A model generated the notes under the pieces. The model was not told where the DNA came from, ran no database searches, and was given only the letters and a program-made list of their open reading frames with translations. DNA of 64,000 nucleotides from a virus, in IMG/VR virus record IMGVR_UViG_3300028394_000040; one strand, 5' to 3'. Positions 1 to 64,000 of the stretch are shown in pieces. Every line of letters starts with the position of its first letter. Position 1 is the stretch's first letter. The translations under genes were made by a program, and so were the position numbers.

Positions 1-760
1 GTGTCTGCGTTGTTGTTAACGTAGGGGTAGAAGTAGGACTAGGGCTAGCACATTCCGGGTCTTGTGCCAAAGCACAGTAGTAAATATCGTTAGTTACATA
101 TATTAAGCCTGCTGAATAAAATATGTTTCCTACAAAGGTACCGCTTACATAAGCCTCGTAAATTAGGTTAGTATCTAATAATGCACTTCCAGTATAGTTA
201 GCTAAATTGTAACTACCTGTTCCGAATTTAGAATTTAAGTAAGGTACAATATCAAATAAGTTACCGTTACCATCATCAAGAATATAATACGATTTATCAT
301 CAGGCTCTATAGCAAAACTTTTTCTTGCTATTCCTTCCCCGAAATATACCTGTGGTACGGAAACTGCTACTACTTTTGCAGCTGATGCACTACTAAATAA
401 TCTATAGTTGTAATCTAAAGAGCCAGAAGTAGCAAAGGATTGATTATACGAATCGTAAATATTTGCTATCGAAACGCTAGAGCTATCTGTAGCATCAGCA
501 AGCATTCCATATGTCTGTGAAGATAATGGTTCGTAAACTGATTGTGAATAAGCTGATTGTGCGTAGTATAACTGGTAAGCTGAACGATAAAATAGAGATA
601 AAGTATTGTCACCACTTGCTGTTACCGCAAAGTTTTTAGCTATTTCTACAGCTAATCCACTCGCAGTAAATTCACTATCTGCTATCTTAAAAGATTTCTG
701 TAGCCCATAGGGCAATACAGATGTGTCGGAAATCTTTAAAGGTTTTACCGCAGAACTCAT
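1..760 (-). CDS. Virion structural protein, partial (runs off the window edge)
   Basis: Hand translation from ATG 760 gives MSSAVKPLKISDTSVLPYGLQKSF...SVPQVYFGEGIARKSFAIEP..., with no stop in the part translated. Similar in composition and position to the neighbouring structural genes. Absent from the ORF track, presumably because the stop lies outside the window. Confidence 0.7.
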   Translation of the reverse strand, partial: MSSAVKPLKISDTSVLPYGLQKSFKIADSEFTASGLAVEIAKNFAVTASGDNTLSLFYRSAYQLYYAQSAYSQSVYEPLSSQTYGMLADATDSSSVSIANIYDSYNQSFATSGSLDYNYRLFSSASAAKVVAVSVPQVYFGEGIARKSFAIEPDDKSYYILDDGNGNLFDIVPYLNSKFGTGSYNLANYTGSALLDTNLIYEAYVSGTFVGNIFYSAGLIYVTNDIYYCALAQDPECASPSPTSTPTLTTTQT

Positions 761-778
761 TCTCTATATAAGTTTATA

Positions 779-1822
779 TTACCAGTTTAGCTTAACCTGT
801 ATTAAAGCTTCTTTAGTAAAGTCTTTCACTAAAGGCTTTGATAATTTTGCTACAGCTAAAAGATCTCCTGCAGAATTATATAGTCCAACCGTTGTTATGT
901 ATGTTTGTGGGAAGTTAATTAACGATGAGTATAATAAAGCTCCACTACCGCTAATAATCGATGGATTTGTTGTATAGTTAAATGCTTGGTTAGGAACCCT
1001 TATAAATACATAATCTGATGATACTGTTTCTAGACTGTTTAATGAGAAAGAAGCAGAATAAGAAGTTGAACCAGATATTGCATTATAAAGAACTACGTTA
1101 TTGGGTGCTAATGTACCATTAGATTCAGTTACAGCTAAACTAATTCCTCCAGATGCAGGAGCTAATGATAATGCTCTAGGATTTAAAATGATTGTTCCAA
1201 TATCCGGTAGGTAAAGACCATAAGAACCTGAAGGTGTTTGTCCTTTAGTTGCAGTTGGTGCTGCTGTAGGACTTAGTAAAGTAGCAGTACCATTACTACC
1301 ACTTACTATAGTAAATGCTCTCCCACAATCTAAATAAGTTACTGTAGATACATCATTACTATTATCGGTTAACCAAAGTTGAGTTGAACCAGAAACCAAT
1401 CTTAAATTAAATGTTCCAGGAAAAAGGCTTTCTTTATAGTCAGATCTCTGTACGTTAATTACGTATATGTCTCTAGATGTTGTATTTCCTGTTCCGAAGT
1501 TAAAATTAGCATTTTCGTCGCCGTATACTAACGTTCTGTATTGACCGTAAACAGTTCTAGTAGGAGTACTACTAGTAACTAGTGAATTAAAAGCTGCTGA
1601 GCCCGAGCCAAATAAGTGACCGTAAGCTATGCTAAATTCTGGTGATACTGTTGATATTGTAGCAGCACTTGCGCTATTATATGCATTTAAGTAAAAACTA
1701 GGAGCTACAGACGAAGCTGAAACTATTTTAGTTAATGTAGGAGCACCAGTACTCCATGCAGGAGCGGTTACCGCATCACTACTAACTACTATATCTGTTG
1801 GTTGCAGTTGTAAAAAGCTCAT
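779..1822 (-). CDS. Putative tail/baseplate structural protein
   Basis: 347 aa, S/T/G-rich. C-terminal YITTVGLYNSAGDLLAVAKLSKPLVK resembles tail-collar/baseplate domains. Structural-module context. Confidence 0.6.
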   Translation of the reverse strand: MSFLQLQPTDIVVSSDAVTAPAWSTGAPTLTKIVSASSVAPSFYLNAYNSASAATISTVSPEFSIAYGHLFGSGSAAFNSLVTSSTPTRTVYGQYRTLVYGDENANFNFGTGNTTSRDIYVINVQRSDYKESLFPGTFNLRLVSGSTQLWLTDNSNDVSTVTYLDCGRAFTIVSGSNGTATLLSPTAAPTATKGQTPSGSYGLYLPDIGTIILNPRALSLAPASGGISLAVTESNGTLAPNNVVLYNAISGSTSYSASFSLNSLETVSSDYVFIRVPNQAFNYTTNPSIISGSGALLYSSLINFPQTYITTVGLYNSAGDLLAVAKLSKPLVKDFTKEALIQVKLNW

Positions 1823-1828
1823 TGTTTA

Positions 1829-2485
1829 TTACGATTGTTTTATAATTGTAACTGGAACTGTTACTCTTGCTCCAGAATCTCTTCCTATAATTGTTAAGTT
1901 CGTCTGTAACTGCGTATTAGCGCCGAATAAAGTATTTACAGTTGTGGCTGTTATATTAATTGTTGTACCTATTACTGTCTTACTTACAACAGTTCCAATA
2001 GTAGTTGTAGTATTAAGTGCAGTAGCTGCAGGAGTATTAACTCCTACACCAGAAAAGTTAGACATTGTTCTAACATCACCTATTGTAGCTATATAACCAC
2101 TTTGTTCAAAAGTAGAATTAACTCCTAAATAATTTAAAGTTTGAGGTGTTATAGCTAAAGAAGCTCCTTGTTTCAATGAGATAGAAGTATATCCGATATT
2201 TAATACAGGAAGTTTAGCTGTTCCTCTAGGTAAGGTAATTAACTTATATTTCATTATCTGCGTATCATCAGGAAACGCCTCTACTATTGGCATTGCCTCT
2301 ATAGCTTCTCCATAATATGCAGAGCCAGATGGATGATTAGGGTTATACAAAGTATAATCTATTTCATCATCAGATAAAGCAAACTGTGTAATTTGAAAAG
2401 AGCCGTCGTTTCTTGCAAGTAACTCTCTTCCTTTTTTAGTTAAAATTGCGTCTACTACGACAGATGTGTTATTTAAGTATCCCAT
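1829..2485 (-). CDS. Conserved virion structural protein
   Basis: 218 aa. N-terminus VDAILTKKGRELLA..ITQFALSDDEIDY resembles tail-collar/baseplate N-termini. Preceded by the TATTTATA motif. Confidence 0.6.
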   Translation of the reverse strand: MGYLNNTSVVVDAILTKKGRELLARNDGSFQITQFALSDDEIDYTLYNPNHPSGSAYYGEAIEAMPIVEAFPDDTQIMKYKLITLPRGTAKLPVLNIGYTSISLKQGASLAITPQTLNYLGVNSTFEQSGYIATIGDVRTMSNFSGVGVNTPAATALNTTTTIGTVVSKTVIGTTINITATTVNTLFGANTQLQTNLTIIGRDSGARVTVPVTIIKQS

Positions 2486-2504
2486 ACTTCTTATTTTATT
2501 CTAT

Positions 2505-2512
2505 TATAAATA
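2505..2512 (-). promoter_or_regulatory. Putative late promoter TATTTATA
   Basis: About 20 nt upstream of ATG 2485. The same TATTTATW motif recurs upstream of more than 10 genes in this window. Confidence 0.55.
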
Positions 2513-2520
2513 TATAAATT

Positions 2521-5500
2521 TTAAAAACTTCCTCCACCCAGTATGTTGTTATTGTTAGTTTCTCTAGATAAAAGTTTAGTTTGTACTTGAGCACTAATAA
2601 CGTTAATGTTTGCTAATACATCTGGGCTTAAGTTATCAGGTATCAAAAAGCCATATGATGTTTGACCATCTCTTTTATTAAAAGTTAAAATAGTGTTAGT
2701 TTCATCATCTACTTTCTTTAATAAAATAAACCTTTCTATCTTCTGAGTACCGTCTACAATTTGACTAGCTACAGTAGGAGCTACATCCAAACATAAAGAC
2801 CCTCCAGCACTGTGAGTTCCCGTAACTTCGTAAACATATTCTAAATTAGCCGAAGAAGATACTATTAGTAAGTCCCCTCCTTTTGGATTAAACGTATATT
2901 CAACATTACCGTATCTTCCATACAAGCTGGATTTTGGATTGCTTCCTATACCTTCTGGTAAAAATAAATACCCTGCAAAGCCGCTTAATTGTGGACTGAA
3001 ACAGAACTCGGAGGAGCCAGTGGAAGATATGTAAGGTTGGTTAGTAACAGGATTACCCCCTTGAGGACTAGATAATAATGTAGCTCCTGCGTTTATCGAT
3101 TCATATGTAGAACCGGAATTTATAGATGTTCTCTTTAAATAAAACTCTACCTTAGTTCCTGCAGATAATTGTTGAGGTGCCGCAGATACGTTTAATGAAA
3201 TAGAACCTGTTAACTGAGCTTGTGGTAAAGAAACTATTGCGAATGTATACTTCGTTCTAACACTTATAGGTAATGTACCTGACGTGTTATAATTTATTAT
3301 ATTCCAGTTGCCTGATTCGAATCCCATTCCGAAATCTAAAGCAGCATAATATGATCCGGTAATACCAAAAGCAGTATACTCAGGTGAGGAACCTTGTTCA
3401 CCTATATATACGTTGGCACTGTCTAGGTAAAATACTACAGGAGGACCATATGCTACAATATCTAATTGGTTTTCTGTTCCTACAGATATATACCCGGTTG
3501 TAAAAGAACCGGTAAATATTGAATAACCTGATCTGGAAGATACAACGTTATTAGATGATGTTATAAAAAATTCATACCCTACTCCACTTCCATTATCTGC
3601 GTTTACATTAAAAGATAAATTAGATAAGGAAAAACCGTATTGAGCAGTTTCTGGGACTATATAATAAGAAGATGTTGCAGCAGGAGCTGTGTATATACCT
3701 TCTACATAATTTAAACCTTCGTTATAATATAACTCTGCATTTCTAAATAAATCGTATACAATGTCTCCTTTAGCACTTCCTGTGTAATGATATAAGCTAG
3801 ATGTCCCAAACCTTGCTAAAGAACCACCATTAGATACTGCTTTGAACATATTATTTCTACTATCAGCTACGATATCAAAAGACATAGTAGCATCAGAGCT
3901 AGAATAATATAAAGTAGGAAAATATGAATAGCCGCTGTTAAAGGTAGCTTTTATTCCATCGGTAGTTTTTTGGTCGCTAAATTTTTGATTATCAAATAAC
4001 CTAATTGTAGCATTTCTACCCGCTTTAAAGGTGTTTTGAACCTCTTCCCAGTTTTTATTATCTCTATTAAGTTCAGTAAAGCTACCGCTTTCGTCTACTA
4101 AGTAAACTAGTGTAGTATCGTTTTGACCTTTAAAGAAGGAACTAGTAACAATTTGAGTAAACAATCCTAATTTTCTTGTATAATGTCCAATAGCAGATGT
4201 CTTACCGTAAGCCTTATTAATAGGAGTAATCGCATTATCTACTATACTGTACGTATTATATAGACTACTAGAGGTTTTAGAGCCTAAGTACCTGCTTGAA
4301 TTATGTCTAAAAGAAGTATAATCGGATTCTTGTATTTCAGCATTTAAAAAAGCAGATTGATAAGGAGTTAAGTTACCGAATATTCTACCCGTAATAAAAT
4401 TATTGTTTACTGGTTTGATTTGGTCTGAGCTATAATCTAAATTTAAAAACAGTGAAGATGTTCTACTCCCAGTAACGTTATTTCTTAAGTAGTTAAAAGA
4501 AGTAGTAATGTATTGTGATTCGGAATGATACTGCAACACCGTAGTGCTTAAATTAGATACCTCGTATTGAGGAAAATAATTAGAATGCTCTATAGTAGTA
4601 CCGCCGAATCTTCCTGTGAATACAGGGCTGTTATCAACATTGGATCTTGTAATATAGCCTAACGGTGATGTAACGTAAGCGGTAAAAGAAGAAGTCGGCA
4701 TTGACCCCATAGGGCCAGAACCGCTTATAGAACCTATATCTATGGATCCAGAATAAGTATGAAAAGTAAAAATAGGTTCATGTCGAACATATTTACTTCT
4801 TTCTAAGATATGAGGTTTAACTATTATACCTGTAGATAAATTTGCTCTAGAAGGAACAAAGTCCTTAATCATCTTGAACAAGGAATTATCATAGTACTTT
4901 ACTAACCTTACATAATCTTTTACGTTATAAGGAGCTGTGTATTTTTGAAAGTATGTATTTCTTAAAACATCTAAAGATGTGTAACTAGAACTATATGCGT
5001 ATGCAGGATCTCCAATGTAATCTCCTATATTAAAGGCTCCTAATTGATTTGTTATATCACTGTCGATATTATCGGTAGGTGAAAAAGCTACCTCTATATC
5101 TGTTGCGTTTCTAGTTATATTAGCATTACGCTTCTGTAAAGAAACATAAGGTGATAAAACGCTACCAGTAAATTCACTCTTAGAAGGAGTAAATACCTTA
5201 TTTGTTACTTTTTGATTTACCCCAGTTTGGGGAGTAGAAGTTAGTTGAAAGTCCTGAAAAGACTTATACTTAACAGGATTACCTGTATTATATAAAGCAT
5301 TACTTACTTCGGTACTCCCACTAATAAAAGATCCTATACTTCCTTCATATCTTCCTAGTTGATTTATAAAGAAAGAACCGGAAATAGATGGGTGTGCTGA
5401 AGATAGACTACCACTCGCATCTAATTCTAATCTAAATATTAAATTCTGTATAGAGCCTGTAGGTGTGTCTGCACCGTATGCTCTTGAATTTAATGTATGT

Positions 5501-5526
5501 AAATTAAATGCTCCTTCAGTTATCAT
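2521..5526 (-). CDS. Large virion structural protein (probable C-terminal half of a split baseplate/tail protein)
   Basis: 1001 aa, rich in SGS/TGS. The segment IKDFVPSRANLSTGIIVKPHILERSK is baseplate-like. Confidence 0.6.
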   Translation of the reverse strand: MITEGAFNLHTLNSRAYGADTPTGSIQNLIFRLELDASGSLSSAHPSISGSFFINQLGRYEGSIGSFISGSTEVSNALYNTGNPVKYKSFQDFQLTSTPQTGVNQKVTNKVFTPSKSEFTGSVLSPYVSLQKRNANITRNATDIEVAFSPTDNIDSDITNQLGAFNIGDYIGDPAYAYSSSYTSLDVLRNTYFQKYTAPYNVKDYVRLVKYYDNSLFKMIKDFVPSRANLSTGIIVKPHILERSKYVRHEPIFTFHTYSGSIDIGSISGSGPMGSMPTSSFTAYVTSPLGYITRSNVDNSPVFTGRFGGTTIEHSNYFPQYEVSNLSTTVLQYHSESQYITTSFNYLRNNVTGSRTSSLFLNLDYSSDQIKPVNNNFITGRIFGNLTPYQSAFLNAEIQESDYTSFRHNSSRYLGSKTSSSLYNTYSIVDNAITPINKAYGKTSAIGHYTRKLGLFTQIVTSSFFKGQNDTTLVYLVDESGSFTELNRDNKNWEEVQNTFKAGRNATIRLFDNQKFSDQKTTDGIKATFNSGYSYFPTLYYSSSDATMSFDIVADSRNNMFKAVSNGGSLARFGTSSLYHYTGSAKGDIVYDLFRNAELYYNEGLNYVEGIYTAPAATSSYYIVPETAQYGFSLSNLSFNVNADNGSGVGYEFFITSSNNVVSSRSGYSIFTGSFTTGYISVGTENQLDIVAYGPPVVFYLDSANVYIGEQGSSPEYTAFGITGSYYAALDFGMGFESGNWNIINYNTSGTLPISVRTKYTFAIVSLPQAQLTGSISLNVSAAPQQLSAGTKVEFYLKRTSINSGSTYESINAGATLLSSPQGGNPVTNQPYISSTGSSEFCFSPQLSGFAGYLFLPEGIGSNPKSSLYGRYGNVEYTFNPKGGDLLIVSSSANLEYVYEVTGTHSAGGSLCLDVAPTVASQIVDGTQKIERFILLKKVDDETNTILTFNKRDGQTSYGFLIPDNLSPDVLANINVISAQVQTKLLSRETNNNNILGGGSF

Positions 5527-5544
5527 TCTTTATTTTTACTTTAA

Positions 5545-5569
5545 AATAAATAGTTTACTAAAAACTATT
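5545..5569 (-). promoter_or_regulatory. Hairpin plus TATTTATT late-promoter motif in the 45-nt gap between two structural ORFs
   Basis: Minus strand reads AATAGTTT-TTAGT-AAACTATT (perfect 8-bp stem), overlapping TATTTATT about 19 nt before ATG 5526. Confidence 0.5.
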
Positions 5570-5571
5570 GA

Positions 5572-8028
5572 TTAATCATTAACCCAGTATCTAAATTCTT
5601 GAAACTGTCCTTGGAAGTTTACACCGTCAGCACATATTGTACTATTACTTCCGGTACCGCCTAAATATGCATTATACATAGCGGTATTACTAGCTGTACT
5701 AAATAACGTCCATGATTGGTTATAAGAAGGTTTATCTGTTGATGCTATGTAAATACTACTAGAAGCTTCAAAACCTAACTCTACTCCTCCTTCTTCGTTG
5801 TAAAGAGAACTTTTAGCGTAAACCCAATACCTGTTATTGTACGTATTTATAGAACCAGTAATGCTTCCAGTTTCTTTCAATAGCATTACATTCCAGAATA
5901 AATTAGGATTATAAAAAGGTAAAAAGATAGGTGCCGATACTTTATATCCGTAAGCCCCGCTTAAATACAATGACATAGAACCGTAGTAGTTGTATATACT
6001 ACCACTTATAGCATTATCAGGATTATAATTTAAACCTAATCCAAACTGCATAAAACTGCCGGTACCTACCTGAAATAGTGATTGCGACTGGTATAAAGAA
6101 GATGTCGGTACACCATCGCTTTTGAATCTAAATTCTATAGCATCAGGTACCATCGGTATAGTTGGGTATAGTAAACTATGGTAGTAACTAGGAGCCCAAG
6201 GTATCTTAATACAGTTACCAGGACTGTTTACATAAGCACCGGTGTAGATGTCTTCTTTGTAATCTCCTACAGTAGATGTTGAGTCTACCCCACCGAATTC
6301 GTTTATCTTTAAGATTGTATCAGGTATACCAAAGCAATTAATCAGCGCACGGAGACCCCTTTCAGTCCCTTTTGTCTTAAGTAGATAAGGTAGGTTGTGG
6401 TATAGTCTTTTATAGTACTCTAACGTTATGTCTTCTGCCGGTAACGAAACTATAGAGGATGTTACGTAACTAGATATTTTTTCAGAGCCTGTTGGCGGTA
6501 AAGTACCTCCATAAGGATTAATACCTAACATCGAATAATAAACACTATCCGAAATATTAGAGTTAGTATAAAGATTTATACCAAGAGACCTTAGAGCATC
6601 AGCTACTAAGTCTTTAGAAATACCTTCACTAACGCTATTCTCTGCATTATTCTTTTCAGTAACATCTTTATAATATATCCAAATATTATCAAAATGCTGT
6701 CCAACCATATTTAAAAAAGTAAAATATGGGGCATTAGCTTCGTCGTCTTTTAAATAATTTGGTATAGTGTTTGAAAACAGATCAGGATTAAGCTCATCAT
6801 ATAATGATGCAGAATAATACATACTGTGAGTTGTCGCAGTAGGTTCTATATTAATACCTCCTAGCCAATTAGATGCTTGAGAAGAAGTTACTGAATAGAG
6901 GTTGTAAGGCTTTAAGGAAGTACTTTTAGGCCAAGTAGTTGAACCGCTTTGGTAATATAGGTAATATTCATAACCGTCGAACTTTTCAATTATGTTATTT
7001 ATTTTATTCTGTAGTATATAAGAAGTATTAGCAGAAATACCTGTACCTGTTTGTACTATGTTAGATGATGCAGAGATGTCTGCTTGGTAGTTTTCAATTA
7101 AACCTAACTTATATACAAAATTACCTACTCTTTCTAAAGCAGAAGAAAAATGACTAAAACTGTTAAAATTAGAATAATCTACATTAATATCTAAACCTTT
7201 CTCATCCATCATGCTTTTCAGCTGCTGGTATGATGAGGTCATTGCTGATGATATTAAAGATTCATAATTGTAAAAAGGTGTTACCTGATTAATTGCCTTA
7301 TTAATTTCTACATTATAATTAGGACCTCTTAAGTAAGTCTTATCTAATGATTCGGAAGATGTTAATTCGATAGTAACGTTAAAAGAAGCTGGTTCGCTTA
7401 TTTTATCTACTACCCAAAAAGTATCTTTAAGTTTTATAGTAGTCGGTAACGGCTCGTATAGTTTAAATAAAATACTAGCTTGTGGTTCAGTAGCAGCGTA
7501 AAGAACGTTTACACCTATTATAGTTACGTTATTACCAAAATTTAAAATGAAATCAGGGTAATAAGCTTTCTCGTTTATATAAGTCTGATATTCAAGAAAA
7601 GCTGTCTGTAACTGAGCGTTAGATAAATCTTGTCTGAAAACTCTTATCTCTGTTCTATCAGATGATATCTCACCTATCCAGAATTTATCCGTATAGCTGC
7701 TAGTAAATAACTGTCGGAAAAAATTATATGTTATTGACGCCTCTCCTCTATCTATACCGTTAGATTTAATATCACCTTCGGGATTTAAATTAACAAACGT
7801 ATAAGAATCGGATGTAGGATTTACTCCTGTAGGTGTGAAATCGCGAACAAAGTAATTAGAGGCGATTAACTCGTCATTAAGGTCGTAAATAAAGTACTCT
7901 ACATAATCTCCGGGAAAAGATCCAAAAGGAACTTGTATTTCCCTTTTAGAAATTAGGGAGGTGTCTTTATAAGAATATTCTTGATATTCATTAGGTGAAC
8001 CAATATACTCTATTTTTACTTCCTCCAT
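5572..8028 (-). CDS. Large virion structural protein (baseplate wedge-like, N-terminal half)
   Basis: 818 aa. YKRLYHNLPYLLKTKGTERGLRALINCFG resembles the P2 gpI/T4 gp7-type baseplate motif (KGT..gl..l). Ends at FQEFRYWVND, apparently within a LamG-like beta-domain. Confidence 0.65.
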   Translation of the reverse strand: MEEVKIEYIGSPNEYQEYSYKDTSLISKREIQVPFGSFPGDYVEYFIYDLNDELIASNYFVRDFTPTGVNPTSDSYTFVNLNPEGDIKSNGIDRGEASITYNFFRQLFTSSYTDKFWIGEISSDRTEIRVFRQDLSNAQLQTAFLEYQTYINEKAYYPDFILNFGNNVTIIGVNVLYAATEPQASILFKLYEPLPTTIKLKDTFWVVDKISEPASFNVTIELTSSESLDKTYLRGPNYNVEINKAINQVTPFYNYESLISSAMTSSYQQLKSMMDEKGLDINVDYSNFNSFSHFSSALERVGNFVYKLGLIENYQADISASSNIVQTGTGISANTSYILQNKINNIIEKFDGYEYYLYYQSGSTTWPKSTSLKPYNLYSVTSSQASNWLGGINIEPTATTHSMYYSASLYDELNPDLFSNTIPNYLKDDEANAPYFTFLNMVGQHFDNIWIYYKDVTEKNNAENSVSEGISKDLVADALRSLGINLYTNSNISDSVYYSMLGINPYGGTLPPTGSEKISSYVTSSIVSLPAEDITLEYYKRLYHNLPYLLKTKGTERGLRALINCFGIPDTILKINEFGGVDSTSTVGDYKEDIYTGAYVNSPGNCIKIPWAPSYYHSLLYPTIPMVPDAIEFRFKSDGVPTSSLYQSQSLFQVGTGSFMQFGLGLNYNPDNAISGSIYNYYGSMSLYLSGAYGYKVSAPIFLPFYNPNLFWNVMLLKETGSITGSINTYNNRYWVYAKSSLYNEEGGVELGFEASSSIYIASTDKPSYNQSWTLFSTASNTAMYNAYLGGTGSNSTICADGVNFQGQFQEFRYWVND

Positions 8029-8363
8029 TATGTTAATTTACTAATATCAATTACGTTCTTATTAGCTTCAAGCAACTGCTGTCTTAAGCTGTTAATCTCA
8101 TCAATTAAAGCTTTCTCATTATCACTTAATACACTACCGCCAATATAGTCAGAACTTCTCCTAACTAAGTACTCATGCGAATTAAAAGTTCCTTCTATGG
8201 GTATCTCGAAAAATAAATCTTCATATAAAGTAAAAAACTGCTCTACATTAAAGCTTTGTGAGATAGGAGTAGCAGGAGATACTAACTGAGAAAAAGTAGT
8301 ATCAACAACGTTTTTATACGTGTTTGTTCCGTAAACTTGTTTGGCTAAACCTATAGTTTCCAT
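8028..8363 (-). CDS. Hypothetical protein (structural module)
   Basis: 111 aa ORF translationally coupled to its neighbours. Confidence 0.6.
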   Translation of the reverse strand: METIGLAKQVYGTNTYKNVVDTTFSQLVSPATPISQSFNVEQFFTLYEDLFFEIPIEGTFNSHEYLVRRSSDYIGGSVLSDNEKALIDEINSLRQQLLEANKNVIDISKLT

Positions 8364-8364
8364 A

Positions 8365-9483
8365 CTAGCGAGTTACTTTAAATATTATATCGTTATCTAC
8401 AATAACAGTTTCAGATGAACTAGGGATAACAGATTTAACTAATATCTTATAAGAACGTTCTGGTTCTAGGCCTGCTGTATACAACTTAAAGTAATTACCT
8501 TCTGAATTAGCACTAATTTTTGTATAACTGTTATCAAAATCTATTACCATTTCATTAGTTTTGTAATCTTGGATAGCCCAGTAAGACTGGGATGGGAGAT
8601 ACTTCCAATTCAAGTAAACAGATGAAGTTGTAAATTGTCTAGTAGGATACTGCTCTCTAGTCTTAAATTTGAAGTTATACACTTCTCCTTCCTTATACCT
8701 GTCTAAGTTGTTGTTAGCAAGTAAAATAAAATTATCAGAAGTAACTGTACCCACTGTAGTACTTCCAGTACTTAAAATGCTATCATCCCATTTAAACTCT
8801 AAACAAGGAGGATATATTGTATGGGTATCCATAGAGTAAAACTTAAGATTCATATACGTTTGAGTGTTTAACTCAATAGAACCTGTAAGCTTAACTACTA
8901 CTCCATAATTTGCAATAGAACTGGAAATCCATCCTGCAGTTATATTTGTAATATCAACGTTTATATCCTTGTCGCTTATGTAATTAAAGCTTTGGGTAGC
9001 CCTATAGGCTGCATTCCATGTTCCTCCTCCTGTAGTGAATAAGTAACTACTACTTAAAGCGGTAGTGTTCCAAATAGCTGAAGAGCCTGATTGTCCTGTA
9101 TATACCCAACTCACGCCGTCTGATGTGGTAGGAACATTACCTAGTTTACCTGTGCCGACTTGCCAGTTTTGCGCTAAAGCATAAAATTCTAGCGTATAAT
9201 CAGTAGATAAATCGTTTGCATCAGCTAAAAATAATCTTAAATTAGTCTTAAAGCTTCCTGTAGTTAATGCCAATGCCGTTGATATATCTGAAGCATCAAA
9301 AGAGATTACAGTTCTTCTAATATCACCCGACCCTAAACCTGTAGTAGTTATTACAGGTAAACCAGCTAAACTAGGATTATTTCTACTTCCTACCTCTAAA
9401 ATTTCATCTCTTCCAGCATTAGTGAGAGAGTATTTAGAATAAAGAGTAGAATCTTGAAGAGGAAAAACTTTATATACTGCCAT
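8365..9483 (-). CDS. Structural protein with DNRLRE/CBM96-like domain
   Basis: DSTLYS..NAGRDEILEV..RRTVISFD..NYGVVVK..FYSMD..PCLEFKW follows the pattern of DNRLRE-type domains. Confidence 0.5.
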   Translation of the reverse strand: MAVYKVFPLQDSTLYSKYSLTNAGRDEILEVGSRNNPSLAGLPVITTTGLGSGDIRRTVISFDASDISTALALTTGSFKTNLRLFLADANDLSTDYTLEFYALAQNWQVGTGKLGNVPTTSDGVSWVYTGQSGSSAIWNTTALSSSYLFTTGGGTWNAAYRATQSFNYISDKDINVDITNITAGWISSSIANYGVVVKLTGSIELNTQTYMNLKFYSMDTHTIYPPCLEFKWDDSILSTGSTTVGTVTSDNFILLANNNLDRYKEGEVYNFKFKTREQYPTRQFTTSSVYLNWKYLPSQSYWAIQDYKTNEMVIDFDNSYTKISANSEGNYFKLYTAGLEPERSYKILVKSVIPSSSETVIVDNDIIFKVTR

Positions 9484-9492
9484 ATTAATATT

Positions 9493-11382
9493 TTAAAAAG
9501 TAACTACTCTACCGCTTATATCAGAATTAAGATATTTTACTTCAAATATAGATGGATCTAAAGAAGGATAAATAACATTATTTAAAGTAGCCCCAGGGAT
9601 ATCGTAAGCATATTCAGAGTATCCTACTCCTATTCCTGCCTTATTCACTATAGTAACTTTTCTTACTGTTTGAACACCGGCTACTTTATCTATTAACGTA
9701 TATATTTCCGATAAAATAATCGGTTGATTAATACCCCATTTATCAATATTAAAATAAGTTTTTAACTCTGTTAAGCAGTTTGCTATTACGTCTCTAGAAG
9801 AATAATTAGGCCTCAAAGTTACTTCAAAATTTACCCCTATATTAATAATAAAAGCACTTTTTAAATTTATAGAATCTGTTAACATTCTATACTGAGATAC
9901 ATAAGCTTTTAAGTTATGTAACAATGCACTAGGAGGTGTTACTAAATTCTTATCTGCATTATATGCTAATATATACGCTGATGTAGCTAACGGGTCTTGA
10001 ATATTTTGTGTAGAGGTAGTTTGCGATTTATAGGTTTGGGTATCGTTTGTTATGTAGGCTTTAGCTACTTGACCAAACTTAGCCGGCATACTATAAATAA
10101 CAGCTAAATAATCTTGTTGAGTAACAGCTCTCATTTGTGATGGGAACTGATTCAATGTATTTAATCTTATCTGCTCTATAGTATCACCATCTCCTCCTCC
10201 TGAAGCAGGAGCTGGGTTATTAACTGCTAAAGAAGCTGCTGTTGCGTTACCCAACGTTGGATCTACTAATCCTCCGTAAAAACTAGTAGTTCTAGATGTA
10301 ATAGTTGTTAATTCATTACTAGGAATATTAGCCTGAGCTCCTCCACCTACAAGGTACCTAACAGTTAAAGTTGTATTAGATGGTGATAAGCCATACGTTT
10401 GCGTAGTAGTAAAATTAGTAGGATCATAAGCTGCATTCATTTTACTTACGTTATCTATAGTACCTAGCCCTACATTATAGTTTGTAGGAAGTAACATTTC
10501 GTCAGCTTCTGTATTTACACCAGCTCCAAATTGAAGCTCTAAAGTCTTATCTGATTTAAACCTTGTAGCAAATCTTCTAGGTACTTTTAAAAGCTCTACA
10601 ATATACGGCACTGTTATACGTTGGAATCCAAAGTCTGGATTAGAAGCTATGTTATTTTGAACATCTTCTAGAACAGTATCTTGAGCCAAGTAAGGTACTT
10701 CATACCATTTATTTCCATCAGAATCGTAAACATCAATTATCTCTATTACGTTCGTATCTGTTAATAAAGAAGTAGTAAATTTTGTAGCAGAGCCATAATT
10801 AAACGTAGTAGTTTTAACTTGCCCGGAAATAGCAGCTACAGTCTTTTTTAACAAATAAGAGGCAGGATCTGTTCCTGCTACAGTGTATACAGATATATCT
10901 GTCATGTCAGCAGAAGAAGAAACTGAAAAATCTATCTTCTCAGGAACGTAGAACGTTACATTACTGTCTATAGAGGAAGCAACTTGCATACCTTCATCTA
11001 CTATTAAAGCATAATTAAAATCTGGTACTTTGTTACCTGCCGAACCAGAAGCCGGAACTGTCTGATATACCTCTAGATTTACAGCTGCTGCTGATGTTAC
11101 CTTTGGTCTGTAACCTAGCATATAAGCTAAGGTAAATAGATTTTCTTTTTGCTTGGCATACTGTAGGAATGTCTCTTGAATTTGGTTATCTAAATAGAAA
11201 GACATTACGTCTCCTACATAAGCAGCCATCTCGATAAACATTGTCCCTGGGGATGCTGAAGAAAAGTCGTTGTACGATGTTGGAAAATAGGCTTTTGCGT
11301 ACTCAATTAAGGCTTCTTTAAAAGTAGAAAAATCCTTATTTAAGTATTTAATATCCTTAGTATTTGTTTGCAGATTAGCCAT
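9493..11382 (-). CDS. Baseplate wedge subunit (T4 gp6/P2 gpJ-like)
   Basis: YLNKDFSTFKEALIEY, FIEMAAYVGDVMSFYLD, GGGDGDTIEQIR and RAVTQQDY are characteristic gp6/J motifs. Confidence 0.88.
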   Translation of the reverse strand: MANLQTNTKDIKYLNKDFSTFKEALIEYAKAYFPTSYNDFSSASPGTMFIEMAAYVGDVMSFYLDNQIQETFLQYAKQKENLFTLAYMLGYRPKVTSAAAVNLEVYQTVPASGSAGNKVPDFNYALIVDEGMQVASSIDSNVTFYVPEKIDFSVSSSADMTDISVYTVAGTDPASYLLKKTVAAISGQVKTTTFNYGSATKFTTSLLTDTNVIEIIDVYDSDGNKWYEVPYLAQDTVLEDVQNNIASNPDFGFQRITVPYIVELLKVPRRFATRFKSDKTLELQFGAGVNTEADEMLLPTNYNVGLGTIDNVSKMNAAYDPTNFTTTQTYGLSPSNTTLTVRYLVGGGAQANIPSNELTTITSRTTSFYGGLVDPTLGNATAASLAVNNPAPASGGGDGDTIEQIRLNTLNQFPSQMRAVTQQDYLAVIYSMPAKFGQVAKAYITNDTQTYKSQTTSTQNIQDPLATSAYILAYNADKNLVTPPSALLHNLKAYVSQYRMLTDSINLKSAFIINIGVNFEVTLRPNYSSRDVIANCLTELKTYFNIDKWGINQPIILSEIYTLIDKVAGVQTVRKVTIVNKAGIGVGYSEYAYDIPGATLNNVIYPSLDPSIFEVKYLNSDISGRVVTF

Positions 11383-11788
11383 TTTGGAAATTTAACAATA
11401 TTTCATCCGACTGCCCGGTATTTTTTATATTATAAGAGAACTCTACATTGATAACATTATTATCAAACGTAGATGCTACAGTTATCTTCTTAATTTCTAT
11501 GTTAGTAAAAAAGTTTTCAACAGTCATTTTAATGTACTGTTCTAATCCTTTGTTACCCTCTTCCGTTATTACTTCAAACACTTGATTAGATAATCCTGAA
11601 CCAAACTCAGGTACAAAAATTCTCTCGCGTTTACCTGTTAATAGGAAATTAATAATATTATACTTTAACTGCTCAGCTGTAGTAAAGACAGTATTAAACA
11701 CAGATTTAGTAGAAAAAGGAATACTTACACCTATTCCGGTGCTAGGCTTTAAATCTAAAGGGTTAATCTGTGTTTGTCTATATGCCAT
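11375..11788 (-). CDS. Baseplate wedge/sheath initiator (gp25/GPW-like)
   Basis: QLKYNIINFLLTGKRERIFVPEFGSGL motif; adjacent to the gp6-like gene. Confidence 0.85.
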   Translation of the reverse strand: MAYRQTQINPLDLKPSTGIGVSIPFSTKSVFNTVFTTAEQLKYNIINFLLTGKRERIFVPEFGSGLSNQVFEVITEEGNKGLEQYIKMTVENFFTNIEIKKITVASTFDNNVINVEFSYNIKNTGQSDEILLNFQNG

Positions 11789-12279
11789 TAAATTGCTCCT
11801 TTACTCTTTAAAGTATTCATCAATCCCGTAAAGTCCGGTACTACATCGATAGTTACTTGGTTTATATCTGTTGTAGGCCTATTAGAAGATAACATCTGCT
11901 CTACAGTTCCTACTGCTGCAGTCTCTTCTCCGTCAACCCCTCCTATCATACCAAAGTTAGGAGCCATAGATGCATCTGCATTTATCATTGTACGGTATTC
12001 GGTACTGGTCATCGACATAGCAGTTTCATTTAATAAATCAGCTATAGGATCTCCTGAGCTAACAGGTTTCAAATTTTTACTTTCCATAGCTAACGAAATA
12101 GAGTTTGCTAAATTCGTTGAACCTTTAACTGGTTTGTGTACTGGTAATGTATTAGAGATATTTCTATTTTCTTTTAATAAAGGTAATAATTCTTCTTTAA
12201 GTAAAGCTTTTAACTCTACTCTCATTACAAGAGTGACCTCCTCTCTAATTATCTTTCTAAGAATATCTAATTTACTCAT
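11788..12279 (-). CDS. Hypothetical protein
   Basis: 163 aa with N-terminal LRKIIREEV..LLKE repeats. TATTTATA at 12284-12291. Confidence 0.65.
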   Translation of the reverse strand: MSKLDILRKIIREEVTLVMRVELKALLKEELLPLLKENRNISNTLPVHKPVKGSTNLANSISLAMESKNLKPVSSGDPIADLLNETAMSMTSTEYRTMINADASMAPNFGMIGGVDGEETAAVGTVEQMLSSNRPTTDINQVTIDVVPDFTGLMNTLKSKGAI

Positions 12280-12308
12280 ATGTTATAAATATTTTAATTA
12301 TAAATTTA

Positions 12309-14153
12309 CTACCCCTCTCTAGCAACTCTATCTTCCTCTAATTTTAATTTAGCAGATCTATAAGCAGCTGTAGTAGTCGGGAAATCTTTTATTATTACTT
12401 TTAACCTTTCTCTTTCTCCATCTGAAAGAATATTTCCGTTATTTGCTGTTCCTGTGTTTATTCCTGTTCCTCCACTTCTATCTAATCCTCCAGTCATTAA
12501 ACTACCTGAAGTAGGATTATATACATCTGCTTTTATACTTGCTTTTAAAGCAGCTGAGTTAGAAGATACTCCTGCTCTAACTTTATTTCTTAGTGCATCT
12601 CCACCCGGTAAACCAGATATAAACTGCGATAACTCTCCTTGTACAGCTTTATTTTGTATGTCTAATGCAGTTTCTCCGGGTATGCCTATAGAGTTGTATA
12701 TTTCAGTATCAGATGTCGGTATATCTAGTATAGCAGTCAAACCTGAAACATCAGGTATAGGGTATCCTAAATCTGCTACTAACCCGCTATTAATAAGCAT
12801 TAACCTAGCTTCTTCGAATAATATAGTTATATCTGTAGCAAAAGTTAAAGGGGTTGCCAGTACTAATACACCGTTGTTATCAAATACAACTGCTCTCCTT
12901 CTTTTATACTTAATAGCGTTATCGGTTATTTCTTCTTCCTCTATTTTAATTACATAGCCGTTAAAATTAGCTAAATTTCTCCTATCTTTTGAAACTACAT
13001 AGTTTTTATTAAATTGATCTAATAAATCCTTAGAGCTTCTTAACTTTGCTTTGGCATTCTTTATTTCCTCTATTGCTGGACTAGAGCTAGTAGCTTCGCA
13101 TGATTCTAAGTTAAACTGAAGAATTTCTAACTCTCTAGTAATTTGATCAATTATAGTACCTAAAGTTATACTAAAAGCATATATTAAGTCTATTATTACT
13201 CCTATTTGCTCTAATCTCTTTAAGTAGTCTGTTATTTTAGCTTCAGCAGCCTCTCTTAATCGAATTAACGTATCAGTTATTCCGTGGGTTGTAAACATAC
13301 CCGGAAGGGGAAGAGTACCGAAGAATTTTAAGATTATTTGTAATACTTTAAGAACTACAGATAAAATTTTTACTATTATTTTAAGAACATTAACATAACC
13401 TATTACTTTTTGAGCTTGTTGATTAACCGCTTTACTTTCATTTACTATTTTCCTAATAATAGGTAGTAGGTAAGCAGGACTAATTATCTTCTGTAATTGT
13501 TGAATTTCATTAGGTATTAGAATTTTAGCTAAATCACCTACTGATCCTAAACCGGCTATAATACCACATACGCTCCTGACATCCTGAATAGTCTTAAGTA
13601 TCTTTTGAATCTCAGGGTCCGGTATGTTATTATAATCAGTATATGTTGCTATCAATGCCGGATATTGAGTCATTGATGCTATAAGGTCCGTAATGTAATT
13701 CTTAATGTTAGCTACTTGAGGAATTAAAGTAACTATATCTCTATCTATAAGTTTATTTATTTCATTTAGACTTTTAAGAGCATCCTGTAGAACTTTTACA
13801 TCTCTTAGAGCAGTAGGGTCAAGTAATATCTTATCTAAAAAGTCAGATACTTTCTTTGCGGCATCTTTAACTGCGGCTACTTTCTTCTCTAATCCATTAG
13901 GTTCCTCTCCTTCAGGAGGGGTAAGTTTTAGGTTATTTAAAGAGTATTGTAAAACATTACATAAATCAATAGCGTTTACTTCCCTAACAATAGGTAAAAC
14001 ACCATTTGTCTTTTTTTTACGGCCAGGGAATAATATACCGGTATCAGAAGCACTTCCGTAGACTATCTTTAGAAGACCGGATTCGATCTTAGATAGTCCT
14101 ATACCTATCGATAGTATTAGTTTTTCTATACCTTTAGGTTCTACTTCCGCCAT
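12309..14153 (-). CDS. Large helical/coiled-coil protein with a central hydrophobic segment (tail-associated, function unknown)
   Basis: 614 aa; hydrophobic VLKIIVKILSVVLKVLQIILKFF segment; lies between baseplate genes. Confidence 0.55.
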   Translation of the reverse strand: MAEVEPKGIEKLILSIGIGLSKIESGLLKIVYGSASDTGILFPGRKKKTNGVLPIVREVNAIDLCNVLQYSLNNLKLTPPEGEEPNGLEKKVAAVKDAAKKVSDFLDKILLDPTALRDVKVLQDALKSLNEINKLIDRDIVTLIPQVANIKNYITDLIASMTQYPALIATYTDYNNIPDPEIQKILKTIQDVRSVCGIIAGLGSVGDLAKILIPNEIQQLQKIISPAYLLPIIRKIVNESKAVNQQAQKVIGYVNVLKIIVKILSVVLKVLQIILKFFGTLPLPGMFTTHGITDTLIRLREAAEAKITDYLKRLEQIGVIIDLIYAFSITLGTIIDQITRELEILQFNLESCEATSSSPAIEEIKNAKAKLRSSKDLLDQFNKNYVVSKDRRNLANFNGYVIKIEEEEITDNAIKYKRRRAVVFDNNGVLVLATPLTFATDITILFEEARLMLINSGLVADLGYPIPDVSGLTAILDIPTSDTEIYNSIGIPGETALDIQNKAVQGELSQFISGLPGGDALRNKVRAGVSSNSAALKASIKADVYNPTSGSLMTGGLDRSGGTGINTGTANNGNILSDGERERLKVIIKDFPTTTAAYRSAKLKLEEDRVAREG

Positions 14154-14587
14154 TATTTTGTCTTAGTTACTGTTGATAAATTATCTTTAAACTTATCTTT
14201 AAGTATGTTAGCTGTTGTATTAAGAGATGAAGCAGTACTTACTATTTGAGGTACAGCTGCTGCTAAATTAGATTCGCTTAACTGACTAACGGCTTGAGTG
14301 AAATTCTCTATTTTTACTAGAAGAAAATATAAATTTTCCATAAAGCTGTCTCCCTTTATTACTGCCTCTGTAGCGTTAAGTCCTAGTTGTATTTCCTTAC
14401 CGTCACCTGGGTTAATTTTTACCCCGTTAACTGCGTCTATATTTACAGAACCTTTTGTAGATATTCCTACAGCTTTTTCTCCAAAAATTAACGTAGAATC
14501 CTGCTTAGAGAGTAAAGTAACTCTTTCGGCTGCTACTATAGCTTGTGAACCTGTATAGGGAAATTCTGGAATATATAGGTTAGCCAT
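14153..14587 (-). CDS. Baseplate spike C-terminal-like protein (gp5 C-terminal type)
   Basis: Short beta-repeats followed by IQLGLNATEAVIKGD, typical of spike C-termini; follows the hub gene. Confidence 0.55.
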   Translation of the reverse strand: MANLYIPEFPYTGSQAIVAAERVTLLSKQDSTLIFGEKAVGISTKGSVNIDAVNGVKINPGDGKEIQLGLNATEAVIKGDSFMENLYFLLVKIENFTQAVSQLSESNLAAAVPQIVSTASSLNTTANILKDKFKDNLSTVTKTK

Positions 14588-15536
14588 TAGATTTTAAGTT
14601 TTTTAGTATTTCTTCGTCTTGAGCTTTACTTGCTATATTACTAAAGCTTGTTGGAACATCTTGTAAAGGTAATGTATTATCTGATGTTAGTACTCCTCTT
14701 GTACCTAGTTTAAAAGTATCTAAAGGAAAACCTGTTAAATCTATAGGTACTTCCTGTGTACTAGTCAGATAAACACTGCTATCATTAGTAGAAATAGACT
14801 CTACAACAGGTACCCAGCCTTCTTTAACGTCTACAGTCCCTTGACCATTTCTTAGGATAGTAATAGGGTCTCCGTCTATTCCTGAAGTACTCCACGGACT
14901 AACATTAGGTAACTCAGTAACGGTACTTCCAAATCGTATTGACTGCCCCCATCTACCTTCTAAAATAAAATCTCCTTCGAATGGCAGTAAAGGTTTAATG
15001 TTATTTCTCTCTTTGAATGTTTCTCCTAAAGGAAATTGAGGTATTTCAGCATTCTCTTGACTAGTTTCTCCTGCTTCTGCATTAGTGTAACTACCGTTTA
15101 CCTCCTGTACTACCTTACTGTAATCTGCTAAATTAGGAAAAGCATTATGGTGTTGAGAATTCCATAGATTTACTTGAGTAATATAATAGTAATCTTTCTC
15201 CCCTGCACTATCATTAAGCCTGTTGCTAGGTCCCATTACAATTAAAACTATCTCTCCTACTAGGGGATAATTTTTTATATTAGCAAATAAAGGCCTAGCT
15301 ACTAATTTATTTGAGTTTACACCTTCAGGATTACTATTTTCGTAAAGGATATTAAATTTAATACTTCCAATACTACCCCAACCTCCCGAAGTAAGAAAGT
15401 CTTTATCTATCTTACCTTCTTTATTTATCTCATTTAAAATAACCTTAGTTACTCTAGCTATAATAATTTCCTTACCTGGTTCTTGGTAATTACCACCACT
15501 AACTAGAAAATTATTTAAACCTATATCGGTTGCCAT
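14580..15536 (-). CDS. Baseplate hub/spike N-terminal protein (gp5 OB-fold-like)
   Basis: ARPLF..KNYPLVGEIVLIV OB-fold-like motif; EGDFILEGRWGQSIRFGST. Confidence 0.6.
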   Translation of the reverse strand: MATDIGLNNFLVSGGNYQEPGKEIIIARVTKVILNEINKEGKIDKDFLTSGGWGSIGSIKFNILYENSNPEGVNSNKLVARPLFANIKNYPLVGEIVLIVMGPSNRLNDSAGEKDYYYITQVNLWNSQHHNAFPNLADYSKVVQEVNGSYTNAEAGETSQENAEIPQFPLGETFKERNNIKPLLPFEGDFILEGRWGQSIRFGSTVTELPNVSPWSTSGIDGDPITILRNGQGTVDVKEGWVPVVESISTNDSSVYLTSTQEVPIDLTGFPLDTFKLGTRGVLTSDNTLPLQDVPTSFSNIASKAQDEEILKNLKSNG

Positions 15537-15883
15537 TATGCTGAGATAGTAAGTTTAGGAATATCTATATTCTTTATTGTTTCAAAGAGCATTTCCCTAT
15601 CTCTATCAGATAAAAGTTCGGTATCAACGACCCCTTTAGCATTTATACTTCGTTGAACAATATTTGCCATTTTAATAAGAGCGTCATCGTTCTTAACTGC
15701 TACTTCTAAATATCCTTGAATTAAAGGTACTATAATTATAGCATCACCTGGCTCATGAACCATATCCTTTAATTGCGATATTAATTCCTTAAGCTGCTTT
15801 TCTTTTGCTCTGCTATTCTCGTAAATGTCCTTAAATAAAGAAGATAGGTCCTTTCCTTTAAATATTTCTTGATTAAACTCCAT
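15536..15883 (-). CDS. Conserved helical hypothetical protein (possibly terminase small subunit-like)
   Basis: 115 aa coiled-coil with TATTTATT upstream. The terminase idea is inference only. Confidence 0.5.
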   Translation of the reverse strand: MEFNQEIFKGKDLSSLFKDIYENSRAKEKQLKELISQLKDMVHEPGDAIIIVPLIQGYLEVAVKNDDALIKMANIVQRSINAKGVVDTELLSDRDREMLFETIKNIDIPKLTISA

Positions 15884-15911
15884 CCTTTTAAATAAATATA
15901 TGTTTTATATA

Positions 15912-16676
15912 TTATTCTATTTCTAAATCTCCTTCTAGAAAATCTGAATACATTTCTCTGTATATTGATTTCAATTCCTTTATTACCTTAGTAACTACGG
16001 GTGTAGGCGCATCAGTTATCTCTCGAATATAGATATACAAGGCTTTTTTAGATAAAATTGAGAGGTTTTCTCTTTTTCTAAAGAGTTCCATTATAGCATC
16101 AGCAACCTTTACTTCTTTATCTTTATCGAATAGATTAAAAATCTCATGATCTACATATGATATGTACCGATCGAAAAATTTTAAGTAATCAGAATCTGAA
16201 GGGCTATCGTCTATTATTTCTGCATATACTGTTGAATCTACGTCAACTTCATCAAGTCCTGCTCTACCTTTTAACTTTTTATAATTTGTATTATTATAAT
16301 TAATTAAATAGTTAAGAGATACTTTATAGAAATAGGAATAAGCTTTACTTCCTTTAGATTGATCGAATCTAGGAAGCTTCTCTAGTAGCATGCAAACTAC
16401 TTCGTGCTTTAATTCTTCAACGGTTTCTACTTCTGTATAATAGAATTTAAAATTATGAATCTGGATTTCTACTAGTTTATGGAAAGCATAATGAATTCTA
16501 CCGTTATAAATAATACGGCGATCAATTTCATCTGTTGATGCTAGGTACGCCATGATAGCGTCCTCTGTATCTTGAGTAAAAAATGTATTTGGCTTCTTTG
16601 GCTTTCTTTTGCGAACAGTTCCCTGTTTAGTAAGCAGGACTTTTTCCTCTCCGGTTATCTCGTCTTTTACTACCAT
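15912..16676 (-). CDS. Phage sigma factor (T4 gp55-like late sigma)
   Basis: ELKHEVVCMLLEKLPRFDQSKGSKAYSYFYKVSLNYLI is a sigma region 2-like segment (FD..KG.kafsYf). Confidence 0.75.
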   Translation of the reverse strand: MVVKDEITGEEKVLLTKQGTVRKRKPKKPNTFFTQDTEDAIMAYLASTDEIDRRIIYNGRIHYAFHKLVEIQIHNFKFYYTEVETVEELKHEVVCMLLEKLPRFDQSKGSKAYSYFYKVSLNYLINYNNTNYKKLKGRAGLDEVDVDSTVYAEIIDDSPSDSDYLKFFDRYISYVDHEIFNLFDKDKEVKVADAIMELFRKRENLSILSKKALYIYIREITDAPTPVVTKVIKELKSIYREMYSDFLEGDLEIE

Positions 16677-16951
16677 TACTTGTTATTCTTGAAATTGTTT
16701 AATGTTTCTTGAATAGTTTGTAATGCTTTAAAGAAGAATCCCACTTCATCATCGCTTCTAAAAGCTCCTAGTTGATCTACTTCTTTAACTAATTTATCCG
16801 AATCATCGATAATTTGTCCGATAGTCTGTAGACTTTGATTCTGTCTCTGTACTATTTCTTCTAGCTTGACGTTCTTACTATATAGATTGTAAATAACAAA
16901 TCCGACTATAGTCAAAACCCATATGTTAATATTAATTAATATTGATAACAT
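16676..16951 (-). CDS. Small membrane-anchored coiled-coil protein
   Basis: N-terminal TM helix followed by heptad repeats. Confidence 0.65.
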   Translation of the reverse strand: MLSILININIWVLTIVGFVIYNLYSKNVKLEEIVQRQNQSLQTIGQIIDDSDKLVKEVDQLGAFRSDDEVGFFFKALQTIQETLNNFKNNK

Positions 16952-17734
16952 TTAAATGTTTTTTAAAGCAGCCATGAGATTAGGATTAGCAGAGCTAATT
17001 CTTTTCATTGCTTCTTCACTGGCCGCAGGTTTAGAAATGATTTTATGCGTAACCGTTTTAGTTTGTCTTATAGGACTTCCGCTATTAAGTCTTGGAAGCC
17101 ATTCTCCTTCCCATTCTACTCTAGCAGCCAGCATATCAGCTTGATGCAAAATAATAGGCAAAGAGCTACGTAATCTAGATTCTGGTTGATAAGAGATAAG
17201 ATAGTGTTTGTTTGCCTCATCGTAAAGACCGTCGTGAAGTTTAATTCCCAAGTATTCATTTTCTGATACAGTTATACCGGCACTTTGAAGAATAAATAAT
17301 GAACGATCGGGTACTGATGCAAAAGATAGAGCGGTATTAAACTTATAATGTGCTCCTTGATTCTTTACCTGCCAATCGTTATCATTTGGAAATACTCCAG
17401 GTGTACCGGGTAATCCTAATTTTCCTAAATCATGGTTAATAGCAGCAAAGACTAACTCTTCTTGCGAATACGTCTCTCTTACATTAAACGATTTCCAAAC
17501 ATTATCTAACTGTAAACTAGCTTTAACAACTCTTAATACATGGTCTACGTATCCTCCTGCAAAGCAGTTATGGTTAGAGTCACGTACAGCAGCAGGTGCT
17601 AAAATAGTTTGTTCTTCCATAGATAAATATAAATCTTTTAATAGAGTAGATCTATCTCCAGTTATATAGGTATCGATAACAGCAAGAAAAGTATTCCAAT
17701 TTGCTTGGATTTGTTCGGCAGATAATTGAGTCAT
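16952..17734 (-). CDS. HD-domain phosphohydrolase (YhaM-like HD)
   Basis: HNCFAGGYVDHVLRV, NHDLGK, LHDG and LHQADM motifs. Confidence 0.85.
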   Translation of the reverse strand: MTQLSAEQIQANWNTFLAVIDTYITGDRSTLLKDLYLSMEEQTILAPAAVRDSNHNCFAGGYVDHVLRVVKASLQLDNVWKSFNVRETYSQEELVFAAINHDLGKLGLPGTPGVFPNDNDWQVKNQGAHYKFNTALSFASVPDRSLFILQSAGITVSENEYLGIKLHDGLYDEANKHYLISYQPESRLRSSLPIILHQADMLAARVEWEGEWLPRLNSGSPIRQTKTVTHKIISKPAASEEAMKRISSANPNLMAALKNI

Positions 17735-17752
17735 AACTTATTAGTTTAAAAT

Positions 17753-17935
17753 TTACTGGATTCCGTCGGTCTCGTTATTGATTAACGTTTTAATATCATC
17801 CATTTGTTCTTTTATCTTAGTAATAGTTTCTATGATATCTTGGTAGGATGATTGTTGACGAATTTTCATGTTAAGATTAATTAAAGAATAATCTAATCTT
17901 TCTAGTTGTCCTAAGACAGGGCCTTTATTTCTCAT
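17753..17935 (-). CDS. Hypothetical protein
   Basis: 60 aa helical ORF overlapping the stop of the upstream gene. Confidence 0.55.
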   Translation of the reverse strand: MRNKGPVLGQLERLDYSLINLNMKIRQQSSYQDIIETITKIKEQMDDIKTLINNETDGIQ

Positions 17936-18233
17936 TTAGTTTTTTTAAAAGTAATGTTAGTTGTGGTATCGTTTGGTAGTAAACGATAAATTCTTTTTCT
18001 TCAATATCGGTAATTTTCTCACTACCACCAAAAACAAAATAAACTTTTTCGTCTTCGTACTTAAACATAGCCATCGGATAATAATCCGAATTTAACTTAC
18101 TTTCTATCTGTTTGGCTAAAGTTTTATTAGTATCGCAATATTCTTCTTTAAAATCGATACTTTCTTCTTTTAATTTATCTTTTAACCATAGACAAGTATC
18201 GCAATAAGATAAAGTAAATATTGTTATAGACAT
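17925..18233 (-). CDS. Glutaredoxin/thioredoxin-like protein
   Basis: ITIFTLSYCDTC CxxC motif and a cis-Pro YYP motif. Confidence 0.75.
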   Translation of the reverse strand: MSITIFTLSYCDTCLWLKDKLKEESIDFKEEYCDTNKTLAKQIESKLNSDYYPMAMFKYEDEKVYFVFGGSEKITDIEEKEFIVYYQTIPQLTLLLKKLNEK

Positions 18234-18307
18234 AGTAGCTATTCTTGCGTTTCTTGCTATTCTTGCGATGTTTACAAAAAGTTAAGGTTTTTTTAGCAGA
18301 AAAGCCA

Positions 18308-18589
18308 CTATTCGAAATAATTTTTATGCAAATATTCTAAAACTATTTTTATCTTAGTACACTCTTCATACATTTCTTTTTCGATAAATAAGTCTAAGAT
18401 GTTTGTATAGAAAGAGTTAATCTCTTCTACTTGCTGCATAGTTAAATCTTTAGCTTTACCTTCTTTATCTTTTTCAATAATTGCTATCATTTCATCTAAG
18501 GAAGATGTAATAACATTAAAAAAAAGTCGACTGGTGTTTATATCTAGTTGTTTGATTACATCTAGATTAAAAGCTCCTACTGTACTCAT
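18308..18589 (-). CDS. Hypothetical protein with a C-terminal UVR-like motif
   Basis: Likely start MSTVGAF (ATG 18589), downstream of TATTTATT at 18618-18625. Ends FIEKEMYEECTKIK. Confidence 0.6.
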   Translation of the reverse strand: MSTVGAFNLDVIKQLDINTSRLFFNVITSSLDEMIAIIEKDKEGKAKDLTMQQVEEINSFYTNILDLFIEKEMYEECTKIKIVLEYLHKNYFE

Positions 18590-18715
18590 GTTGATATTTT
18601 TATTAGTAAATCTAGTAAATAAATAGCTAATAAACAACAGTAGAGCCCCTTGTCTGCCTTTGAGACATTAACGCTCTCTAACGTTCTTTTTACTTTAATA
18701 TAATGTAAGGGTAAC

Positions 18716-18741
18716 AAAAAAGCCTACCGTAGAAGTAGGCT
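18716..18741 (-). terminator. Intrinsic terminator after the leader-protein array
   Basis: AGCCTAC-loop-GTAGGCT stem followed by a T run on the minus strand. Confidence 0.8.
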
Positions 18742-18751
18742 CTTTAAGGTT

Positions 18752-19201
18752 TTATCTATCTCTATCATGGTAGGCATCTGGGTCTTGACCGAAATCACTA
18801 TCAAATTCTGTAGCAGCATCTTCGGCAGCAGACATTAACTGCCTGTTAGCTTCTTCAGAGGCTTCTAGTTTTGGAATAAGAGAATCCAAGAATTGTTTAT
18901 CTTCTATGTAATCACCTTCTCCTTCTTTTATAGCTCCCTCTATATTTACTATTTCATAGTCGGTAACTTCCCATCCTCCTTGATCATAAAGATATCCATC
19001 CATATATTCAGCATCTTTGTAATCACCGCTAACTTTTAATGTACCTGCTATTTCAGCATAGACAACACCATCTAATTCTATATCTGATATAGAGAATGGA
19101 TAAGAAACAGTAGAATCACTGCTTCTCTCATTAATACCTTCTTTAATAATACCTGCTAATTGTTGAAGTCTAAATGCTTCGTTTATAAGTCCTTTTTTCA
19201 T
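18752..19201 (-). CDS. Acidic protein with shared MKKGLINEAFRLQQLAGI leader (copy 6)
   Basis: 149 aa, D/E-rich body. Confidence 0.8.
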   Translation of the reverse strand: MKKGLINEAFRLQQLAGIIKEGINERSSDSTVSYPFSISDIELDGVVYAEIAGTLKVSGDYKDAEYMDGYLYDQGGWEVTDYEIVNIEGAIKEGEGDYIEDKQFLDSLIPKLEASEEANRQLMSAAEDAATEFDSDFGQDPDAYHDRDR

Positions 19202-19213
19202 TATTATTTTTTA

Positions 19214-19729
19214 TTAAATAGCTTTTTCATAACGTTCAGCTTTCCATACATAGTTTTCTATTCCAGAATCGTAAGTAACTATAATCATATCGGGCATAAG
19301 TATTTCTTCGTCATCCCACCAGGTTTCTATACTTTCAGACCCCTCAACAAATACAGGTTCGTTATTAGAGTAGTATTCTTCCCAATTTCCATTAAAACCA
19401 TCCTCCTCAACTACATCACGTAAAACACTCTCATAGTCTTCTAAGAGTTGAGATACTAAGTCAAAATAGGAAGATTTTTCAATATCACTATAATCTTGTA
19501 AATTACCTCCAGGTCCTCCTGACGTAATATCGCCGGAATAGACTGTTTCATCTAATTTTATACCTTCTTCTTTAGCTCCTTGAAGTAAAGTATCCTTAGC
19601 TATTTTAAGTAGGTTTTGAATACCTTGTTCTATATACTTAGGACTATCGAATTCTTCATTAACTGGTATTGGAGTAATACCTGCTAACTGTTGAAGCCTA
19701 AAAGCTTCGTTTATTAATCCTTTTTTCAT
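19214..19729 (-). CDS. Acidic protein with shared leader (copy 5)
   Basis: Start placed at MKKGL (ATG 19729) rather than the ORF-track start at 19756, by alignment with paralogs. Confidence 0.8.
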   Translation of the reverse strand: MKKGLINEAFRLQQLAGITPIPVNEEFDSPKYIEQGIQNLLKIAKDTLLQGAKEEGIKLDETVYSGDITSGGPGGNLQDYSDIEKSSYFDLVSQLLEDYESVLRDVVEEDGFNGNWEEYYSNNEPVFVEGSESIETWWDDEEILMPDMIIVTYDSGIENYVWKAERYEKAI

Positions 19730-19739
19730 TTTATTAAAT

Positions 19740-20237
19740 TTACTTATAATGAACATTAGCTTTTAAACTAGGAGAATCAAGTATCATATCATACTCTTCT
19801 GTAGCGGGGTTTATAACATCTCCTTTTTCAAATACTATAGACCCGTAGTCTTCGTATTTACTATCTACGTCTGACATAGCAGCAATCATGTTTAACTTAT
19901 CAAAGTAGTATAGATCCTTTAAGATTAATATAGGACCTCCTTCTGCTTCGTTTTGCAAGCCTTCAGTTTCACCTAACTCATCGCGATAAGAATCAGAAAT
20001 ATCTTCGACTGTATCGTGTAAAAACTGATTAAAAGGAAGCTTTTCAGTCATTAACTGAGTTAGTATGTTAACTACAGTCTCCGGTTGGGATTCAACCATT
20101 GTTTCAAAATATCTATGAATAGTACCTTCATCTAATTTCAAAGCATCAGGATTAGCATCTCCAAACAATTCATTTACGGGCCTCAAACCTGCTATTTGTT
20201 GAAGTCTAAATGCTTCGTTTATAAGTCCTTTTTTCAT
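19740..20237 (-). CDS. Acidic protein with shared leader (copy 4)
   Basis: Begins MKKGLINEAFRLQQIAGLRPVNE. Confidence 0.8.
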   Translation of the reverse strand: MKKGLINEAFRLQQIAGLRPVNELFGDANPDALKLDEGTIHRYFETMVESQPETVVNILTQLMTEKLPFNQFLHDTVEDISDSYRDELGETEGLQNEAEGGPILILKDLYYFDKLNMIAAMSDVDSKYEDYGSIVFEKGDVINPATEEYDMILDSPSLKANVHYK

Positions 20238-20252
20238 TTTATTTTTTTTAAT

Positions 20253-20738
20253 TTAAACTTCATTAACTCCAATTTGATCTAGGAAGTCCCAGATCTCTTC
20301 TGAATCTGCTTCTTCTACAAGGTACTCAACTAAACTTTCTACAGAATCGTATCCATTTTCTTGCATGTAACCTTTAACTAGAGGTAAATCTGATGAAATA
20401 AATGCAGCTGATTCTTCTTCATTGAAGATCATTTGATACTCACCCTCTCCTAATTTATTAAAGGAAGCAAATTCTTCCATCATTCTAACAGCATCTTCAT
20501 CTGTTCCATTGTCAGTTCTAAAATTTACTTGCTCTTCATACTCATTTTGCATGTAAGAATCAGGATCGCCAGGAACAATTATTAACTCTACATCTTCAAT
20601 TTCTCCTCTACTCCCTCCTGTAACTTTGATGTATTTAGAACCTACTTGTTCTTTTTGCAAGCCTACATTAAAGTCTTCTTTGATAATACCTGCTAACTGT
20701 TGAAGTCTAAATGCTTCGTTTATAAATCCTTTTTTCAT
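20253..20738 (-). CDS. Acidic protein with shared leader (copy 3)
   Basis: Begins MKKGFINEAFRLQQLAGIIKE. Confidence 0.8.
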   Translation of the reverse strand: MKKGFINEAFRLQQLAGIIKEDFNVGLQKEQVGSKYIKVTGGSRGEIEDVELIIVPGDPDSYMQNEYEEQVNFRTDNGTDEDAVRMMEEFASFNKLGEGEYQMIFNEEESAAFISSDLPLVKGYMQENGYDSVESLVEYLVEEADSEEIWDFLDQIGVNEV

Positions 20739-20749
20739 TTTATATTAAA

Positions 20750-21643
20750 TTATTGCCAAATTTCATATAAGTGACTATCGGAGAATGCTACAATTAATTT
20801 ACAGTCTAGGCCCTGCACTGCATCCTCATCGTCTCCTAATAAGCCATCTCCCGCTTCTGGACCATATTCAAACTGGATACCCCCTGTTTGATCGAAATCC
20901 GGGTCTTCTTCAGAATACATAGCTCTTTCAGCTTCTAAATTTTGCAATAACTCTTCACCTAGTATATCTTCAGCGTCTCCTATAGAATGACTACCGTAAT
21001 CGGTAATACAAATAACAGGTTGTCTTAAATCAATACCTGCTTTCTGAAAAGCTTCTGTTATCGACTCATCAGCACTAATAATGTATTCTTTCTGCATGCC
21101 CATAGTTCCTTTTTTTTGCATGCCTGGTTTTGCACTTTCCATCTCCATTTCATTACCTTGTTGGTCGTAGTAGTAAGTATATCCTTCTCCATCACCATAA
21201 CCACTTACTTCAAAACCAGTAGCTGTTTGTTCTATAGAGATAACAATTCCACCTTCCATATCTACGTCTCCTACTGTGAATGACGTACCATTAGGGAAAG
21301 AAACACTTTTTATTTCTTTTGGAGAGAAAAGAGCAGTTTTAGCTTGACCCATTTGCTCTCTTTGCATGCCTCTCGACATACCTTCAGCTTCGATTGTAAA
21401 GATAACAATTTTTTGACCATGTATATCTTGATCATACTCTTTGGAAGAAGAAATACCTGCTTTACGTAGTTTATCCTCAATGAATTTCTCATTCTTTATA
21501 AGGTCACTTACAACAGTCTTGCCGTTTTCATCTTCGTATGCACCTAAAGTATTTAAAGTATTAGAATCACCTATTTCATTAATAGGTTTAATACCTGCTA
21601 ACTGTTGAAGCCTAAAAGCCTCTTTAATTAATTGTTTTTTCAT
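20750..21643 (-). CDS. Acidic protein with shared leader (copy 2)
   Basis: Begins MKKQLIKEAFRLQQLAGIKPINE; 297 aa. Confidence 0.8.
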   Translation of the reverse strand: MKKQLIKEAFRLQQLAGIKPINEIGDSNTLNTLGAYEDENGKTVVSDLIKNEKFIEDKLRKAGISSSKEYDQDIHGQKIVIFTIEAEGMSRGMQREQMGQAKTALFSPKEIKSVSFPNGTSFTVGDVDMEGGIVISIEQTATGFEVSGYGDGEGYTYYYDQQGNEMEMESAKPGMQKKGTMGMQKEYIISADESITEAFQKAGIDLRQPVICITDYGSHSIGDAEDILGEELLQNLEAERAMYSEEDPDFDQTGGIQFEYGPEAGDGLLGDDEDAVQGLDCKLIVAFSDSHLYEIWQ

Positions 21644-21659
21644 TTTAATTGATTGTTTT

Positions 21660-22241
21660 TTAATTTAAGTAATCCATTAATAAATCGTGAACAAAATCAC
21701 TATCGTCATTTAACATCTCTAGTTCTTGTTCTGTATAAGGAGAACCGTCGCTATGTTCGGCATAGTCAATATAAGCATCACTATAGTCCGGTCTGTCCCA
21801 ATGGTGAACATCGTCAAAAGTAACGTTGTAAACATCTCTTGGATCAATACCTTGGGATGCAATGCCGGCCATCTCTTTTAACCTAATTGCCTCTTTGATT
21901 AAACCCTTTTGAGAGACCCCCGCATTCTCATATATATATTTACCTTTTTTCTTCGTCGCTTCGTAGAGAGATGCATCATGAGATGCCATCTCAGAGCCTT
22001 GTCTTTCCTCATAGTCATCTATCCCTTTAGCATTTTCTGCCTCCGATGAATAGATATGTTTATTCAGAAACTCGATTATATCGTTATCTTCGAAGCCATC
22101 CTTGATTAGGTCGTCCATAATGGCCGATGCCGCCTGGCGAAAGGCATGCAAATCTTTTTGATTGACAAGGCCTTCCATTCTATTATCGCCTTCTTTCATG
22201 CCTAGGCTATCTAGGGCTTCTTTAATAGTTCTTTTTTTCAT
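21660..22241 (-). CDS. Acidic protein with a partial N-terminal and an internal copy of the leader (copy 1)
   Basis: Begins MKKRTIKEA; internal QKGLIKEAIRLKEMAGI precedes an acidic C-terminal domain. Confidence 0.8.
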   Translation of the reverse strand: MKKRTIKEALDSLGMKEGDNRMEGLVNQKDLHAFRQAASAIMDDLIKDGFEDNDIIEFLNKHIYSSEAENAKGIDDYEERQGSEMASHDASLYEATKKKGKYIYENAGVSQKGLIKEAIRLKEMAGIASQGIDPRDVYNVTFDDVHHWDRPDYSDAYIDYAEHSDGSPYTEQELEMLNDDSDFVHDLLMDYLN

Positions 22242-22263
22242 TCTTTAGTATTAGCTATACAGT

Positions 22264-22271
22264 TATAAATA
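22264..22271 (-). promoter_or_regulatory. Putative late promoter TATTTATA heading the leader-protein array
   Basis: About 23 nt upstream of ATG 22241. Confidence 0.55.
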
Positions 22272-22393
22272 TCGATGTCATAGACTATATGTCTATTCCG
22301 ATTGCATATATATTTTGCTATAGGTAAAAAAATCTTGCTCCCACGGAAGCACGGTTCTGAGGAATCATACAAGGGTCCGGAGGTTGAAAATCG

Positions 22394-22861
22394 CTAATCC
22401 ATTTCCGGATCCTCTATACCTAGTACCTCAAATATCACTTTTCTTATATACATAAAATTAACGAAGAAGCCTTCTCTATTACTTTCAACCCTATAGTCAT
22501 CCAATCGTCTATGTATTTCTTGTTCTTTATTATAGGGCTCATCGCAAAACCAAAAATCGCGTACCTGCCATGGAGTAATAACCCCGGTAGCACTATTAAT
22601 CTCATTTATTCTCTCGGCCACGCTTCTCTCTGTAAAGCCTACCTTAAAAATGCCTGGCATAGATGTATTTTGCAGAACATAGATATGGCCGGTTGAACCG
22701 GACTTACCGTAGCCGTGTTTTTTTTTATAGTATTTTACCGACCAAGAATTATGGCCTTCCTCTTTAAAGGTATAGCCATTGGCAGTTTTTACAGTGTTAC
22801 GTATTTGTTCATCGTCCATTTCGTAAAACTTTGATAAATCCTTGCCTGTTAAATTTTTCAT
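22394..22861 (-). CDS. GIY-YIG family T5orf172/MUG113-like protein
   Basis: GHIYVLQN..PGIFKVGFTERSVAERINEIN..TGV..E..IH..L..R..REGF. Confidence 0.85.
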   Translation of the reverse strand: MKNLTGKDLSKFYEMDDEQIRNTVKTANGYTFKEEGHNSWSVKYYKKKHGYGKSGSTGHIYVLQNTSMPGIFKVGFTERSVAERINEINSATGVITPWQVRDFWFCDEPYNKEQEIHRRLDDYRVESNREGFFVNFMYIRKVIFEVLGIEDPEMD

Positions 22862-22911
22862 TCTCTTTTACTTTATATGAATATATATTGACTTAAGGTA
22901 GAAATTTGAAG

Positions 22912-23054
22912 AGCGTTTGGTGCAGCAGTTACCCCCGCGGGTCTCCTGTAATACTGCCTATGGGCTATAACCACGTTGGTGGAATACTGCTCTCAGTCTT
23001 GTCTCAGTCGGGCGACGACTGCCACGGCGATGACCACCGAGCCCATTCGGTCCC
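22912..23054 (-). ncRNA. Candidate structured GC-rich RNA or DNA element
   Basis: Intergenic and much more GC-rich than its surroundings. Stems ACCGA/TCGGT, CAGTCG/CGACTG, CCAC/GTGG and GCAG..TTAC/GTAA..CTGC, plus ATGGGCT/AGCCCAT long-range complementarity. Confidence 0.35.
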
Positions 23055-23055
23055 T

Positions 23056-23514
23056 TTAGTCCTCTATCGCTCTCCATGCCTTCTGTATAGGTCTACGTAG
23101 TCCTTCACTATAGTCGATAATAACGCCATCTACAACGGCCAATGCATGTCTTCTTACTACTACGAAGTATTTACCTTTGTTATAGGTCTTAGCGAATGTT
23201 CCTACGGTCATTGATCGTTCTACCATCTTACCTTGGTTGTTGTAGTAGGTCTTGATCTCTCTCCCGTTAAGAGTTATAATGCTATTATCATTTAAGAATC
23301 CTTTAGTGATGTTAGTAAGAGTAACTCCTTTGTTGAAACGTCTCTTAAAGTTATCACTAGCATAACCTAATGCATCCTGATATGGAATGTTCTTTACTAT
23401 AGCTAATGCCTTAACTGAACAGTCGCTGCTTTGATACTTGAATGGAGTAGTGCTTAGCTCGGATAAGCCTTTGGCAATTAGAGCCTCCTTGATGTGTACG
23501 AATTGATTTGACAT
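23056..23514 (-). CDS. Conserved phage protein with DC..A motif (papain-like/peptidase-like fold possible)
   Basis: SDCSVKALAI..HALAVVDGVIID Cys-His-Asp pattern; has its own promoter cassette. Confidence 0.6.
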   Translation of the reverse strand: MSNQFVHIKEALIAKGLSELSTTPFKYQSSDCSVKALAIVKNIPYQDALGYASDNFKRRFNKGVTLTNITKGFLNDNSIITLNGREIKTYYNNQGKMVERSMTVGTFAKTYNKGKYFVVVRRHALAVVDGVIIDYSEGLRRPIQKAWRAIED

Positions 23515-23536
23515 AACCTTTATTTTTTAATGTACC

Positions 23537-23575
23537 TAAATGTAAGAAGAAGGAGGCAGAATGGCAACTGCCTCC
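23537..23575 (-). promoter_or_regulatory. Host-type early promoter overlapped by a hairpin/terminator
   Basis: GGAGGCAG-TTGCCATT-CTGCCTCC-TTCTTCT-TACATTTA, i.e. TTG-N20-TAnnTTTA. Confidence 0.75.
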
Positions 23576-23586
23576 CTATCTTTCTT

Positions 23587-23961
23587 TTAAAGAGCGTTAG
23601 CCGGCTCCTCTACAGTAACGTAGACGTCTATAGCTTGCTCAATGATCCTAGATAGACTACTACGACTTACTTCATAGCTATCAACCTCTATACAGTTACC
23701 GCTTAAGCTAAACTCAGTATCAGAGATAACATCATCGATACTATCTTCTATATGACTGACTACCTCTTCAACTAAAGACTCATATTGCATGGGCGTTAAC
23801 TTAAAGAATATTTCTTCTTCGTTTGACTTAGCCCCTAACTGAGATCTCATCTGATCTTCCATACCGACCTTCTCGATAATGTACTGCATGCTTTCGCCAT
23901 CTATGTTGATACCGTTCAACACTGCGATTACTAACTCGATGTTTGCATTTTGATTTGTCAT
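23587..23961 (-). CDS. Acidic hypothetical protein (early)
   Basis: 124 aa with AAAGGTT-ATG leader. Confidence 0.75.
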   Translation of the reverse strand: MTNQNANIELVIAVLNGINIDGESMQYIIEKVGMEDQMRSQLGAKSNEEEIFFKLTPMQYESLVEEVVSHIEDSIDDVISDTEFSLSGNCIEVDSYEVSRSSLSRIIEQAIDVYVTVEEPANAL

Positions 23962-24003
23962 AACCTTTATTGTTTAAATTGTGATTGATTAATTACTACT
24001 TTA

Positions 24004-24036
24004 TAAAGATAATAGATAGGATGCAGAAAGGCAACT
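24004..24036 (-). promoter_or_regulatory. Host-type early promoter
   Basis: AGTTG-N20-TATCTTTA. Confidence 0.7.
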
Positions 24037-24085
24037 AGATCATAAGAAAGTTTTAAAAATAAAGTTTAAAAAAAGATCCCAACTT

Positions 24086-24118
24086 AGTTGCTCTTACGAG
24101 CTTTTTTTCGTAATTTAC
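24086..24118 (+). promoter_or_regulatory. Plus-strand copy of the early promoter with no downstream ORF
   Basis: AGTTG-CTCTTACGAGCTTTTTTTCG-TAATTTAC. Confidence 0.45.
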
Positions 24119-24152
24119 GGTACTTTTTAATCCACCCCTAACTTTCTCCTAT

Positions 24153-24182
24153 AAAAAAACCTCCGTCAAAGACAGAGGCTTT
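24153..24182 (-). terminator. Intrinsic terminator (possibly bidirectional)
   Basis: CCTCTGTC-TTT-GACGGAGG followed by T7 on the minus strand. Confidence 0.75.
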
Positions 24183-24211
24183 AGTAATTTAACCTTAACT
24201 ATGAATACAAC

Positions 24212-24382
24212 CTACTTAACTTTCCTTCGGCTAACTAACTTGTTAGCTTGTTTTGTAATTGATTCGTTGACACGACGTCCTGCGATTACATTATGGACGT
24301 GTGACAAACTGTAACCAGTTGTGATTGCTACCTTAGCAAGATCCCCTTGCTTCTGGCGCTCTTTAAAAAATGTGTTTACCAT
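24212..24382 (-). CDS. Small Cro/XRE-like HTH protein (56 aa; not in the ORF track)
   Basis: MVNTFFKERQKQGDLAKVAITTGYSLSHVHNVIAGRRVNESITKQANKLVSRRKVK; has its own promoter and terminator. Confidence 0.75.
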   Translation of the reverse strand: MVNTFFKERQKQGDLAKVAITTGYSLSHVHNVIAGRRVNESITKQANKLVSRRKVK

Positions 24383-24406
24383 TGTTACGATGTTTTTAAG
24401 TTCTCT

Positions 24407-24439
24407 TAAATCTATGAACTTGTTTACGAGAAGGCAACT
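24407..24439 (-). promoter_or_regulatory. Host-type early promoter
   Basis: AGTTG-N20-TAGATTTA. Confidence 0.7.
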
Positions 24440-24450
24440 ATTTTCAAAGA

Positions 24451-24476
24451 AAAAAAAAGGGCCCTAAGGCCCCTTC
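24451..24476 (-). terminator. Intrinsic terminator
   Basis: AAGGGGCCTTAGGGCCC followed by a T8 run. Confidence 0.75.
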
Positions 24477-24480
24477 TCTC

Positions 24481-25290
24481 TTAGGCGACTAATTCGTAGT
24501 CTGTAAACTGAGTAGCCATCTCCCAAAGGTTCTGATTAAGCTCTACGTCTGCAAGCATGTTAGTAATCTTTCTAACCTTACGCTGCTTACCTGCTTTATT
24601 CTTAACAACGAACCCTCCGTGAGTTAAATGCTCTTGAACTCTATTAAAGACCTTCCAAAGAGTATTACCTTCATCCTCCTTGCGAGTAGATTCAACCATT
24701 AAGACTAACTCTTCCTCAGTCATTGCAGCATCCTCTCCGAAACGAATCGCAGCTGCCTTAGTAACGAAGTTCTTAATCTCATCTTCGGTCATAACCTTCT
24801 CAGTGAAAGCATTAATGCGACCAACTACTACCGGCAAAGCTCCTACTGCATTATTTACTAACTGCTGAAGCTCTCCAAATGAATAACCGAAGTGACGAAG
24901 ATTAAAAGATCCTAAATCTTTATCTTTGATGACCAATCCATTAGAGCAGATCAATCTGAAGACTCCAATTTCAAAACGTAACCTTCCCCAACCTCTATGG
25001 TTATTGATGATTAACACTTCCGGATAAGCTTCTACCTCGCCATTCTCATCCAAGATAGCAATCTCTGGATTATAAAATTTAACTAAGTGCTTACCGTAAG
25101 TAAGTTGAACTGGATTCTTACTCGTCATAGCTTTCGCATCTGAAACGAACCATCCTAACTTCTCCATATCTTCTATGATCTGGAATGTAGGAAGAAAAGA
25201 ATACTTTGCTGATACAGAATCAATTGGAGACTCTGTGTAAATTTGCGGAGCTAAAGCTTTGATTTCCGCTGGATTCAATTTGTGTGACAT
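24481..25290 (-). CDS. DUF932/DUF945 family protein
   Basis: SAKYSFLPT, H.VKF, IINNH, GVFRLICSNGL, RKEDEGNTLWKVFNRVQEHL and LNQNLW motifs. Confidence 0.85.
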   Translation of the reverse strand: MSHKLNPAEIKALAPQIYTESPIDSVSAKYSFLPTFQIIEDMEKLGWFVSDAKAMTSKNPVQLTYGKHLVKFYNPEIAILDENGEVEAYPEVLIINNHRGWGRLRFEIGVFRLICSNGLVIKDKDLGSFNLRHFGYSFGELQQLVNNAVGALPVVVGRINAFTEKVMTEDEIKNFVTKAAAIRFGEDAAMTEEELVLMVESTRKEDEGNTLWKVFNRVQEHLTHGGFVVKNKAGKQRKVRKITNMLADVELNQNLWEMATQFTDYELVA

Positions 25291-25327
25291 AACCTTTTTG
25301 TTTAAATGAATAATTAATTTCTATACC

Positions 25328-25360
25328 TAAAGATCGTTGTTTAGTTTCAGACTACCAACT
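25328..25360 (-). promoter_or_regulatory. Host-type early promoter (variant)
   Basis: AGTTG-N20-GATCTTTA. Confidence 0.55.
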
Positions 25361-25498
25361 TTTCTTCTTATTTTTTTTGATCGTTGTATAAAATCTTTTG
25401 TCGAACGAATCATCTTTGATATTAAAGTAGGTCAAAGTGAATCCTAAAAAAGCTCCTAGAGCTAATAGGATAGCAAGAATGGCTGCTAATAGATTCAT
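25352..25498 (-). CDS. Small membrane protein (48 aa; not in the ORF track)
   Basis: MNLLAAILAILLALGAFLGFTLTYFNIKDDSFDKRFYTTIKKNKKKSW. Confidence 0.55.
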   Translation of the reverse strand: MNLLAAILAILLALGAFLGFTLTYFNIKDDSFDKRFYTTIKKNKKKSW

Positions 25499-25499
25499 T

Positions 25500-25691
25500 T
25501 TATTTACGTTTAGCAAACTTACCCGTCTCGAAATCCCGGAGGACCTTCTTGCCTCTCTTGGTTGTGATCTCTTCGATCATTTGGATGTCTTGCTTGATAG
25601 CTTTGATGCAATAGAATGCCGCTACCGAAAGAATTACTACGCTACCTACTACTTGGAAGATAGCCATTGGAGTGTTTAACATTTCTGACAT
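25500..25691 (-). CDS. Small membrane protein
   Basis: TM helix and a basic C-terminus with an RD..TGKF.K motif. Confidence 0.7.
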   Translation of the reverse strand: MSEMLNTPMAIFQVVGSVVILSVAAFYCIKAIKQDIQMIEEITTKRGKKVLRDFETGKFAKRK

Positions 25692-25715
25692 AACTTTTAT
25701 TTTTTGATTGATACC

Positions 25716-25754
25716 TTAAGTTAAGAACAAGGAGGCAGAAAAGCAACTGCCTCC
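25716..25754 (-). promoter_or_regulatory. Early promoter + hairpin cassette
   Basis: GGAGGCAG-TTGCTTTT-CTGCCTCC-TTGTTCT-TAACTTAA. Confidence 0.75.
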
Positions 25755-25765
25755 GAAGATTTATT

Positions 25766-25936
25766 TTAGCTACCTGCTATTTCGCAGCAATAGCTAACCT
25801 CTTCTGAGGTGAAGGAGTCTCCTAACTTTTCTAACTGGTCAACTAACTCCTCAGTAGCCTGTCCGTAGATTTCAATCTCTCTATTAACTAGAGACTGTAT
25901 ATCTAAAAATCTCAAAACTTTTTGTTTGTTTAACAT
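25766..25936 (-). CDS. Small acidic protein (56 aa; not in the ORF track)
   Basis: MLNKQKVLRFLDIQSLVNREIEIYGQATEELVDQLEKLGDSFTSEEVSYCCEIAGS; AAAGGTT-ATG leader. Confidence 0.7.
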   Translation of the reverse strand: MLNKQKVLRFLDIQSLVNREIEIYGQATEELVDQLEKLGDSFTSEEVSYCCEIAGS

Positions 25937-25978
25937 AACCTTTATTTTTAAGTGATTGATTAATTACTTACTACATTA

Positions 25979-26011
25979 TAAAGGTACGAACTTGATCGCG
26001 TAAAGGCAACT
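25979..26011 (-). promoter_or_regulatory. Host-type early promoter
   Basis: AGTTG-CCTTTACGCGATCAAGTTCG-TACCTTTA. Confidence 0.7.
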
Positions 26012-26030
26012 ATTATTTAAAAAAGTTTCT

Positions 26031-26101
26031 CTTAAAAAAAAAGAACAAACTACGTCTGATCTCTTCAAGTTACGTCCTCGTGTGTCTCGATCTCTCATTG
26101 A
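26031..26101 (-). ncRNA. Candidate small RNA (or 21-aa mini-ORF)
   Basis: About 70 nt between a promoter and a T9 run; lacks the standard A-rich leader. Confidence 0.35.
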
Positions 26102-26106
26102 CAACC

Positions 26107-26139
26107 TTAATGTACGAACTTGATCGTAAGAAGGCAACT
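26107..26139 (-). promoter_or_regulatory. Host-type early promoter containing a TACGA-N6-TCGTA palindrome
   Basis: AGTTG-CCTTCTTACGATCAAGTTCG-TACATTAA. Confidence 0.7.
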
Positions 26140-26166
26140 AGATCATGATCTTTTTTTCCTTCGAAC

Positions 26167-26193
26167 AAAAGAAAGGAGGACCTAAATCCTCCT
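26167..26193 (-). terminator. Intrinsic terminator
   Basis: AGGAGGA-TTTAGG-TCCTCCT followed by TTCTTTT. Confidence 0.7.
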
Positions 26194-26218
26194 ACTCCTT
26201 CACTTATAATCAATCAAA

Positions 26219-26602
26219 TTATAATTTTACTTGGTACTTTTCCTCAACAAAACGTTTAGCGACTGCGACAACAAATTTGTTCGGCTTATGACCGTTTAAG
26301 ATAGAGCTCACATAAGTAGGGCTGATCTTAGAAAGCTTTGCAATCTCTTGATTGTCTCCTCTTCGTAGATACTTCTTGAATGGGAAGAGAACTTTAGGAG
26401 TAGTAATAACCTTCTTAACGATTCGTTTAATCGAACCTTCCTTGATTAATTCAGAGAGAACATTCTCCGTAACAAGTTGAACGTGTGCGGTAGTGATCGA
26501 ATCGACATTAATGCCTTTGATCATCTTAATTACTTCCGAAACCGGCAAGTAAGTGTTTGGTGCGGAGTTCTTAAGCGACTCCAACAAAGCTTGTTTTTCC
26601 AT
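26219..26602 (-). CDS. Protein with a C-terminal XRE-like HTH
   Basis: RRGDNQEIAKLSKISPTYVSSILNG; similar to the HTH at 24212-24382. Confidence 0.7.
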   Translation of the reverse strand: MEKQALLESLKNSAPNTYLPVSEVIKMIKGINVDSITTAHVQLVTENVLSELIKEGSIKRIVKKVITTPKVLFPFKKYLRRGDNQEIAKLSKISPTYVSSILNGHKPNKFVVAVAKRFVEEKYQVKL

Positions 26603-26633
26603 AACTGATTATTTATTTTTACTGATTGATTAA

Positions 26634-26966
26634 TTACTTCTCTAAAGAAACGAACCCTTCATCAGAAAGGCAACTCTTTTTAGTTTTATATCCTGCCGGC
26701 CTATATAGCCGTAGCTTCTTTATTAGCTCCTCAATCTCCTTCTCATCAAGCCATCCAACGACTCCGGACGTACCTTCAAGTATAGGATGCTCCTCAACAA
26801 TGTCTCCTTCGAAGAAGATAGCCATTTCATAGAGGCCTTTATCACCTCCGTAGGTATGTTCTCCCTTGACGATGCTAAGGGTGTAGCCGTTATTCAAGAC
26901 TACTAAGCCTTGAGTACCATCTCCCCCCCTCCGGGGGAAGAATGGAATCATATCAAATGTTATCAT
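26634..26966 (-). CDS. Conserved phage hypothetical protein
   Basis: Likely start MITFDMI (ATGA overlap with the upstream stop). NGYTLSIV..TYGG..GLYEMAI..VVGWL motif. The C-terminus runs through the next promoter. Confidence 0.7.
   Translation of the reverse strand: MITFDMIPFFPRRGGDGTQGLVVLNNGYTLSIVKGEHTYGGDKGLYEMAIFFEGDIVEEHPILEGTSGVVGWLDEKEIEELIKKLRLYRPAGYKTKKSCLSDEGFVSLEK
26643..26675 (-). promoter_or_regulatory. Host-type early promoter (variant)
   Basis: AGTTG-N20-TTTCTTTA followed by the TAATTAATCAATCA leader. Confidence 0.55.
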
Positions 26967-27259
26967 GATATAACTTCTGAGGTTTGTTTTAAATAAGAGC
27001 TCGAGAATTGGTAGTATATAGAAGCAATATCTTCCTCCCAACTCCCATCAATAATATTATGCAATCCTCCCAACTCAATATAGGATATAATCTCCCCTAC
27101 GGAGTCCATATTCTCGATAGCAATGCTTAAATTACCCATTGCTTTGTAATGATCCCCTATCTCTGAGAAGTGAAGATCTTCTGATCGGAGGTCGTACATT
27201 TCCCTAATCCTTAACTGCACATTATCCTTAGCACAGCGTAATAATGATTTTTTTTCCAT
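26963..27259 (-). CDS. Hypothetical protein (early)
   Basis: Start MEKKSLL after AAAGGTT. The ORF-track N-terminal extension is translated promoter cassette. Confidence 0.7.
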   Translation of the reverse strand: MEKKSLLRCAKDNVQLRIREMYDLRSEDLHFSEIGDHYKAMGNLSIAIENMDSVGEIISYIELGGLHNIIDGSWEEDIASIYYQFSSSYLKQTSEVIS

Positions 27260-27285
27260 AACCTTTATTTGTTTTGATTGATGAC

Positions 27286-27324
27286 TAAATTTAGGAAGAA
27301 GGAGGCAGAATAGCAACTGCCTCC
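27286..27324 (-). promoter_or_regulatory. Early promoter + hairpin cassette
   Basis: GGAGGCAG-TTGCTATT-CTGCCTCC-TTCTTCC-TAAATTTA. Confidence 0.75.
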
Positions 27325-27334
27325 CAAAATCTTT

Positions 27335-27640
27335 TTACTCCGGCCAAAGCATTAACGTCCCTGCGTCATTCCATTCCGGCCAGTAGCCAAGCTCGTTGAC
27401 ATACTCGATGAACTCGCTATGAACTCCGTGCTCGTAACTTTGCCAGTCAGAAGTCCAGTAGTCAAATAATAAACGACCATCTGATGCTCTTTCGCCGTTC
27501 TCTGCTGAGAGCCAAAAGCCTTCTGTGGCACCGTTAAAGTATTCTGAAAGACGGATGTGTGATAATCCGAAACGGTTGGCAATTTGATCGCCTAAGGCTT
27601 CACGTTGCTCTTCATTGATAATTTCTACTGCGTTTGTCAT
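27335..27640 (-). CDS. Acidic hypothetical protein (early)
   Basis: Start MTNAVEI; FDYW..YEHGVH..GYWPEWNDAGT motif. Confidence 0.75.
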   Translation of the reverse strand: MTNAVEIINEEQREALGDQIANRFGLSHIRLSEYFNGATEGFWLSAENGERASDGRLLFDYWTSDWQSYEHGVHSEFIEYVNELGYWPEWNDAGTLMLWPE

Positions 27641-27666
27641 AACCTTTATTTGTTTTGATTGATAAC

Positions 27667-27705
27667 TAAAGTTAAGAAGAAGGAGCCAGAAAAGCAACTG
27701 GCTCC
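27667..27705 (-). promoter_or_regulatory. Early promoter + hairpin cassette (covariant stem)
   Basis: GGAGCCAG-TTGCTTTT-CTGGCTCC-TTCTTCT-TAACTTTA. Confidence 0.75.
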
Positions 27706-27713
27706 AAAGATTT

Positions 27714-27911
27714 TTAATCCCCTTCGTACATCAGTCGATTCTCTAAAGCCTCCTCGGCATCTCCCGACTCGACAAAGTCGATCATCAGTTTAAGTAGACG
27801 AATTCTATACTCCTCATCTCTAGGACCAGAAGCAATGCAATCAATGTGTGGAAGACATTCTACTAAATCTTTGTAGGTGTTTTCGTTTCTGCAATAAGAC
27901 ATGTTTGCCAT
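27714..27911 (-). CDS. Conserved small phage protein (MANMSYCR.ENT family)
   Basis: 65 aa. Confidence 0.75.
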   Translation of the reverse strand: MANMSYCRNENTYKDLVECLPHIDCIASGPRDEEYRIRLLKLMIDFVESGDAEEALENRLMYEGD

Positions 27912-27950
27912 AACCTTTGTTGTTTAAATGATTGATTAATTATTACATTC

Positions 27951-27989
27951 TAAATGTAGCAATAAGGAGCCAGAAAAGCAACTGGCTCC
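27951..27989 (-). promoter_or_regulatory. Early promoter + hairpin cassette (covariant stem)
   Basis: GGAGCCAG-TTGCTTTT-CTGGCTCC-TTATTGC-TACATTTA. Confidence 0.75.
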
Positions 27990-27999
27990 CTAACTTTTT

Positions 28000-28200
28000 T
28001 TAGGCTGACTTAAACATCTCCCGTCCTTTATTCTTCCAATCTTGCCATTCCTTCTCTCCCATATGCTCTCCCATAAGCTCCTCTAGTTGATTCATCCGGT
28101 AGTGAAGAGCTTTTACGACTACTGCATTGTGGGTTGATACGTTCAACTCCCAGTTGACGTCTAACATCTCGTTAAATAATTCTCTTTGATAATTTGTCAT
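28000..28200 (-). CDS. Small hypothetical protein (early)
   Basis: 66 aa with the cassette leader. Confidence 0.75.
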   Translation of the reverse strand: MTNYQRELFNEMLDVNWELNVSTHNAVVVKALHYRMNQLEELMGEHMGEKEWQDWKNKGREMFKSA

Positions 28201-28239
28201 AACCTTTATTGTTTAAATGATTGATTAATTATTACATTC

Positions 28240-28272
28240 TAAATGTACGAAGAAGATCCTTAGGAAGCAACT
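28240..28272 (-). promoter_or_regulatory. Host-type early promoter
   Basis: AGTTG-N20-TACATTTA. Confidence 0.7.
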
Positions 28273-28291
28273 TTTTTAATATAAATTATTT

Positions 28292-28358
28292 AAGGGAATA
28301 TATATTAGTCGTCTATACCATGTCCCAAGGATATATATTAGGTCTTTATACCATGTCC
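28292..28358. repeat. Imperfect tandem repeat (2 x ~33 bp) between divergent promoters
   Basis: AAGG(GA)ATATATATTAG-N5-TATACCATGTCC occurs twice. Confidence 0.85.
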
Positions 28359-28386
28359 TAAATAATATAAATATTTTTATAATAAT

Positions 28387-28419
28387 AGTTGCCTTTCTGA
28401 TCCTTAGCTATTATCTTTA
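28387..28419 (+). promoter_or_regulatory. Host-type early promoter for the only plus-strand gene
   Basis: AGTTG-CCTTTCTGATCCTTAGCTAT-TATCTTTA followed by the ATCAATCAAA leader. Confidence 0.75.
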
Positions 28420-28443
28420 GACATCAATCAAATAATAAATGTT

Positions 28444-28716
28444 ATGACAAACAAAATCGAACAAGTTAAGCTTCTTATGGAAAAAGCTAAGGATGGTAAA
28501 GTCTTTACCGTAGACTTCGTTAAGAAGGATGGTACTCCAAGAACAATGAATGCCCGTTTAGGAGTAAAGAAAGGTGTTAAAGGAGTAGGACAGAAGTATT
28601 CTCCGTCTGATTATAACCTCCTTACAGTCTTCGATATGCAAAAGGCATCTTTTAGAAACATTGTATTAGAGTCGATCTCACGAGTAACTATTAGTGGAGA
28701 AACGATTCTCTTCTAA
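28444..28716 (+). CDS. SH3/WYL-like beta-barrel protein (DUF2693-like)
   Basis: FTVDFVKKDGTPRTM..VFDMQKASFRNI motif; has its own promoter and terminator. Confidence 0.75.
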   Translation: MTNKIEQVKLLMEKAKDGKVFTVDFVKKDGTPRTMNARLGVKKGVKGVGQKYSPSDYNLLTVFDMQKASFRNIVLESISRVTISGETILF

Positions 28717-28726
28717 GAGAACAAAA

Positions 28727-28758
28727 GGAAACCAGACTCGAAAGGGTCTGGCTTCTTT
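28727..28758 (+). terminator. Intrinsic (likely bidirectional) terminator
   Basis: CCAGACTC-GAAA-GGGTCTGG followed by CTTCTTT; lies between convergent genes. Confidence 0.75.
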
Positions 28759-28841
28759 GAAATGTTCTATTCGGTTTTTAGAAAATCGGGTACTTTGTAA
28801 TAGAAACTATCAATATTTCGAAAAGCATGGCTTGGAATAAT

Positions 28842-29198
28842 CTAATTTACTGGCTGAATCTGGTTGTAGACCTTCGGAGCTCCTGCCTTATCAATGAGAT
28901 TGCTCTTGAGAGCATTAGCTTTCTCCTTAGAAAGACCACCTTTTACTTTCAACACAGTATACTTTTCTTTGTAATCTTTCCCTACCTTCTTCATGTCAGA
29001 AGAGATCTCCTTAGTTCCTCCTCCTGCCGTAGGGCTGTAGGCCATGGATCTAACCATGTTGAGAACAGCTTCTGGCTCTTCAAGCTTAGAAACAACATAA
29101 AACTTATGGTTTCTATTCTTGCTCTTCTTGTCTTCATTCTTAATCTGGAATACTGAATAGCTGTGAGACTTCTCTGCCTCGTCGATAAAATTGCTCAT
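28842..29198 (-). CDS. Basic hypothetical protein
   Basis: 118 aa, Lys-rich. TATTTATA at 29269-29276 and a palindrome at 29227-29245 lie upstream. Confidence 0.7.
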   Translation of the reverse strand: MSNFIDEAEKSHSYSVFQIKNEDKKSKNRNHKFYVVSKLEEPEAVLNMVRSMAYSPTAGGGTKEISSDMKKVGKDYKEKYTVLKVKGGLSKEKANALKSNLIDKAGAPKVYNQIQPVN

Positions 29199-29325
29199 GT
29201 TCTTTAGTTAGCTCCTGGATCCCTATTATACAATGCGATTGTACTCTCATGGCTCCTGTGTTTATGTATATAAATATCTAATTGTTTACCTCCTTACCTT
29301 GATCCTGTCTCCTCTACCCTCAGGG

Positions 29326-29350
29326 AAAAGAAAAGCCGGCTAGGCCGGCT
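29326..29350 (-). terminator. Intrinsic terminator
   Basis: AGCCGGC-CTA-GCCGGCT followed by TTTCTTTT. Confidence 0.8.
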
Positions 29351-29445
29351 CCTCATTCTAAATGCTTGATTACTCTCTTGTAACCCCTTAAACAATGTTA
29401 TACAATGCGATTGTACTTCTTAGTATCGCTGGTATAGCAATGGTA
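29326..29445 (-). ncRNA. Candidate ~120-nt non-coding RNA
   Basis: Bounded by a promoter (29449-29481) and a strong terminator (29326-29350). No credible ORF. Contains one palindrome copy. Confidence 0.5.
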
Positions 29446-29448
29446 CCG

Positions 29449-29481
29449 TAAAGGTAAGAATTATATAGCAGAAAAGCAACT
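29449..29481 (-). promoter_or_regulatory. Host-type early promoter
   Basis: AGTTG-CTTTTCTGCTATATAATTCT-TACCTTTA. Confidence 0.7.
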
Positions 29482-29775
29482 CCCTTAGGAGCTAGTGTAT
29501 ATACAATGCGATTGTACTCTACGGTACCGTGTACTACCTAGTACCTTGTATCGAATCGAACTAGGGGAGCAAGGAGCATTCTTATATATTTTGCCTAGGA
29601 GGCTTTTTTCAAGGGGGGAGGCCCTTCGGCCCCTAATTTTCAGTTTCTGCTACTACACTTTCTCTCTCTTCTTCTCTACACACCTACTACCTATTTCATT
29701 TAGTACCTTGTGACACATAGTACCTAATTAAACCAATTAGCTACACCTTAGCTATTCTTGCTACTCTCTACTGTC

Positions 29776-30018
29776 CTATAGATCTTTATAATATTCCTCG
29801 TGTCTTACATCCTGTTCTACTCCTATATAGATCATATACCACATAAAGAATAAAAACAAGAGTATTACAGATCCATATGCTACATATGCAGTTATAGGAG
29901 GAAAGATATAACATATACCTACTACTAGTGTTAATGCTCCTAATACTGTTAACATTAGCTTAGTTGTCATTATTGCAGCTTTCTTTTCTATCTCTTTTGT
30001 ACTTAGTCTTTTATTCAT
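29776..30018 (-). CDS. Small two-TM membrane protein
   Basis: Two hydrophobic helices. Confidence 0.65.
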   Translation of the reverse strand: MNKRLSTKEIEKKAAIMTTKLMLTVLGALTLVVGICYIFPPITAYVAYGSVILLFLFFMWYMIYIGVEQDVRHEEYYKDL

Positions 30019-30110
30019 TGTCCTTTATTATTTACTTGTACTCTCTCTTATTCTTTTCTTCTGTATTATATCTACTATCGTTCTGGATATTTTGACTGTG
30101 TCTTACCCAC

Positions 30111-30611
30111 TTAATCAATTTTATCCAAATTCAAAGGAACGTATTTATCCATTCCAGAATCGTATTGATAGAAGTTAAAGTTATCTATTCCTCTATACTC
30201 CGGTTTTAGTATCCCTATCTTAGAACTCTTTTGAAATGATAATCTGTTAACTCTATTGCCATTTGGTATCATTGGATAATCTTCTTCTTTCCAGTTAGTA
30301 GTTTCAAAACTATCTCCAGGATATGTTTCTTTAGCTTTAAATGTTATCAGGTACTTTGACTTAGATGAACCTCCATCATATAATCCTCCTTTGTAAAAAT
30401 TAGGAGCAGTTGAATTTTGTTTATCGGCTGATAGCTTTGCATTAATAGTATAGTCAAACTCATCTAGATCTTCATTTATACCTATGAAAGCTTTCTCTCG
30501 TTTAATATTAGATAGTACCTCTACTTTATTAGTTACGTGAGTCCAAGTATTAGACTCATCCTTATAAACCTTTTCAGTAATTTCTTTAAGTATGTTGATT
30601 AGCTTAATCAT
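30111..30611 (-). CDS. Hypothetical protein with MIKLINILKE leader (possible packaged protein)
   Basis: Late motif TATTTATT at 30625-30632; N-terminus contains an I/L-x-E site. Confidence 0.65.
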   Translation of the reverse strand: MIKLINILKEITEKVYKDESNTWTHVTNKVEVLSNIKREKAFIGINEDLDEFDYTINAKLSADKQNSTAPNFYKGGLYDGGSSKSKYLITFKAKETYPGDSFETTNWKEEDYPMIPNGNRVNRLSFQKSSKIGILKPEYRGIDNFNFYQYDSGMDKYVPLNLDKID

Positions 30612-30676
30612 AAATTTCTTTTATAATAAATACCGATTCTGAGTGTCTTGTATCTCCTACTTACTTGACTTATGCT

Positions 30677-30889
30677 TTAAGTTTTGCTACCTTCTTTCTC
30701 ATATTCTCTAAATCTTACATCTAAAGTATATCCTGTATTCTTCCAAAACTTGTCACAATAGAACATACCCTCTACTCTAGGAGATTTAGAATACGTTGAT
30801 TGCCTCCATTGGTTAAACGGAGCTGTATGTCTGTAACAGTCAAACTTCATAGGACATTTCATATCATTACACATTGTTATATCAGCCAT
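30677..30889 (-). CDS. Small Cys-rich protein (MADITMC family)
   Basis: C-x4-C-P-x4-C-Y-R motif. Confidence 0.7.
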   Translation of the reverse strand: MADITMCNDMKCPMKFDCYRHTAPFNQWRQSTYSKSPRVEGMFYCDKFWKNTGYTLDVRFREYEKEGSKT

Positions 30890-31010
30890 TGTCTTGTTGT
30901 TTAATTAATAACATAATCTCTCTTGTTAATTCACCTGCTGTTTTAGTACCATCAAGGTTCCAACGTATAATTGCAGCTTCTATAGCACTATATAATTCAT
31001 TCTTTGCCAT
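30882..31010 (-). CDS. Small hypothetical protein (42 aa; not in the ORF track)
   Basis: MAKNELYSAIEAAIIRWNLDGTKTAGELTREIMLLIKQQDNG fills the gap and overlaps both neighbours. Confidence 0.6.
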   Translation of the reverse strand: MAKNELYSAIEAAIIRWNLDGTKTAGELTREIMLLIKQQDNG

Positions 31011-31212
31011 AAGTTTCGTTGTAATATTCTTCTGCATCTAATTTACATTCTATGCCATCAGGTATATTTGATTCCCAGCATTTTACAAAAGCATCTTTTA
31101 TCTGCTCTTTCTCCATTTGTTTGGCTTGATCAATTATATCAGATGGTATTCCTTGACAAGGAGCCCATAATACTTCAATTAACCATTCTACTGCTGTTTG
31201 TTTATTTGCCAT
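30997..31212 (-). CDS. Small phage protein (KQTAVEWL..AKQMEKEQI..YYNETY family)
   Basis: Motif of a type recurrent in Bacteroidota phages (recalled, not searched). Confidence 0.75.
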   Translation of the reverse strand: MANKQTAVEWLIEVLWAPCQGIPSDIIDQAKQMEKEQIKDAFVKCWESNIPDGIECKLDAEEYYNETYGKE

Positions 31213-31459
31213 TATATATCTGTTCTAATTCTTCTAATTGTTCATCATATTCAATCTTCATAAATAGACCGCTCCAATGGCAATATGGTATTTCTGCAAA
31301 TTCATACCAATCACCTGGTGCTACATTATATTTTGCTGCTTCTTTAAATGAAGTGTGTGGTACTACATCTAATACATGATATATTTCACCACGGCTTATA
31401 TGTGGACGATCTGGAAAATGATTATTAGTTCCGTCTTTAATGCATATTACTTTATCCAT
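31202..31459 (-). CDS. Hypothetical protein
   Basis: 85 aa; KVICI..GEIY.V SH3-like pattern. Confidence 0.65.
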   Translation of the reverse strand: MDKVICIKDGTNNHFPDRPHISRGEIYHVLDVVPHTSFKEAAKYNVAPGDWYEFAEIPYCHWSGLFMKIEYDEQLEELEQIYNGK

Positions 31460-31460
31460 A

Positions 31461-31679
31461 TTATAACTTTTCTATTTCCTCCTTAACTTTATACCAATAC
31501 ATCATTGGTTCTCTAATTCCTTGCTCGTTACCGAATTTTATTATCTCATCTACTGCAATTAATGAACATTGTTTGGCGGACTCCCACCATTCTCTGCCTT
31601 CTAATCCCTGTATTTTATTTAGGTAATTATCATAAATTTCTTCTGCTTTCTCTCTTGGGTACTTAGCTTCCTTACTCAT
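31461..31679 (-). CDS. Small phage protein (P.EKA..AKQC.LIAVDEII..YW..VK.EIEKL family)
   Basis: 72 aa. Confidence 0.75.
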   Translation of the reverse strand: MSKEAKYPREKAEEIYDNYLNKIQGLEGREWWESAKQCSLIAVDEIIKFGNEQGIREPMMYWYKVKEEIEKL

Positions 31680-31884
31680 CTTCGCCGAAAGTTAAAGCCC
31701 ATTCTTCTCCTGTTATTCCTGTCATGAGGAATTCTCTATCGTCTACAGAAAGATGAGGAACTATCTTTTGAATAAGTTCTCCTGATTCGAATCTATTATC
31801 TACTCTTGCTAATTGCTCAGGTGTAATGTCTAAGTCCAAGGCATGAACTAATCCCGATACTCTACTTTTTCTTTCTACTAACAT
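31672..31884 (-). CDS. Conserved small phage protein
   Basis: LIQ..PHLSVDDREFLMTGITGEEW motif. Confidence 0.75.
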   Translation of the reverse strand: MLVERKSRVSGLVHALDLDITPEQLARVDNRFESGELIQKIVPHLSVDDREFLMTGITGEEWALTFGEDE

Positions 31885-31905
31885 AACCTTTTTTAATTTA
31901 AAAAT

Positions 31906-32085
31906 TTAGTCTTTTATATCTACTTTTTCTTCATTTATTTCATCCATCATGATGCTAATATCATCCCACATTTGCTCTTCTAAAGCTTGACTAATCTTTA
32001 TATCTGATTGAAGTCTTCTAATTTTAAATATAGCTGCTACTAAAGCGGCTACTGTTATTACATTTGTTACTATTAAAACTATCAT
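31906..32085 (-). CDS. Small membrane-anchored protein (59 aa; not in the ORF track)
   Basis: MIVLIVTNVITVAALVAAIFKIRRLQSDIK... Confidence 0.6.
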   Translation of the reverse strand: MIVLIVTNVITVAALVAAIFKIRRLQSDIKISQALEEQMWDDISIMMDEINEEKVDIKD

Positions 32086-32231
32086 AATTTATTTTGTCTT
32101 CGTTTTCTACGTTTATAAAGATGGATTAAAAATCCATAAAAAAATACAAAAGTAACTATAAATGCTGAACCGATAGTTATAAAAAATATCCATTCTAAAA
32201 TATTTACAAGCATACTAGCAATCTGTTCCAT
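32082..32231 (-). CDS. Small membrane protein (49 aa; not in the ORF track)
   Basis: MEQIASMLVNILEWIFFITIGSAFIVTFVFFYGFLIHLYKRRKRRQNKL. Confidence 0.55.
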   Translation of the reverse strand: MEQIASMLVNILEWIFFITIGSAFIVTFVFFYGFLIHLYKRRKRRQNKL

Positions 32232-32232
32232 T

Positions 32233-32472
32233 TTATATACTAATTAAAGATTTTTTTATATTTTCCCAATGATCCTTAGTAAGAAGACTATTTTCTTGAC
32301 TTGAATGAGAAGATTTAGAGTTGTCTTGTAAGTACTTAACTGTTAGTATAGCACTAGCTTTTACAAGTACAGTTAATGTTTCCTCATCTATACTTTCACC
32401 TCCTAAGGAAGAAAGAATTGAATAATGCTCTCTAAGTAATTTTTCTGCTTGGTAATCGTATACTAATTTCAT
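32233..32472 (-). CDS. Hypothetical protein, distant paralog of 31461-31679
   Basis: AEKL..KASAILTV..HWENIKKSL pattern. Confidence 0.6.
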   Translation of the reverse strand: MKLVYDYQAEKLLREHYSILSSLGGESIDEETLTVLVKASAILTVKYLQDNSKSSHSSQENSLLTKDHWENIKKSLISI

Positions 32473-32495
32473 CTTATTTAAGTAGTTAAAGGTTT

Positions 32496-33119
32496 CTATT
32501 TTATTTTAACATAGTAGCCCAAAGTTAAATATGGAGATATACCATAATTTTCATCTTGCCTCATAGACATTCCTGCTCCTACATGCAGCAAAGATTCATC
32601 TTTAGATTTAAATAATAAATTAGCACCCCAGAAATTAAATAAGCCATTAAAATTAGTTGATGCACTAGCCCCGAAATAAATTTTAGAACGGTCTTGCATA
32701 ACTACTATGTGATCTTTAGTAATAAATCTAGGAGTAATCTCTGCATGCCAATGCCTTCCTACGTGTCTGTTATAAGCTAAAGTATCCACAATAAATACCC
32801 AACCTTGGTTATTAGGAAGTTTTATAGTTTCCTTATAGATATTTTTAGAATGGTACTTCTCTATAATAGCTAAAGTATCTATTGCTGTAGGAGGAGAAGG
32901 AATTGTAACTATACTATACACAGGTACCTTAACTATCTTCGGTACTTTCTTTATCTTTACTCTAGTTACTACCTTATATACCGTATCCGGTTTAGGGTAT
33001 GGGATTTGTTTAATTATTTTAGCCTTACCATTAGTATAGGATGTTATTGTTATATACTTAGGCTTCTGAGCTAAAGCAGTTATGCTAACTAGCATCAATA
33101 ATAATATAAATTTTTTCAT
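32496..33119 (-). CDS. Secreted/outer-membrane protein (signal peptide, C-terminal beta-strands; possibly spanin-like)
   Basis: MKKFILLLMLVSITALAQ signal; DTVY/DTL repeats; C-terminal PYLTLGYYVKI. Confidence 0.6.
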   Translation of the reverse strand: MKKFILLLMLVSITALAQKPKYITITSYTNGKAKIIKQIPYPKPDTVYKVVTRVKIKKVPKIVKVPVYSIVTIPSPPTAIDTLAIIEKYHSKNIYKETIKLPNNQGWVFIVDTLAYNRHVGRHWHAEITPRFITKDHIVVMQDRSKIYFGASASTNFNGLFNFWGANLLFKSKDESLLHVGAGMSMRQDENYGISPYLTLGYYVKIK

Positions 33120-33123
33120 GATT

Positions 33124-33474
33124 TTATTTTGTTTTTTTAACAGTAGTTTTTTTCTTTACAGTCTTTTTAACTGCTCCTTTATTATAAGTTAATCCTGCAA
33201 CTAGGCCAGGAAGCCCTTCATTTAAAAATAAACGATAAGCATTAATAGTTTGAATCTTAGCCATTAAATCAATCTTATAGCATAAAGATTCAGCATTATA
33301 CTTTCTAGTACCTATTGTAACATAATCTAAATAAGAAGATGATAAAGCTTCATTCATTATAGCCCTCTTCATTTTCTCTCCACAAACATAAGCCGATGCT
33401 GTTACCTTAACGCCTACTTCAGAATCTGGTTTAGTTGATCTTATTTTATTCTCTGATGTTTTATATAACTCCAT
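33124..33474 (-). CDS. Hypothetical protein with a Lys-rich tail
   Basis: 116 aa. Confidence 0.6.
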   Translation of the reverse strand: MELYKTSENKIRSTKPDSEVGVKVTASAYVCGEKMKRAIMNEALSSSYLDYVTIGTRKYNAESLCYKIDLMAKIQTINAYRLFLNEGLPGLVAGLTYNKGAVKKTVKKKTTVKKTK

Positions 33475-33808
33475 TCTCTTCTTTAACTAAATTTAAAAAT
33501 TCTTTTAAGGCTTTTCTATTCTCAATAATAAAGTTCCTTGCTTGAGCGATACTAGTAAAGCCATTATCTACCATTTTAAGCCATACGTTAATCTCTGCAT
33601 CAGTATCATAATCCCCGATCTCTTCAGATAACTCGATCATCCTTTTAAGAAAGATCTGCCTTCGATCAAAGGAAGATAAGTCTCTTCTATCATCAAAGAT
33701 ACTTCTATCGCAATAATTACACCAATCTGTATTGTCTAGATCGATAACTTGATTACAATATTGACATGTTACAGTATTACTGGACATAATCCTCTTCGAA
33801 TAACTCAT
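33461..33808 (-). CDS. Zinc-ribbon protein
   Basis: CQYC..CNYC. Confidence 0.65.
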   Translation of the reverse strand: MSYSKRIMSSNTVTCQYCNQVIDLDNTDWCNYCDRSIFDDRRDLSSFDRRQIFLKRMIELSEEIGDYDTDAEINVWLKMVDNGFTSIAQARNFIIENRKALKEFLNLVKEENGVI

Positions 33809-34076
33809 GTGGGTTAACTAAAGCTAAAGCTGAAATAGCTTTATCATATTGCTTCCAAAACTCTTGCTCTGATATAGCTACATGAGAACAACCTACTACA
33901 CTAACAACAAAGTTTAATGAAGTTGTAATAGTAATCTCTGCCGGAAGCTGAGAACGAAAAGAAGGACGAAAGTTTACTCTTAAGACTGAATCATTAACGG
34001 TATCTAAAGCGACATAGTCGAATATAGTACCTGATACTAGAAGGTTTTTGCCGAAGCGAGTGTAATTTGATTTCAT
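33777..34076 (-). CDS. Hypothetical protein
   Basis: 99 aa with an A-rich AAGTT-ATG leader. Confidence 0.65.
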   Translation of the reverse strand: MKSNYTRFGKNLLVSGTIFDYVALDTVNDSVLRVNFRPSFRSQLPAEITITTSLNFVVSVVGCSHVAISEQEFWKQYDKAISALALVNPHELFEEDYVQ

Positions 34077-34183
34077 AACTTTTATTATTTAATTGATTAT
34101 TGTTTACTTAATACCTCCTATTGATATTGAAAGTATTGTCTGTAATCTGAAACATGGCAACCTCTTATGTTTTATTCTATACC

Positions 34184-34216
34184 TTAATGTATATACTATG
34201 TAGCAGAATAGCAACT
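34184..34216 (-). promoter_or_regulatory. Host-type promoter
   Basis: AGTTG-CTATTCTGCTACATAGTATA-TACATTAA. Confidence 0.65.
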
Positions 34217-34249
34217 AGAGCATAGAAAGATTTAACCTCCAAGACATAG

Positions 34250-34420
34250 TTAATACTCCAGGTAACTACCCGTAGAGTACCCCCGCGGAAGCATTGTGTA
34301 TGTTAAACTTACCGGCCCTAGCGTTGGTGTTAGCGTCTCTAGCATTCCGAATGTGTATCCGTATACCGTATGCTCTACCCTAGCCGACTTAGCCTTCTTT
34401 TCTTTCTTTTTCTTAGCCAT
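34250..34420 (-). CDS. Small basic protein (56 aa; not in the ORF track)
   Basis: MAKKKKEKKAKSARVEHTVYGYTFGMLETLTPTLGPVSLTYTMLPRGYSTGSYLEY. Confidence 0.4.
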   Translation of the reverse strand: MAKKKKEKKAKSARVEHTVYGYTFGMLETLTPTLGPVSLTYTMLPRGYSTGSYLEY

Positions 34421-34496
34421 AACTATGTAAATTATAAGAGAATATATATATAGAATCGCGAGCCTCGCCTAAATGGTTTGCGCCCCCCCTTTCCGT

Positions 34497-35219
34497 TTAG
34501 AAGTTATAAGTTATTATATCGTCATCCTTCGTTATAAGGATAGCAGTTTTAGACTCTACCCAATCCCCGGAGTTAAGATAATGAACTCCATTTAATACTT
34601 TATTATCTGCAGTATGAATATGTCCACAAATTGCTCCTTCACAGTTTCTTTGCTTAGCTATTCTGCATGCATTTTCTTCAAAGTTATTTATAAACGATAC
34701 TGCTTGTTTAACTCTATGTTTGATTTGCCTGGATATAGAAAGGTACGGTTTTCCTCGTAGTTTTCGATACCTGTTGTAAAAAGTGTTAATAGATAAAGCT
34801 AAGTCATATCCTATCGATCCTAATTTGGCAACCCATTTCCATGTTGAACTAAATACATCTAGGATATCTCCATGAAATACTAGATAGTTCTTTGATCCTA
34901 TTTTAAGCTTATAGTCTTCTAAAATTTCTATATTACCTTTTATAGATACTTTAAAAAAATCTTTAATAAAATCATCATGATTACCTCTAAGGTAAATAAG
35001 CTTAGTATTTTTCGAAATAGTTAAGAGCTTCTTAATAACTTTAGTGTGTTGCTTTCTCCATTTGCTCCCTCTTTCTAAAGCCCAAGCATCTATAATATCT
35101 CCATTTAATATTAAAGTATTACAAGAGTAATTATCTAAGAACTCAATAAATTCTTTAGCCTGACTGTCTTTAGTTCCTAAATGAATATCAGATACTATAA
35201 TTGTTTTATACTTGGTCAT
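34497..35219 (-). CDS. UDP-2,3-diacylglucosamine pyrophosphatase-like (LpxH/YbbF family) metallophosphoesterase
   Basis: SDIHLG, LNGDIIDAW, GNHD, FHGD, CGHIH and YLNSGDWVES motifs. Confidence 0.85.
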   Translation of the reverse strand: MTKYKTIIVSDIHLGTKDSQAKEFIEFLDNYSCNTLILNGDIIDAWALERGSKWRKQHTKVIKKLLTISKNTKLIYLRGNHDDFIKDFFKVSIKGNIEILEDYKLKIGSKNYLVFHGDILDVFSSTWKWVAKLGSIGYDLALSINTFYNRYRKLRGKPYLSISRQIKHRVKQAVSFINNFEENACRIAKQRNCEGAICGHIHTADNKVLNGVHYLNSGDWVESKTAILITKDDDIITYNF

Positions 35220-36210
35220 ATAGTACGTTTTCTATTGCTTGTAGTACTTCTTCGTCTGTTGATATTTTAAAATCATTCTGAATACCTGATTCAAATGTTT
35301 TATATAGGAAATGTTCTAAATATACTGGAGCTAATGTACCTTTATAACCATTAGGAAATCTACTTGCTGCAGTTGCATTACATTCCTGTTCATATTGTCC
35401 TTTAATTGGTATTGTTAGTACAGGTTTATTTAAGTATAATGCTTCAGCTACTGTTTCAAATCCACCACCTGTAATTACTCCCCTACATTGTAGCAAAGCA
35501 TACATAAATTCAGATTGATTAGCTGATCTAAATTTAACATTTGAGTTATTCCAGCCTGGTTTGTCTATTTGAGATGAGAATATCACAAATTTAAAATCCT
35601 TATATTTGCTAAATATATTAACTAAGTCTTCTACTTTATATGCTGATAAGTAAACTAATATGTAATTTTTACGTTCAGTTTTATCTTTATTATCACGTAT
35701 AACACTTCTGATGTGAGGTGCTAATATAAAGTCATCATACTTATCAAAATGGAATCCAACATTATATTTACACGGAGCGTAATTCTTTAATATCCATTCA
35801 GCCATATGATCTATTTTATATGGTCGAGGAGTATTCTTAGATAAGAACGCAGCATGATGAGATAAGGATAGGGACTTTACTACTCTTAACTTAGCAGCAT
35901 ATGCTGATATAGGTTCAAAATCAGATATAACTAAGTCGTACTGTGTAACATCTAATGTGAATATGTTTTTTATAAACTCTAATACATTAAGCTGTCTAAA
36001 TGTCTTCCAGTAGCTAACCTTTCCGGAACTATACACAAAGGTAAATCCTTTGAAACGGTATTTTATTTTATATCCAATATCGATAGGATTCATTTCTCCG
36101 GATACTAAAATATCTACTTCATGATGTTGTAATAACGGTAAGATAGAAATTGCACGTGAAGCGTGTCCATAACCGGTACCGTTAAAAGCATATAAAATCT
36201 TTAGACTCAT
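35206..36210 (-). CDS. Glycosyltransferase (MJ1255/Glyco_trans_1_3, GT-B)
   Basis: GTGYGHASRA, YDLVISDFEP and GGGFETVAEALYLNKPVLTIPIKGQYEQECNA motifs. Confidence 0.85.
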   Translation of the reverse strand: MSLKILYAFNGTGYGHASRAISILPLLQHHEVDILVSGEMNPIDIGYKIKYRFKGFTFVYSSGKVSYWKTFRQLNVLEFIKNIFTLDVTQYDLVISDFEPISAYAAKLRVVKSLSLSHHAAFLSKNTPRPYKIDHMAEWILKNYAPCKYNVGFHFDKYDDFILAPHIRSVIRDNKDKTERKNYILVYLSAYKVEDLVNIFSKYKDFKFVIFSSQIDKPGWNNSNVKFRSANQSEFMYALLQCRGVITGGGFETVAEALYLNKPVLTIPIKGQYEQECNATAASRFPNGYKGTLAPVYLEHFLYKTFESGIQNDFKISTDEEVLQAIENVLYDQV

Positions 36211-36225
36211 AAAGTTTAATGTTAA

Positions 36226-36438
36226 TTAATTACCTTCTTCCTCTATTATTCCTTGCTCTTCCTCATTCCACTGCACTGTCCCCGTAGTATCCCCTAAAGG
36301 TAAAGTAAAGACAACAAACCCCTTACTGTAATGAGGCTTCTCTACAGGTTTTTCTTTTTTGAATATAGTTGCTATAACAGGAGAAAAAAGGAGAAGTAAT
36401 GATACTATAAACAAACAGCCTTTTAAGAATTTTCTCAT
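36226..36438 (-). CDS. Small membrane/secreted protein
   Basis: N-terminal hydrophobic helix. Confidence 0.55.
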   Translation of the reverse strand: MRKFLKGCLFIVSLLLLFSPVIATIFKKEKPVEKPHYSKGFVVFTLPLGDTTGTVQWNEEEQGIIEEEGN

Positions 36439-36443
36439 ACCTT

Positions 36444-36716
36444 TTAATCTAGTTTAATGTACTTTACTTTATTATAATTTCTGATGTAGTTTAGCCTTGT
36501 CTTTTCTTCTGAAATTGCAGCTAAGGCTTGTTCTTTAGTCAACAATTGATAATTAGCTAAAGGAACCCATTCTTTCAATATACCGCTTGCTTTCTTTTTT
36601 ACAAATGGAATGTAAATAGTCCTATCTCCGTAGACTCTAACTTCGATTCTAAATTTATCTCTTGCATCGGAGGTAATTACTATACCTAAAAGAAACATTA
36701 CTATTAATTTTTTCAT
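36444..36716 (-). CDS. Small secreted protein
   Basis: Signal-peptide-like N-terminus. Confidence 0.6.
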   Translation of the reverse strand: MKKLIVMFLLGIVITSDARDKFRIEVRVYGDRTIYIPFVKKKASGILKEWVPLANYQLLTKEQALAAISEEKTRLNYIRNYNKVKYIKLD

Positions 36717-36736
36717 AACTTTTTAAATTTAATTTA

Positions 36737-36967
36737 TTAATTTTTGTTAAATAACCTTTTAATACTATCCGATAACTCGAAATATAAAGGTACTAATATT
36801 ACTAAAGATACTATTGAAATAATAGGGAAAAAAACTATAGCCCAAGAAATATCTATACCCCATTCTAATTTTACTATTGCTAATATTACAGATGGAACAA
36901 AAGTAACTATAATAAAAAAATCAGCTCCGCTATTAACAGTTTCTTTAATTTTATTTTCCTTTTTCAT
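36737..36967 (-). CDS. Two-TM membrane protein
   Basis: LAIVKL..IDISWAIVFFPI motif. Confidence 0.65.
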   Translation of the reverse strand: MKKENKIKETVNSGADFFIIVTFVPSVILAIVKLEWGIDISWAIVFFPIISIVSLVILVPLYFELSDSIKRLFNKN

Positions 36968-36981
36968 ACCTATTTTTTTAG

Positions 36982-37078
36982 TAGCCAGGACAGGATTCGA
37001 ACCTATACCGCGGCAAGTGAATAGTACTGACCTTTCGGTTACTCCCGTTTCCGCTTTCTACCATTAAACTACCTGACT
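36982..37078 (-). ncRNA. tRNA-like RNA B (97 nt); anticodon arm replaced by an extended GAAA-capped stem
   Basis: Acceptor stem AGTCAGG/CCTGGCT+A; D-loop AATGGTAG; T-arm ATAGG-TTCGAAT-CCTGT; no 7-nt anticodon loop; no encoded CCA. Confidence 0.75.
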
Positions 37079-37194
37079 ATGTACGGGTCTCTCCCCGTTC
37101 GTCACCACTCGCATTTTGGCCATCAATTTGAATTTGCTTCCGAAAAGCTTTTTCTCTTATCTATTATAGCTGCGACCGTGGTTCTCACTACTCG
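37079..37194 (-). ncRNA. Candidate structured RNA between the two tRNA-like elements
   Basis: Stems ACCAC-GG-TCGCA/TGCGA-GTGGT, GCTAT/ATGGC, GCTTT/GAAGC and ACGGG/CCCGT. Confidence 0.45.
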
Positions 37195-37328
37195 TAGTCA
37201 GGACAGGATTCGAACCTGCACAGTCTCAAGAGTTGACATTGCTTGATGCATCAAGGAGACTTCCGGCATTTTACTCTAGTAGCGTCTACCGTCGGCAGGG
37301 ATCCCCCTACCCATTCCGCCACCTGACT
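37195..37328 (-). ncRNA. tRNA-like RNA A (134 nt); Leu-type D arm with an inserted hairpin and an expanded anticodon arm
   Basis: Acceptor stem AGTCAGG/CCTGACT+A; GGCGGAAT..GGTAGACGC; T-arm GCAGG-TTCGAAT-CCTGT; D-loop insert GGTAGGG-GGAT-CCCTGCC. Confidence 0.75.
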
Positions 37329-37331
37329 GTT

Positions 37332-37997
37332 TTACTCTACTCTTTTAATATGATGATCAAATTCAAATCCAGAAGCTATAGGTTGATAGTGCATCTTATT
37401 AATAACCTTTTTAATATTAATCGGATCTAAATCATTACCATCTACCCCTACGTCCATCATTTTACCTTTGCCCATTCTTTTATTAGGAGGTAAGTGAACA
37501 TGACCATGAAGATGTATTACCTTATCATTCATTTTATTCCAAGACATTAACGGGTAATGCATTAACACAAAATTAGCTTCAAAAGTATCATGCATTTGAT
37601 CCATTTTTTTAGCTCCATTCTTCTTTACTTCTAATTCTAAGTACTGATGTACTGAAGAGAATAAACCTCTTATACCTTCTCTGTCTCTATCTATATGGTG
37701 ATCATGGTTACCTAGTACTAGATGAATATTCTTACAGCTGATTCTATTTCGGAACTGCTCTATCATTTCAAAACCTCCAAATGACCAATCACCTAAATGA
37801 AATAAAATATCATCCTGACCTACTAGAGAATTGAGTCCGTTAACGATTCGATCATTCATCTGATCTAATGTCTTAAAATCTCTAGTAATATCATCTGCAT
37901 CTACCCAATTCGTTACTCCTCTACAGATATTTTTATGCATGTAGTGAGTATCTGAAGTAAAAAATAGTTGCTGATTAGGCTCTAATTTGATTTTCAT
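37332..37997 (-). CDS. Calcineurin-like metallophosphoesterase
   Basis: FTSDTH, HLGDWS, GNHD, MHYP and LHGHVH motifs. Confidence 0.9.
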   Translation of the reverse strand: MKIKLEPNQQLFFTSDTHYMHKNICRGVTNWVDADDITRDFKTLDQMNDRIVNGLNSLVGQDDILFHLGDWSFGGFEMIEQFRNRISCKNIHLVLGNHDHHIDRDREGIRGLFSSVHQYLELEVKKNGAKKMDQMHDTFEANFVLMHYPLMSWNKMNDKVIHLHGHVHLPPNKRMGKGKMMDVGVDGNDLDPINIKKVINKMHYQPIASGFEFDHHIKRVE

Positions 37998-38152
37998 CCT
38001 ATTTGATTTTTATCGTCTTCATCGAATCCGAATAAGTCGTTACCTTTATAATCAGGATGATTCGTATTCATGTAATCAAATCCACGTATCCATAACCAAA
38101 TAAATGGTGATGCTAATAATACAATAAGTCCAAATAATGCTAAAAGTTCCAT
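37994..38152 (-). CDS. Small membrane protein (52 aa; not in the ORF track)
   Basis: MELLALFGLIVLLASPFIWLWIRGFDYMNTNHPDYKGNDLFGFDEDDKNQIG. Confidence 0.65.
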   Translation of the reverse strand: MELLALFGLIVLLASPFIWLWIRGFDYMNTNHPDYKGNDLFGFDEDDKNQIG

Positions 38153-38156
38153 AAAA

Positions 38157-38390
38157 TTATATACCTATGTGATCATCTTCTCTAACAAACTCTTTCCATT
38201 TCTCTCCGTACTTTTGTTCAAAGTAATTATTGAAGTTCCCGTTAGGGCCATCTATAATACCATGCACATAAGCTTGCCTAAGCATCTCTCTCATTAAACG
38301 TCTAGCTTTAACTCTGTACTCATCAGTAGTGCTGGCCCATACTGCAGTCCAAACCTCTGCCATTTCATCAGGAGTAAAATTAGCTTTCAT
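38157..38390 (-). CDS. Hypothetical protein
   Basis: 77 aa. Confidence 0.65.
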   Translation of the reverse strand: MKANFTPDEMAEVWTAVWASTTDEYRVKARRLMREMLRQAYVHGIIDGPNGNFNNYFEQKYGEKWKEFVREDDHIGI

Positions 38391-38665
38391 CGTGAAATTT
38401 TTTGAGTATTAGAATAAGGAACTACTATATTAGTCCTATACAAGTAAACAGGGCCATGATACTCAGAAGTAAACATTAGCTCATCGTTTTCAGTTATTTT
38501 AGCATAATGCCTAGTATTACCAGGAAGGCTTACTCTACGAGGTCCGTCAAAAGATCTAAACTCAGTTGCTATAACTCTAAACCAAGTATCTTTTATATAA
38601 ACCTCTAATACTCCTTCACATCTAAAGTCGTTAATTAGCTTACCAGTAAAACCTCTCTTTTCCAT
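38387..38665 (-). CDS. Conserved hypothetical protein
   Basis: WFRV..EFRSFDGPRR motif; own promoter at 38687-38717. Confidence 0.7.
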   Translation of the reverse strand: MEKRGFTGKLINDFRCEGVLEVYIKDTWFRVIATEFRSFDGPRRVSLPGNTRHYAKITENDELMFTSEYHGPVYLYRTNIVVPYSNTQKISR

Positions 38666-38686
38666 AACCTTTATTTTTATTGTGAC

Positions 38687-38718
38687 TAAATATAGATACT
38701 TAGGTTCAATTATGCAAC
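38687..38718 (-). promoter_or_regulatory. Host-type promoter
   Basis: GTTG-N20-TATATTTA followed by AAAGGTT-ATG. Confidence 0.6.
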
Positions 38719-40520
38719 AGTTCTTTAGACTTTTTTCTAGTTTCTTCTACGTCAAATAGCTCCTCGTATTGTGCAAGCATAGCTTCTACTACTGGATGTC
38801 TGTGATTAGTTTTTAACATTATAGTCTCTACATCCTTTACTTTCTTAGATACCGTTAATAAGAATCTAAAACCGCTTTCGTTTTTATACTTTAAATCTAC
38901 TTGAGCTGTATCTCCACAAATAATCATCTTACTCCTAACTCCTAATCTAGATATAATCATGCTCATTTGTTCGTTAGTACAGTTTTGAGCTTCATCTACT
39001 ATTACTATAGAATCTAAAAAAGTATTATGGGTTACCTGACAGTTATCTGTTATATATAGCGAATCTTCTGCTGATACTGATATACACTGTGTCTCTTCAA
39101 AGGAGTATTCTTCAATAGAGACTATTCTTCTAGAAGGTTTTTCCCTAACTTCAAATAAAGATGCTTTTCGTTCTAAAGAGAAAGGATTAAATGCTTCAGG
39201 CATTCTTATCGACAGGTTGTAGCAATCGTGGTTGTAGTTTCTTCCGTACTTATCTACAGTTCCTGCAATTTTATTTAAAGCTACCTTTACTGTACCCCCT
39301 AAAGATTCTACTAAGAATTTTACTCCTTCAGCTAGCTTGTCTGAGATAGTATAGTAATGAGCAACAGAAGAGGTTTTTCTTTTAGTATGTGCACCTCCTG
39401 AGAATATACTCCCATCTGTATCCATAAGACCTCTAAGAAGATCTAATCTTTGCTGGATAGAACCTAGTAGGTATACTCCAGGGATAAACTTTGTTAAAGA
39501 AGAAGTACCTATTAGCTCTAATTCATCTAGTAAATTATAAAGGTTATTTTTAGCGTGACTAGATCTTACTACCTTACCGATGCCGTAATCATATAACGAA
39601 CCTACTCTCTTCTTTATAACAGTACCTTCAGGAAGAAGCTCTTGTACTTTGTCGATAAGCTCTGTATCTGCACTACAGAACGATATTCCTCCTCTTATAC
39701 ATCCATCTCCTAATAATAGTCCTAGAAGGTAAGGGCTAAGCGTTAGCTGCTTCTCTTTAAAATCTACAGCCTCTACCATTGGAAGAGACCATTTCTTTTT
39801 GTTAGTACCTGGTTGAAATATTTGCTCTTTTAACTCTAGAGTAGATTTTACTATCTTTGATTTGATTAACGGTTTGTTTGTATCTGTTACCTCCCATAAG
39901 TGATTTCCAGAAGCAAGTACCGATGAACCATCTGTAAAGCTGATCTTGTATACCTGCTCTGTACCCTGAGGAAATACTCCGGTAATCTTACATGGCTTTC
40001 CGTTTCTTCCTATAACCTCTTCACCTACTTGAAGGCTTCCCATTTCTTTCCATCCTTCAGGGGTTAGCACCTTACTATGTAAAGGCTGAGCTCTTCCACG
40101 CATGAAGGCTACAGGAACTATCTCTACTGTTTCATCTTTAATAATGCCGTCTATCTTATCTTTATTATAAAGCTGATAAAAGTTAGAGTAGATTGGTTGC
40201 ATCCAAGGTTGCATTTTATCTTTTAAGTCTCCTGGAAGGAATCCTATCTCTTCTCTTGAAACTGTAGGACGAGTTACTACTATCTTCTTTACTTGCTTTT
40301 TAAATAACATATCTAAAGCAACGTTACAAGCTAGTAATGTCTTACCACTTCCTGCCTGTCCTGAAAGTATAGATACAGTTGTGTTAAGGATTATTTCTTT
40401 TGCTGCTTTTTGTTCTTCGTTAAGTTGTAATTGAAATTTAATAGGTGCTTTTTTGTTTGCTTTCTCTTCTCTAATTTGTTCGGTAATTGAATCGAACTTC
40501 TCTGATCTATTTTCAGCCAT
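38706..40520 (-). CDS. phoH: PhoH family ATPase containing an intein
   Basis: GQAGSGKT Walker A, IGFLPGDL, FMRGR|intein|TF, VDEAQN, GDTAQVD and HRHP motifs. Confidence 0.95.
   Translation of the reverse strand: MAENRSEKFDSITEQIREEKANKKAPIKFQLQLNEEQKAAKEIILNTTVSILSGQAGSGKTLLACNVALDMLFKKQVKKIVVTRPTVSREEIGFLPGDLKDKMQPWMQPIYSNFYQLYNKDKIDGIIKDETVEIVPVAFMRGRAQPLHSKVLTPEGWKEMGSLQVGEEVIGRNGKPCKITGVFPQGTEQVYKISFTDGSSVLASGNHLWEVTDTNKPLIKSKIVKSTLELKEQIFQPGTNKKKWSLPMVEAVDFKEKQLTLSPYLLGLLLGDGCIRGGISFCSADTELIDKVQELLPEGTVIKKRVGSLYDYGIGKVVRSSHAKNNLYNLLDELELIGTSSLTKFIPGVYLLGSIQQRLDLLRGLMDTDGSIFSGGAHTKRKTSSVAHYYTISDKLAEGVKFLVESLGGTVKVALNKIAGTVDKYGRNYNHDCYNLSIRMPEAFNPFSLERKASLFEVREKPSRRIVSIEEYSFEETQCISVSAEDSLYITDNCQVTHNTFLDSIVIVDEAQNCTNEQMSMIISRLGVRSKMIICGDTAQVDLKYKNESGFRFLLTVSKKVKDVETIMLKTNHRHPVVEAMLAQYEELFDVEETRKKSKELLHN
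39024..40091 (-). mobile_element. Class 3 (Ala1, W-C-T triplet) intein with LAGLIDADG homing endonuclease, 356 aa
   Basis: Starts AQPLHSKVLTPEGW; block B NHLW; LAGLIDADG motifs LLGLLLGDG and LLRGLMDTDG; block F TQCISV; ends VTHN|T. Confidence 0.9.
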
Positions 40521-40631
40521 GTAACAGTTATTTAGTATAAATACTATAAGGTGTACTTTTAAACGAGCTTAATGCCGTATTTCTCTTCTATATAAGCTTT
40601 AAATTCTGCAGCTCTTTCTTTAGTATACTTC

Positions 40632-40859
40632 CTAGATCTTTTCATCGCCAATTCCTAAATCATCTTCAGTAGTTGTTATTTCTGAATAGTCCATATCTTC
40701 TAGAGCATGAATTATTTTATTTCTATCTGTTGTTGGTCGTAGAGTAATTATAGCTCCTGCTTGAGCTTTCTCTCTTTCGTCTTCTAAACTATCAAAATAA
40801 GATAGTACCTTATTAAAGTGATAGTCCTTACCGGACATTTCTTTTATAGAATTTTTCAT
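40632..40859 (-). CDS. Small acidic hypothetical protein
   Basis: 75 aa; TATTTATT at 40871-40878. Confidence 0.6.
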   Translation of the reverse strand: MKNSIKEMSGKDYHFNKVLSYFDSLEDEREKAQAGAIITLRPTTDRNKIIHALEDMDYSEITTTEDDLGIGDEKI

Positions 40860-40881
40860 AATTCTTTATTAATAAATATTA

Positions 40882-41622
40882 CTACAACACTTTGATAGTT
40901 CTTCCTATTTCGAAAAGTAATGGCTTATTAACTATGTCGTAATGCTCATTACAGGAACTAGCGTTAGCATATAGGTTATTACCATCTCCATAGACTCCAT
41001 ATCCTTCGTGAATATGGCCGTATACATGGAGTAAAGGTTTAATTCTGTAATCTAGTTCATCTCGTAAGTCATCACAGCCAACATATTCTTCGGTACTAGG
41101 AATAAAGTCTCCCTTAAAAGAAGGAGGTCCATGAGTTACTACTACATGAGTGCCTTCAGGTATGGTAGCCCATACTTCTCTTATACCATAACCCCTATGC
41201 TTATTGAATGCCCAACGATCTCCATGGAACCATGGTGTTATAGGTGAGCCCCAAATGACTACGTCATCTACAATTATCCAATCGTTCTCTAAGTATTTTA
41301 CACTGAGGTTATCTTGCTCTATCTCTTCAAGTATCTGTCTTAACCAAAACGGTTTATTCTTTCTAGATACCTCCACCTCATCTTCTAAAAAGAATTCTAA
41401 CTCTCCAAAGTTAACATCAAAAGATATATCATGGTTACCTGCTATAAAGACTATGCCATGCTTAAAGTTAGGAGCTATTTCTTTAAACCACTTAAATACA
41501 TCTTCAACTTCATATCTTCTACCGACGCCGGTTAAATCCCCGGCATGTATAAGAAGATCTGCTTCCGGTAAATTTAATTCCCGATGCTTGTTGTGTGTAT
41601 CACTTATGCAACATATTTTCAT
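40882..41622 (-). CDS. Metallophosphoesterase (MPPED/239FB-like)
   Basis: ISDTH, HAGD, AGNHD, THGPP and GHIHEGYG motifs. Confidence 0.9.
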   Translation of the reverse strand: MKICCISDTHNKHRELNLPEADLLIHAGDLTGVGRRYEVEDVFKWFKEIAPNFKHGIVFIAGNHDISFDVNFGELEFFLEDEVEVSRKNKPFWLRQILEEIEQDNLSVKYLENDWIIVDDVVIWGSPITPWFHGDRWAFNKHRGYGIREVWATIPEGTHVVVTHGPPSFKGDFIPSTEEYVGCDDLRDELDYRIKPLLHVYGHIHEGYGVYGDGNNLYANASSCNEHYDIVNKPLLFEIGRTIKVL

Positions 41623-41655
41623 AACTACATTATTTTTTTCTACGATTTAATTTTT

Positions 41656-42408
41656 TCAATCTATTTGATTACTTTTTGCCCAATTCTCTAATGCTTTTAA
41701 ATATCCATCACCCATATGGTCTTTTATGTTCTTACCAGAAAATATTGATTTAACATATAACCAAAATGATTTTAGAGATTTATCTCTTTTTAATTCATTT
41801 CCATTGTTATCTAATCTTAACTGATAGTTAACGTGGTAAAATTTAATATAGGGTGTATGAGTTACTAAATCGTTGTTGTGAACTATTCGCAAAGTATCTA
41901 TACTGCTATTATCATAATTTTCCTTAAATACTTTATTACCTACTCTTGGACTTCCTATAGTTGTTGAACTGACATTATAATTAGAATAATGTTTTTTTAT
42001 TGAATAAGCATAAAGCGTTGCTATTGCCCCTCCTAAACTATGTCCAGTTACTACAATGTTGATAGCTTCACCCTGTAAATTTTCTAATGCATTATCAATT
42101 GCGTTATATGTATCTTCTAATACTGATTCCCAAGCGCTTTTAAATCCAATGTGAACTTTTTCACCTTCGTTTATAAACGGTACTTTATCAATTGAAGCAT
42201 CGTTTTGAAAATCCTTCTTTGATTCGCTGCCTCTCCACGTAATATAAATTGTTTTGCCCTTTATCGCAACAAATCCTTGTGTATCTGATTTTTTATTCTC
42301 AATCCACTTTACTAATAATAATCCATACTCTTCCCAATTTATCTGGTCTCTATTTGAGTAAGCTAATACTGCTAATTTTGAATTATATAATGCTTCTTTC
42401 CTTGTCAT
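41656..42408 (-). CDS. Lipase class 3
   Basis: WRGS, VHIGF, VTGHSLGGAIA, GSPRVGN and DLVTHTP motifs. Confidence 0.9.
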   Translation of the reverse strand: MTRKEALYNSKLAVLAYSNRDQINWEEYGLLLVKWIENKKSDTQGFVAIKGKTIYITWRGSESKKDFQNDASIDKVPFINEGEKVHIGFKSAWESVLEDTYNAIDNALENLQGEAINIVVTGHSLGGAIATLYAYSIKKHYSNYNVSSTTIGSPRVGNKVFKENYDNSSIDTLRIVHNNDLVTHTPYIKFYHVNYQLRLDNNGNELKRDKSLKSFWLYVKSIFSGKNIKDHMGDGYLKALENWAKSNQID

Positions 42409-42412
42409 AATT

Positions 42413-42592
42413 TTAATTTTTGTAATAAGGATCCATATGGTCTATTACGTACCCTAATCCAACTACTACTTTATTTTGCCCAATAAAGACATCATCATCT
42501 TCATCGTAAGTATATACAATGTAATCTTCGTTTCTTGTTTTCCACTGCTTAGGCATTAATGACGGGAATATAGTATATAATATTTTTTTCAT
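42413..42592 (-). CDS. Small hypothetical protein (59 aa; not in the ORF track)
   Basis: MKKILYTIFPSLMPKQWKTRNEDYIVYTYDEDDDVFIG... Confidence 0.5.
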   Translation of the reverse strand: MKKILYTIFPSLMPKQWKTRNEDYIVYTYDEDDDVFIGQNKVVVGLGYVIDHMDPYYKN

Positions 42593-42593
42593 A

Positions 42594-43652
42594 TTATTTA
42601 AAATAGCTTCTCCAGATTTTATTTGTTTTCTTTGTATATGATTTCAATAAGCATTGATTAACATAAACATTAGTACGAGGGTAATTATACGTATTAAGTA
42701 AAGTATCAAATATATCATTTGTATTAGTTTGACGTGTTGTAAACCAATGACTACTCCAAGGTATCTCAGGTGATGCTACTAACGGTATACCTTGTGACAC
42801 CATATCAGCTCCTACAATATTAAATGTTTCGTTAAAGGATACTTGCATTCCTATATCCATTTTAGAACATAATTCTAAAAATTCTTCTCGTGATGCCCAT
42901 TTATGAATTACTAACCTATGTCCTTTACTCTCCAATTGTTCAAATAAAGCAACTAAATTGTTAAATATGGGTTCGCCTTTTTGCTCTAACCTAAAGTTAA
43001 TATGAAAATTAAGCTTCTTATTAATTTTATCAGCTAATCCTACAGCAGCTATTGCCTGTATTAAATGGTTTTTTAATGGACGAACAGCACCAAAGCAAGC
43101 TATCTCAATACTATCTTTTGATTTATTTAACTTTTTAGATTTGTATTCTTGAGGGTAGTAATTAGGTAGGAATATTACTCGCTGTTTTTGCAATTTCTTA
43201 TTCCAGTCATTTTTATGACCTAGGTAAAATTGAATGTCTTTAGTTGTCTGTGGGGAATTACAAGCTACAACTACATTATCGTACTTACTATAGTTACCTA
43301 ACCAGTCCATTGCCATTCCTTCATTAGCTAAAAATGGCACTTCACTATGTAAACGGACTACCCATTTAACATTTGGATGTAACTTAGTTAGTACATCAAA
43401 CTTAGACGGAACTACCCATAGAGCTTCAATAATAACATGTGATGGTTTAAATTCAGTTACTTCCCGATCAATATCATTATTATCAGTTACAATTACCATT
43501 TTAGATTCTATATGATCTTTGTTAAGCATCTCATTCATAAAGAGAGCTGAGTTGTACAGGCCGGTGCTTAATCCTACGTGAGAATATTGTTCGGCTCCAT
43601 AATTTTCGTTGCGTTTTAAAATAAAGAGTACTTTATTTTTGTTGGGTTTCAT
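42594..43652 (-). CDS. GT-B glycosyltransferase-like protein (GT4-like)
   Basis: FGAVRPLKN, SFNETFNIVGAD and GIPLV motifs; TATTTATA upstream. Confidence 0.7.
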   Translation of the reverse strand: MKPNKNKVLFILKRNENYGAEQYSHVGLSTGLYNSALFMNEMLNKDHIESKMVIVTDNNDIDREVTEFKPSHVIIEALWVVPSKFDVLTKLHPNVKWVVRLHSEVPFLANEGMAMDWLGNYSKYDNVVVACNSPQTTKDIQFYLGHKNDWNKKLQKQRVIFLPNYYPQEYKSKKLNKSKDSIEIACFGAVRPLKNHLIQAIAAVGLADKINKKLNFHINFRLEQKGEPIFNNLVALFEQLESKGHRLVIHKWASREEFLELCSKMDIGMQVSFNETFNIVGADMVSQGIPLVASPEIPWSSHWFTTRQTNTNDIFDTLLNTYNYPRTNVYVNQCLLKSYTKKTNKIWRSYFK

Positions 43653-43712
43653 AAAAGGTTTGAATAGACATTATTATATAAATATCTATATCTGAACTGT
43701 CTTTTATGTTAA

Positions 43713-43904
43713 TTAATTTAATGATGGAGTCTTAATCTTAACTTCAAATTTATCACAAGTATGTTCCCGATGCTCGATAATCTTTGGCGGACTTGATAGT
43801 TTACAGCGAAGTCCTAAACCTAAGCCAACCATCCACATCATTTGTTCGCAATTAAAGCAAATTTTTCTACCTTCGTAAGAAGTAGCTTTTATCTTCTCAT
43901 CCAT
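43713..43904 (-). CDS. Small Cys-rich protein
   Basis: CFNC..C..C. Confidence 0.6.
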   Translation of the reverse strand: MDEKIKATSYEGRKICFNCEQMMWMVGLGLGLRCKLSSPPKIIEHREHTCDKFEVKIKTPSLN

Positions 43905-43907
43905 AAC

Positions 43908-44132
43908 TTATGATAATAATTTGTCTAAATCGATATTATATTCATTCATCATTTGAATAAATTTCTCTCTGTACTCATATGCTCCTTCATTACCGCCATG
44001 TTTATATTCCGATCGTAAATGCTGGTCATATTTCCACATCATTAGTACTAAATCCAATGACATGATAGCTCTTAAATGTGCTTGTTTATCTTCTGGGTCG
44101 TTTAAATCGAACGTTAGAGTTGCTGTTGCCAT
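43908..44132 (-). CDS. Conserved small phage protein
   Basis: ATLTFDLNDPED..DQHLR..KH motif. Confidence 0.7.
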   Translation of the reverse strand: MATATLTFDLNDPEDKQAHLRAIMSLDLVLMMWKYDQHLRSEYKHGGNEGAYEYREKFIQMMNEYNIDLDKLLS

Positions 44133-44133
44133 A

Positions 44134-44490
44134 TTATCTATCTAGTCTAACTTGCTCTTTGAAATCTTTTTCTACATCATAACTAAAATCTTCTCTTAAC
44201 ATAGCTATTCTAACTATTTTCTTATATGTAGCTGGGTCATAATCCTTAATGTAGCCTAACCCATACTGATAATGAAATATAATACTTTCATATCGTTTTT
44301 CTTTATTTTCCCATCCTTCTCTTTGTATTTCGTGTTCGGTAGTTAATGAGTCTATCACATTTTGTAACGAATCATCTTTACATACTGGAGACGCCGGCAT
44401 AGATTCCGGACTAACTTTTCTATAAGTAGCCGTCCACAAAACTGCTGATAATAAAGTAACTACTGTGATAATAGCGATTATTAGTTTCAT
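44134..44490 (-). CDS. Membrane-anchored coiled-coil protein
   Basis: N-terminal TM/signal; DSL motifs. Confidence 0.65.
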   Translation of the reverse strand: MKLIIAIITVVTLLSAVLWTATYRKVSPESMPASPVCKDDSLQNVIDSLTTEHEIQREGWENKEKRYESIIFHYQYGLGYIKDYDPATYKKIVRIAMLREDFSYDVEKDFKEQVRLDR

Positions 44491-44502
44491 ATTATAATTT
44501 AA

Positions 44503-44928
44503 TTAATTTTCTTCGTACCATTTTTCTACTATAAATTGAAGCTCTAAAATCTCAATTTTAGTATACTCTTTATTAACAAATGCAATTACTTTAAAACCTC
44601 CCGATTCTAGTACAAGAGGTATATCTTCTGTATTGTTATGTTTTTTAGACTTAGCGTATGTAATTGCAGTAAGGAGTTCTTTTTTAGCCTTACGTCTCAA
44701 TTCAACTACAGTTGGTATTTCAGAACCGTTTGTTGTTGCCCATTTCCATTTTAAAGCAGTCATAGCTTTATGAACCTTATTAAAATTAAAATTATTCATA
44801 ATGCTAGTAACTAATTGCTGTTCTGATTTTATAGGTTCTATACTGCTTATAGATGAATTTGCTATAATGCTGTTTTTGAATAATAATTTACCTATTACTA
44901 ATTTTATCTTATTTATTAAAGTTTTCAT
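44503..44928 (-). CDS. Conserved hypothetical protein
   Basis: IMNNFNFNKVHKAM..LKWKW..SGGF motif. Confidence 0.7.
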   Translation of the reverse strand: MKTLINKIKLVIGKLLFKNSIIANSSISSIEPIKSEQQLVTSIMNNFNFNKVHKAMTALKWKWATTNGSEIPTVVELRRKAKKELLTAITYAKSKKHNNTEDIPLVLESGGFKVIAFVNKEYTKIEILELQFIVEKWYEEN

Positions 44929-44964
44929 ACTAATTAGAAAGTTAAATTAATTACCAATTGCTGT

Positions 44965-45369
44965 TTATTTTAATATATCTAAAACCGATAAAAGTCCAAC
45001 ACTTCTCTGATCCTTGAACTGAGCTTCTTCACTGTCTACTAGTTCTCTAAGCTTGGTGTCAAACATTTTATGTAGCTTAACCATAACTTCATGACCTAAT
45101 TCTAAATGATAACTAAAATTATGATTTGTTATTTCTATAACATAACTAGATAAGACGATAAACATGCCCTTGTTTTCTAGCTTAATAATTCGTTTACTTT
45201 CTATGGGTGAATATAGTAACTTAGCAGAAGGATCTTTAACTGCTATTCTGAATATTGAAGATGCGGTACTGATTAATATTTTATCAGCAGAGTATTTGTC
45301 GCTGGTAACTAGCGGTGTTAATGATCGTGAATACCAAACTGCTAATCTTTTTTTATATCTTGATAACAT
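44965..45369 (-). CDS. Hypothetical protein
   Basis: 134 aa; TTTG-N19-TAAATTAA promoter at 45391-45421. Confidence 0.65.
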   Translation of the reverse strand: MLSRYKKRLAVWYSRSLTPLVTSDKYSADKILISTASSIFRIAVKDPSAKLLYSPIESKRIIKLENKGMFIVLSSYVIEITNHNFSYHLELGHEVMVKLHKMFDTKLRELVDSEEAQFKDQRSVGLLSVLDILK

Positions 45370-45421
45370 AACCTTTTATATTTTATAACCTTAATTTAAC
45401 TTTATAATTTTTTAAAACAAA

Positions 45422-46051
45422 CTATATATCTATTCTTATTTCAGCTAATGCTTTTACTGCCTCTACAGGCACTTTATTATTTTCGAAACCATCTGGTCTA
45501 GACTGATTATTTGAAAAAATAAACGCTATAACTCTTTTCTCTTTTTTAATATAAATAATTTTCCAGCAAGAAATAGGGACAGAAACAGTTCCTATCTTCT
45601 TAAGCTCACCAGAAGAGCCGCATATAACTCTTATGGAGTCTTTCTCTAATGCTAAATTACGGGTATACTCTTCTAAAGATTTCCAATCACCTCTGTTAAG
45701 AGACGGATACTGAGCAGTCATATTCGAAAAGTAGAAACTCTCTCTCATACTAACAGGGTCGCAAGCAGCATCAGCAGCATTATAATTATGACCCCTATCG
45801 AATCCTGAACCTGTATAGCTATCTTGAAGATTAGTTCCGGTTACAAATAATGGGTCTTGGATAAATTTATCAGTTCTCGGTACTTTTTTTACACAGCTTA
45901 ACATTTCTTTAGTAAGCCACCATTCTACCTTAACAGGATAGTTCTTGCTTTTACTATAATGAATAGTATATGCTTTATGTGGTAGAACTACTACGTCATT
46001 AAGCTGTACATACTGTAAAATTAAAAAAGTAAGAGAGACAATTAAATTCAT
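45422..46051 (-). CDS. DNA/RNA non-specific endonuclease (NucA/EndoG type), possibly exported
   Basis: YTGSGFDRGH, ESFYFSNMTAQ and LNRGDWKSLE motifs. Confidence 0.9.
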   Translation of the reverse strand: MNLIVSLTFLILQYVQLNDVVVLPHKAYTIHYSKSKNYPVKVEWWLTKEMLSCVKKVPRTDKFIQDPLFVTGTNLQDSYTGSGFDRGHNYNAADAACDPVSMRESFYFSNMTAQYPSLNRGDWKSLEEYTRNLALEKDSIRVICGSSGELKKIGTVSVPISCWKIIYIKKEKRVIAFIFSNNQSRPDGFENNKVPVEAVKALAEIRIDI

Positions 46052-46173
46052 TTAGAATATTTTTGCTTCATTGATTCCCAATAAGCTTGTTGTTTGCGAC
46101 CGTTTACAAAGAACCATCCGATATAAATATCGAAAATGTATGTGAGTGTTTCATTCAATTTTAAATTTTTCAT
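46048..46173 (-). CDS. Small hypothetical protein (41 aa; not in the ORF track)
   Basis: MKNLKLNETLTYIFDIYIGWFFVNGRKQQAYWESMKQKYSK; promoter TTTG-N19-TACCTTTA at 46198-46228. Confidence 0.6.
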   Translation of the reverse strand: MKNLKLNETLTYIFDIYIGWFFVNGRKQQAYWESMKQKYSK

Positions 46174-46228
46174 AACCATTTATTTTTAAGTGTGATGTAA
46201 AGGTATTATAATAAATTTAAAAAGCAAA

Positions 46229-46528
46229 CTAAATTCTATTTTTTTCTTGATGTATTAAATCATATACCTCCTTACATTGTTCATATAACTCGTCTCTAGT
46301 ATATGCATCTAAAATTCCCTCTAAAGTAAAAGACCACTGCTCTTTATCTAAAAAGAAATCAAATCTTACTCCAGGTTGATCATTTACTTCAAAAGCAAAT
46401 ACTTTTACTCTTTTATAATTCTTTAATAAACCTTTCCTAATAGCTTTAAGCATGTAGTTACATATTACTGTTTCACCATTACTTATTCTATCTTTAAAGT
46501 CATCAAAAGAATATGCTTGAAATACCAT
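46229..46528 (-). CDS. Hypothetical protein with a C-terminal UVR-like motif
   Basis: W..TL..ILDAYTRDELYEQC. Confidence 0.65.
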   Translation of the reverse strand: MVFQAYSFDDFKDRISNGETVICNYMLKAIRKGLLKNYKRVKVFAFEVNDQPGVRFDFFLDKEQWSFTLEGILDAYTRDELYEQCKEVYDLIHQEKNRI

Positions 46529-47176
46529 TTAAAATTTGCTTATAAATTCTGATCCTTCTTCTTTTTCTCTGTCAACTAATCCCAGACTTCTAAAATGTTC
46601 TAGGTAATAATCGTCTAACTCCCATTCTTGCTCCTGTACTCTTAAAGAAGGAGCCCCAAAGTCTTCTATACTCTTCTCTTGTTTCTTCGATAAAAAATCC
46701 CCTATGAACAAGAAATAACAATTATAACATAAAAACTCTAAATTATCTAAAGTCCAGTTAGTCTTGTTACCATCTCTGTAATTTAATAACAAAGGAGCTT
46801 TATGATCTAGAACTCTTGTTTCGTTAAAGCCGCATCTATTGCATTTACATTCAACTATTCCTTCGTAAATTAACCTAGCCTTAAGCTTATCTATGCTGTA
46901 AGATTCTAGATACATACCTTCTTTTAATAGGTCTGTCAATTTCGGCTCTCTACTATCTTCAAAAAATTTCTTTATTCCTTTCCCTGAAGCATTTTTATGT
47001 ACTTCGAAAAGAGTTTTACCTTCTTTAACATCGAAGTATAAACGAGCATAATGCCTATAAGTATAGTACCCAACATTTAATACTCTTGCTGCCGCTCTAT
47101 TACTCAAAGTACGACCCATAGCATATTTAATTTGCTGCTCTGTTAGATTAGCTGCTGTCCTACCTTTCTTCTTCAT
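46529..47176 (-). CDS. HTH plus degenerate HNH/Zn-finger protein
   Basis: SNRAAARVLNVGYYTY HTH; CNRC..LLLNYRDGNKTNWTLDNLEFLCYNC. Confidence 0.7.
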   Translation of the reverse strand: MKKKGRTAANLTEQQIKYAMGRTLSNRAAARVLNVGYYTYRHYARLYFDVKEGKTLFEVHKNASGKGIKKFFEDSREPKLTDLLKEGMYLESYSIDKLKARLIYEGIVECKCNRCGFNETRVLDHKAPLLLNYRDGNKTNWTLDNLEFLCYNCYFLFIGDFLSKKQEKSIEDFGAPSLRVQEQEWELDDYYLEHFRSLGLVDREKEEGSEFISKF

Positions 47177-47579
47177 CTAATAGTTTAGGGTTAAGGAAAA
47201 TTAAATAATTCCAGAGGTCTTCTGCGTTTTTAAGTTCAATAGTATTTCCGTCAGCGTCCTCAAATTTACATCCTGTTACTTCTTCGTCAACAGTTCTTTC
47301 ATTTATATAGAACGAAATTATCTCTCCACATTTGTACCCAAAGTGCATTAGTATTAAACCGTCTATGATAGCGTAATATGCATCTTCGAATGTAGACAGG
47401 TCTAGGTTAAGATCTAAAAATGCTAAATTAGACCTATTAGCAACTTTTTCTATATTAGTAACTATAGCTGTAAACAGCTCCTTTCTAGGAATTCGTTTTT
47501 TATTTATAACTACCTTAGTACTATCTACATTTAATATAGAATCAACTGTCTCCTTTATTGGATCTTGTAACCTTGTCAT
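47160..47579 (-). CDS. Hypothetical protein
   Basis: 139 aa. Confidence 0.65.
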   Translation of the reverse strand: MTRLQDPIKETVDSILNVDSTKVVINKKRIPRKELFTAIVTNIEKVANRSNLAFLDLNLDLSTFEDAYYAIIDGLILMHFGYKCGEIISFYINERTVDEEVTGCKFEDADGNTIELKNAEDLWNYLIFLNPKLLDEEER

Positions 47580-47910
47580 TTACTTTTTTAGTATTTAATT
47601 TATCTAGTAAAGTCGAAATTTCCATACATATTTCAAAATCATCTGCTTTAATATGAAAATCGATACAACTATTTAACGCTTGTGCCCAATCCTTTTTATC
47701 TATACCGTAAAAAACTTCTTTACCATTTAAACTAAATAGAGTCGCAACTTTCTTTTTAGAGGCATAAGCATCTTTTATCGATCTGAATGTCTCTGCTATA
47801 ACAAATTGTCTTACTTTATCGTCTTCTAGAATAGTTTTTCTAGTATTCTCGTTTATAGGGAATACATTTAAAATAGGGATCTTTCTACTTATTCTAGTTT
47901 GCTTTGCCAT
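47542..47910 (-). CDS. Hypothetical protein, paralog of 46229-46528
   Basis: IDKKDWAQALNSCIDFHIKADDFEIC. Confidence 0.65.
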   Translation of the reverse strand: MAKQTRISRKIPILNVFPINENTRKTILEDDKVRQFVIAETFRSIKDAYASKKKVATLFSLNGKEVFYGIDKKDWAQALNSCIDFHIKADDFEICMEISTLLDKLNTKKVNDKVTRSNKGDS

Positions 47911-48230
47911 TACTCTCCTCCTTTAAGAACTTTTTTCATTATAAATTCAGATACAGAACTTAGAGGCATTATAAAGCCTATAACCATAGGATCTTTTACC
48001 TCCGTATCTCTTTCAATTAGTAAATTAAAGTCTGCAAATCTTTTTTGAAGAGCCACTGCTATTTGATCAGCTTGAGTACTTAGTTTACGTATATCTATGT
48101 TCTGATTAGTAGGTTCAAATCGAATCTTAACTCCTCTTTTTGTGGGGTTAATATTTGTATCGAATACAACATTAAATTCTTCTCCTCCTAATGTAGCTTT
48201 GTATAAAGGCTTAGGTACTATTGATGCCAT
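47910..48230 (-). CDS. Conserved hypothetical protein
   Basis: FDTNINPTKRGVKI motif; TATTTATA at 48244-48251. Confidence 0.65.
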   Translation of the reverse strand: MASIVPKPLYKATLGGEEFNVVFDTNINPTKRGVKIRFEPTNQNIDIRKLSTQADQIAVALQKRFADFNLLIERDTEVKDPMVIGFIMPLSSVSEFIMKKVLKGGE

Positions 48231-48252
48231 GTCTGTCTTTTTATATAAATAG

Positions 48253-49434
48253 TTACAAGTTAATCAATTCATGCTCATATGTATCTAAAGCATAAATATT
48301 GATTTTAAAAATACCAACTTCGAATGTACCTATTTCCCCGGACTCTGCTAATATCTCAGGTAACTGAGTTATAATGTTAAAGCCTGACTGATCTAACTTA
48401 GCAGCATCAAATTCTACAACTATCTGATTATTAGGTTGGCTGTATTTGGTAACCTTAAGTTTGTTTTTGAGATTAAACTTAGTGTTTGGTTGCTCTAATC
48501 CACAATATTCAGCTTCTAGTACTCCCATTTCATCATCAGAGTATAAAGTACTACACCATGGTTCAAGTAATGTCATGGATTGCAAAGTAATATTCTTAAT
48601 TACAAAACCTATGTCATATTTATGAGGTACAATAGGCATTAAAAACTCATCATGCTTAACAAAATGTCCCCATTTACGAATAAAGTTTCTAGTAGACCTA
48701 GCATTTTGTTTTTCCCACTCATCAGAATTCTTACCAGGAGTAGTTAATGTAGGATTAAACCTACTTCCTCTACAAGTCATATGATAGATAGCAGCATCCC
48801 ATACCTGAACGAATGAATAACCTGCTAACAAGAAACGATTAAAGATATCACTATCCTCTTTTGATTGAGGAGCATATAATGGGTCGTGACCACCTATTGC
48901 TTGGAAGTCTTCTTTTAACAAAAACCAAGGAGCAAAGATACCTTCGGTAGTCTTATGTTCTACTCCAGGTTGATATTCTTCATACCATTTTAAAAACTCT
49001 TCTTCAGGAAAGTCTTCTGGTTCTGTTTTAAAATCCATTAATACTTTCTCTGGTCCAGGAGGATGTAAAGGTGGCTCTATACGAGTTAATGATACTATAT
49101 GTTTAGATCTTACTGTATCAACAATCTTCTCGACAGTACGAGGAGTCATATACATATCAGCATGGAAGATCCCTACTATGTCATTAGTAGCTACTTCGTT
49201 GATTAATGTATCGTATAAGATAGTATGACCTAAACGAGTAGGACCTTCATTACGAATAGCTTTGAAGTAAGGATCTACTTCCATCCTCTCTTTACACCAT
49301 TCCCAAGTACCGTCATTACTAAAATCATCTGCTACACAATACTCTACAGAAGCAGGAGCATTCTTCCTTACAGAAGCATAAGCCCATTTAAGGTACTTTA
49401 GATTATTTCTACTCGGCGATATTAAACTTATCAT
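48253..49434 (-). CDS. Glycosyltransferase family 2
   Basis: ADDFSNDGT, HADM, IGGHD and EDSD motifs. Confidence 0.9.
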   Translation of the reverse strand: MISLISPSRNNLKYLKWAYASVRKNAPASVEYCVADDFSNDGTWEWCKERMEVDPYFKAIRNEGPTRLGHTILYDTLINEVATNDIVGIFHADMYMTPRTVEKIVDTVRSKHIVSLTRIEPPLHPPGPEKVLMDFKTEPEDFPEEEFLKWYEEYQPGVEHKTTEGIFAPWFLLKEDFQAIGGHDPLYAPQSKEDSDIFNRFLLAGYSFVQVWDAAIYHMTCRGSRFNPTLTTPGKNSDEWEKQNARSTRNFIRKWGHFVKHDEFLMPIVPHKYDIGFVIKNITLQSMTLLEPWCSTLYSDDEMGVLEAEYCGLEQPNTKFNLKNKLKVTKYSQPNNQIVVEFDAAKLDQSGFNIITQLPEILAESGEIGTFEVGIFKINIYALDTYEHELINL

Positions 49435-50362
49435 AAAAATGTATTTTAAAACTCTCTTCGTTGTAAATGTTATTATAATTTGTTTTAGCTATTTCAGATT
49501 GGTCTTTATAAAAATCTTCATCAGTAACTAGCATTTGCATTCTACTCTTAGCTGCTTCTATGTCTCCCATCTCTACTGTTAAGTTAGGGTGTAAAACTTC
49601 TTGAGTATCTAAACCATAATAGCCAATATTAGGTATGCCTAAATATGCGCAATTAAGAGCGAAAGTACCAGCAGCTTGTGTAGGCATTAAATGAATAGCA
49701 TATTTAAATTTACTCAGTTCATAAATCCAATTTGTCCAATTAGTATAAGGAATATGAATAACTAACTGCTCTTCTCCTGGCTGTCTTCTTCCCATTGAGG
49801 TAGCATACACAGTAGGGAAGTACTGACTAGCAACTATAAAAGAGTCAAACCCTCCGTACCACTTAACAAAGTTTCCTCCAATTATAACTCCATCTCTTTT
49901 TTCACTAGGTATTAATTTAGAACTGTCTAAGGATGCTTCTATCATTGTCGATTTTAAAATACGAACATCACTATGATTAGTTAACCCTCTTAAATATTTC
50001 ATATCTTGATAGTTATGAGCAAATAAAATATCTACAGAGCATAACGTATTGTAGAACCAAACCTGTTGGTCTAAAGGATAGTCTTGGAAAAACCAGCTAG
50101 GTCCTTCCTGCATAATAGCTACCTTCTTACATATCGTACTTATCTTCTCTAAAGAATTCTTTGACATACAATATTCTATATTCTTCTTAGGAATAATCCA
50201 AATACCTAAATCGAACTTAGGTAAATCCTTTGGCCATTCTTGCATTAAAGGCAAATGAAAAGCTTCTAAAGCTATTTGCCAAGCCAGGTCTACTCTAGAA
50301 TTATCGAACTCACGAGTAATTTTTCCGATATAGTTACCTTCTGTAAAAAATGCTATATTCAT
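49409..50362 (-). CDS. GT-B glycosyltransferase-like protein
   Basis: AGTFALNCAYLGIPNIG C-terminal motif; cluster context. Confidence 0.65.
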   Translation of the reverse strand: MNIAFFTEGNYIGKITREFDNSRVDLAWQIALEAFHLPLMQEWPKDLPKFDLGIWIIPKKNIEYCMSKNSLEKISTICKKVAIMQEGPSWFFQDYPLDQQVWFYNTLCSVDILFAHNYQDMKYLRGLTNHSDVRILKSTMIEASLDSSKLIPSEKRDGVIIGGNFVKWYGGFDSFIVASQYFPTVYATSMGRRQPGEEQLVIHIPYTNWTNWIYELSKFKYAIHLMPTQAAGTFALNCAYLGIPNIGYYGLDTQEVLHPNLTVEMGDIEAAKSRMQMLVTDEDFYKDQSEIAKTNYNNIYNEESFKIHFYDKFNIAE

Positions 50363-51183
50363 TCTTTGTTAATTAGTTCCCAGTAATAGTCAAAATCTAA
50401 ATTACGTTGATTAAATGAGCCCCACATACTATGATAAAAAGCTTCTGTTAGTAATCGTGGATTAAAATCTTTCCAATCATCTATTATAAGCAACGGAAAA
50501 TACTTAGCTAGTTGTGTGGTTACATAACTCTTTGTTACTACCGGAATTGCATTCATGTATAAGGCCTCCCATGTACGATGGCAATCTATACCGTTACCAT
50601 TCGGGGATAAAACAAAACAGGAGCTTTGAAGCTTTTTAAGATATGTTGTCTGGGTAGAGAAGTAATTGGCTGTAGTAGATGTATCTAAATAGAAATCATT
50701 TTCTATCCCGAAGTTCTTAGCTACATCTATACATTTATTTCTTTCTAAAGGATTACTACCTGGATGTACATTTAAGTAATGTAATATAGTCTTGTGTCCT
50801 GGGTTAGCTCTTAATTCGTCGAATAGAGGCCATTTACAAAAGCGTTGATTTTCTATACCAATAGGAATAGGTATAACACCTTCGAAGTTACCATTTTGTG
50901 AAAACCATTTTGTACAGTCAGCTATAGGAGCAATAACTTCGTTATCACTGTTATGAGTAATTAAAGTTCTCCCTTCAGTATAATCTAATCCTGCTACATT
51001 AACTAAATGAGTAGCAGCGAAAAAGATTCCGTTATCTCCTCTTTCATAAAACATAATATCATTATGTTCTAACCTACCTACTAACTCTTGAGGTAGATCT
51101 AATTTACCATCTATACCTCTATAAACGAAATCTAGAACTGTACCTGCTTTATCTCTAAAAGAATCACCACAAATGTACTTCAT
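50359..51183 (-). CDS. Exostosin (GT47)-like glycosyltransferase
   Basis: FVLSPNGNGIDCHRTWEALYMNAIPVV. Confidence 0.8.
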   Translation of the reverse strand: MKYICGDSFRDKAGTVLDFVYRGIDGKLDLPQELVGRLEHNDIMFYERGDNGIFFAATHLVNVAGLDYTEGRTLITHNSDNEVIAPIADCTKWFSQNGNFEGVIPIPIGIENQRFCKWPLFDELRANPGHKTILHYLNVHPGSNPLERNKCIDVAKNFGIENDFYLDTSTTANYFSTQTTYLKKLQSSCFVLSPNGNGIDCHRTWEALYMNAIPVVTKSYVTTQLAKYFPLLIIDDWKDFNPRLLTEAFYHSMWGSFNQRNLDFDYYWELINKE

Positions 51184-51869
51184 AAGAATAAATCGCTTAT
51201 TGTTTTAAATTTAATATTACATTCTGTAGTCAGATTAATAAGCCAGGTTCGAAGATTATCATAGTTATCTTCATTCCAAACATTTTTATTCCAATCTCCA
51301 GCTATATGACTCTGAAACATTATATTATTATTACCATGCTGGTTAATATCGTTTTCGTTTATTCCATCAGCTCCAAATACCATTTTACATGGGTTCCATT
51401 CCATTCCATGATTATGTTCGTAATGAACTGCAGCCCAATGGAAATTATGCTTTAATTGTAATTGAGATTGTTGCGAGCAAAGCCAGCCTGGGTTCCTCCA
51501 GCCAACAGGTTTGTAATTTACTTTCTGCCATTCTGAATTCATTATAGCTATTCTATCTGTAATATCTCTTTCGTTTTGTAGGAAAGCAAATTCGCATTCT
51601 CCGTATAAGTTTCTATCAGGTGTCTCATGGAAGTGACCATGTGCTGCTAGTTCGAAATATCCTTTTGAAACCATCCAATCGATCCAGTCCTTATATTGAG
51701 AAATAGGATAGTTCATATGATAATTTGAAGGAATAAATAATGTAAACTTGGCTCCGAACTCTTTGTTTAAAGAATCTAGCATTCCCATTTGCCTATCTCC
51801 TTCTACACCCCAACCAGTTTCTGGATGGTTATCGTCTATCGATATTGTTAAGTTATATGTAGGTTTCAC
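51180..51869 (-). CDS. Polysaccharide deacetylase-like (NodB/DUF2334) protein
   Basis: ISIDD, TLFIP, ELAAHGHFH and GWRNPGW motifs. Confidence 0.75.
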   Translation of the reverse strand: MKPTYNLTISIDDNHPETGWGVEGDRQMGMLDSLNKEFGAKFTLFIPSNYHMNYPISQYKDWIDWMVSKGYFELAAHGHFHETPDRNLYGECEFAFLQNERDITDRIAIMNSEWQKVNYKPVGWRNPGWLCSQQSQLQLKHNFHWAAVHYEHNHGMEWNPCKMVFGADGINENDINQHGNNNIMFQSHIAGDWNKNVWNEDNYDNLRTWLINLTTECNIKFKTISDLFL

Positions 51870-52722
51870 ATTTAATATAGTTACCGTTTGATGATATGTC
51901 TTCTAAGCTAGGAGTAGCGATAGTATAAACCTTACTATACCTGGCTACTATGTCCATTACTCCTGATATAAATCCTACATTGAATACTGCATTACACCTA
52001 ATGTTTGTTTGGAGTCTTATGTCTCCCAACTTACTTAGATCTCCTAACGTGCAATATTTCTCAAAGGGTGTTTCATTTATTGGAATCGAACTGTAGTAAT
52101 ATAAAGGTAAGTTATACTCCTGTAAAATGCCAAGTATTTTAGAAAAATATTCCTCTCTATTAACATTTATTTCTTCAGGTTTATTAGGTATAAGAAGACA
52201 GCCATACTTTGCTCCTTCAGTTATAGTTAACCTCTCTATTTCCTCTTGAGAATCAAAGTATAACTCAGGGCATGAATCTTCAATTTCAGAATCTTGAAAC
52301 CCGTATACCTTTAACATCTGTTCTGGAAGAGGTATATAAATGTTATCTTCGTCGTATACTCTATAATGATCTGTAAATACTTCTCCAGGAATACTATCTA
52401 CTACTCCATCAATATAAGGATTATTCTTAAATATTAATCCAGGATTTAAAAAAGGATCATTCCAATTTCCCCATTGAGATGGATTAAATAACTTACTTAG
52501 TAATTCTCTACTAGGATAAGCTACTTTAGCGTTTGGATACTTCTCTTTAATAAGACGAGGCATAGCTGATACTATACCCCAGTCCCCTATCCCATGACAA
52601 GTTCTAAATATAATAAAGATTTCTTTACTGAATTCAGATATAGGAGAGATTTTGTTGAAACCTAGTCTAGGTACTTCTCCCCCGCTATATAGCTTATCAT
52701 CTATAATTCTAAAGAATATCAT
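51853..52722 (-). CDS. GT9 (heptosyltransferase)-like glycosyltransferase
   Basis: HGIGD..SAMPRLIKEKYPNAK, FKNNPYID and GFISGVMDI motifs. Confidence 0.65.
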   Translation of the reverse strand: MIFFRIIDDKLYSGGEVPRLGFNKISPISEFSKEIFIIFRTCHGIGDWGIVSAMPRLIKEKYPNAKVAYPSRELLSKLFNPSQWGNWNDPFLNPGLIFKNNPYIDGVVDSIPGEVFTDHYRVYDEDNIYIPLPEQMLKVYGFQDSEIEDSCPELYFDSQEEIERLTITEGAKYGCLLIPNKPEEINVNREEYFSKILGILQEYNLPLYYYSSIPINETPFEKYCTLGDLSKLGDIRLQTNIRCNAVFNVGFISGVMDIVARYSKVYTIATPSLEDISSNGNYIKCETYI

Positions 52723-53348
52723 TTCTTTTTAATAATAGCAGTAATACTATCTCTTCCTCCATCTCTATAGAAGATCTCTACAAAGTCAGTATTCTCTTTT
52801 AAGTAAGCAGCTTCCTCTTCACTCATATATTGAGTATACAAAGTACCTTCTTTTAATAACTCTAACATTTTTAATGTAGTTACATCTACCGAAGCATCAT
52901 ACCAGTCTGGAAATAAATCAAAATGAGAAGTATGTAAATCTTCTACTATAAAGTATCCACCTGGTTTAACAAATTTAAATAAGTACCCTAGGGTAGTTTG
53001 CTGATGAGGTATTAAATGGGAACCATCGTCTAGGATAAGATCATAGTGTATCGAAGTATCATCTATTACTCCTTGCAATTCGATATTATTTCCTTGATCA
53101 GCTAAGAAGATTTTTATCCTATCTTCTTCGTATTGAAACTTATCTTGATTATCTACTCCTACTATAGTAGCGTTAGGGAAGTAATCCTCCCACATACGTA
53201 AGCTAGAGTTACTTAATACCCCAATTTCCATAATCCACCTAGCATCTTCTCTCATATCTTGGAGATAGTTATGGTAGAAATTAGTAAATTGATGATTAGT
53301 AGCTTTATCAGTACCGTACTGAAGGCCTAATTGTGTTAATTGATCCAT
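52719..53348 (-). CDS. SAM-dependent sugar O-methyltransferase (MycE/TylE-like)
   Basis: YGTDK, MEIGV, SLRMW..YFPNA, DQ, ILDDGSH and PGGYFIVED motifs. Confidence 0.8.
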   Translation of the reverse strand: MDQLTQLGLQYGTDKATNHQFTNFYHNYLQDMREDARWIMEIGVLSNSSLRMWEDYFPNATIVGVDNQDKFQYEEDRIKIFLADQGNNIELQGVIDDTSIHYDLILDDGSHLIPHQQTTLGYLFKFVKPGGYFIVEDLHTSHFDLFPDWYDASVDVTTLKMLELLKEGTLYTQYMSEEEAAYLKENTDFVEIFYRDGGRDSITAIIKKK

Positions 53349-53349
53349 A

Positions 53350-53895
53350 TTATAATTTGACTAACCAAGATGTGTCTTTAAATGTTTCGTAACTATTTCC
53401 TAACTCTTCTGTTATTGCCTGTCTTACTTGCCACATACATGAATCATGACCGCCAATATATCCTCCAGCTTTAATTTTAGGAAGCCATGCTTTAATTTCT
53501 CTCTTTACTGTATCTACTTCATGGAATGCATCTAAGTAGACAAAGTCAAAAAAACCATCCTCAAAATCTAAAGAAGCTTCTACGCTATCTTTTTTTACCT
53601 TAGTCACATTTTTATAACGTTTCATAAAAGCGTCAAATCGTCTCTCTCCTTCAATTAAAATTGTCGGGTCTCCTATCTCGGCATAAGTAGACCATAAATC
53701 TACACAGTAAATTTGCTTAACACTTCTAGCAAATACTTCTGATGATACACCTGCAAAAGATCCTACTTCAGCTATGATACTGTCTTTTGTTGTTGCTTTC
53801 TCAATTAAAGGAACTAATCCTCTGCATACATTTTGTTCTCTTTCTGCACTTTCATAGTACATTCTAGGTTGATCTAGTAAATCAATTTCTGTCAT
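53350..53895 (-). CDS. SAM-dependent methyltransferase (Methyltransf_24)
   Basis: EVGSFAGVS, DFVYLDAFH and GGYIGGHD motifs. Confidence 0.85.
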   Translation of the reverse strand: MTEIDLLDQPRMYYESAEREQNVCRGLVPLIEKATTKDSIIAEVGSFAGVSSEVFARSVKQIYCVDLWSTYAEIGDPTILIEGERRFDAFMKRYKNVTKVKKDSVEASLDFEDGFFDFVYLDAFHEVDTVKREIKAWLPKIKAGGYIGGHDSCMWQVRQAITEELGNSYETFKDTSWLVKL

Positions 53896-55126
53896 TATCG
53901 TATATTTTAAAATTTGGTAATAGAGTAATAAAGTTTCCTGTAAAATTAACTTCGTCTTTAAATGACTCTACTATATGATCAGCAAAATTATGAGCTAAAA
54001 TAAGCATATAATCTACCTTATGTATTTCTAAAATATCTCTTGAAACTATTTCTATGCCTGTTCCTGGCATATACTTTCCTTGCTTGATATCTGTATCGTC
54101 TATAATAAAATCTATCAGGTTATTATCTGCTCTGATACTATTAAGAAATATACAACCTTTAGCTGCTGCTCCAAATGCTGCTATGCTCATCCCTTTATCT
54201 TTCAGGTTACGTAAATAATTCTTAGCTAGATCTAAATGAGTATTTATTGTATCACCCCATTCAGTATAGTATTTAAGATCATAAGCTTTTTCTCTTTGTA
54301 AGAATTCACTAACAGTTCCGTCTTCCTTTAATTTAGAATTTTCCTTAACTATTGTTACTCTCAAAGTACCTCCATGGATTACTTGCTTCTCTACATTTAC
54401 TATTCGTAATCCATGTTTCTTTAATAACTTAGTTAAAGGAGTTATAGAATAATAGTAAACATGCTCATGGTAAATCTGATCGAATTGATTAGTAACCATG
54501 TCGTGAATCCAATAAGGAAACTCTAGTACCCAAATCCCATCATCTCTTAAAAGTAATTCAATACCCTCGACAAAGGAATTAATATCTAATAAATGCTGAA
54601 AGACATTTGTGGAAGTAATAATTTTTACTTTAGGTATTAGTTTAGCAACTTTAGCTGAGAAGAAATCTACTAATACTGAAATACCCTTTTGTTGACTTAG
54701 TTCCGCTAGGTTTCTTGATGGGTCTATATTCAAACACTTTAACGGTACATCTGATACAGATTTAAACGCAGAGAGTAAAGTTCCATCATTACCGCCGATA
54801 TCAACAACTGCATCATTATCAGCTAACCTAACATACTTATTAATGTGGGTAAACATATTCTTGCAATGTTCAATGTAAGGTATATTTACTCCGGATTTAA
54901 ATAAGTAATTACAAAATAATAACTCTCCGTTAACAGCATGTGTCAATGCAGAAAGTCCAGAGGAAGGATAGTAAGTAACCTCGAGAGGGAACCTCTTACA
55001 GTTAAGAGAATCTTCTCTACTTTCATTGAGATTATTAACCAATGGAAAATTTCCTAGATTAAAATAAAATAATCTTTCAGTACTGTCCGTTATAGGGCAA
55101 GCTTTAATTATTGAATATTCTGTCAT
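53882..55126 (-). CDS. NDP-sugar C-methyltransferase (TcaB9/NovU-like)
   Basis: VDIGGNDGTLL, FDQIYHEH..Y, HGGTLR, FGAAAKG and KQGKYMPGT motifs. Confidence 0.88.
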   Translation of the reverse strand: MTEYSIIKACPITDSTERLFYFNLGNFPLVNNLNESREDSLNCKRFPLEVTYYPSSGLSALTHAVNGELLFCNYLFKSGVNIPYIEHCKNMFTHINKYVRLADNDAVVDIGGNDGTLLSAFKSVSDVPLKCLNIDPSRNLAELSQQKGISVLVDFFSAKVAKLIPKVKIITSTNVFQHLLDINSFVEGIELLLRDDGIWVLEFPYWIHDMVTNQFDQIYHEHVYYYSITPLTKLLKKHGLRIVNVEKQVIHGGTLRVTIVKENSKLKEDGTVSEFLQREKAYDLKYYTEWGDTINTHLDLAKNYLRNLKDKGMSIAAFGAAAKGCIFLNSIRADNNLIDFIIDDTDIKQGKYMPGTGIEIVSRDILEIHKVDYMLILAHNFADHIVESFKDEVNFTGNFITLLPNFKIYDNDRN

Positions 55127-55787
55127 AAAATTCTGTGTTCAAACTAAAATCTCTTTCGTAAGGAAAACTGGCATCTTTTACTTCCGGGTTCCGCCTTCTG
55201 GCAAACTCTAACATGGTTTTACTTTCTGTCCCTATGTTAATAACTCCTTGTATGTTACTCTTTGCTACCTTTAAAATTTTTGGAGCTATAATATCTACAT
55301 AGTCTTTACTTGTCCTAAGATTAGAATAAGCTTGATCATATGGAAATTTAGGTGAACCAAAGTTTGTCCTTATTATACAACTATTTTCTACTAGTCTGCT
55401 AGAACACTCTCCTCCTAATTTAGTCCAAGCATATTCATTAAAAGGTAATACCTTATCTGATTCTTTATTATTACCATGTTCCCAATTATAAATGTAATCG
55501 GTACTTATATAAGCTAGTCTTATTTTTGCATCTAGACAATACTTAGTAACATTAGCAGCTCCTATTATATTAGTGTTGATTGCTTTGTATGGATTTTCTC
55601 CTATGTCTATTGAATTTATTTCAGCAGCTGCATTTATAATAATATCAGGTCTGATTGACATTAATTTTTCATATAGTTTTTGGAAATCAGTTATATTAAC
55701 ATCTTTACCAAAACATATTAGATCTTTATCTATTTTTTGAAGTTCATTACCTAGTAACCCTGTACCTCCTAATACAACTACCTTCAT
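55104..55787 (-). CDS. dTDP-4-dehydrorhamnose reductase-like (RmlD-like) NAD(P)-dependent sugar reductase
   Basis: GGTGLLG, IINAAA, YISTDY and YAWTK motifs. Confidence 0.85.
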   Translation of the reverse strand: MKVVVLGGTGLLGNELQKIDKDLICFGKDVNITDFQKLYEKLMSIRPDIIINAAAEINSIDIGENPYKAINTNIIGAANVTKYCLDAKIRLAYISTDYIYNWEHGNNKESDKVLPFNEYAWTKLGGECSSRLVENSCIIRTNFGSPKFPYDQAYSNLRTSKDYVDIIAPKILKVAKSNIQGVINIGTESKTMLEFARRRNPEVKDASFPYERDFSLNTEFYDRIFNN

Positions 55788-56416
55788 TACATTTGATCAT
55801 AACTACTGTTTTGCCTCTCTTGTCTATCTATAGTCTTATGATGCTGTAAAGCCCACTCCTCTAATGGAGGTAAATGACTACCGTTATTCCAGTTGGTGAG
55901 TCTTTCATGAACTTTACCTACCCATTTTATACCTGATCTATTTTTACAAATTCTGGATTGATAGTCTGGCCAGTTAACCCATCCTTTATCATTTACTCCC
56001 CAACACCAGTCTTTAATATGCTTTTCAGTTAAACCTTCGACTATATTAACTCTTGGGATTGATATACAATCTACATCAGGGTTGGATTCTAGTACAAATT
56101 TAATAGTAGAGAAGAATGTTTCTGTTAAATACTCGTCTGCATCAATAAAGACTAAATAGTCTCTACTACAAAAATCCATAGCATTATTTTTAAATGCTGC
56201 GAAGTCCATATTTAAATCGCAATGAATTCTATGATACTCGTATCTTGAGCCTGTATTGTACTTTTCAGAAACGCTTTTAACTTCTGTAGTACATCTTGTA
56301 TCTAACTGAACTAGTACTTCATCTTCTGAATCGATATACTCGTTGAGTTGATCTAGTAACCTTTCTAATTCTACATGCTCGTTACATGCAGTAACTACAT
56401 AACTTATTGTTGCCAT
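55787..56416 (-). CDS. Glycosyltransferase family 2
   Basis: DFAAFKN, FIDADE, WPDYQ.R and WVGKVHE motifs. Confidence 0.85.
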   Translation of the reverse strand: MATISYVVTACNEHVELERLLDQLNEYIDSEDEVLVQLDTRCTTEVKSVSEKYNTGSRYEYHRIHCDLNMDFAAFKNNAMDFCSRDYLVFIDADEYLTETFFSTIKFVLESNPDVDCISIPRVNIVEGLTEKHIKDWCWGVNDKGWVNWPDYQSRICKNRSGIKWVGKVHERLTNWNNGSHLPPLEEWALQHHKTIDRQERQNSSYDQM

Positions 56417-56418
56417 AA

Positions 56419-56859
56419 CTATAAATCAAAATAACCTAAATAATCTAACGACTCTATAAAGTCTTTACCAAAATTCTTTAATGTTGTGCTGTCTGATTTA
56501 TGATCAATATCCTTATTAGATAGTTGTTCTTTTTCTTCATCAGTTAAAGGACGAACTTTTATTGCAGTCCAACCCCAATTATCTGCTGTTCTACCGCTGG
56601 CAAATACAGTTCCTTTATCAGAAATATTAATTGCGTTAGGATACCATACTCTTCCTTTACTGTCTACTTTTTTTAAATCCTTGTAAAGAAGAGGAAGCTC
56701 TGCTTCATATTGCTCTACATCGTATTCTCCTTCTACAATAAAATCATTTCCAATAAAACCACATCCAAAGCAACTATAACTGTTTTTAGTTTCATTTAAT
56801 GGAGTAGAGTAACATGCATCAGAACCACATAGTGGGCAGGTAATTAATTCATCAGACAT
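56419..56859 (-). CDS. Zinc-ribbon hypothetical protein
   Basis: CPLC..CFGCG. Confidence 0.7.
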   Translation of the reverse strand: MSDELITCPLCGSDACYSTPLNETKNSYSCFGCGFIGNDFIVEGEYDVEQYEAELPLLYKDLKKVDSKGRVWYPNAINISDKGTVFASGRTADNWGWTAIKVRPLTDEEKEQLSNKDIDHKSDSTTLKNFGKDFIESLDYLGYFDL

Positions 56860-56860
56860 T

Positions 56861-58141
56861 TTATATTCTTTTTAGTGTTGGTAATTTTAAAGGTGATATT
56901 TTTATAAAATTTTTATCTATTAACTCTCTCAATTTCTCTTCCATTTTATCCATAGAAAACTTTTCCTTATTTTCTAATGCTAATTCTGAAGCTAAAGGTA
57001 AAAACGTTGCATAGTTTTTATAAATCATATTCCACATTTTCACTACCTCCATTTCGTCAGGGTAAAACCATCTAGCTTCTTGAATTATTAATCCTTTACT
57101 TACTGCTGATCGGTGAACTTTATCTACCTTACCTCCTATTAAATAAGCTTTTTCTTTAGGTAAAAAATCTAATAACCCCGACCATCCTGAAGCTGCTATA
57201 GGTTTTTTAGATCTAGTAAACTCTAAAAGAGGTCTTCCAAATCCTTCTCCTTTAGTTAAACTTACCATTGCTTTAACTTTAGGATGATTATATAGTAAAT
57301 TTATATCTTTATCTTCTAATTCGCCATGAAGAAGGTAAATATTTGGCATATCTCCTTTAACTTCTTTTCGAATTTTTTGAATTCTTTTCTCTATTTCATC
57401 CCTATCCATTATAGAAGAACCCCCAACTGCTGTCTTAATAATTAATGCAGGTTTCGTCTTTACATTACGGAATGTAGTTAAGAAGCTTTTCAGCATGTAC
57501 CCTACATTTTTTCTATCATGACCTAACTCTCCCTGTAGCCAGTGTCCTACAAATAGAAAACAAAAATCTTCTTTAATAGAATTTAACTCAGTAGTTAAAT
57601 CTGTCTTAGGGTACTCTTTAGGGCTAATATAAAAGTACTTAGATAGATCTAAGCCTTCAAATAATACTTCAACAGGTTTTTCTAACTGTAAAGGTTTACC
57701 ACTACTCTTCTCTTTAAAAACGCTATTAGTAAATGTTGTCTTAGCAAATTCGGATGATACTAAAGTTAAATTCATCTTATTAATACCCTCAATTAAACTA
57801 GGGTCACAAATATCTGTTTCAACTCCCGCTGTAACACCTACATTATAAACTCTACCTAATGGCGTAAATTCGTTAGGAACAGTTATCATAAACCAATAAT
57901 CCGGTTGACGAGGTACATTTAAACCTAACCCTAAGTCTACTTTATCTAATATCCATCCCCAGTCATCTATATTGTCTTCTAAATATCCCCAAGGAGTAGC
58001 ACCCCATCTTTGAGATAAAACTCTAATTTCCCATTCATCTTTTTTAAGATTATAAAGAGCTCTTACAAAGTCTCTACTTCTTTGTCCGTACCCAGAGTAG
58101 GAGTCAATTGGGCAGGAAATATAACATAACGGTTTATTCAT
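56861..58141 (-). CDS. Glycosyltransferase family 4
   Basis: SGYG, FLFVG, RKN and GEGFGRPLLE motifs. Confidence 0.88.
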   Translation of the reverse strand: MNKPLCYISCPIDSYSGYGQRSRDFVRALYNLKKDEWEIRVLSQRWGATPWGYLEDNIDDWGWILDKVDLGLGLNVPRQPDYWFMITVPNEFTPLGRVYNVGVTAGVETDICDPSLIEGINKMNLTLVSSEFAKTTFTNSVFKEKSSGKPLQLEKPVEVLFEGLDLSKYFYISPKEYPKTDLTTELNSIKEDFCFLFVGHWLQGELGHDRKNVGYMLKSFLTTFRNVKTKPALIIKTAVGGSSIMDRDEIEKRIQKIRKEVKGDMPNIYLLHGELEDKDINLLYNHPKVKAMVSLTKGEGFGRPLLEFTRSKKPIAASGWSGLLDFLPKEKAYLIGGKVDKVHRSAVSKGLIIQEARWFYPDEMEVVKMWNMIYKNYATFLPLASELALENKEKFSMDKMEEKLRELIDKNFIKISPLKLPTLKRI

Positions 58142-58142
58142 T

Positions 58143-59594
58143 TTAATATATCAATTTGTGCTTTATAGCTCTTCTTTTTTTATCTTCTATTTTTAAAAGT
58201 TGATATCTTTTTCTAGGTTTAAAAGTTGTGAAAGTCTCTTCTAAAGTACTTATAACATTTTTACACATATTAGTAGAAGACATCATTGACTCATTAGATG
58301 TAACCCATTCTCTAGCTTTTACGCCAATTGACTTTAAACGATCTGGGTCCTGAGTTTTAATAATATAAACTTCCTCAATTTTTTTAGCTATGTCTCTAAA
58401 ATCGGATCTATCGTCAAAGATATATGGAGTAGGAACAGAACCGACAATACTAGTGTTAGTAGGAAAGACTGGGAATGCCCATTCACCTGCATCTGTATAA
58501 GTTCCGAAGTGATTAGAACAGAATTCACTATCAAAATCTATCCAATTACCTTTTTCATTAGTAAATCTCATTTGATCTTGCATACCTCCTGTTACTGTAG
58601 CTATGATAGGTTTACCCGCCATCATACCTTCAGTCAAACTTAAACCCCATCCTTCGTTAGAAGAAGGTAAAGCAACAACATCACATAAATTATACAGGAA
58701 ATTAATTTCTTCTATACCTAATCTATGTTCTGATATCTTTACATTTACGTACTCTGGATCACATAAGAGATCTATTACTTCAGGAAGGTCAGTTCCGTTT
58801 TCATCTACAGCTTGAGTATGTAATAATAAAAGACATTTACTAGCTTTCTCTTTACCTATCTTATCGCAGAAAATCGAATAAGCAGCTATTAGATCACTTA
58901 CACATTTTCTTCTAATATTTCTAGCATTATAAAGCAGTACGAAATTATAGCTTTTACCTTCTAATATATGGTGTCTAAACTTGGAGAGATCAATGTTTTC
59001 CTTTTCCATAGAAGAATCTATAGGAAAGAAATGTTTCTCGTTTATCCCATGAGGAACATAACGTAGCACTTTGTCTTTAGCTTTATCACCTAATACTAAT
59101 TTATTAATATTTAAAGTCTGCTTCGATATAGCCATTAGAGCATCACAAGATTCATAATAAGGCTCATTGTAAAGTGGTGCCGGATAATCATCCCAGATGT
59201 TTAAATAGACTAACGGTATTTTTTTCCTGATTTCATTTTCGATTTGGAATAACCATATCCAATATCTAGGATCTGTGAAGATCATAATAGCGTCAGGTTT
59301 TTCTATCGATATAAGCTGTCTAATAGATTCTGGACTGCCGTACCCGTTATGAGGGTAAATAATGACATTAGCGTCTTCTATACCGTTATACTTGTTAGTT
59401 TCACCACTCAAATCTAACTTCTTACCATGCTCAGGGTGATCTATACCTGCAGCTACATTTACCCAGTTAAACCTATGTGATGTACCTACTACTATTTCTC
59501 TAGCCATAGTAGCTATTCCTGAATGCATTCTAATATCGTCGCATAACAGAAGAATTTTTTTTCTTTCTTCTTTTACAATGTAACCTTCTTTCAT
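58143..59594 (-). CDS. Glycosyltransferase family 4
   Basis: PHGI, RNIRRK and SSNEGWGLSLTEGMMAGKPIIA motifs. Confidence 0.9.
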   Translation of the reverse strand: MKEGYIVKEERKKILLLCDDIRMHSGIATMAREIVVGTSHRFNWVNVAAGIDHPEHGKKLDLSGETNKYNGIEDANVIIYPHNGYGSPESIRQLISIEKPDAIMIFTDPRYWIWLFQIENEIRKKIPLVYLNIWDDYPAPLYNEPYYESCDALMAISKQTLNINKLVLGDKAKDKVLRYVPHGINEKHFFPIDSSMEKENIDLSKFRHHILEGKSYNFVLLYNARNIRRKCVSDLIAAYSIFCDKIGKEKASKCLLLLHTQAVDENGTDLPEVIDLLCDPEYVNVKISEHRLGIEEINFLYNLCDVVALPSSNEGWGLSLTEGMMAGKPIIATVTGGMQDQMRFTNEKGNWIDFDSEFCSNHFGTYTDAGEWAFPVFPTNTSIVGSVPTPYIFDDRSDFRDIAKKIEEVYIIKTQDPDRLKSIGVKAREWVTSNESMMSSTNMCKNVISTLEETFTTFKPRKRYQLLKIEDKKRRAIKHKLIY

Positions 59595-59600
59595 TAATAC

Positions 59601-59801
59601 TTATTTTAAACTTCCTGAAAATTCTGTGTTAAAATGACTATGTAGCATTCCTCTGAATGTCTCGTCTGTGATGTATAAATGTAACCCTCTGTCGGTTAAT
59701 TTTTGTAGCGAAAACTTAGTTCTTACACACAATACTTTGAATTCATCGAATAGCTTTTTGTCAACTTTAACAGATGTTAGCTGTTGATTAATATTTGCCA
59801 T
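59601..59801 (-). CDS. Ribbon-helix-helix DNA-binding protein
   Basis: LTSVKVDKKLFDEFKVLC..SLQKL; TATTTATT upstream. Confidence 0.7.
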   Translation of the reverse strand: MANINQQLTSVKVDKKLFDEFKVLCVRTKFSLQKLTDRGLHLYITDETFRGMLHSHFNTEFSGSLK

Positions 59802-59849
59802 AATTTATTTATTTATAATAAATATATGAATATATACTAAACACTCCAA

Positions 59850-60725
59850 TTAATTTATTTTTTTATCACAAAGGTCGGGTTTGTTATCAAATGGACACCA
59901 GTGACAAAGCTTAGTCGGGTTCTTTTTGTACTCCTGTTCTATATATTCTCCATCTTTAGTAAACACTTCATTTATAAATTCAGAGAAATCCTCATAAGCG
60001 TCTTTAACTTTCTTAGTTCCATTAGCAGGTTTGAATTCCTGTATTCGTTTAATAGGATATTCGCTAACCTCCGGTACTTTCCTTTTTACAATAAAGAAAA
60101 CTACGTCAATCTTATCTTCCGGTACATTCTTTAGAAGGCTGAAGTATTTCTTATATAATAGAATTTGATTAATTTTTGTTTGGTCTTTCTTCTCCTTATC
60201 CCCCCATCCTCTTGTAGATGTTTTAATATCGTAAATAGTATACCTATCTGCTAGTTCACTATAAAGAACAAAATCTATAAAACCTTTGACGGTAATATTC
60301 TGTATTTCAGTACTAGCAGATGTACTAATAGGAATTTCGATACCTTCTAACTTAGTATTTTTCTTACTAAAATACTCAGCTCTATTCTTCTTAAAGAATG
60401 AAAGTATAGCAACTCCATCTGAATGAAACTCAGATAGTTCTTGAGGAGTTGAAAAATGTACTCCATTGGTTATAGCTTGCTTGTAGTTTTCTACTAACCT
60501 TTCCTTAAGGTACGAGTCTAGTTCTATTTCATCTGCCTCCTTTCCTGTTTTTTCAAACATAACTTGGAGATAATGTTGAAGTGTTTCATGAAAACTAGTT
60601 CCAAAAGTTAAATGAATACTTGGTTTGAATTCCCTAAGACCTTTAACATACGTAAGATACCATTGATGGGAGCATTGACGAAACAGAGAGTATTGTGAGT
60701 AGGATACAGATTTACTCATTTGCAC
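59850..60725 (-). CDS. PD-(D/E)XK nuclease (Cas4/RecB-like phage exonuclease)
   Basis: SYSQ..QC, FGTSFHE, KGFID, DIKT, Q...Y and C..C motifs. Confidence 0.88.
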   Translation of the reverse strand: MQMSKSVSYSQYSLFRQCSHQWYLTYVKGLREFKPSIHLTFGTSFHETLQHYLQVMFEKTGKEADEIELDSYLKERLVENYKQAITNGVHFSTPQELSEFHSDGVAILSFFKKNRAEYFSKKNTKLEGIEIPISTSASTEIQNITVKGFIDFVLYSELADRYTIYDIKTSTRGWGDKEKKDQTKINQILLYKKYFSLLKNVPEDKIDVVFFIVKRKVPEVSEYPIKRIQEFKPANGTKKVKDAYEDFSEFINEVFTKDGEYIEQEYKKNPTKLCHWCPFDNKPDLCDKKIN

Positions 60726-60915
60726 TCTGCTTTAGCTTTTCTAAATAAAGAATTCCGTCTAACAACTCTTCTTGTGCATGTTGAATCCAATCTAATGTAG
60801 ATAGATCTTGTCTGTCTAGATCTGTGTTGTACTTTTCTTTACCTTTTCTTGCTCTAGCTTTTATCTGCTCAATTACAGATAACACTACTGAATCGTATTT
60901 GAAGTCTTCGCTCAT
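60712..60915 (-). CDS. Small all-alpha NTP pyrophosphohydrolase-like protein
   Basis: GKEKYNTDLDR..WIQHAQEELLDGILY motif; promoter TTTG-N19-TACCTTTA at 60954-60984. Confidence 0.6.
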   Translation of the reverse strand: MSEDFKYDSVVLSVIEQIKARARKGKEKYNTDLDRQDLSTLDWIQHAQEELLDGILYLEKLKQSANE

Positions 60916-60986
60916 ATAAATTTTAAATTATTATAACGTAACCTTCATTACATTAAAGGTAATTAATAAAAATTTATGAGCAAACT

Positions 60987-62453
60987 TTAAAGCATTATTT
61001 TTGAGCCTATAAGCATGAAACTTAAGGCAGGGGTACCTGGAACAGAAGATACGTTTAATTTATAATCGCAGGCTATAGAGAACTTTTTAGATATTCTTAA
61101 GTTATACCCAACCCCACCCATTACCGAAAATGCATCTGAGAGATTCCAACCGGAACTAGTACTGTAGGATACAGGAGCAGACATAACAAATACTCCTGGA
61201 GAAATAGAATGCCTAGGGGTAAGTTGAACTGGTTTGGTCCAGAAGCCAGTAAGTGATTTTACAAAAGAATAAGATTCAGGTAAGGCTAATCCTATAAGTC
61301 CAAAGTTAGCTCCTACAACGCCTATTTTTTTAGTTGGCTTAATATAGGTATAACCTCCTATTAACATTTTAGTATTAGCAACATACGCTCCTGTAATGGA
61401 ATAATTACCTATACTTTTTAGTTTACCATCTTTAAAATTCATCAATGTAGTTCTACCTGATAATGCAAATTGCTGTAGGTCTGACCAAATTATTGCACTT
61501 ACACCCCAACTAGATTGACCTGTCATAGATGATTTAGAATAACCTAATGCAAGCATTGTAGTAAACTTATTCCTGTCGGCCTGAGCTACAGTTAAGTCCG
61601 AAGATACCATTATAGGATTAAGTCTTACTGCTTGTTTTTTCTCACCCTTCTTCTCTTCCTTCTTCTCTTCTTTCTTCTCTTCTTTTTTTTCTTCTTTCTT
61701 CTCTTCTTTTTTTTCTTCTTTAGATTCTTCTTTCTTTTCTTCCTTTTTACTTTCTGATTTAGATTCAGACTTACTTTCTTCTTTCGATTCAGATTTACTT
61801 TCGGATTTAGATTCCGTTTTAGTTTCAGTCTTAGTCTCTGTTTTAGTCTCAGAACTGCTAGATGAACTACCTCCTCCTGATGAGCTACTACTTCCTCCAC
61901 TACTAGATGAACTAGAAGGAGTAGAACTAGCTGCTGGAGCTGGAGTAGATGTTGTGGAAGGAGTAGGTGTAGAAGCTGCTGCTGAACTAGCTGTAGAGGA
62001 TGCTGCTGAACTAGCACTAGAAGAAGCAGCTGAACTGGCACTTGAGGCTGCGGCCGATGATGCACTTGAGGCAGCTGAGCTAGCTGCAGATGAAGCGGCT
62101 GTTGCTGCAGAAGAGGCAGCTGCTGTAGCGGCGGTAGAAGCAGCAGATGAAGCGGCGTTAACAGCAGCAGTTACAGCATTATTAATAACATTAGTTACTA
62201 CTGTCTGTTGTTGAGGGCAAGGTATTATAACTGACATAGTTGCTATCCAGGCTTGTAATGCTCCTGTTGTAATATCATCGGCAGTTACTACTCTATAGGC
62301 TCCTCTATAAACAATGGTGACTGCACCATTAACTAAAGGCACAGTCACAGTTGTGATTTTTCCGTCACAAGGGTCTAAAATCGTAGTTGTTAAAACTTGA
62401 GATTTAAGGGTAAACGTACATATGATTAACAGAACCGTTAATACATATTTCAT
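60987..62453 (-). CDS. Secreted protein with a low-complexity linker and a C-terminal outer-membrane beta-barrel-like domain
   Basis: Signal peptide, A/S-rich and KKEE repeats, then amphipathic beta-strands. Confidence 0.65.
   Translation of the reverse strand: MKYVLTVLLIICTFTLKSQVLTTTILDPCDGKITTVTVPLVNGAVTIVYRGAYRVVTADDITTGALQAWIATMSVIIPCPQQQTVVTNVINNAVTAAVNAASSAASTAATAAASSAATAASSAASSAASSASSAAASSASSAASSSASSAASSTASSAAASTPTPSTTSTPAPAASSTPSSSSSSGGSSSSSGGGSSSSSSETKTETKTETKTESKSESKSESKEESKSESKSESKKEEKKEESKEEKKEEKKEEKKEEKKEEKKEEKKGEKKQAVRLNPIMVSSDLTVAQADRNKFTTMLALGYSKSSMTGQSSWGVSAIIWSDLQQFALSGRTTLMNFKDGKLKSIGNYSITGAYVANTKMLIGGYTYIKPTKKIGVVGANFGLIGLALPESYSFVKSLTGFWTKPVQLTPRHSISPGVFVMSAPVSYSTSSGWNLSDAFSVMGGVGYNLRISKKFSIACDYKLNVSSVPGTPALSFMLIGSKIML
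61640..62170. repeat. Coding low-complexity repeats (EEKK, ESKS, ETKT, ASSA)
   Basis: Visible in both the protein and the DNA. Confidence 0.85.
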
Positions 62454-62782
62454 TACTTTTTAGTATAATATCGACGTTTTTTCTTTTTTAGTAACTTCAT
62501 ATCTTTTGCTTCTTCAGCAGCTGCTTCTGTAATAGCTGCTGGTACCTCTTCCGGTATTACTGGCTCAGTACTACCTACTACAGTAAGTTGTGGATCCTGT
62601 ACTACTACCTCTTCTAAACTAGATGAAGGTTCCGCGGGTACGTCCGGTAAAGGAGGTCTAGAATCAATATTCTTTAAAACTTCTTTTACCAGAATCTCTT
62701 CTGAGTTAGTTGATGTCTTATACTTCTTATAAAGGAAGTATCCCGAAACTGCTAATGCCAATACGATTATAACTGTTAACAT
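62453..62782 (-). CDS. Membrane-anchored low-complexity protein
   Basis: N-terminal TM, P/E-rich middle, basic tail. Confidence 0.65.
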   Translation of the reverse strand: MLTVIIVLALAVSGYFLYKKYKTSTNSEEILVKEVLKNIDSRPPLPDVPAEPSSSLEEVVVQDPQLTVVGSTEPVIPEEVPAAITEAAAEEAKDMKLLKKKKRRYYTKK

Positions 62783-62794
62783 AAAATTGATTGT

Positions 62795-63511
62795 TTAATT
62801 TTTAAAAATACGTTTCTTAATCATTCTTACAAGGATTCTAGATGATGCAATTTCTAAAGCTTTTTTTGTAGTCGTACCTATAGTAGACTGATTAAATTTA
62901 ACTTCTGAAAAGTTATCATCATTCATTAAAGTAAGCTCTCTAACTGTCTTAGCTTCCCCTAAACCTGAACCTGTAAAGTATTCCCCGGTTTCTGCATCGA
63001 CAAATTTAACCTGTAGGCCCATTCTAGTTACTACAGTGTTTTTAACTCCATTTTTGAGATTTACTGTTTCGTCTTCACTGACGCTAAAATCATAAACCTC
63101 AATATAGACAAAGTATCTAGCAAGTTTTATCTTACCTCTTCCGTCTAATTTATTCTCTGTTATACCTGATTGGCTAGCTTGAAACTGCTTAACCATTCGA
63201 TTTTTGATCTCTGCTTTATCTTCTGTAAAAGTAAATCTTCCCGTCTCTTCCAAAAACTCCACAACAATATTTGTAACCCCTAATCCTACTCTTTTGTCTT
63301 TTAATTCGGGATATGCGGCATAAACTTCTTCGTTTATACCTAACTGAAGTAACTGTACTGGAATCGTTGGTCCATCGTAATTCATTAGAGAGTCGATATT
63401 GATTTTTTTTTCAAAGGAAGCTTGATATGCTTCTGTCTTTGTTGAACCAACTACCTGACTTACTGCCGGTAAAGATAGTAAAGTAAAAAGTAAAAACCAA
63501 ATTTTAGTCAT
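62795..63511 (-). CDS. CsgG/HfaB-like curli assembly/transport family protein
   Basis: Signal peptide (likely start MTKIW); LEETGRF, VYDF and VKFVDAETGE..GSG motifs. Confidence 0.7.
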   Translation of the reverse strand: MTKIWFLLFTLLSLPAVSQVVGSTKTEAYQASFEKKINIDSLMNYDGPTIPVQLLQLGINEEVYAAYPELKDKRVGLGVTNIVVEFLEETGRFTFTEDKAEIKNRMVKQFQASQSGITENKLDGRGKIKLARYFVYIEVYDFSVSEDETVNLKNGVKNTVVTRMGLQVKFVDAETGEYFTGSGLGEAKTVRELTLMNDDNFSEVKFNQSTIGTTTKKALEIASSRILVRMIKKRIFKN

Positions 63512-63803
63512 ATGATTCATCAGTATCATTTTGTACAGGCTTAGTTGCCTTAGCTACCTTATCTTTCATTCCAGTAAATTTATCTACAGAAGATAAACCT
63601 AAAGCCCCGAACGCTAATAATGCTACCGCATTAACTAAAGAGTCAGCAGGAGCAATATGTGCTTCAGAAAAAGAATTAGAGTACATAGTAATACATAATG
63701 TAAGTGCAGCTAACAAGCCAACAAATCTTTTAGATGATACAGCTCCTTTTTCATCAGCTAATAAAGAATTAGCACCATCCATAAATTTTTTTAAAATTTC
63801 CAT
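63504..63803 (-). CDS. Holin-like two-TM protein
   Basis: SSKRFVG followed by two TM helices; start MEILKK coupled to the upstream stop. Confidence 0.55.
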   Translation of the reverse strand: MEILKKFMDGANSLLADEKGAVSSKRFVGLLAALTLCITMYSNSFSEAHIAPADSLVNAVALLAFGALGLSSVDKFTGMKDKVAKATKPVQNDTDESYD

Positions 63804-63955
63804 TACCAAGGTTGTTTAGAGATTATGGCCGATATCTGCTTAGCTTTTAAGTTTTGGTCTGTAAAATGTAAGTATACAAAATACGATTGGAATGCTAAAG
63901 CAACAAAGATCCAAGCCAAAACCAAATTCGAAAATATTTTATATAACTTATTCAT
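63803..63955 (-). CDS. Small membrane protein (50 aa; not in the ORF track)
   Basis: MNKLYKIFSNLVLAWIFVALAFQSYFVYLHF... Confidence 0.55.
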   Translation of the reverse strand: MNKLYKIFSNLVLAWIFVALAFQSYFVYLHFTDQNLKAKQISAIISKQPW

Positions 63956-64000
63956 TTTATTATTAATCTATATTATCCTTAATTTTTCCACATTTTAAAC

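Follow-up and report, generated by a model that had tools for sequence, protein, structure and literature searches.

A row of six genes in a large uncultured T4-like lake phage encodes dissimilar acidic proteins that share an 18-residue leader. Our best reading, which we consider reasonably probable, is that the leader would serve as a capsid-targeting propeptide through mimicry of the scaffold tail, on a locus that shuffles cassettes. Judged from comparisons of sequences, the leader probably brings a rapidly changing set of proteins into the capsid and is then clipped off.

A shared leader in six tandem genes

The array lies on the minus strand of the 64,000-nt stretch of DNA analysed here (the window), from 22241 to 18752. 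It forms one tight operon, with 10-16 nt between neighbouring genes. The leader consensus MKK[GQ][LF]I[KN]EAFRLQQ[LI]AG[IL] opens five genes (G2-G6) and the remaining one, G1, carries the motif internally. A six-frame search of the 64-kb window found the word E[AS]x[RK]L[QK][QE]xAG six times and in the array only, at residues 8-17 in G2-G6 and at residues 117-126 in G1. This motif scan confirmed the shared leader that a first-pass annotation had described.

All of the following features are on the minus strand. G1 (21660-22241, 193 aa) has the fusion form: a leaderless N-domain, an internal degenerate leader (KGLIKEAIRLKEMAGIA, 21861-21911, residues 111-127) and a C-domain. Its homologue P0028 keeps an intact internal leader (MKKGLINEAFRLQQLAGI) before a different C-terminal body. 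Thus, G1 is a read-through fusion, and the earlier view of this gene as two fused units was borne out. G2 (20750-21643, 297 aa) consists of the 18-residue leader (MKKQLIKEAFRLQQLAGI, 21590-21643), the word INE and modules A, B and C. G3 (20253-20738, 161 aa; leader 20685-20738) continues with IKE, a GLQKE linker and an alpha/beta body that is predicted to fold with confidence. In G4 (19740-20237, 165 aa; leader 20184-20237), the leader is followed by VNE, module G4a, GLQNE and module G4b. G5 (19214-19729, 171 aa from its MKK start; leader 19676-19729) has VNE and one body. G6 (18752-19201, 149 aa; leader 19148-19201) has IKE/INE and one body; it is conserved and closes the locus. The linker word takes the form GMQRE at the joint of modules A and B of G2 (21356-21370), and other copies are at 21086-21100 in G2, 20649-20663 in G3 and 19947-19961 in G4. 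We therefore counted about ten modules (two in G1, three in G2, two in G4 and one each in G3, G5 and G6), and the six cargo domains of the first-pass annotation were too few.

A 41-nt stretch of leader DNA was identical in G3, G4 and G6 and had three synonymous mismatches in G5, as expected from the annotation of leaders conserved at the DNA level; shuffled sequences gave an expectation of 0. The leader of G2 had more synonymous differences from the 41-nt form, so the conservation is that of the peptide, and recent copying comes in addition.

One late-type promoter and one terminator had been proposed for the array. The terminator was found at 18712-18745 after G6, as a hairpin with a 12-bp stem followed by a U-run (-15.2 kcal/mol, z = -4.4), and an identical hairpin follows the array in L101. 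The single promoter motif also stood: the octamer TATTTATA lies at 22264-22271, 30 nt 5' of the G1 start, as a candidate late-type element whose late timing is presumed. Of the 13 minus-strand copies of the octamer in the window, six are placed 12-32 nt before a start codon. These are the copy at G1 and five others, among them those at the starts 12279, just upstream of the baseplate genes, and 2485, a short way downstream of the two largest ORFs. A scan for sigma-70 promoters revealed no enrichment. Upstream of the array, a different pattern of host-type promoter/terminator cassettes was observed.

Leader-bearing proteins formed at least 949 clusters at 50% identity, almost always with the leader at residue 1. 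Among 150 listed clusters, all but seven had it at the N-terminus or no more than about 25 residues away. This is the behaviour of a portable tag, and it agrees with the variable cargo that a leader search had been predicted to reveal. No match was found by tblastn of the leader or blastn of the array against 50,697 phage records, and a leader of the window type was absent at E <= 1 from five complete immuto-like genomes. We also considered a signal peptide, which was ruled out because the leader is not hydrophobic.

Similarity to the scaffold tail

In related T4-type aquatic phages, a gp22-like scaffold has at its extreme C-terminus a tail (...KKQIVEVNxxxSRMQQLAGIIK) that the leader matches. 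A leader-profile search of 2093 ORFs of head-module loci hit 17 N-termini of small proteins, 27 extreme C-termini of scaffolds and nothing else. In a second set of loci there were 53 N-terminal matches, nine C-terminal matches and one internal match. When the scaffold tail was used as the query, 580 database proteins matched. The best 120 of the 580 end in APKKQIVEVNxxxSR[MWL]Q[QM]LAGI(I)K, with one ending in RLQQLAGIK, and no protein from the 169,428-bp contig was among these best 120.

The source is a T4-type phage of about 170 kb related to Flavobacterium phage immuto, with which the baseplate wedge of the window is 48% identical. Immuto has TerL, a gp20 portal, an acidic scaffold and a gp23 capsid protein among its head genes, and its gp21-like protease matches Peptidase_S77 (PF03420, E = 7e-36). 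The protease was encoded in all five leader-bearing IMG/VR contigs tested, 2-10 kb from the leader gene. The head region is absent from a 65.7-kb sister fragment of the window genome. The match to the scaffold tail was seen in relatives, and for this phage itself scaffold mimicry is presumed from them. The head genes are distant from the array, which is next to the early region, and this counts against the reading of its products as capsid cargo.

A putative protease site behind the leader

Bacteriophage T4 gp21 cleaves after L/I-x-E, and replacing the Glu by Asp prevents processing (PMC9026906). In the window, all five N-terminal leaders are trailed by IKE, INE or VNE, as the first-pass annotation had noted, and the word comes 3-8 residues on. 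The internal leader of G1 lacks a following [ILV]xE and has GIDPRD there. Among 120 leader proteins, 117 had [ILV]xE 3, 5, 7 or 8 residues past AG[ILV], compared with about 12-15% expected by chance, and 32 different spacers separated the two motifs.

We also surveyed the motif in the bodies behind the leader, using related sequences, so that the z-scores given here overstate independence. In 178 cargo bodies, [IL]xE was rarer than expected (observed/expected = 0.70, z = -7.1); the corresponding ratios were 1.25 for [ILV]xD (z = +6.2), 1.28 for [ILV]xK and 1.06 for [FYW]xE. Control ORFs of the window gave 1.12 for [ILV]xE. Comparatively, [IL]xE was commoner than expected in scaffolds (1.6, z = +20), an enrichment of which coiled-coil periodicity could be a partial cause. 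For the six window bodies alone, the depletion was not significant (20 observed vs 22.4 expected). The linker word G[ML]QKE was rejected as a canonical gp21 site, since it does not fit (I/L)-x-E.

Cargo bodies

All six array proteins are acidic, with net charges of -18 to -30 and 19-24% D+E, and most leader-bearing database members are also acidic. Their bodies proved as dissimilar and D/E-rich as had been described. BLASTP against a tiny database gave weak hints for G2 vs G6 (E = 0.002) and G1N vs X (E = 1e-4) and otherwise nothing convincing. Profile-profile comparison (hhalign) of 11 leaderless modules reached a probability of 17.6% at best; full-length homology of the bodies, which the first-pass annotation had named as the sign of ordinary paralogue expansion, was thus not observed.

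Scans of the six array proteins against Pfam and PHROG found nothing above threshold. Among 76 leader proteins, a Pfam survey found six scattered single matches only (NT5C, HAD, DUF3310, NifT, SlpA and FliD_C). Structures were predicted for G2 and G3 of the six, with leaders and linkers helical or disordered and bodies folded. In the AlphaFold2 model of G2, a helical leader precedes small domains at residues 27-84, 110-165 and 193-297, with disordered linkers between them. In G3, residues 1-30 are predicted to be disordered and residues 31-160 have pLDDT >90. The body modules are predicted to be globular, alpha/beta or beta, and their secondary-structure class differs between modules. The G2 model had no trustworthy fold match in BFVD. 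The G3 body had no clear match in PDB by Foldseek (E >= 0.07), and its best hit in a wide VIA-align search of PDB (Z = 5.9) was under the noise level of 7-8. For the G6 body, an ESM Atlas search scored 0.82, which is chance level. It is solely from the acidity and hypervariability of the cargo that an anti-defence or DNA-mimic role could be proposed.

Proposed mechanism

We propose the following series of events. The leader (MKKxLIxEAFRLQQLAGI) would be a copy of the C-terminal tail of a gp22-like scaffold, given their match in related phages, and may fill the docking site of that tail in the assembling prohead. Anything fused behind it would therefore co-assemble into the core. A gp21-type prohead protease would then cut at [ILV]-x-E, 3-8 residues past the leader, and free the folded acidic modules, which avoid the protease motif and so would survive inside the head. 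The leader and the G[MLF]Q[KR]E joint may double as short homology blocks at which modules and genes are swapped, fused and lost. After loading, the cargo could be either ejected host-takeover or anti-defence proteins or accessory proteins of the core; the former could be favoured, by the hypervariability of the locus only. The portability of the tag, the cleavage consensus, the gp21-type protease of the relatives and the recombination breakpoints are indirect evidence, but they converge on the capsid-targeting interpretation of the first-pass annotation. The T4 internal proteins, its point of comparison, are basic, unlike the present cargo.

Acidic cargo is awkward beside packed DNA and resembles the core proteins that T4 expels, which also counts against capsid cargo. 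The leader might instead load bodies that fill the scaffold or are accessory to the core, in the manner of T4 gp67 and gp68; they would act in assembly and then be removed or become inert, rather than be ejected as effectors. T4 gp67 is extremely acidic, and in L093 the leader gene lies between portal and protease, the position of T4 genes 67 and 68. T4 core proteins are cleaved and expelled (PMC9026906). We nevertheless think this explanation unlikely, because the predicted bodies are folded globular modules rather than coiled coils, the protease motif is depleted in them and enriched in scaffolds, and the locus differs between near-identical phages, which is unusual for assembly parts.

It is less likely still that the leader is an amphipathic helix that docks the proteins, as well as the scaffold tail, to a shared partner outside the capsid (such as a chaperone, the portal/terminase or a protein of the host), with [ILV]xE merely inherited. 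The leader helix is predicted at low confidence only, and in related sequences a site could be conserved by descent. However, the 32 different spacers have the ending [ILV]xE in common while its middle residue varies, and the bodies avoid exactly [IL]xE and not [ILV]xD. In addition, the motif is confined to protein ends in the head-module loci (with the single internal match in the second set), and the leader co-occurs with the S77 protease.

Recombination at leaders and linkers

Three versions of the locus were found among close relatives, and G6 was present in all three. G4 and G5 are missing from the relative L001, to which similarity picks up again at the linker word. L001 also has a leader remnant without a gene. 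Exchange between near-identical phages had its breakpoints where the leader ends and at the linker word G[MLF]Q[KR]E, in agreement with a role of the leader as recombination homology in a swappable locus. The linker word occurred 44 times in leader proteins, compared with 0.4 expected. P0032-34 consist of the leader and G4a alone, and P0003 has G4a fused to the G3 body. Other mosaic proteins had the module orders A+B+C, A+B+D, D+D, A+E and B+C+D.

The identity of 41 nt across three leaders, the breakpoints at leaders and linkers and the gene-less remnant would also be expected if the leader belonged to a selfish cassette system, mainly as a DNA-level joint for recombination or gene conversion or as a module for the initiation of translation, with no role in protein targeting. 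This seems very improbable, as the peptide persists through synonymous and conservative changes in 949 clusters or more, and the scaffold protein ends with the same peptide where there is no cassette junction. Ordinary tandem paralogue expansion with only the N-terminus still recognisable is hardly credible: the genes are tandem and similar in size and charge, and the two weak BLASTP hints point the same way, but the profile-profile probabilities were low, the predicted secondary-structure classes differ, and a module can follow the leader alone or be combined with others in many ways.

Implications

If scaffold-tail mimicry is true, the contents of T4-type heads would follow a testable rule, namely a copy of the scaffold tail plus a protease site; the reviews PMC9026906 and PMC3012670 do not identify the physical target of the T4 capsid-targeting sequence (CTS). 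Nearly a thousand uncharacterised families in abundant freshwater and brackish phages would become candidate virion-delivered proteins. The array would be a locus that shuffles domains in nature and lets the joints be seen at base resolution, and the leader a candidate packaging tag for foreign proteins in Bacteroidota phage capsids. A more tentative and rather doubtful extension is that a scaffold-tail copy of about 20 residues and an (I/L)-x-E site might get any protein loaded and released in the head, with tandem arrays, recombined at their leaders and G[ML]QKE joints, building combinatorial, partly polyprotein-like sets of acidic effectors that are ejected with the DNA against host defences.

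Comparison with known systems

The T4 internal proteins IPI, IPII and IPIII carry the CTS, and the IP locus is polymorphic among T-even phages (Mullaney & Black 1996 and Repoila et al. 1994, as cited in PMC9026906 and PMC3012670). Like the T4 CTS, the leader is a short, putative N-terminal propeptide common to unrelated proteins and ends in a gp21-type (L/I)-x-E. The lineage of the relatives also has a T4-type core, scaffold and S77 protease, and the cargo set varies between close relatives. Unlike the T4 CTS of 10 residues, the leader has 18 residues plus a spacer, and it is not known to be related to the T4 CTS in sequence. Its start (MKKQLIKEA) is like the N-terminus of T4 gp22 (MLKEQLIAEA) in pattern only. 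The C-terminus of T4 gp22 (...VYAKVASRF) has no leader-type motif, and we found no report of a scaffold-tail match for the T4 CTS. The T4 internal proteins are small, basic and DNA-binding, whereas the leader cargo is acidic and in many cases built of several modules. The present system, described from sequence, also has a second joint word, G[ML]QKE, and is far more extensive, with at least 949 clusters. With the gp22-like scaffolds, which are long, acidic, helical and rich in protease sites and have the N-terminus MSNKDLxKxAIAEAK, the cargo shares the terminal peptide only.

The helix-turn-helix of P22 gp8 (the C-terminal coat-binding region of the scaffold) and the cargo-loading peptides of encapsulins are examples in which a short terminal peptide suffices for loading into a shell of the HK97 fold, also when it is grafted onto foreign cargo. 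Here, the peptide is N-terminal or internal in the cargo and C-terminal in the scaffold, and its binding to the coat would be conjecture. As a protease site follows the leader, the tag would be removed, unlike those peptides. The prohead proteases of the giant phages phiKZ and SPN3US have S/A/G-x-E sites. In these phages, which have propeptide-bearing ejection proteins, the loading of many head-internal proteins is followed by trimming with the prohead protease, and the abstracts of PMC5694885 and PMC7411985 mention neither a single shared leader nor a tandem cassette array. What appears to be new in the present system is the match of the leader to the scaffold tail and the avoidance of the protease motif in the cargo bodies; otherwise, it would be a variant of the T4 CTS/internal-protein system.

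Results

Every gene of the 64-kb window lies on the minus strand. Six of them form a tandem array, G1 (22241-21660), G2 (21643-20750), G3 (20738-20253), G4 (20237-19740), G5 (19729-19214) and G6 (19201-18752), with intergenic gaps of only 10-16 nt. The array is flanked on one side by a T5orf172-type gene (22861-22394) and on the other by a block (18637-16952) comprising a 109-aa ORF, a glutaredoxin-like gene and an HD phosphohydrolase. In a six-frame scan of the 64 kb, the leader motif E[AS]x[RK]L[QK][QE]xAG was found exactly six times, only in the array. Five copies stand at a start codon, as MKK[GQ][LF]I[KN]EAFRLQQ[LI]AG[IL], and the sixth is internal to G1, as the first-pass annotation had described. 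That annotation also stated that the leader was kept at the DNA level in several genes, and a 41-nt sequence was indeed exact in G3, G4 and G6 (chance expectation, 0 matches). The leaders of G5 and G2 deviate from it at synonymous positions. Therefore, the peptide is the conserved unit and recent copying is superimposed on it. The array proteins are acidic as claimed, with net charges from -18 to -30, and none of the six matched Pfam or PHROGs.

The array had been credited with one late-type promoter and one terminator. We found a strong terminator after G6 and a candidate promoter element, the octamer TATTTATA, on the minus strand 30 nt 5′ of G1; that it is a late-class motif is what we infer. 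Of its 13 minus-strand copies, six precede a start codon by 12-32 nt; among these starts are 2485 and 12279, the latter just 5′ of the baseplate genes. Upstream of the array (23514-25700, minus strand), each gene is preceded by a GGAGGCAG...CTGCCTCC hairpin and then by TTAGGTA...AAGGTT-ATG, a hairpin-plus-promoter cassette that differs from the TATTTATA motif.

The baseplate wedge protein of the window is 48% identical to its counterpart in Flavobacterium phage vB_FspM_immuto (genus Immutovirus), which comes from the Baltic and has a genome of 160 kb. The head module of immuto is of the T4 type, with a large terminase, a gp20 portal, a gp21-like protease (Peptidase_S77, E 7e-36), an acidic scaffold and a gp23 capsid protein. 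A 169,428-bp metagenome contig bears an exact-cluster homologue of G3, so its length is the likely genome size of the window phage. In immuto, a single unrelated gene is all that stands between the T5orf172 gene and the phosphohydrolase, which makes the array an expansion within the window's clade. Immuto has a single leader gene, gene 188, which starts MKKQILSEQFRRMQKLAGIITE....

A word-indexed profile search found 142 leader proteins; when 1.84 billion cluster representatives were searched exhaustively with HMMER, 949 matched at E<=0.001. In all but 7 of the 150 matches listed, the leader was at the N-terminus or within about 25 residues of it. The variable cargo expected of such a search was observed: the bodies were widely different and mostly without a Pfam family. 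We found no paper describing the leader in the literature.

Comparison with database relatives showed that the bodies are made up of independent modules. G2 consists of the leader followed by modules A, B and C, and other leader proteins carry A+B+D, D+D, A+E, B+C+D, or B or C alone. G4 has two modules, the first of which is joined to the G3 body in P0003. The dissimilarity of the bodies noted at first pass held in a profile-profile comparison, where the relatedness probability among 11 leaderless modules was at most 17.6%. In the AlphaFold2 model of G2, the leader is helical and disordered linkers connect three small domains; in that of G3, 30 disordered N-terminal residues precede a confidently folded alpha/beta body (pLDDT above 90). 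Neither model had a trustworthy structural match. The linkers contain another conserved word, G[MLF]Q[KRNTE]E, with 44 occurrences in leader proteins where 0.4 would be expected. In P0028, a homologue of G1, ...MKKGLINEAFRLQQLAGI... is still present internally, and in a few long proteins the leader word recurs, with two or three copies between domains. Like G1, such proteins evidently arose by read-through fusion of adjacent cassettes. Three such long database proteins (P0141, P0162 and P0145) include an NT5C/HAD nucleotidase and a domain with the motif ...IIDGHHRWSQ..., which we take as putatively ParB/sulfiredoxin-like. Thus, some cargo may be enzymes.

Closely related phages have different versions of the array. 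In the sister contig L001 (IMG/VR, 65.7 kb), both array flanks are 95-98% identical to the window. Its array reads G1, G2′, X, G3′, a leader remnant, a 66-aa ORF and G6; G4 and G5 are missing, and the counterpart of G3 is only 74% identical. A third version, in the related contig L101, reads G1′′, X′′ and G6′′, followed by the same terminator. When the window and L001 were aligned at the DNA level, the similarity ended at about codon 24 of G2, directly past the leader and INE, restarted at the GMQREQMGQ linker, continued through the leader of the next gene and ended again. These breakpoints mark the leader and the linker word as the joints of exchange. The remnant in L001 (10508-10552, between G3′ and the 66-aa ORF) matches 15 positions of the profile within a 27-aa frame that ends at a TAA stop, and it resembles a scar left where a cassette was lost or replaced.

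We found an S77 protease 2-10 kb from the leader gene in all five leader-bearing IMG/VR contigs tested. In the phage contig L093, the order is terminase, portal, two ORFs, leader gene, two ORFs, protease, one ORF, scaffold and capsid protein; the leader gene thus occupies the position of T4 genes 67 and 68. T4 gp21 cleaves after L/I-x-E, and replacing the Glu by Asp stops processing (PMC9026906). Among 120 leader proteins, 117 have [ILV]-x-E exactly 3, 5, 7 or 8 residues past AG[ILV], where about 12-15% would be expected by chance. The spacers are of 32 distinct kinds, such as IKE, xPINE, xPVNE, xPINSLNE, xPLYE and xPVGTLSE.

Leader proteins could be viewed as a degradable filler of the head core. 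We counted motifs in sets whose sequences are related to one another, and in 178 non-redundant cargo bodies [IL]xE was scarce (observed/expected 0.70, z -7.1). Comparatively, [ILV]xD (1.25, z +6.2), [ILV]xK (1.28) and [ILV]xQ (1.23) were in excess, [FYW]xE and [AGS]xE were both at 1.06, and [ILV]xE was at 1.12 in 61 other window ORFs. In 88 scaffolds, [IL]xE reached 1.6 (z +20), a value possibly inflated by coiled-coil periodicity. The cargo therefore avoids the very motif that scaffolds accumulate, which argues against a degradable filler. This avoidance is consistent with cargo that shares space with the protease and has to survive it. The six window bodies alone have 20 motifs against 22.4 expected, too few for the effect to show.

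A listing of acidic ORFs adjoining the protease showed that scaffold C-termini read ...R[WM]Q[KQI]LAGII(K). When the leader profile was searched without bias against 2093 ORFs of head-module loci with hmmsearch, it matched in two places only, 17 N-termini of small proteins and 27 extreme C-termini of scaffolds, and the alignment covers leader positions 2-20. In a more diverse second set, made up of loci around the protease, the matches were 53 N-terminal, 9 C-terminal and 1 internal. With the scaffold tail as query, 580 proteins were matched in a large protein collection; among the 120 matches listed, the ends are APKKQIVEVNxxxSR[MWL]Q[QM]LAGI(I)K, and one protein ends in RLQQLAGIK. The motif is absent from the C-terminus of T4 gp22, and the gp22 N-terminus (MLKEQLIAEA) resembles the leader start in pattern only. 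Since scaffold C-termini are a coat-binding element in several phages, the simplest mechanism would be that the leader occupies the docking site of the scaffold tail. Near the protease of two further loci (L128 and L139), 263-286-aa ORFs encode a non-acidic protein ending ...KEI[NT]RLQKLAG[LI]K. Thus, the tag is also C-terminal in at least one non-scaffold head-region protein.

Several other features were also observed. A second family of N-terminal leaders, M[IL][KR]Lx[DN][IL][IL]xE (e.g. MIKLINILKEI..., MIKLIDILKEV...), has one copy in the window (30111-30611, minus strand), and another copy begins the basic 66-aa ORF of the sister array (L001:10569-10769). Phage L099 has five copies (at 394, 1557, 1874, 2637 and 4923), intermixed with leader genes of the MKKQ type shortly upstream of its terminase and portal. 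In two phages, a gene for a very basic protein with the motif ...KADRC.RIA.RKYDKPSAYRSGAIVRCR.G... immediately precedes a leader gene of the MKKQ type, namely immuto gene 187 (L003:5185-5655) and L099:394-1155; the latter starts with a MIRL-type leader. The window also encodes a 604-aa protein (38706-40520, minus strand) with an N-terminal PhoH-like ATPase region and then a longer region matching PHROGs annotated as large terminase, DnaC-like loader or DarB-like. In immuto and in phage L098, PhoH is encoded by a short gene of its own, beside the capsid gene.

Discussion

T4 internal proteins share a 10-residue capsid targeting sequence (CTS) that is removed by gp21; they vary among T-even phages, and one of them, IPI*, is injected and inhibits restriction (PMC9026906, PMC3012670). 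The anti-defence or DNA-mimic role proposed for the cargo here is speculation. Going by sequence, the locus seems to work like the T4 system of CTS and internal proteins, yet it is not a sequence member of that system. The second leader family is similar to the T4 CTS in its 10-residue length and [IL]xE end. Compared with the CTS, the leader of the array is longer and derived from the scaffold tail. The cargo, unlike the T4 internal proteins, is acidic and modular, a second joint word is present, and the scale is far larger than in T4.
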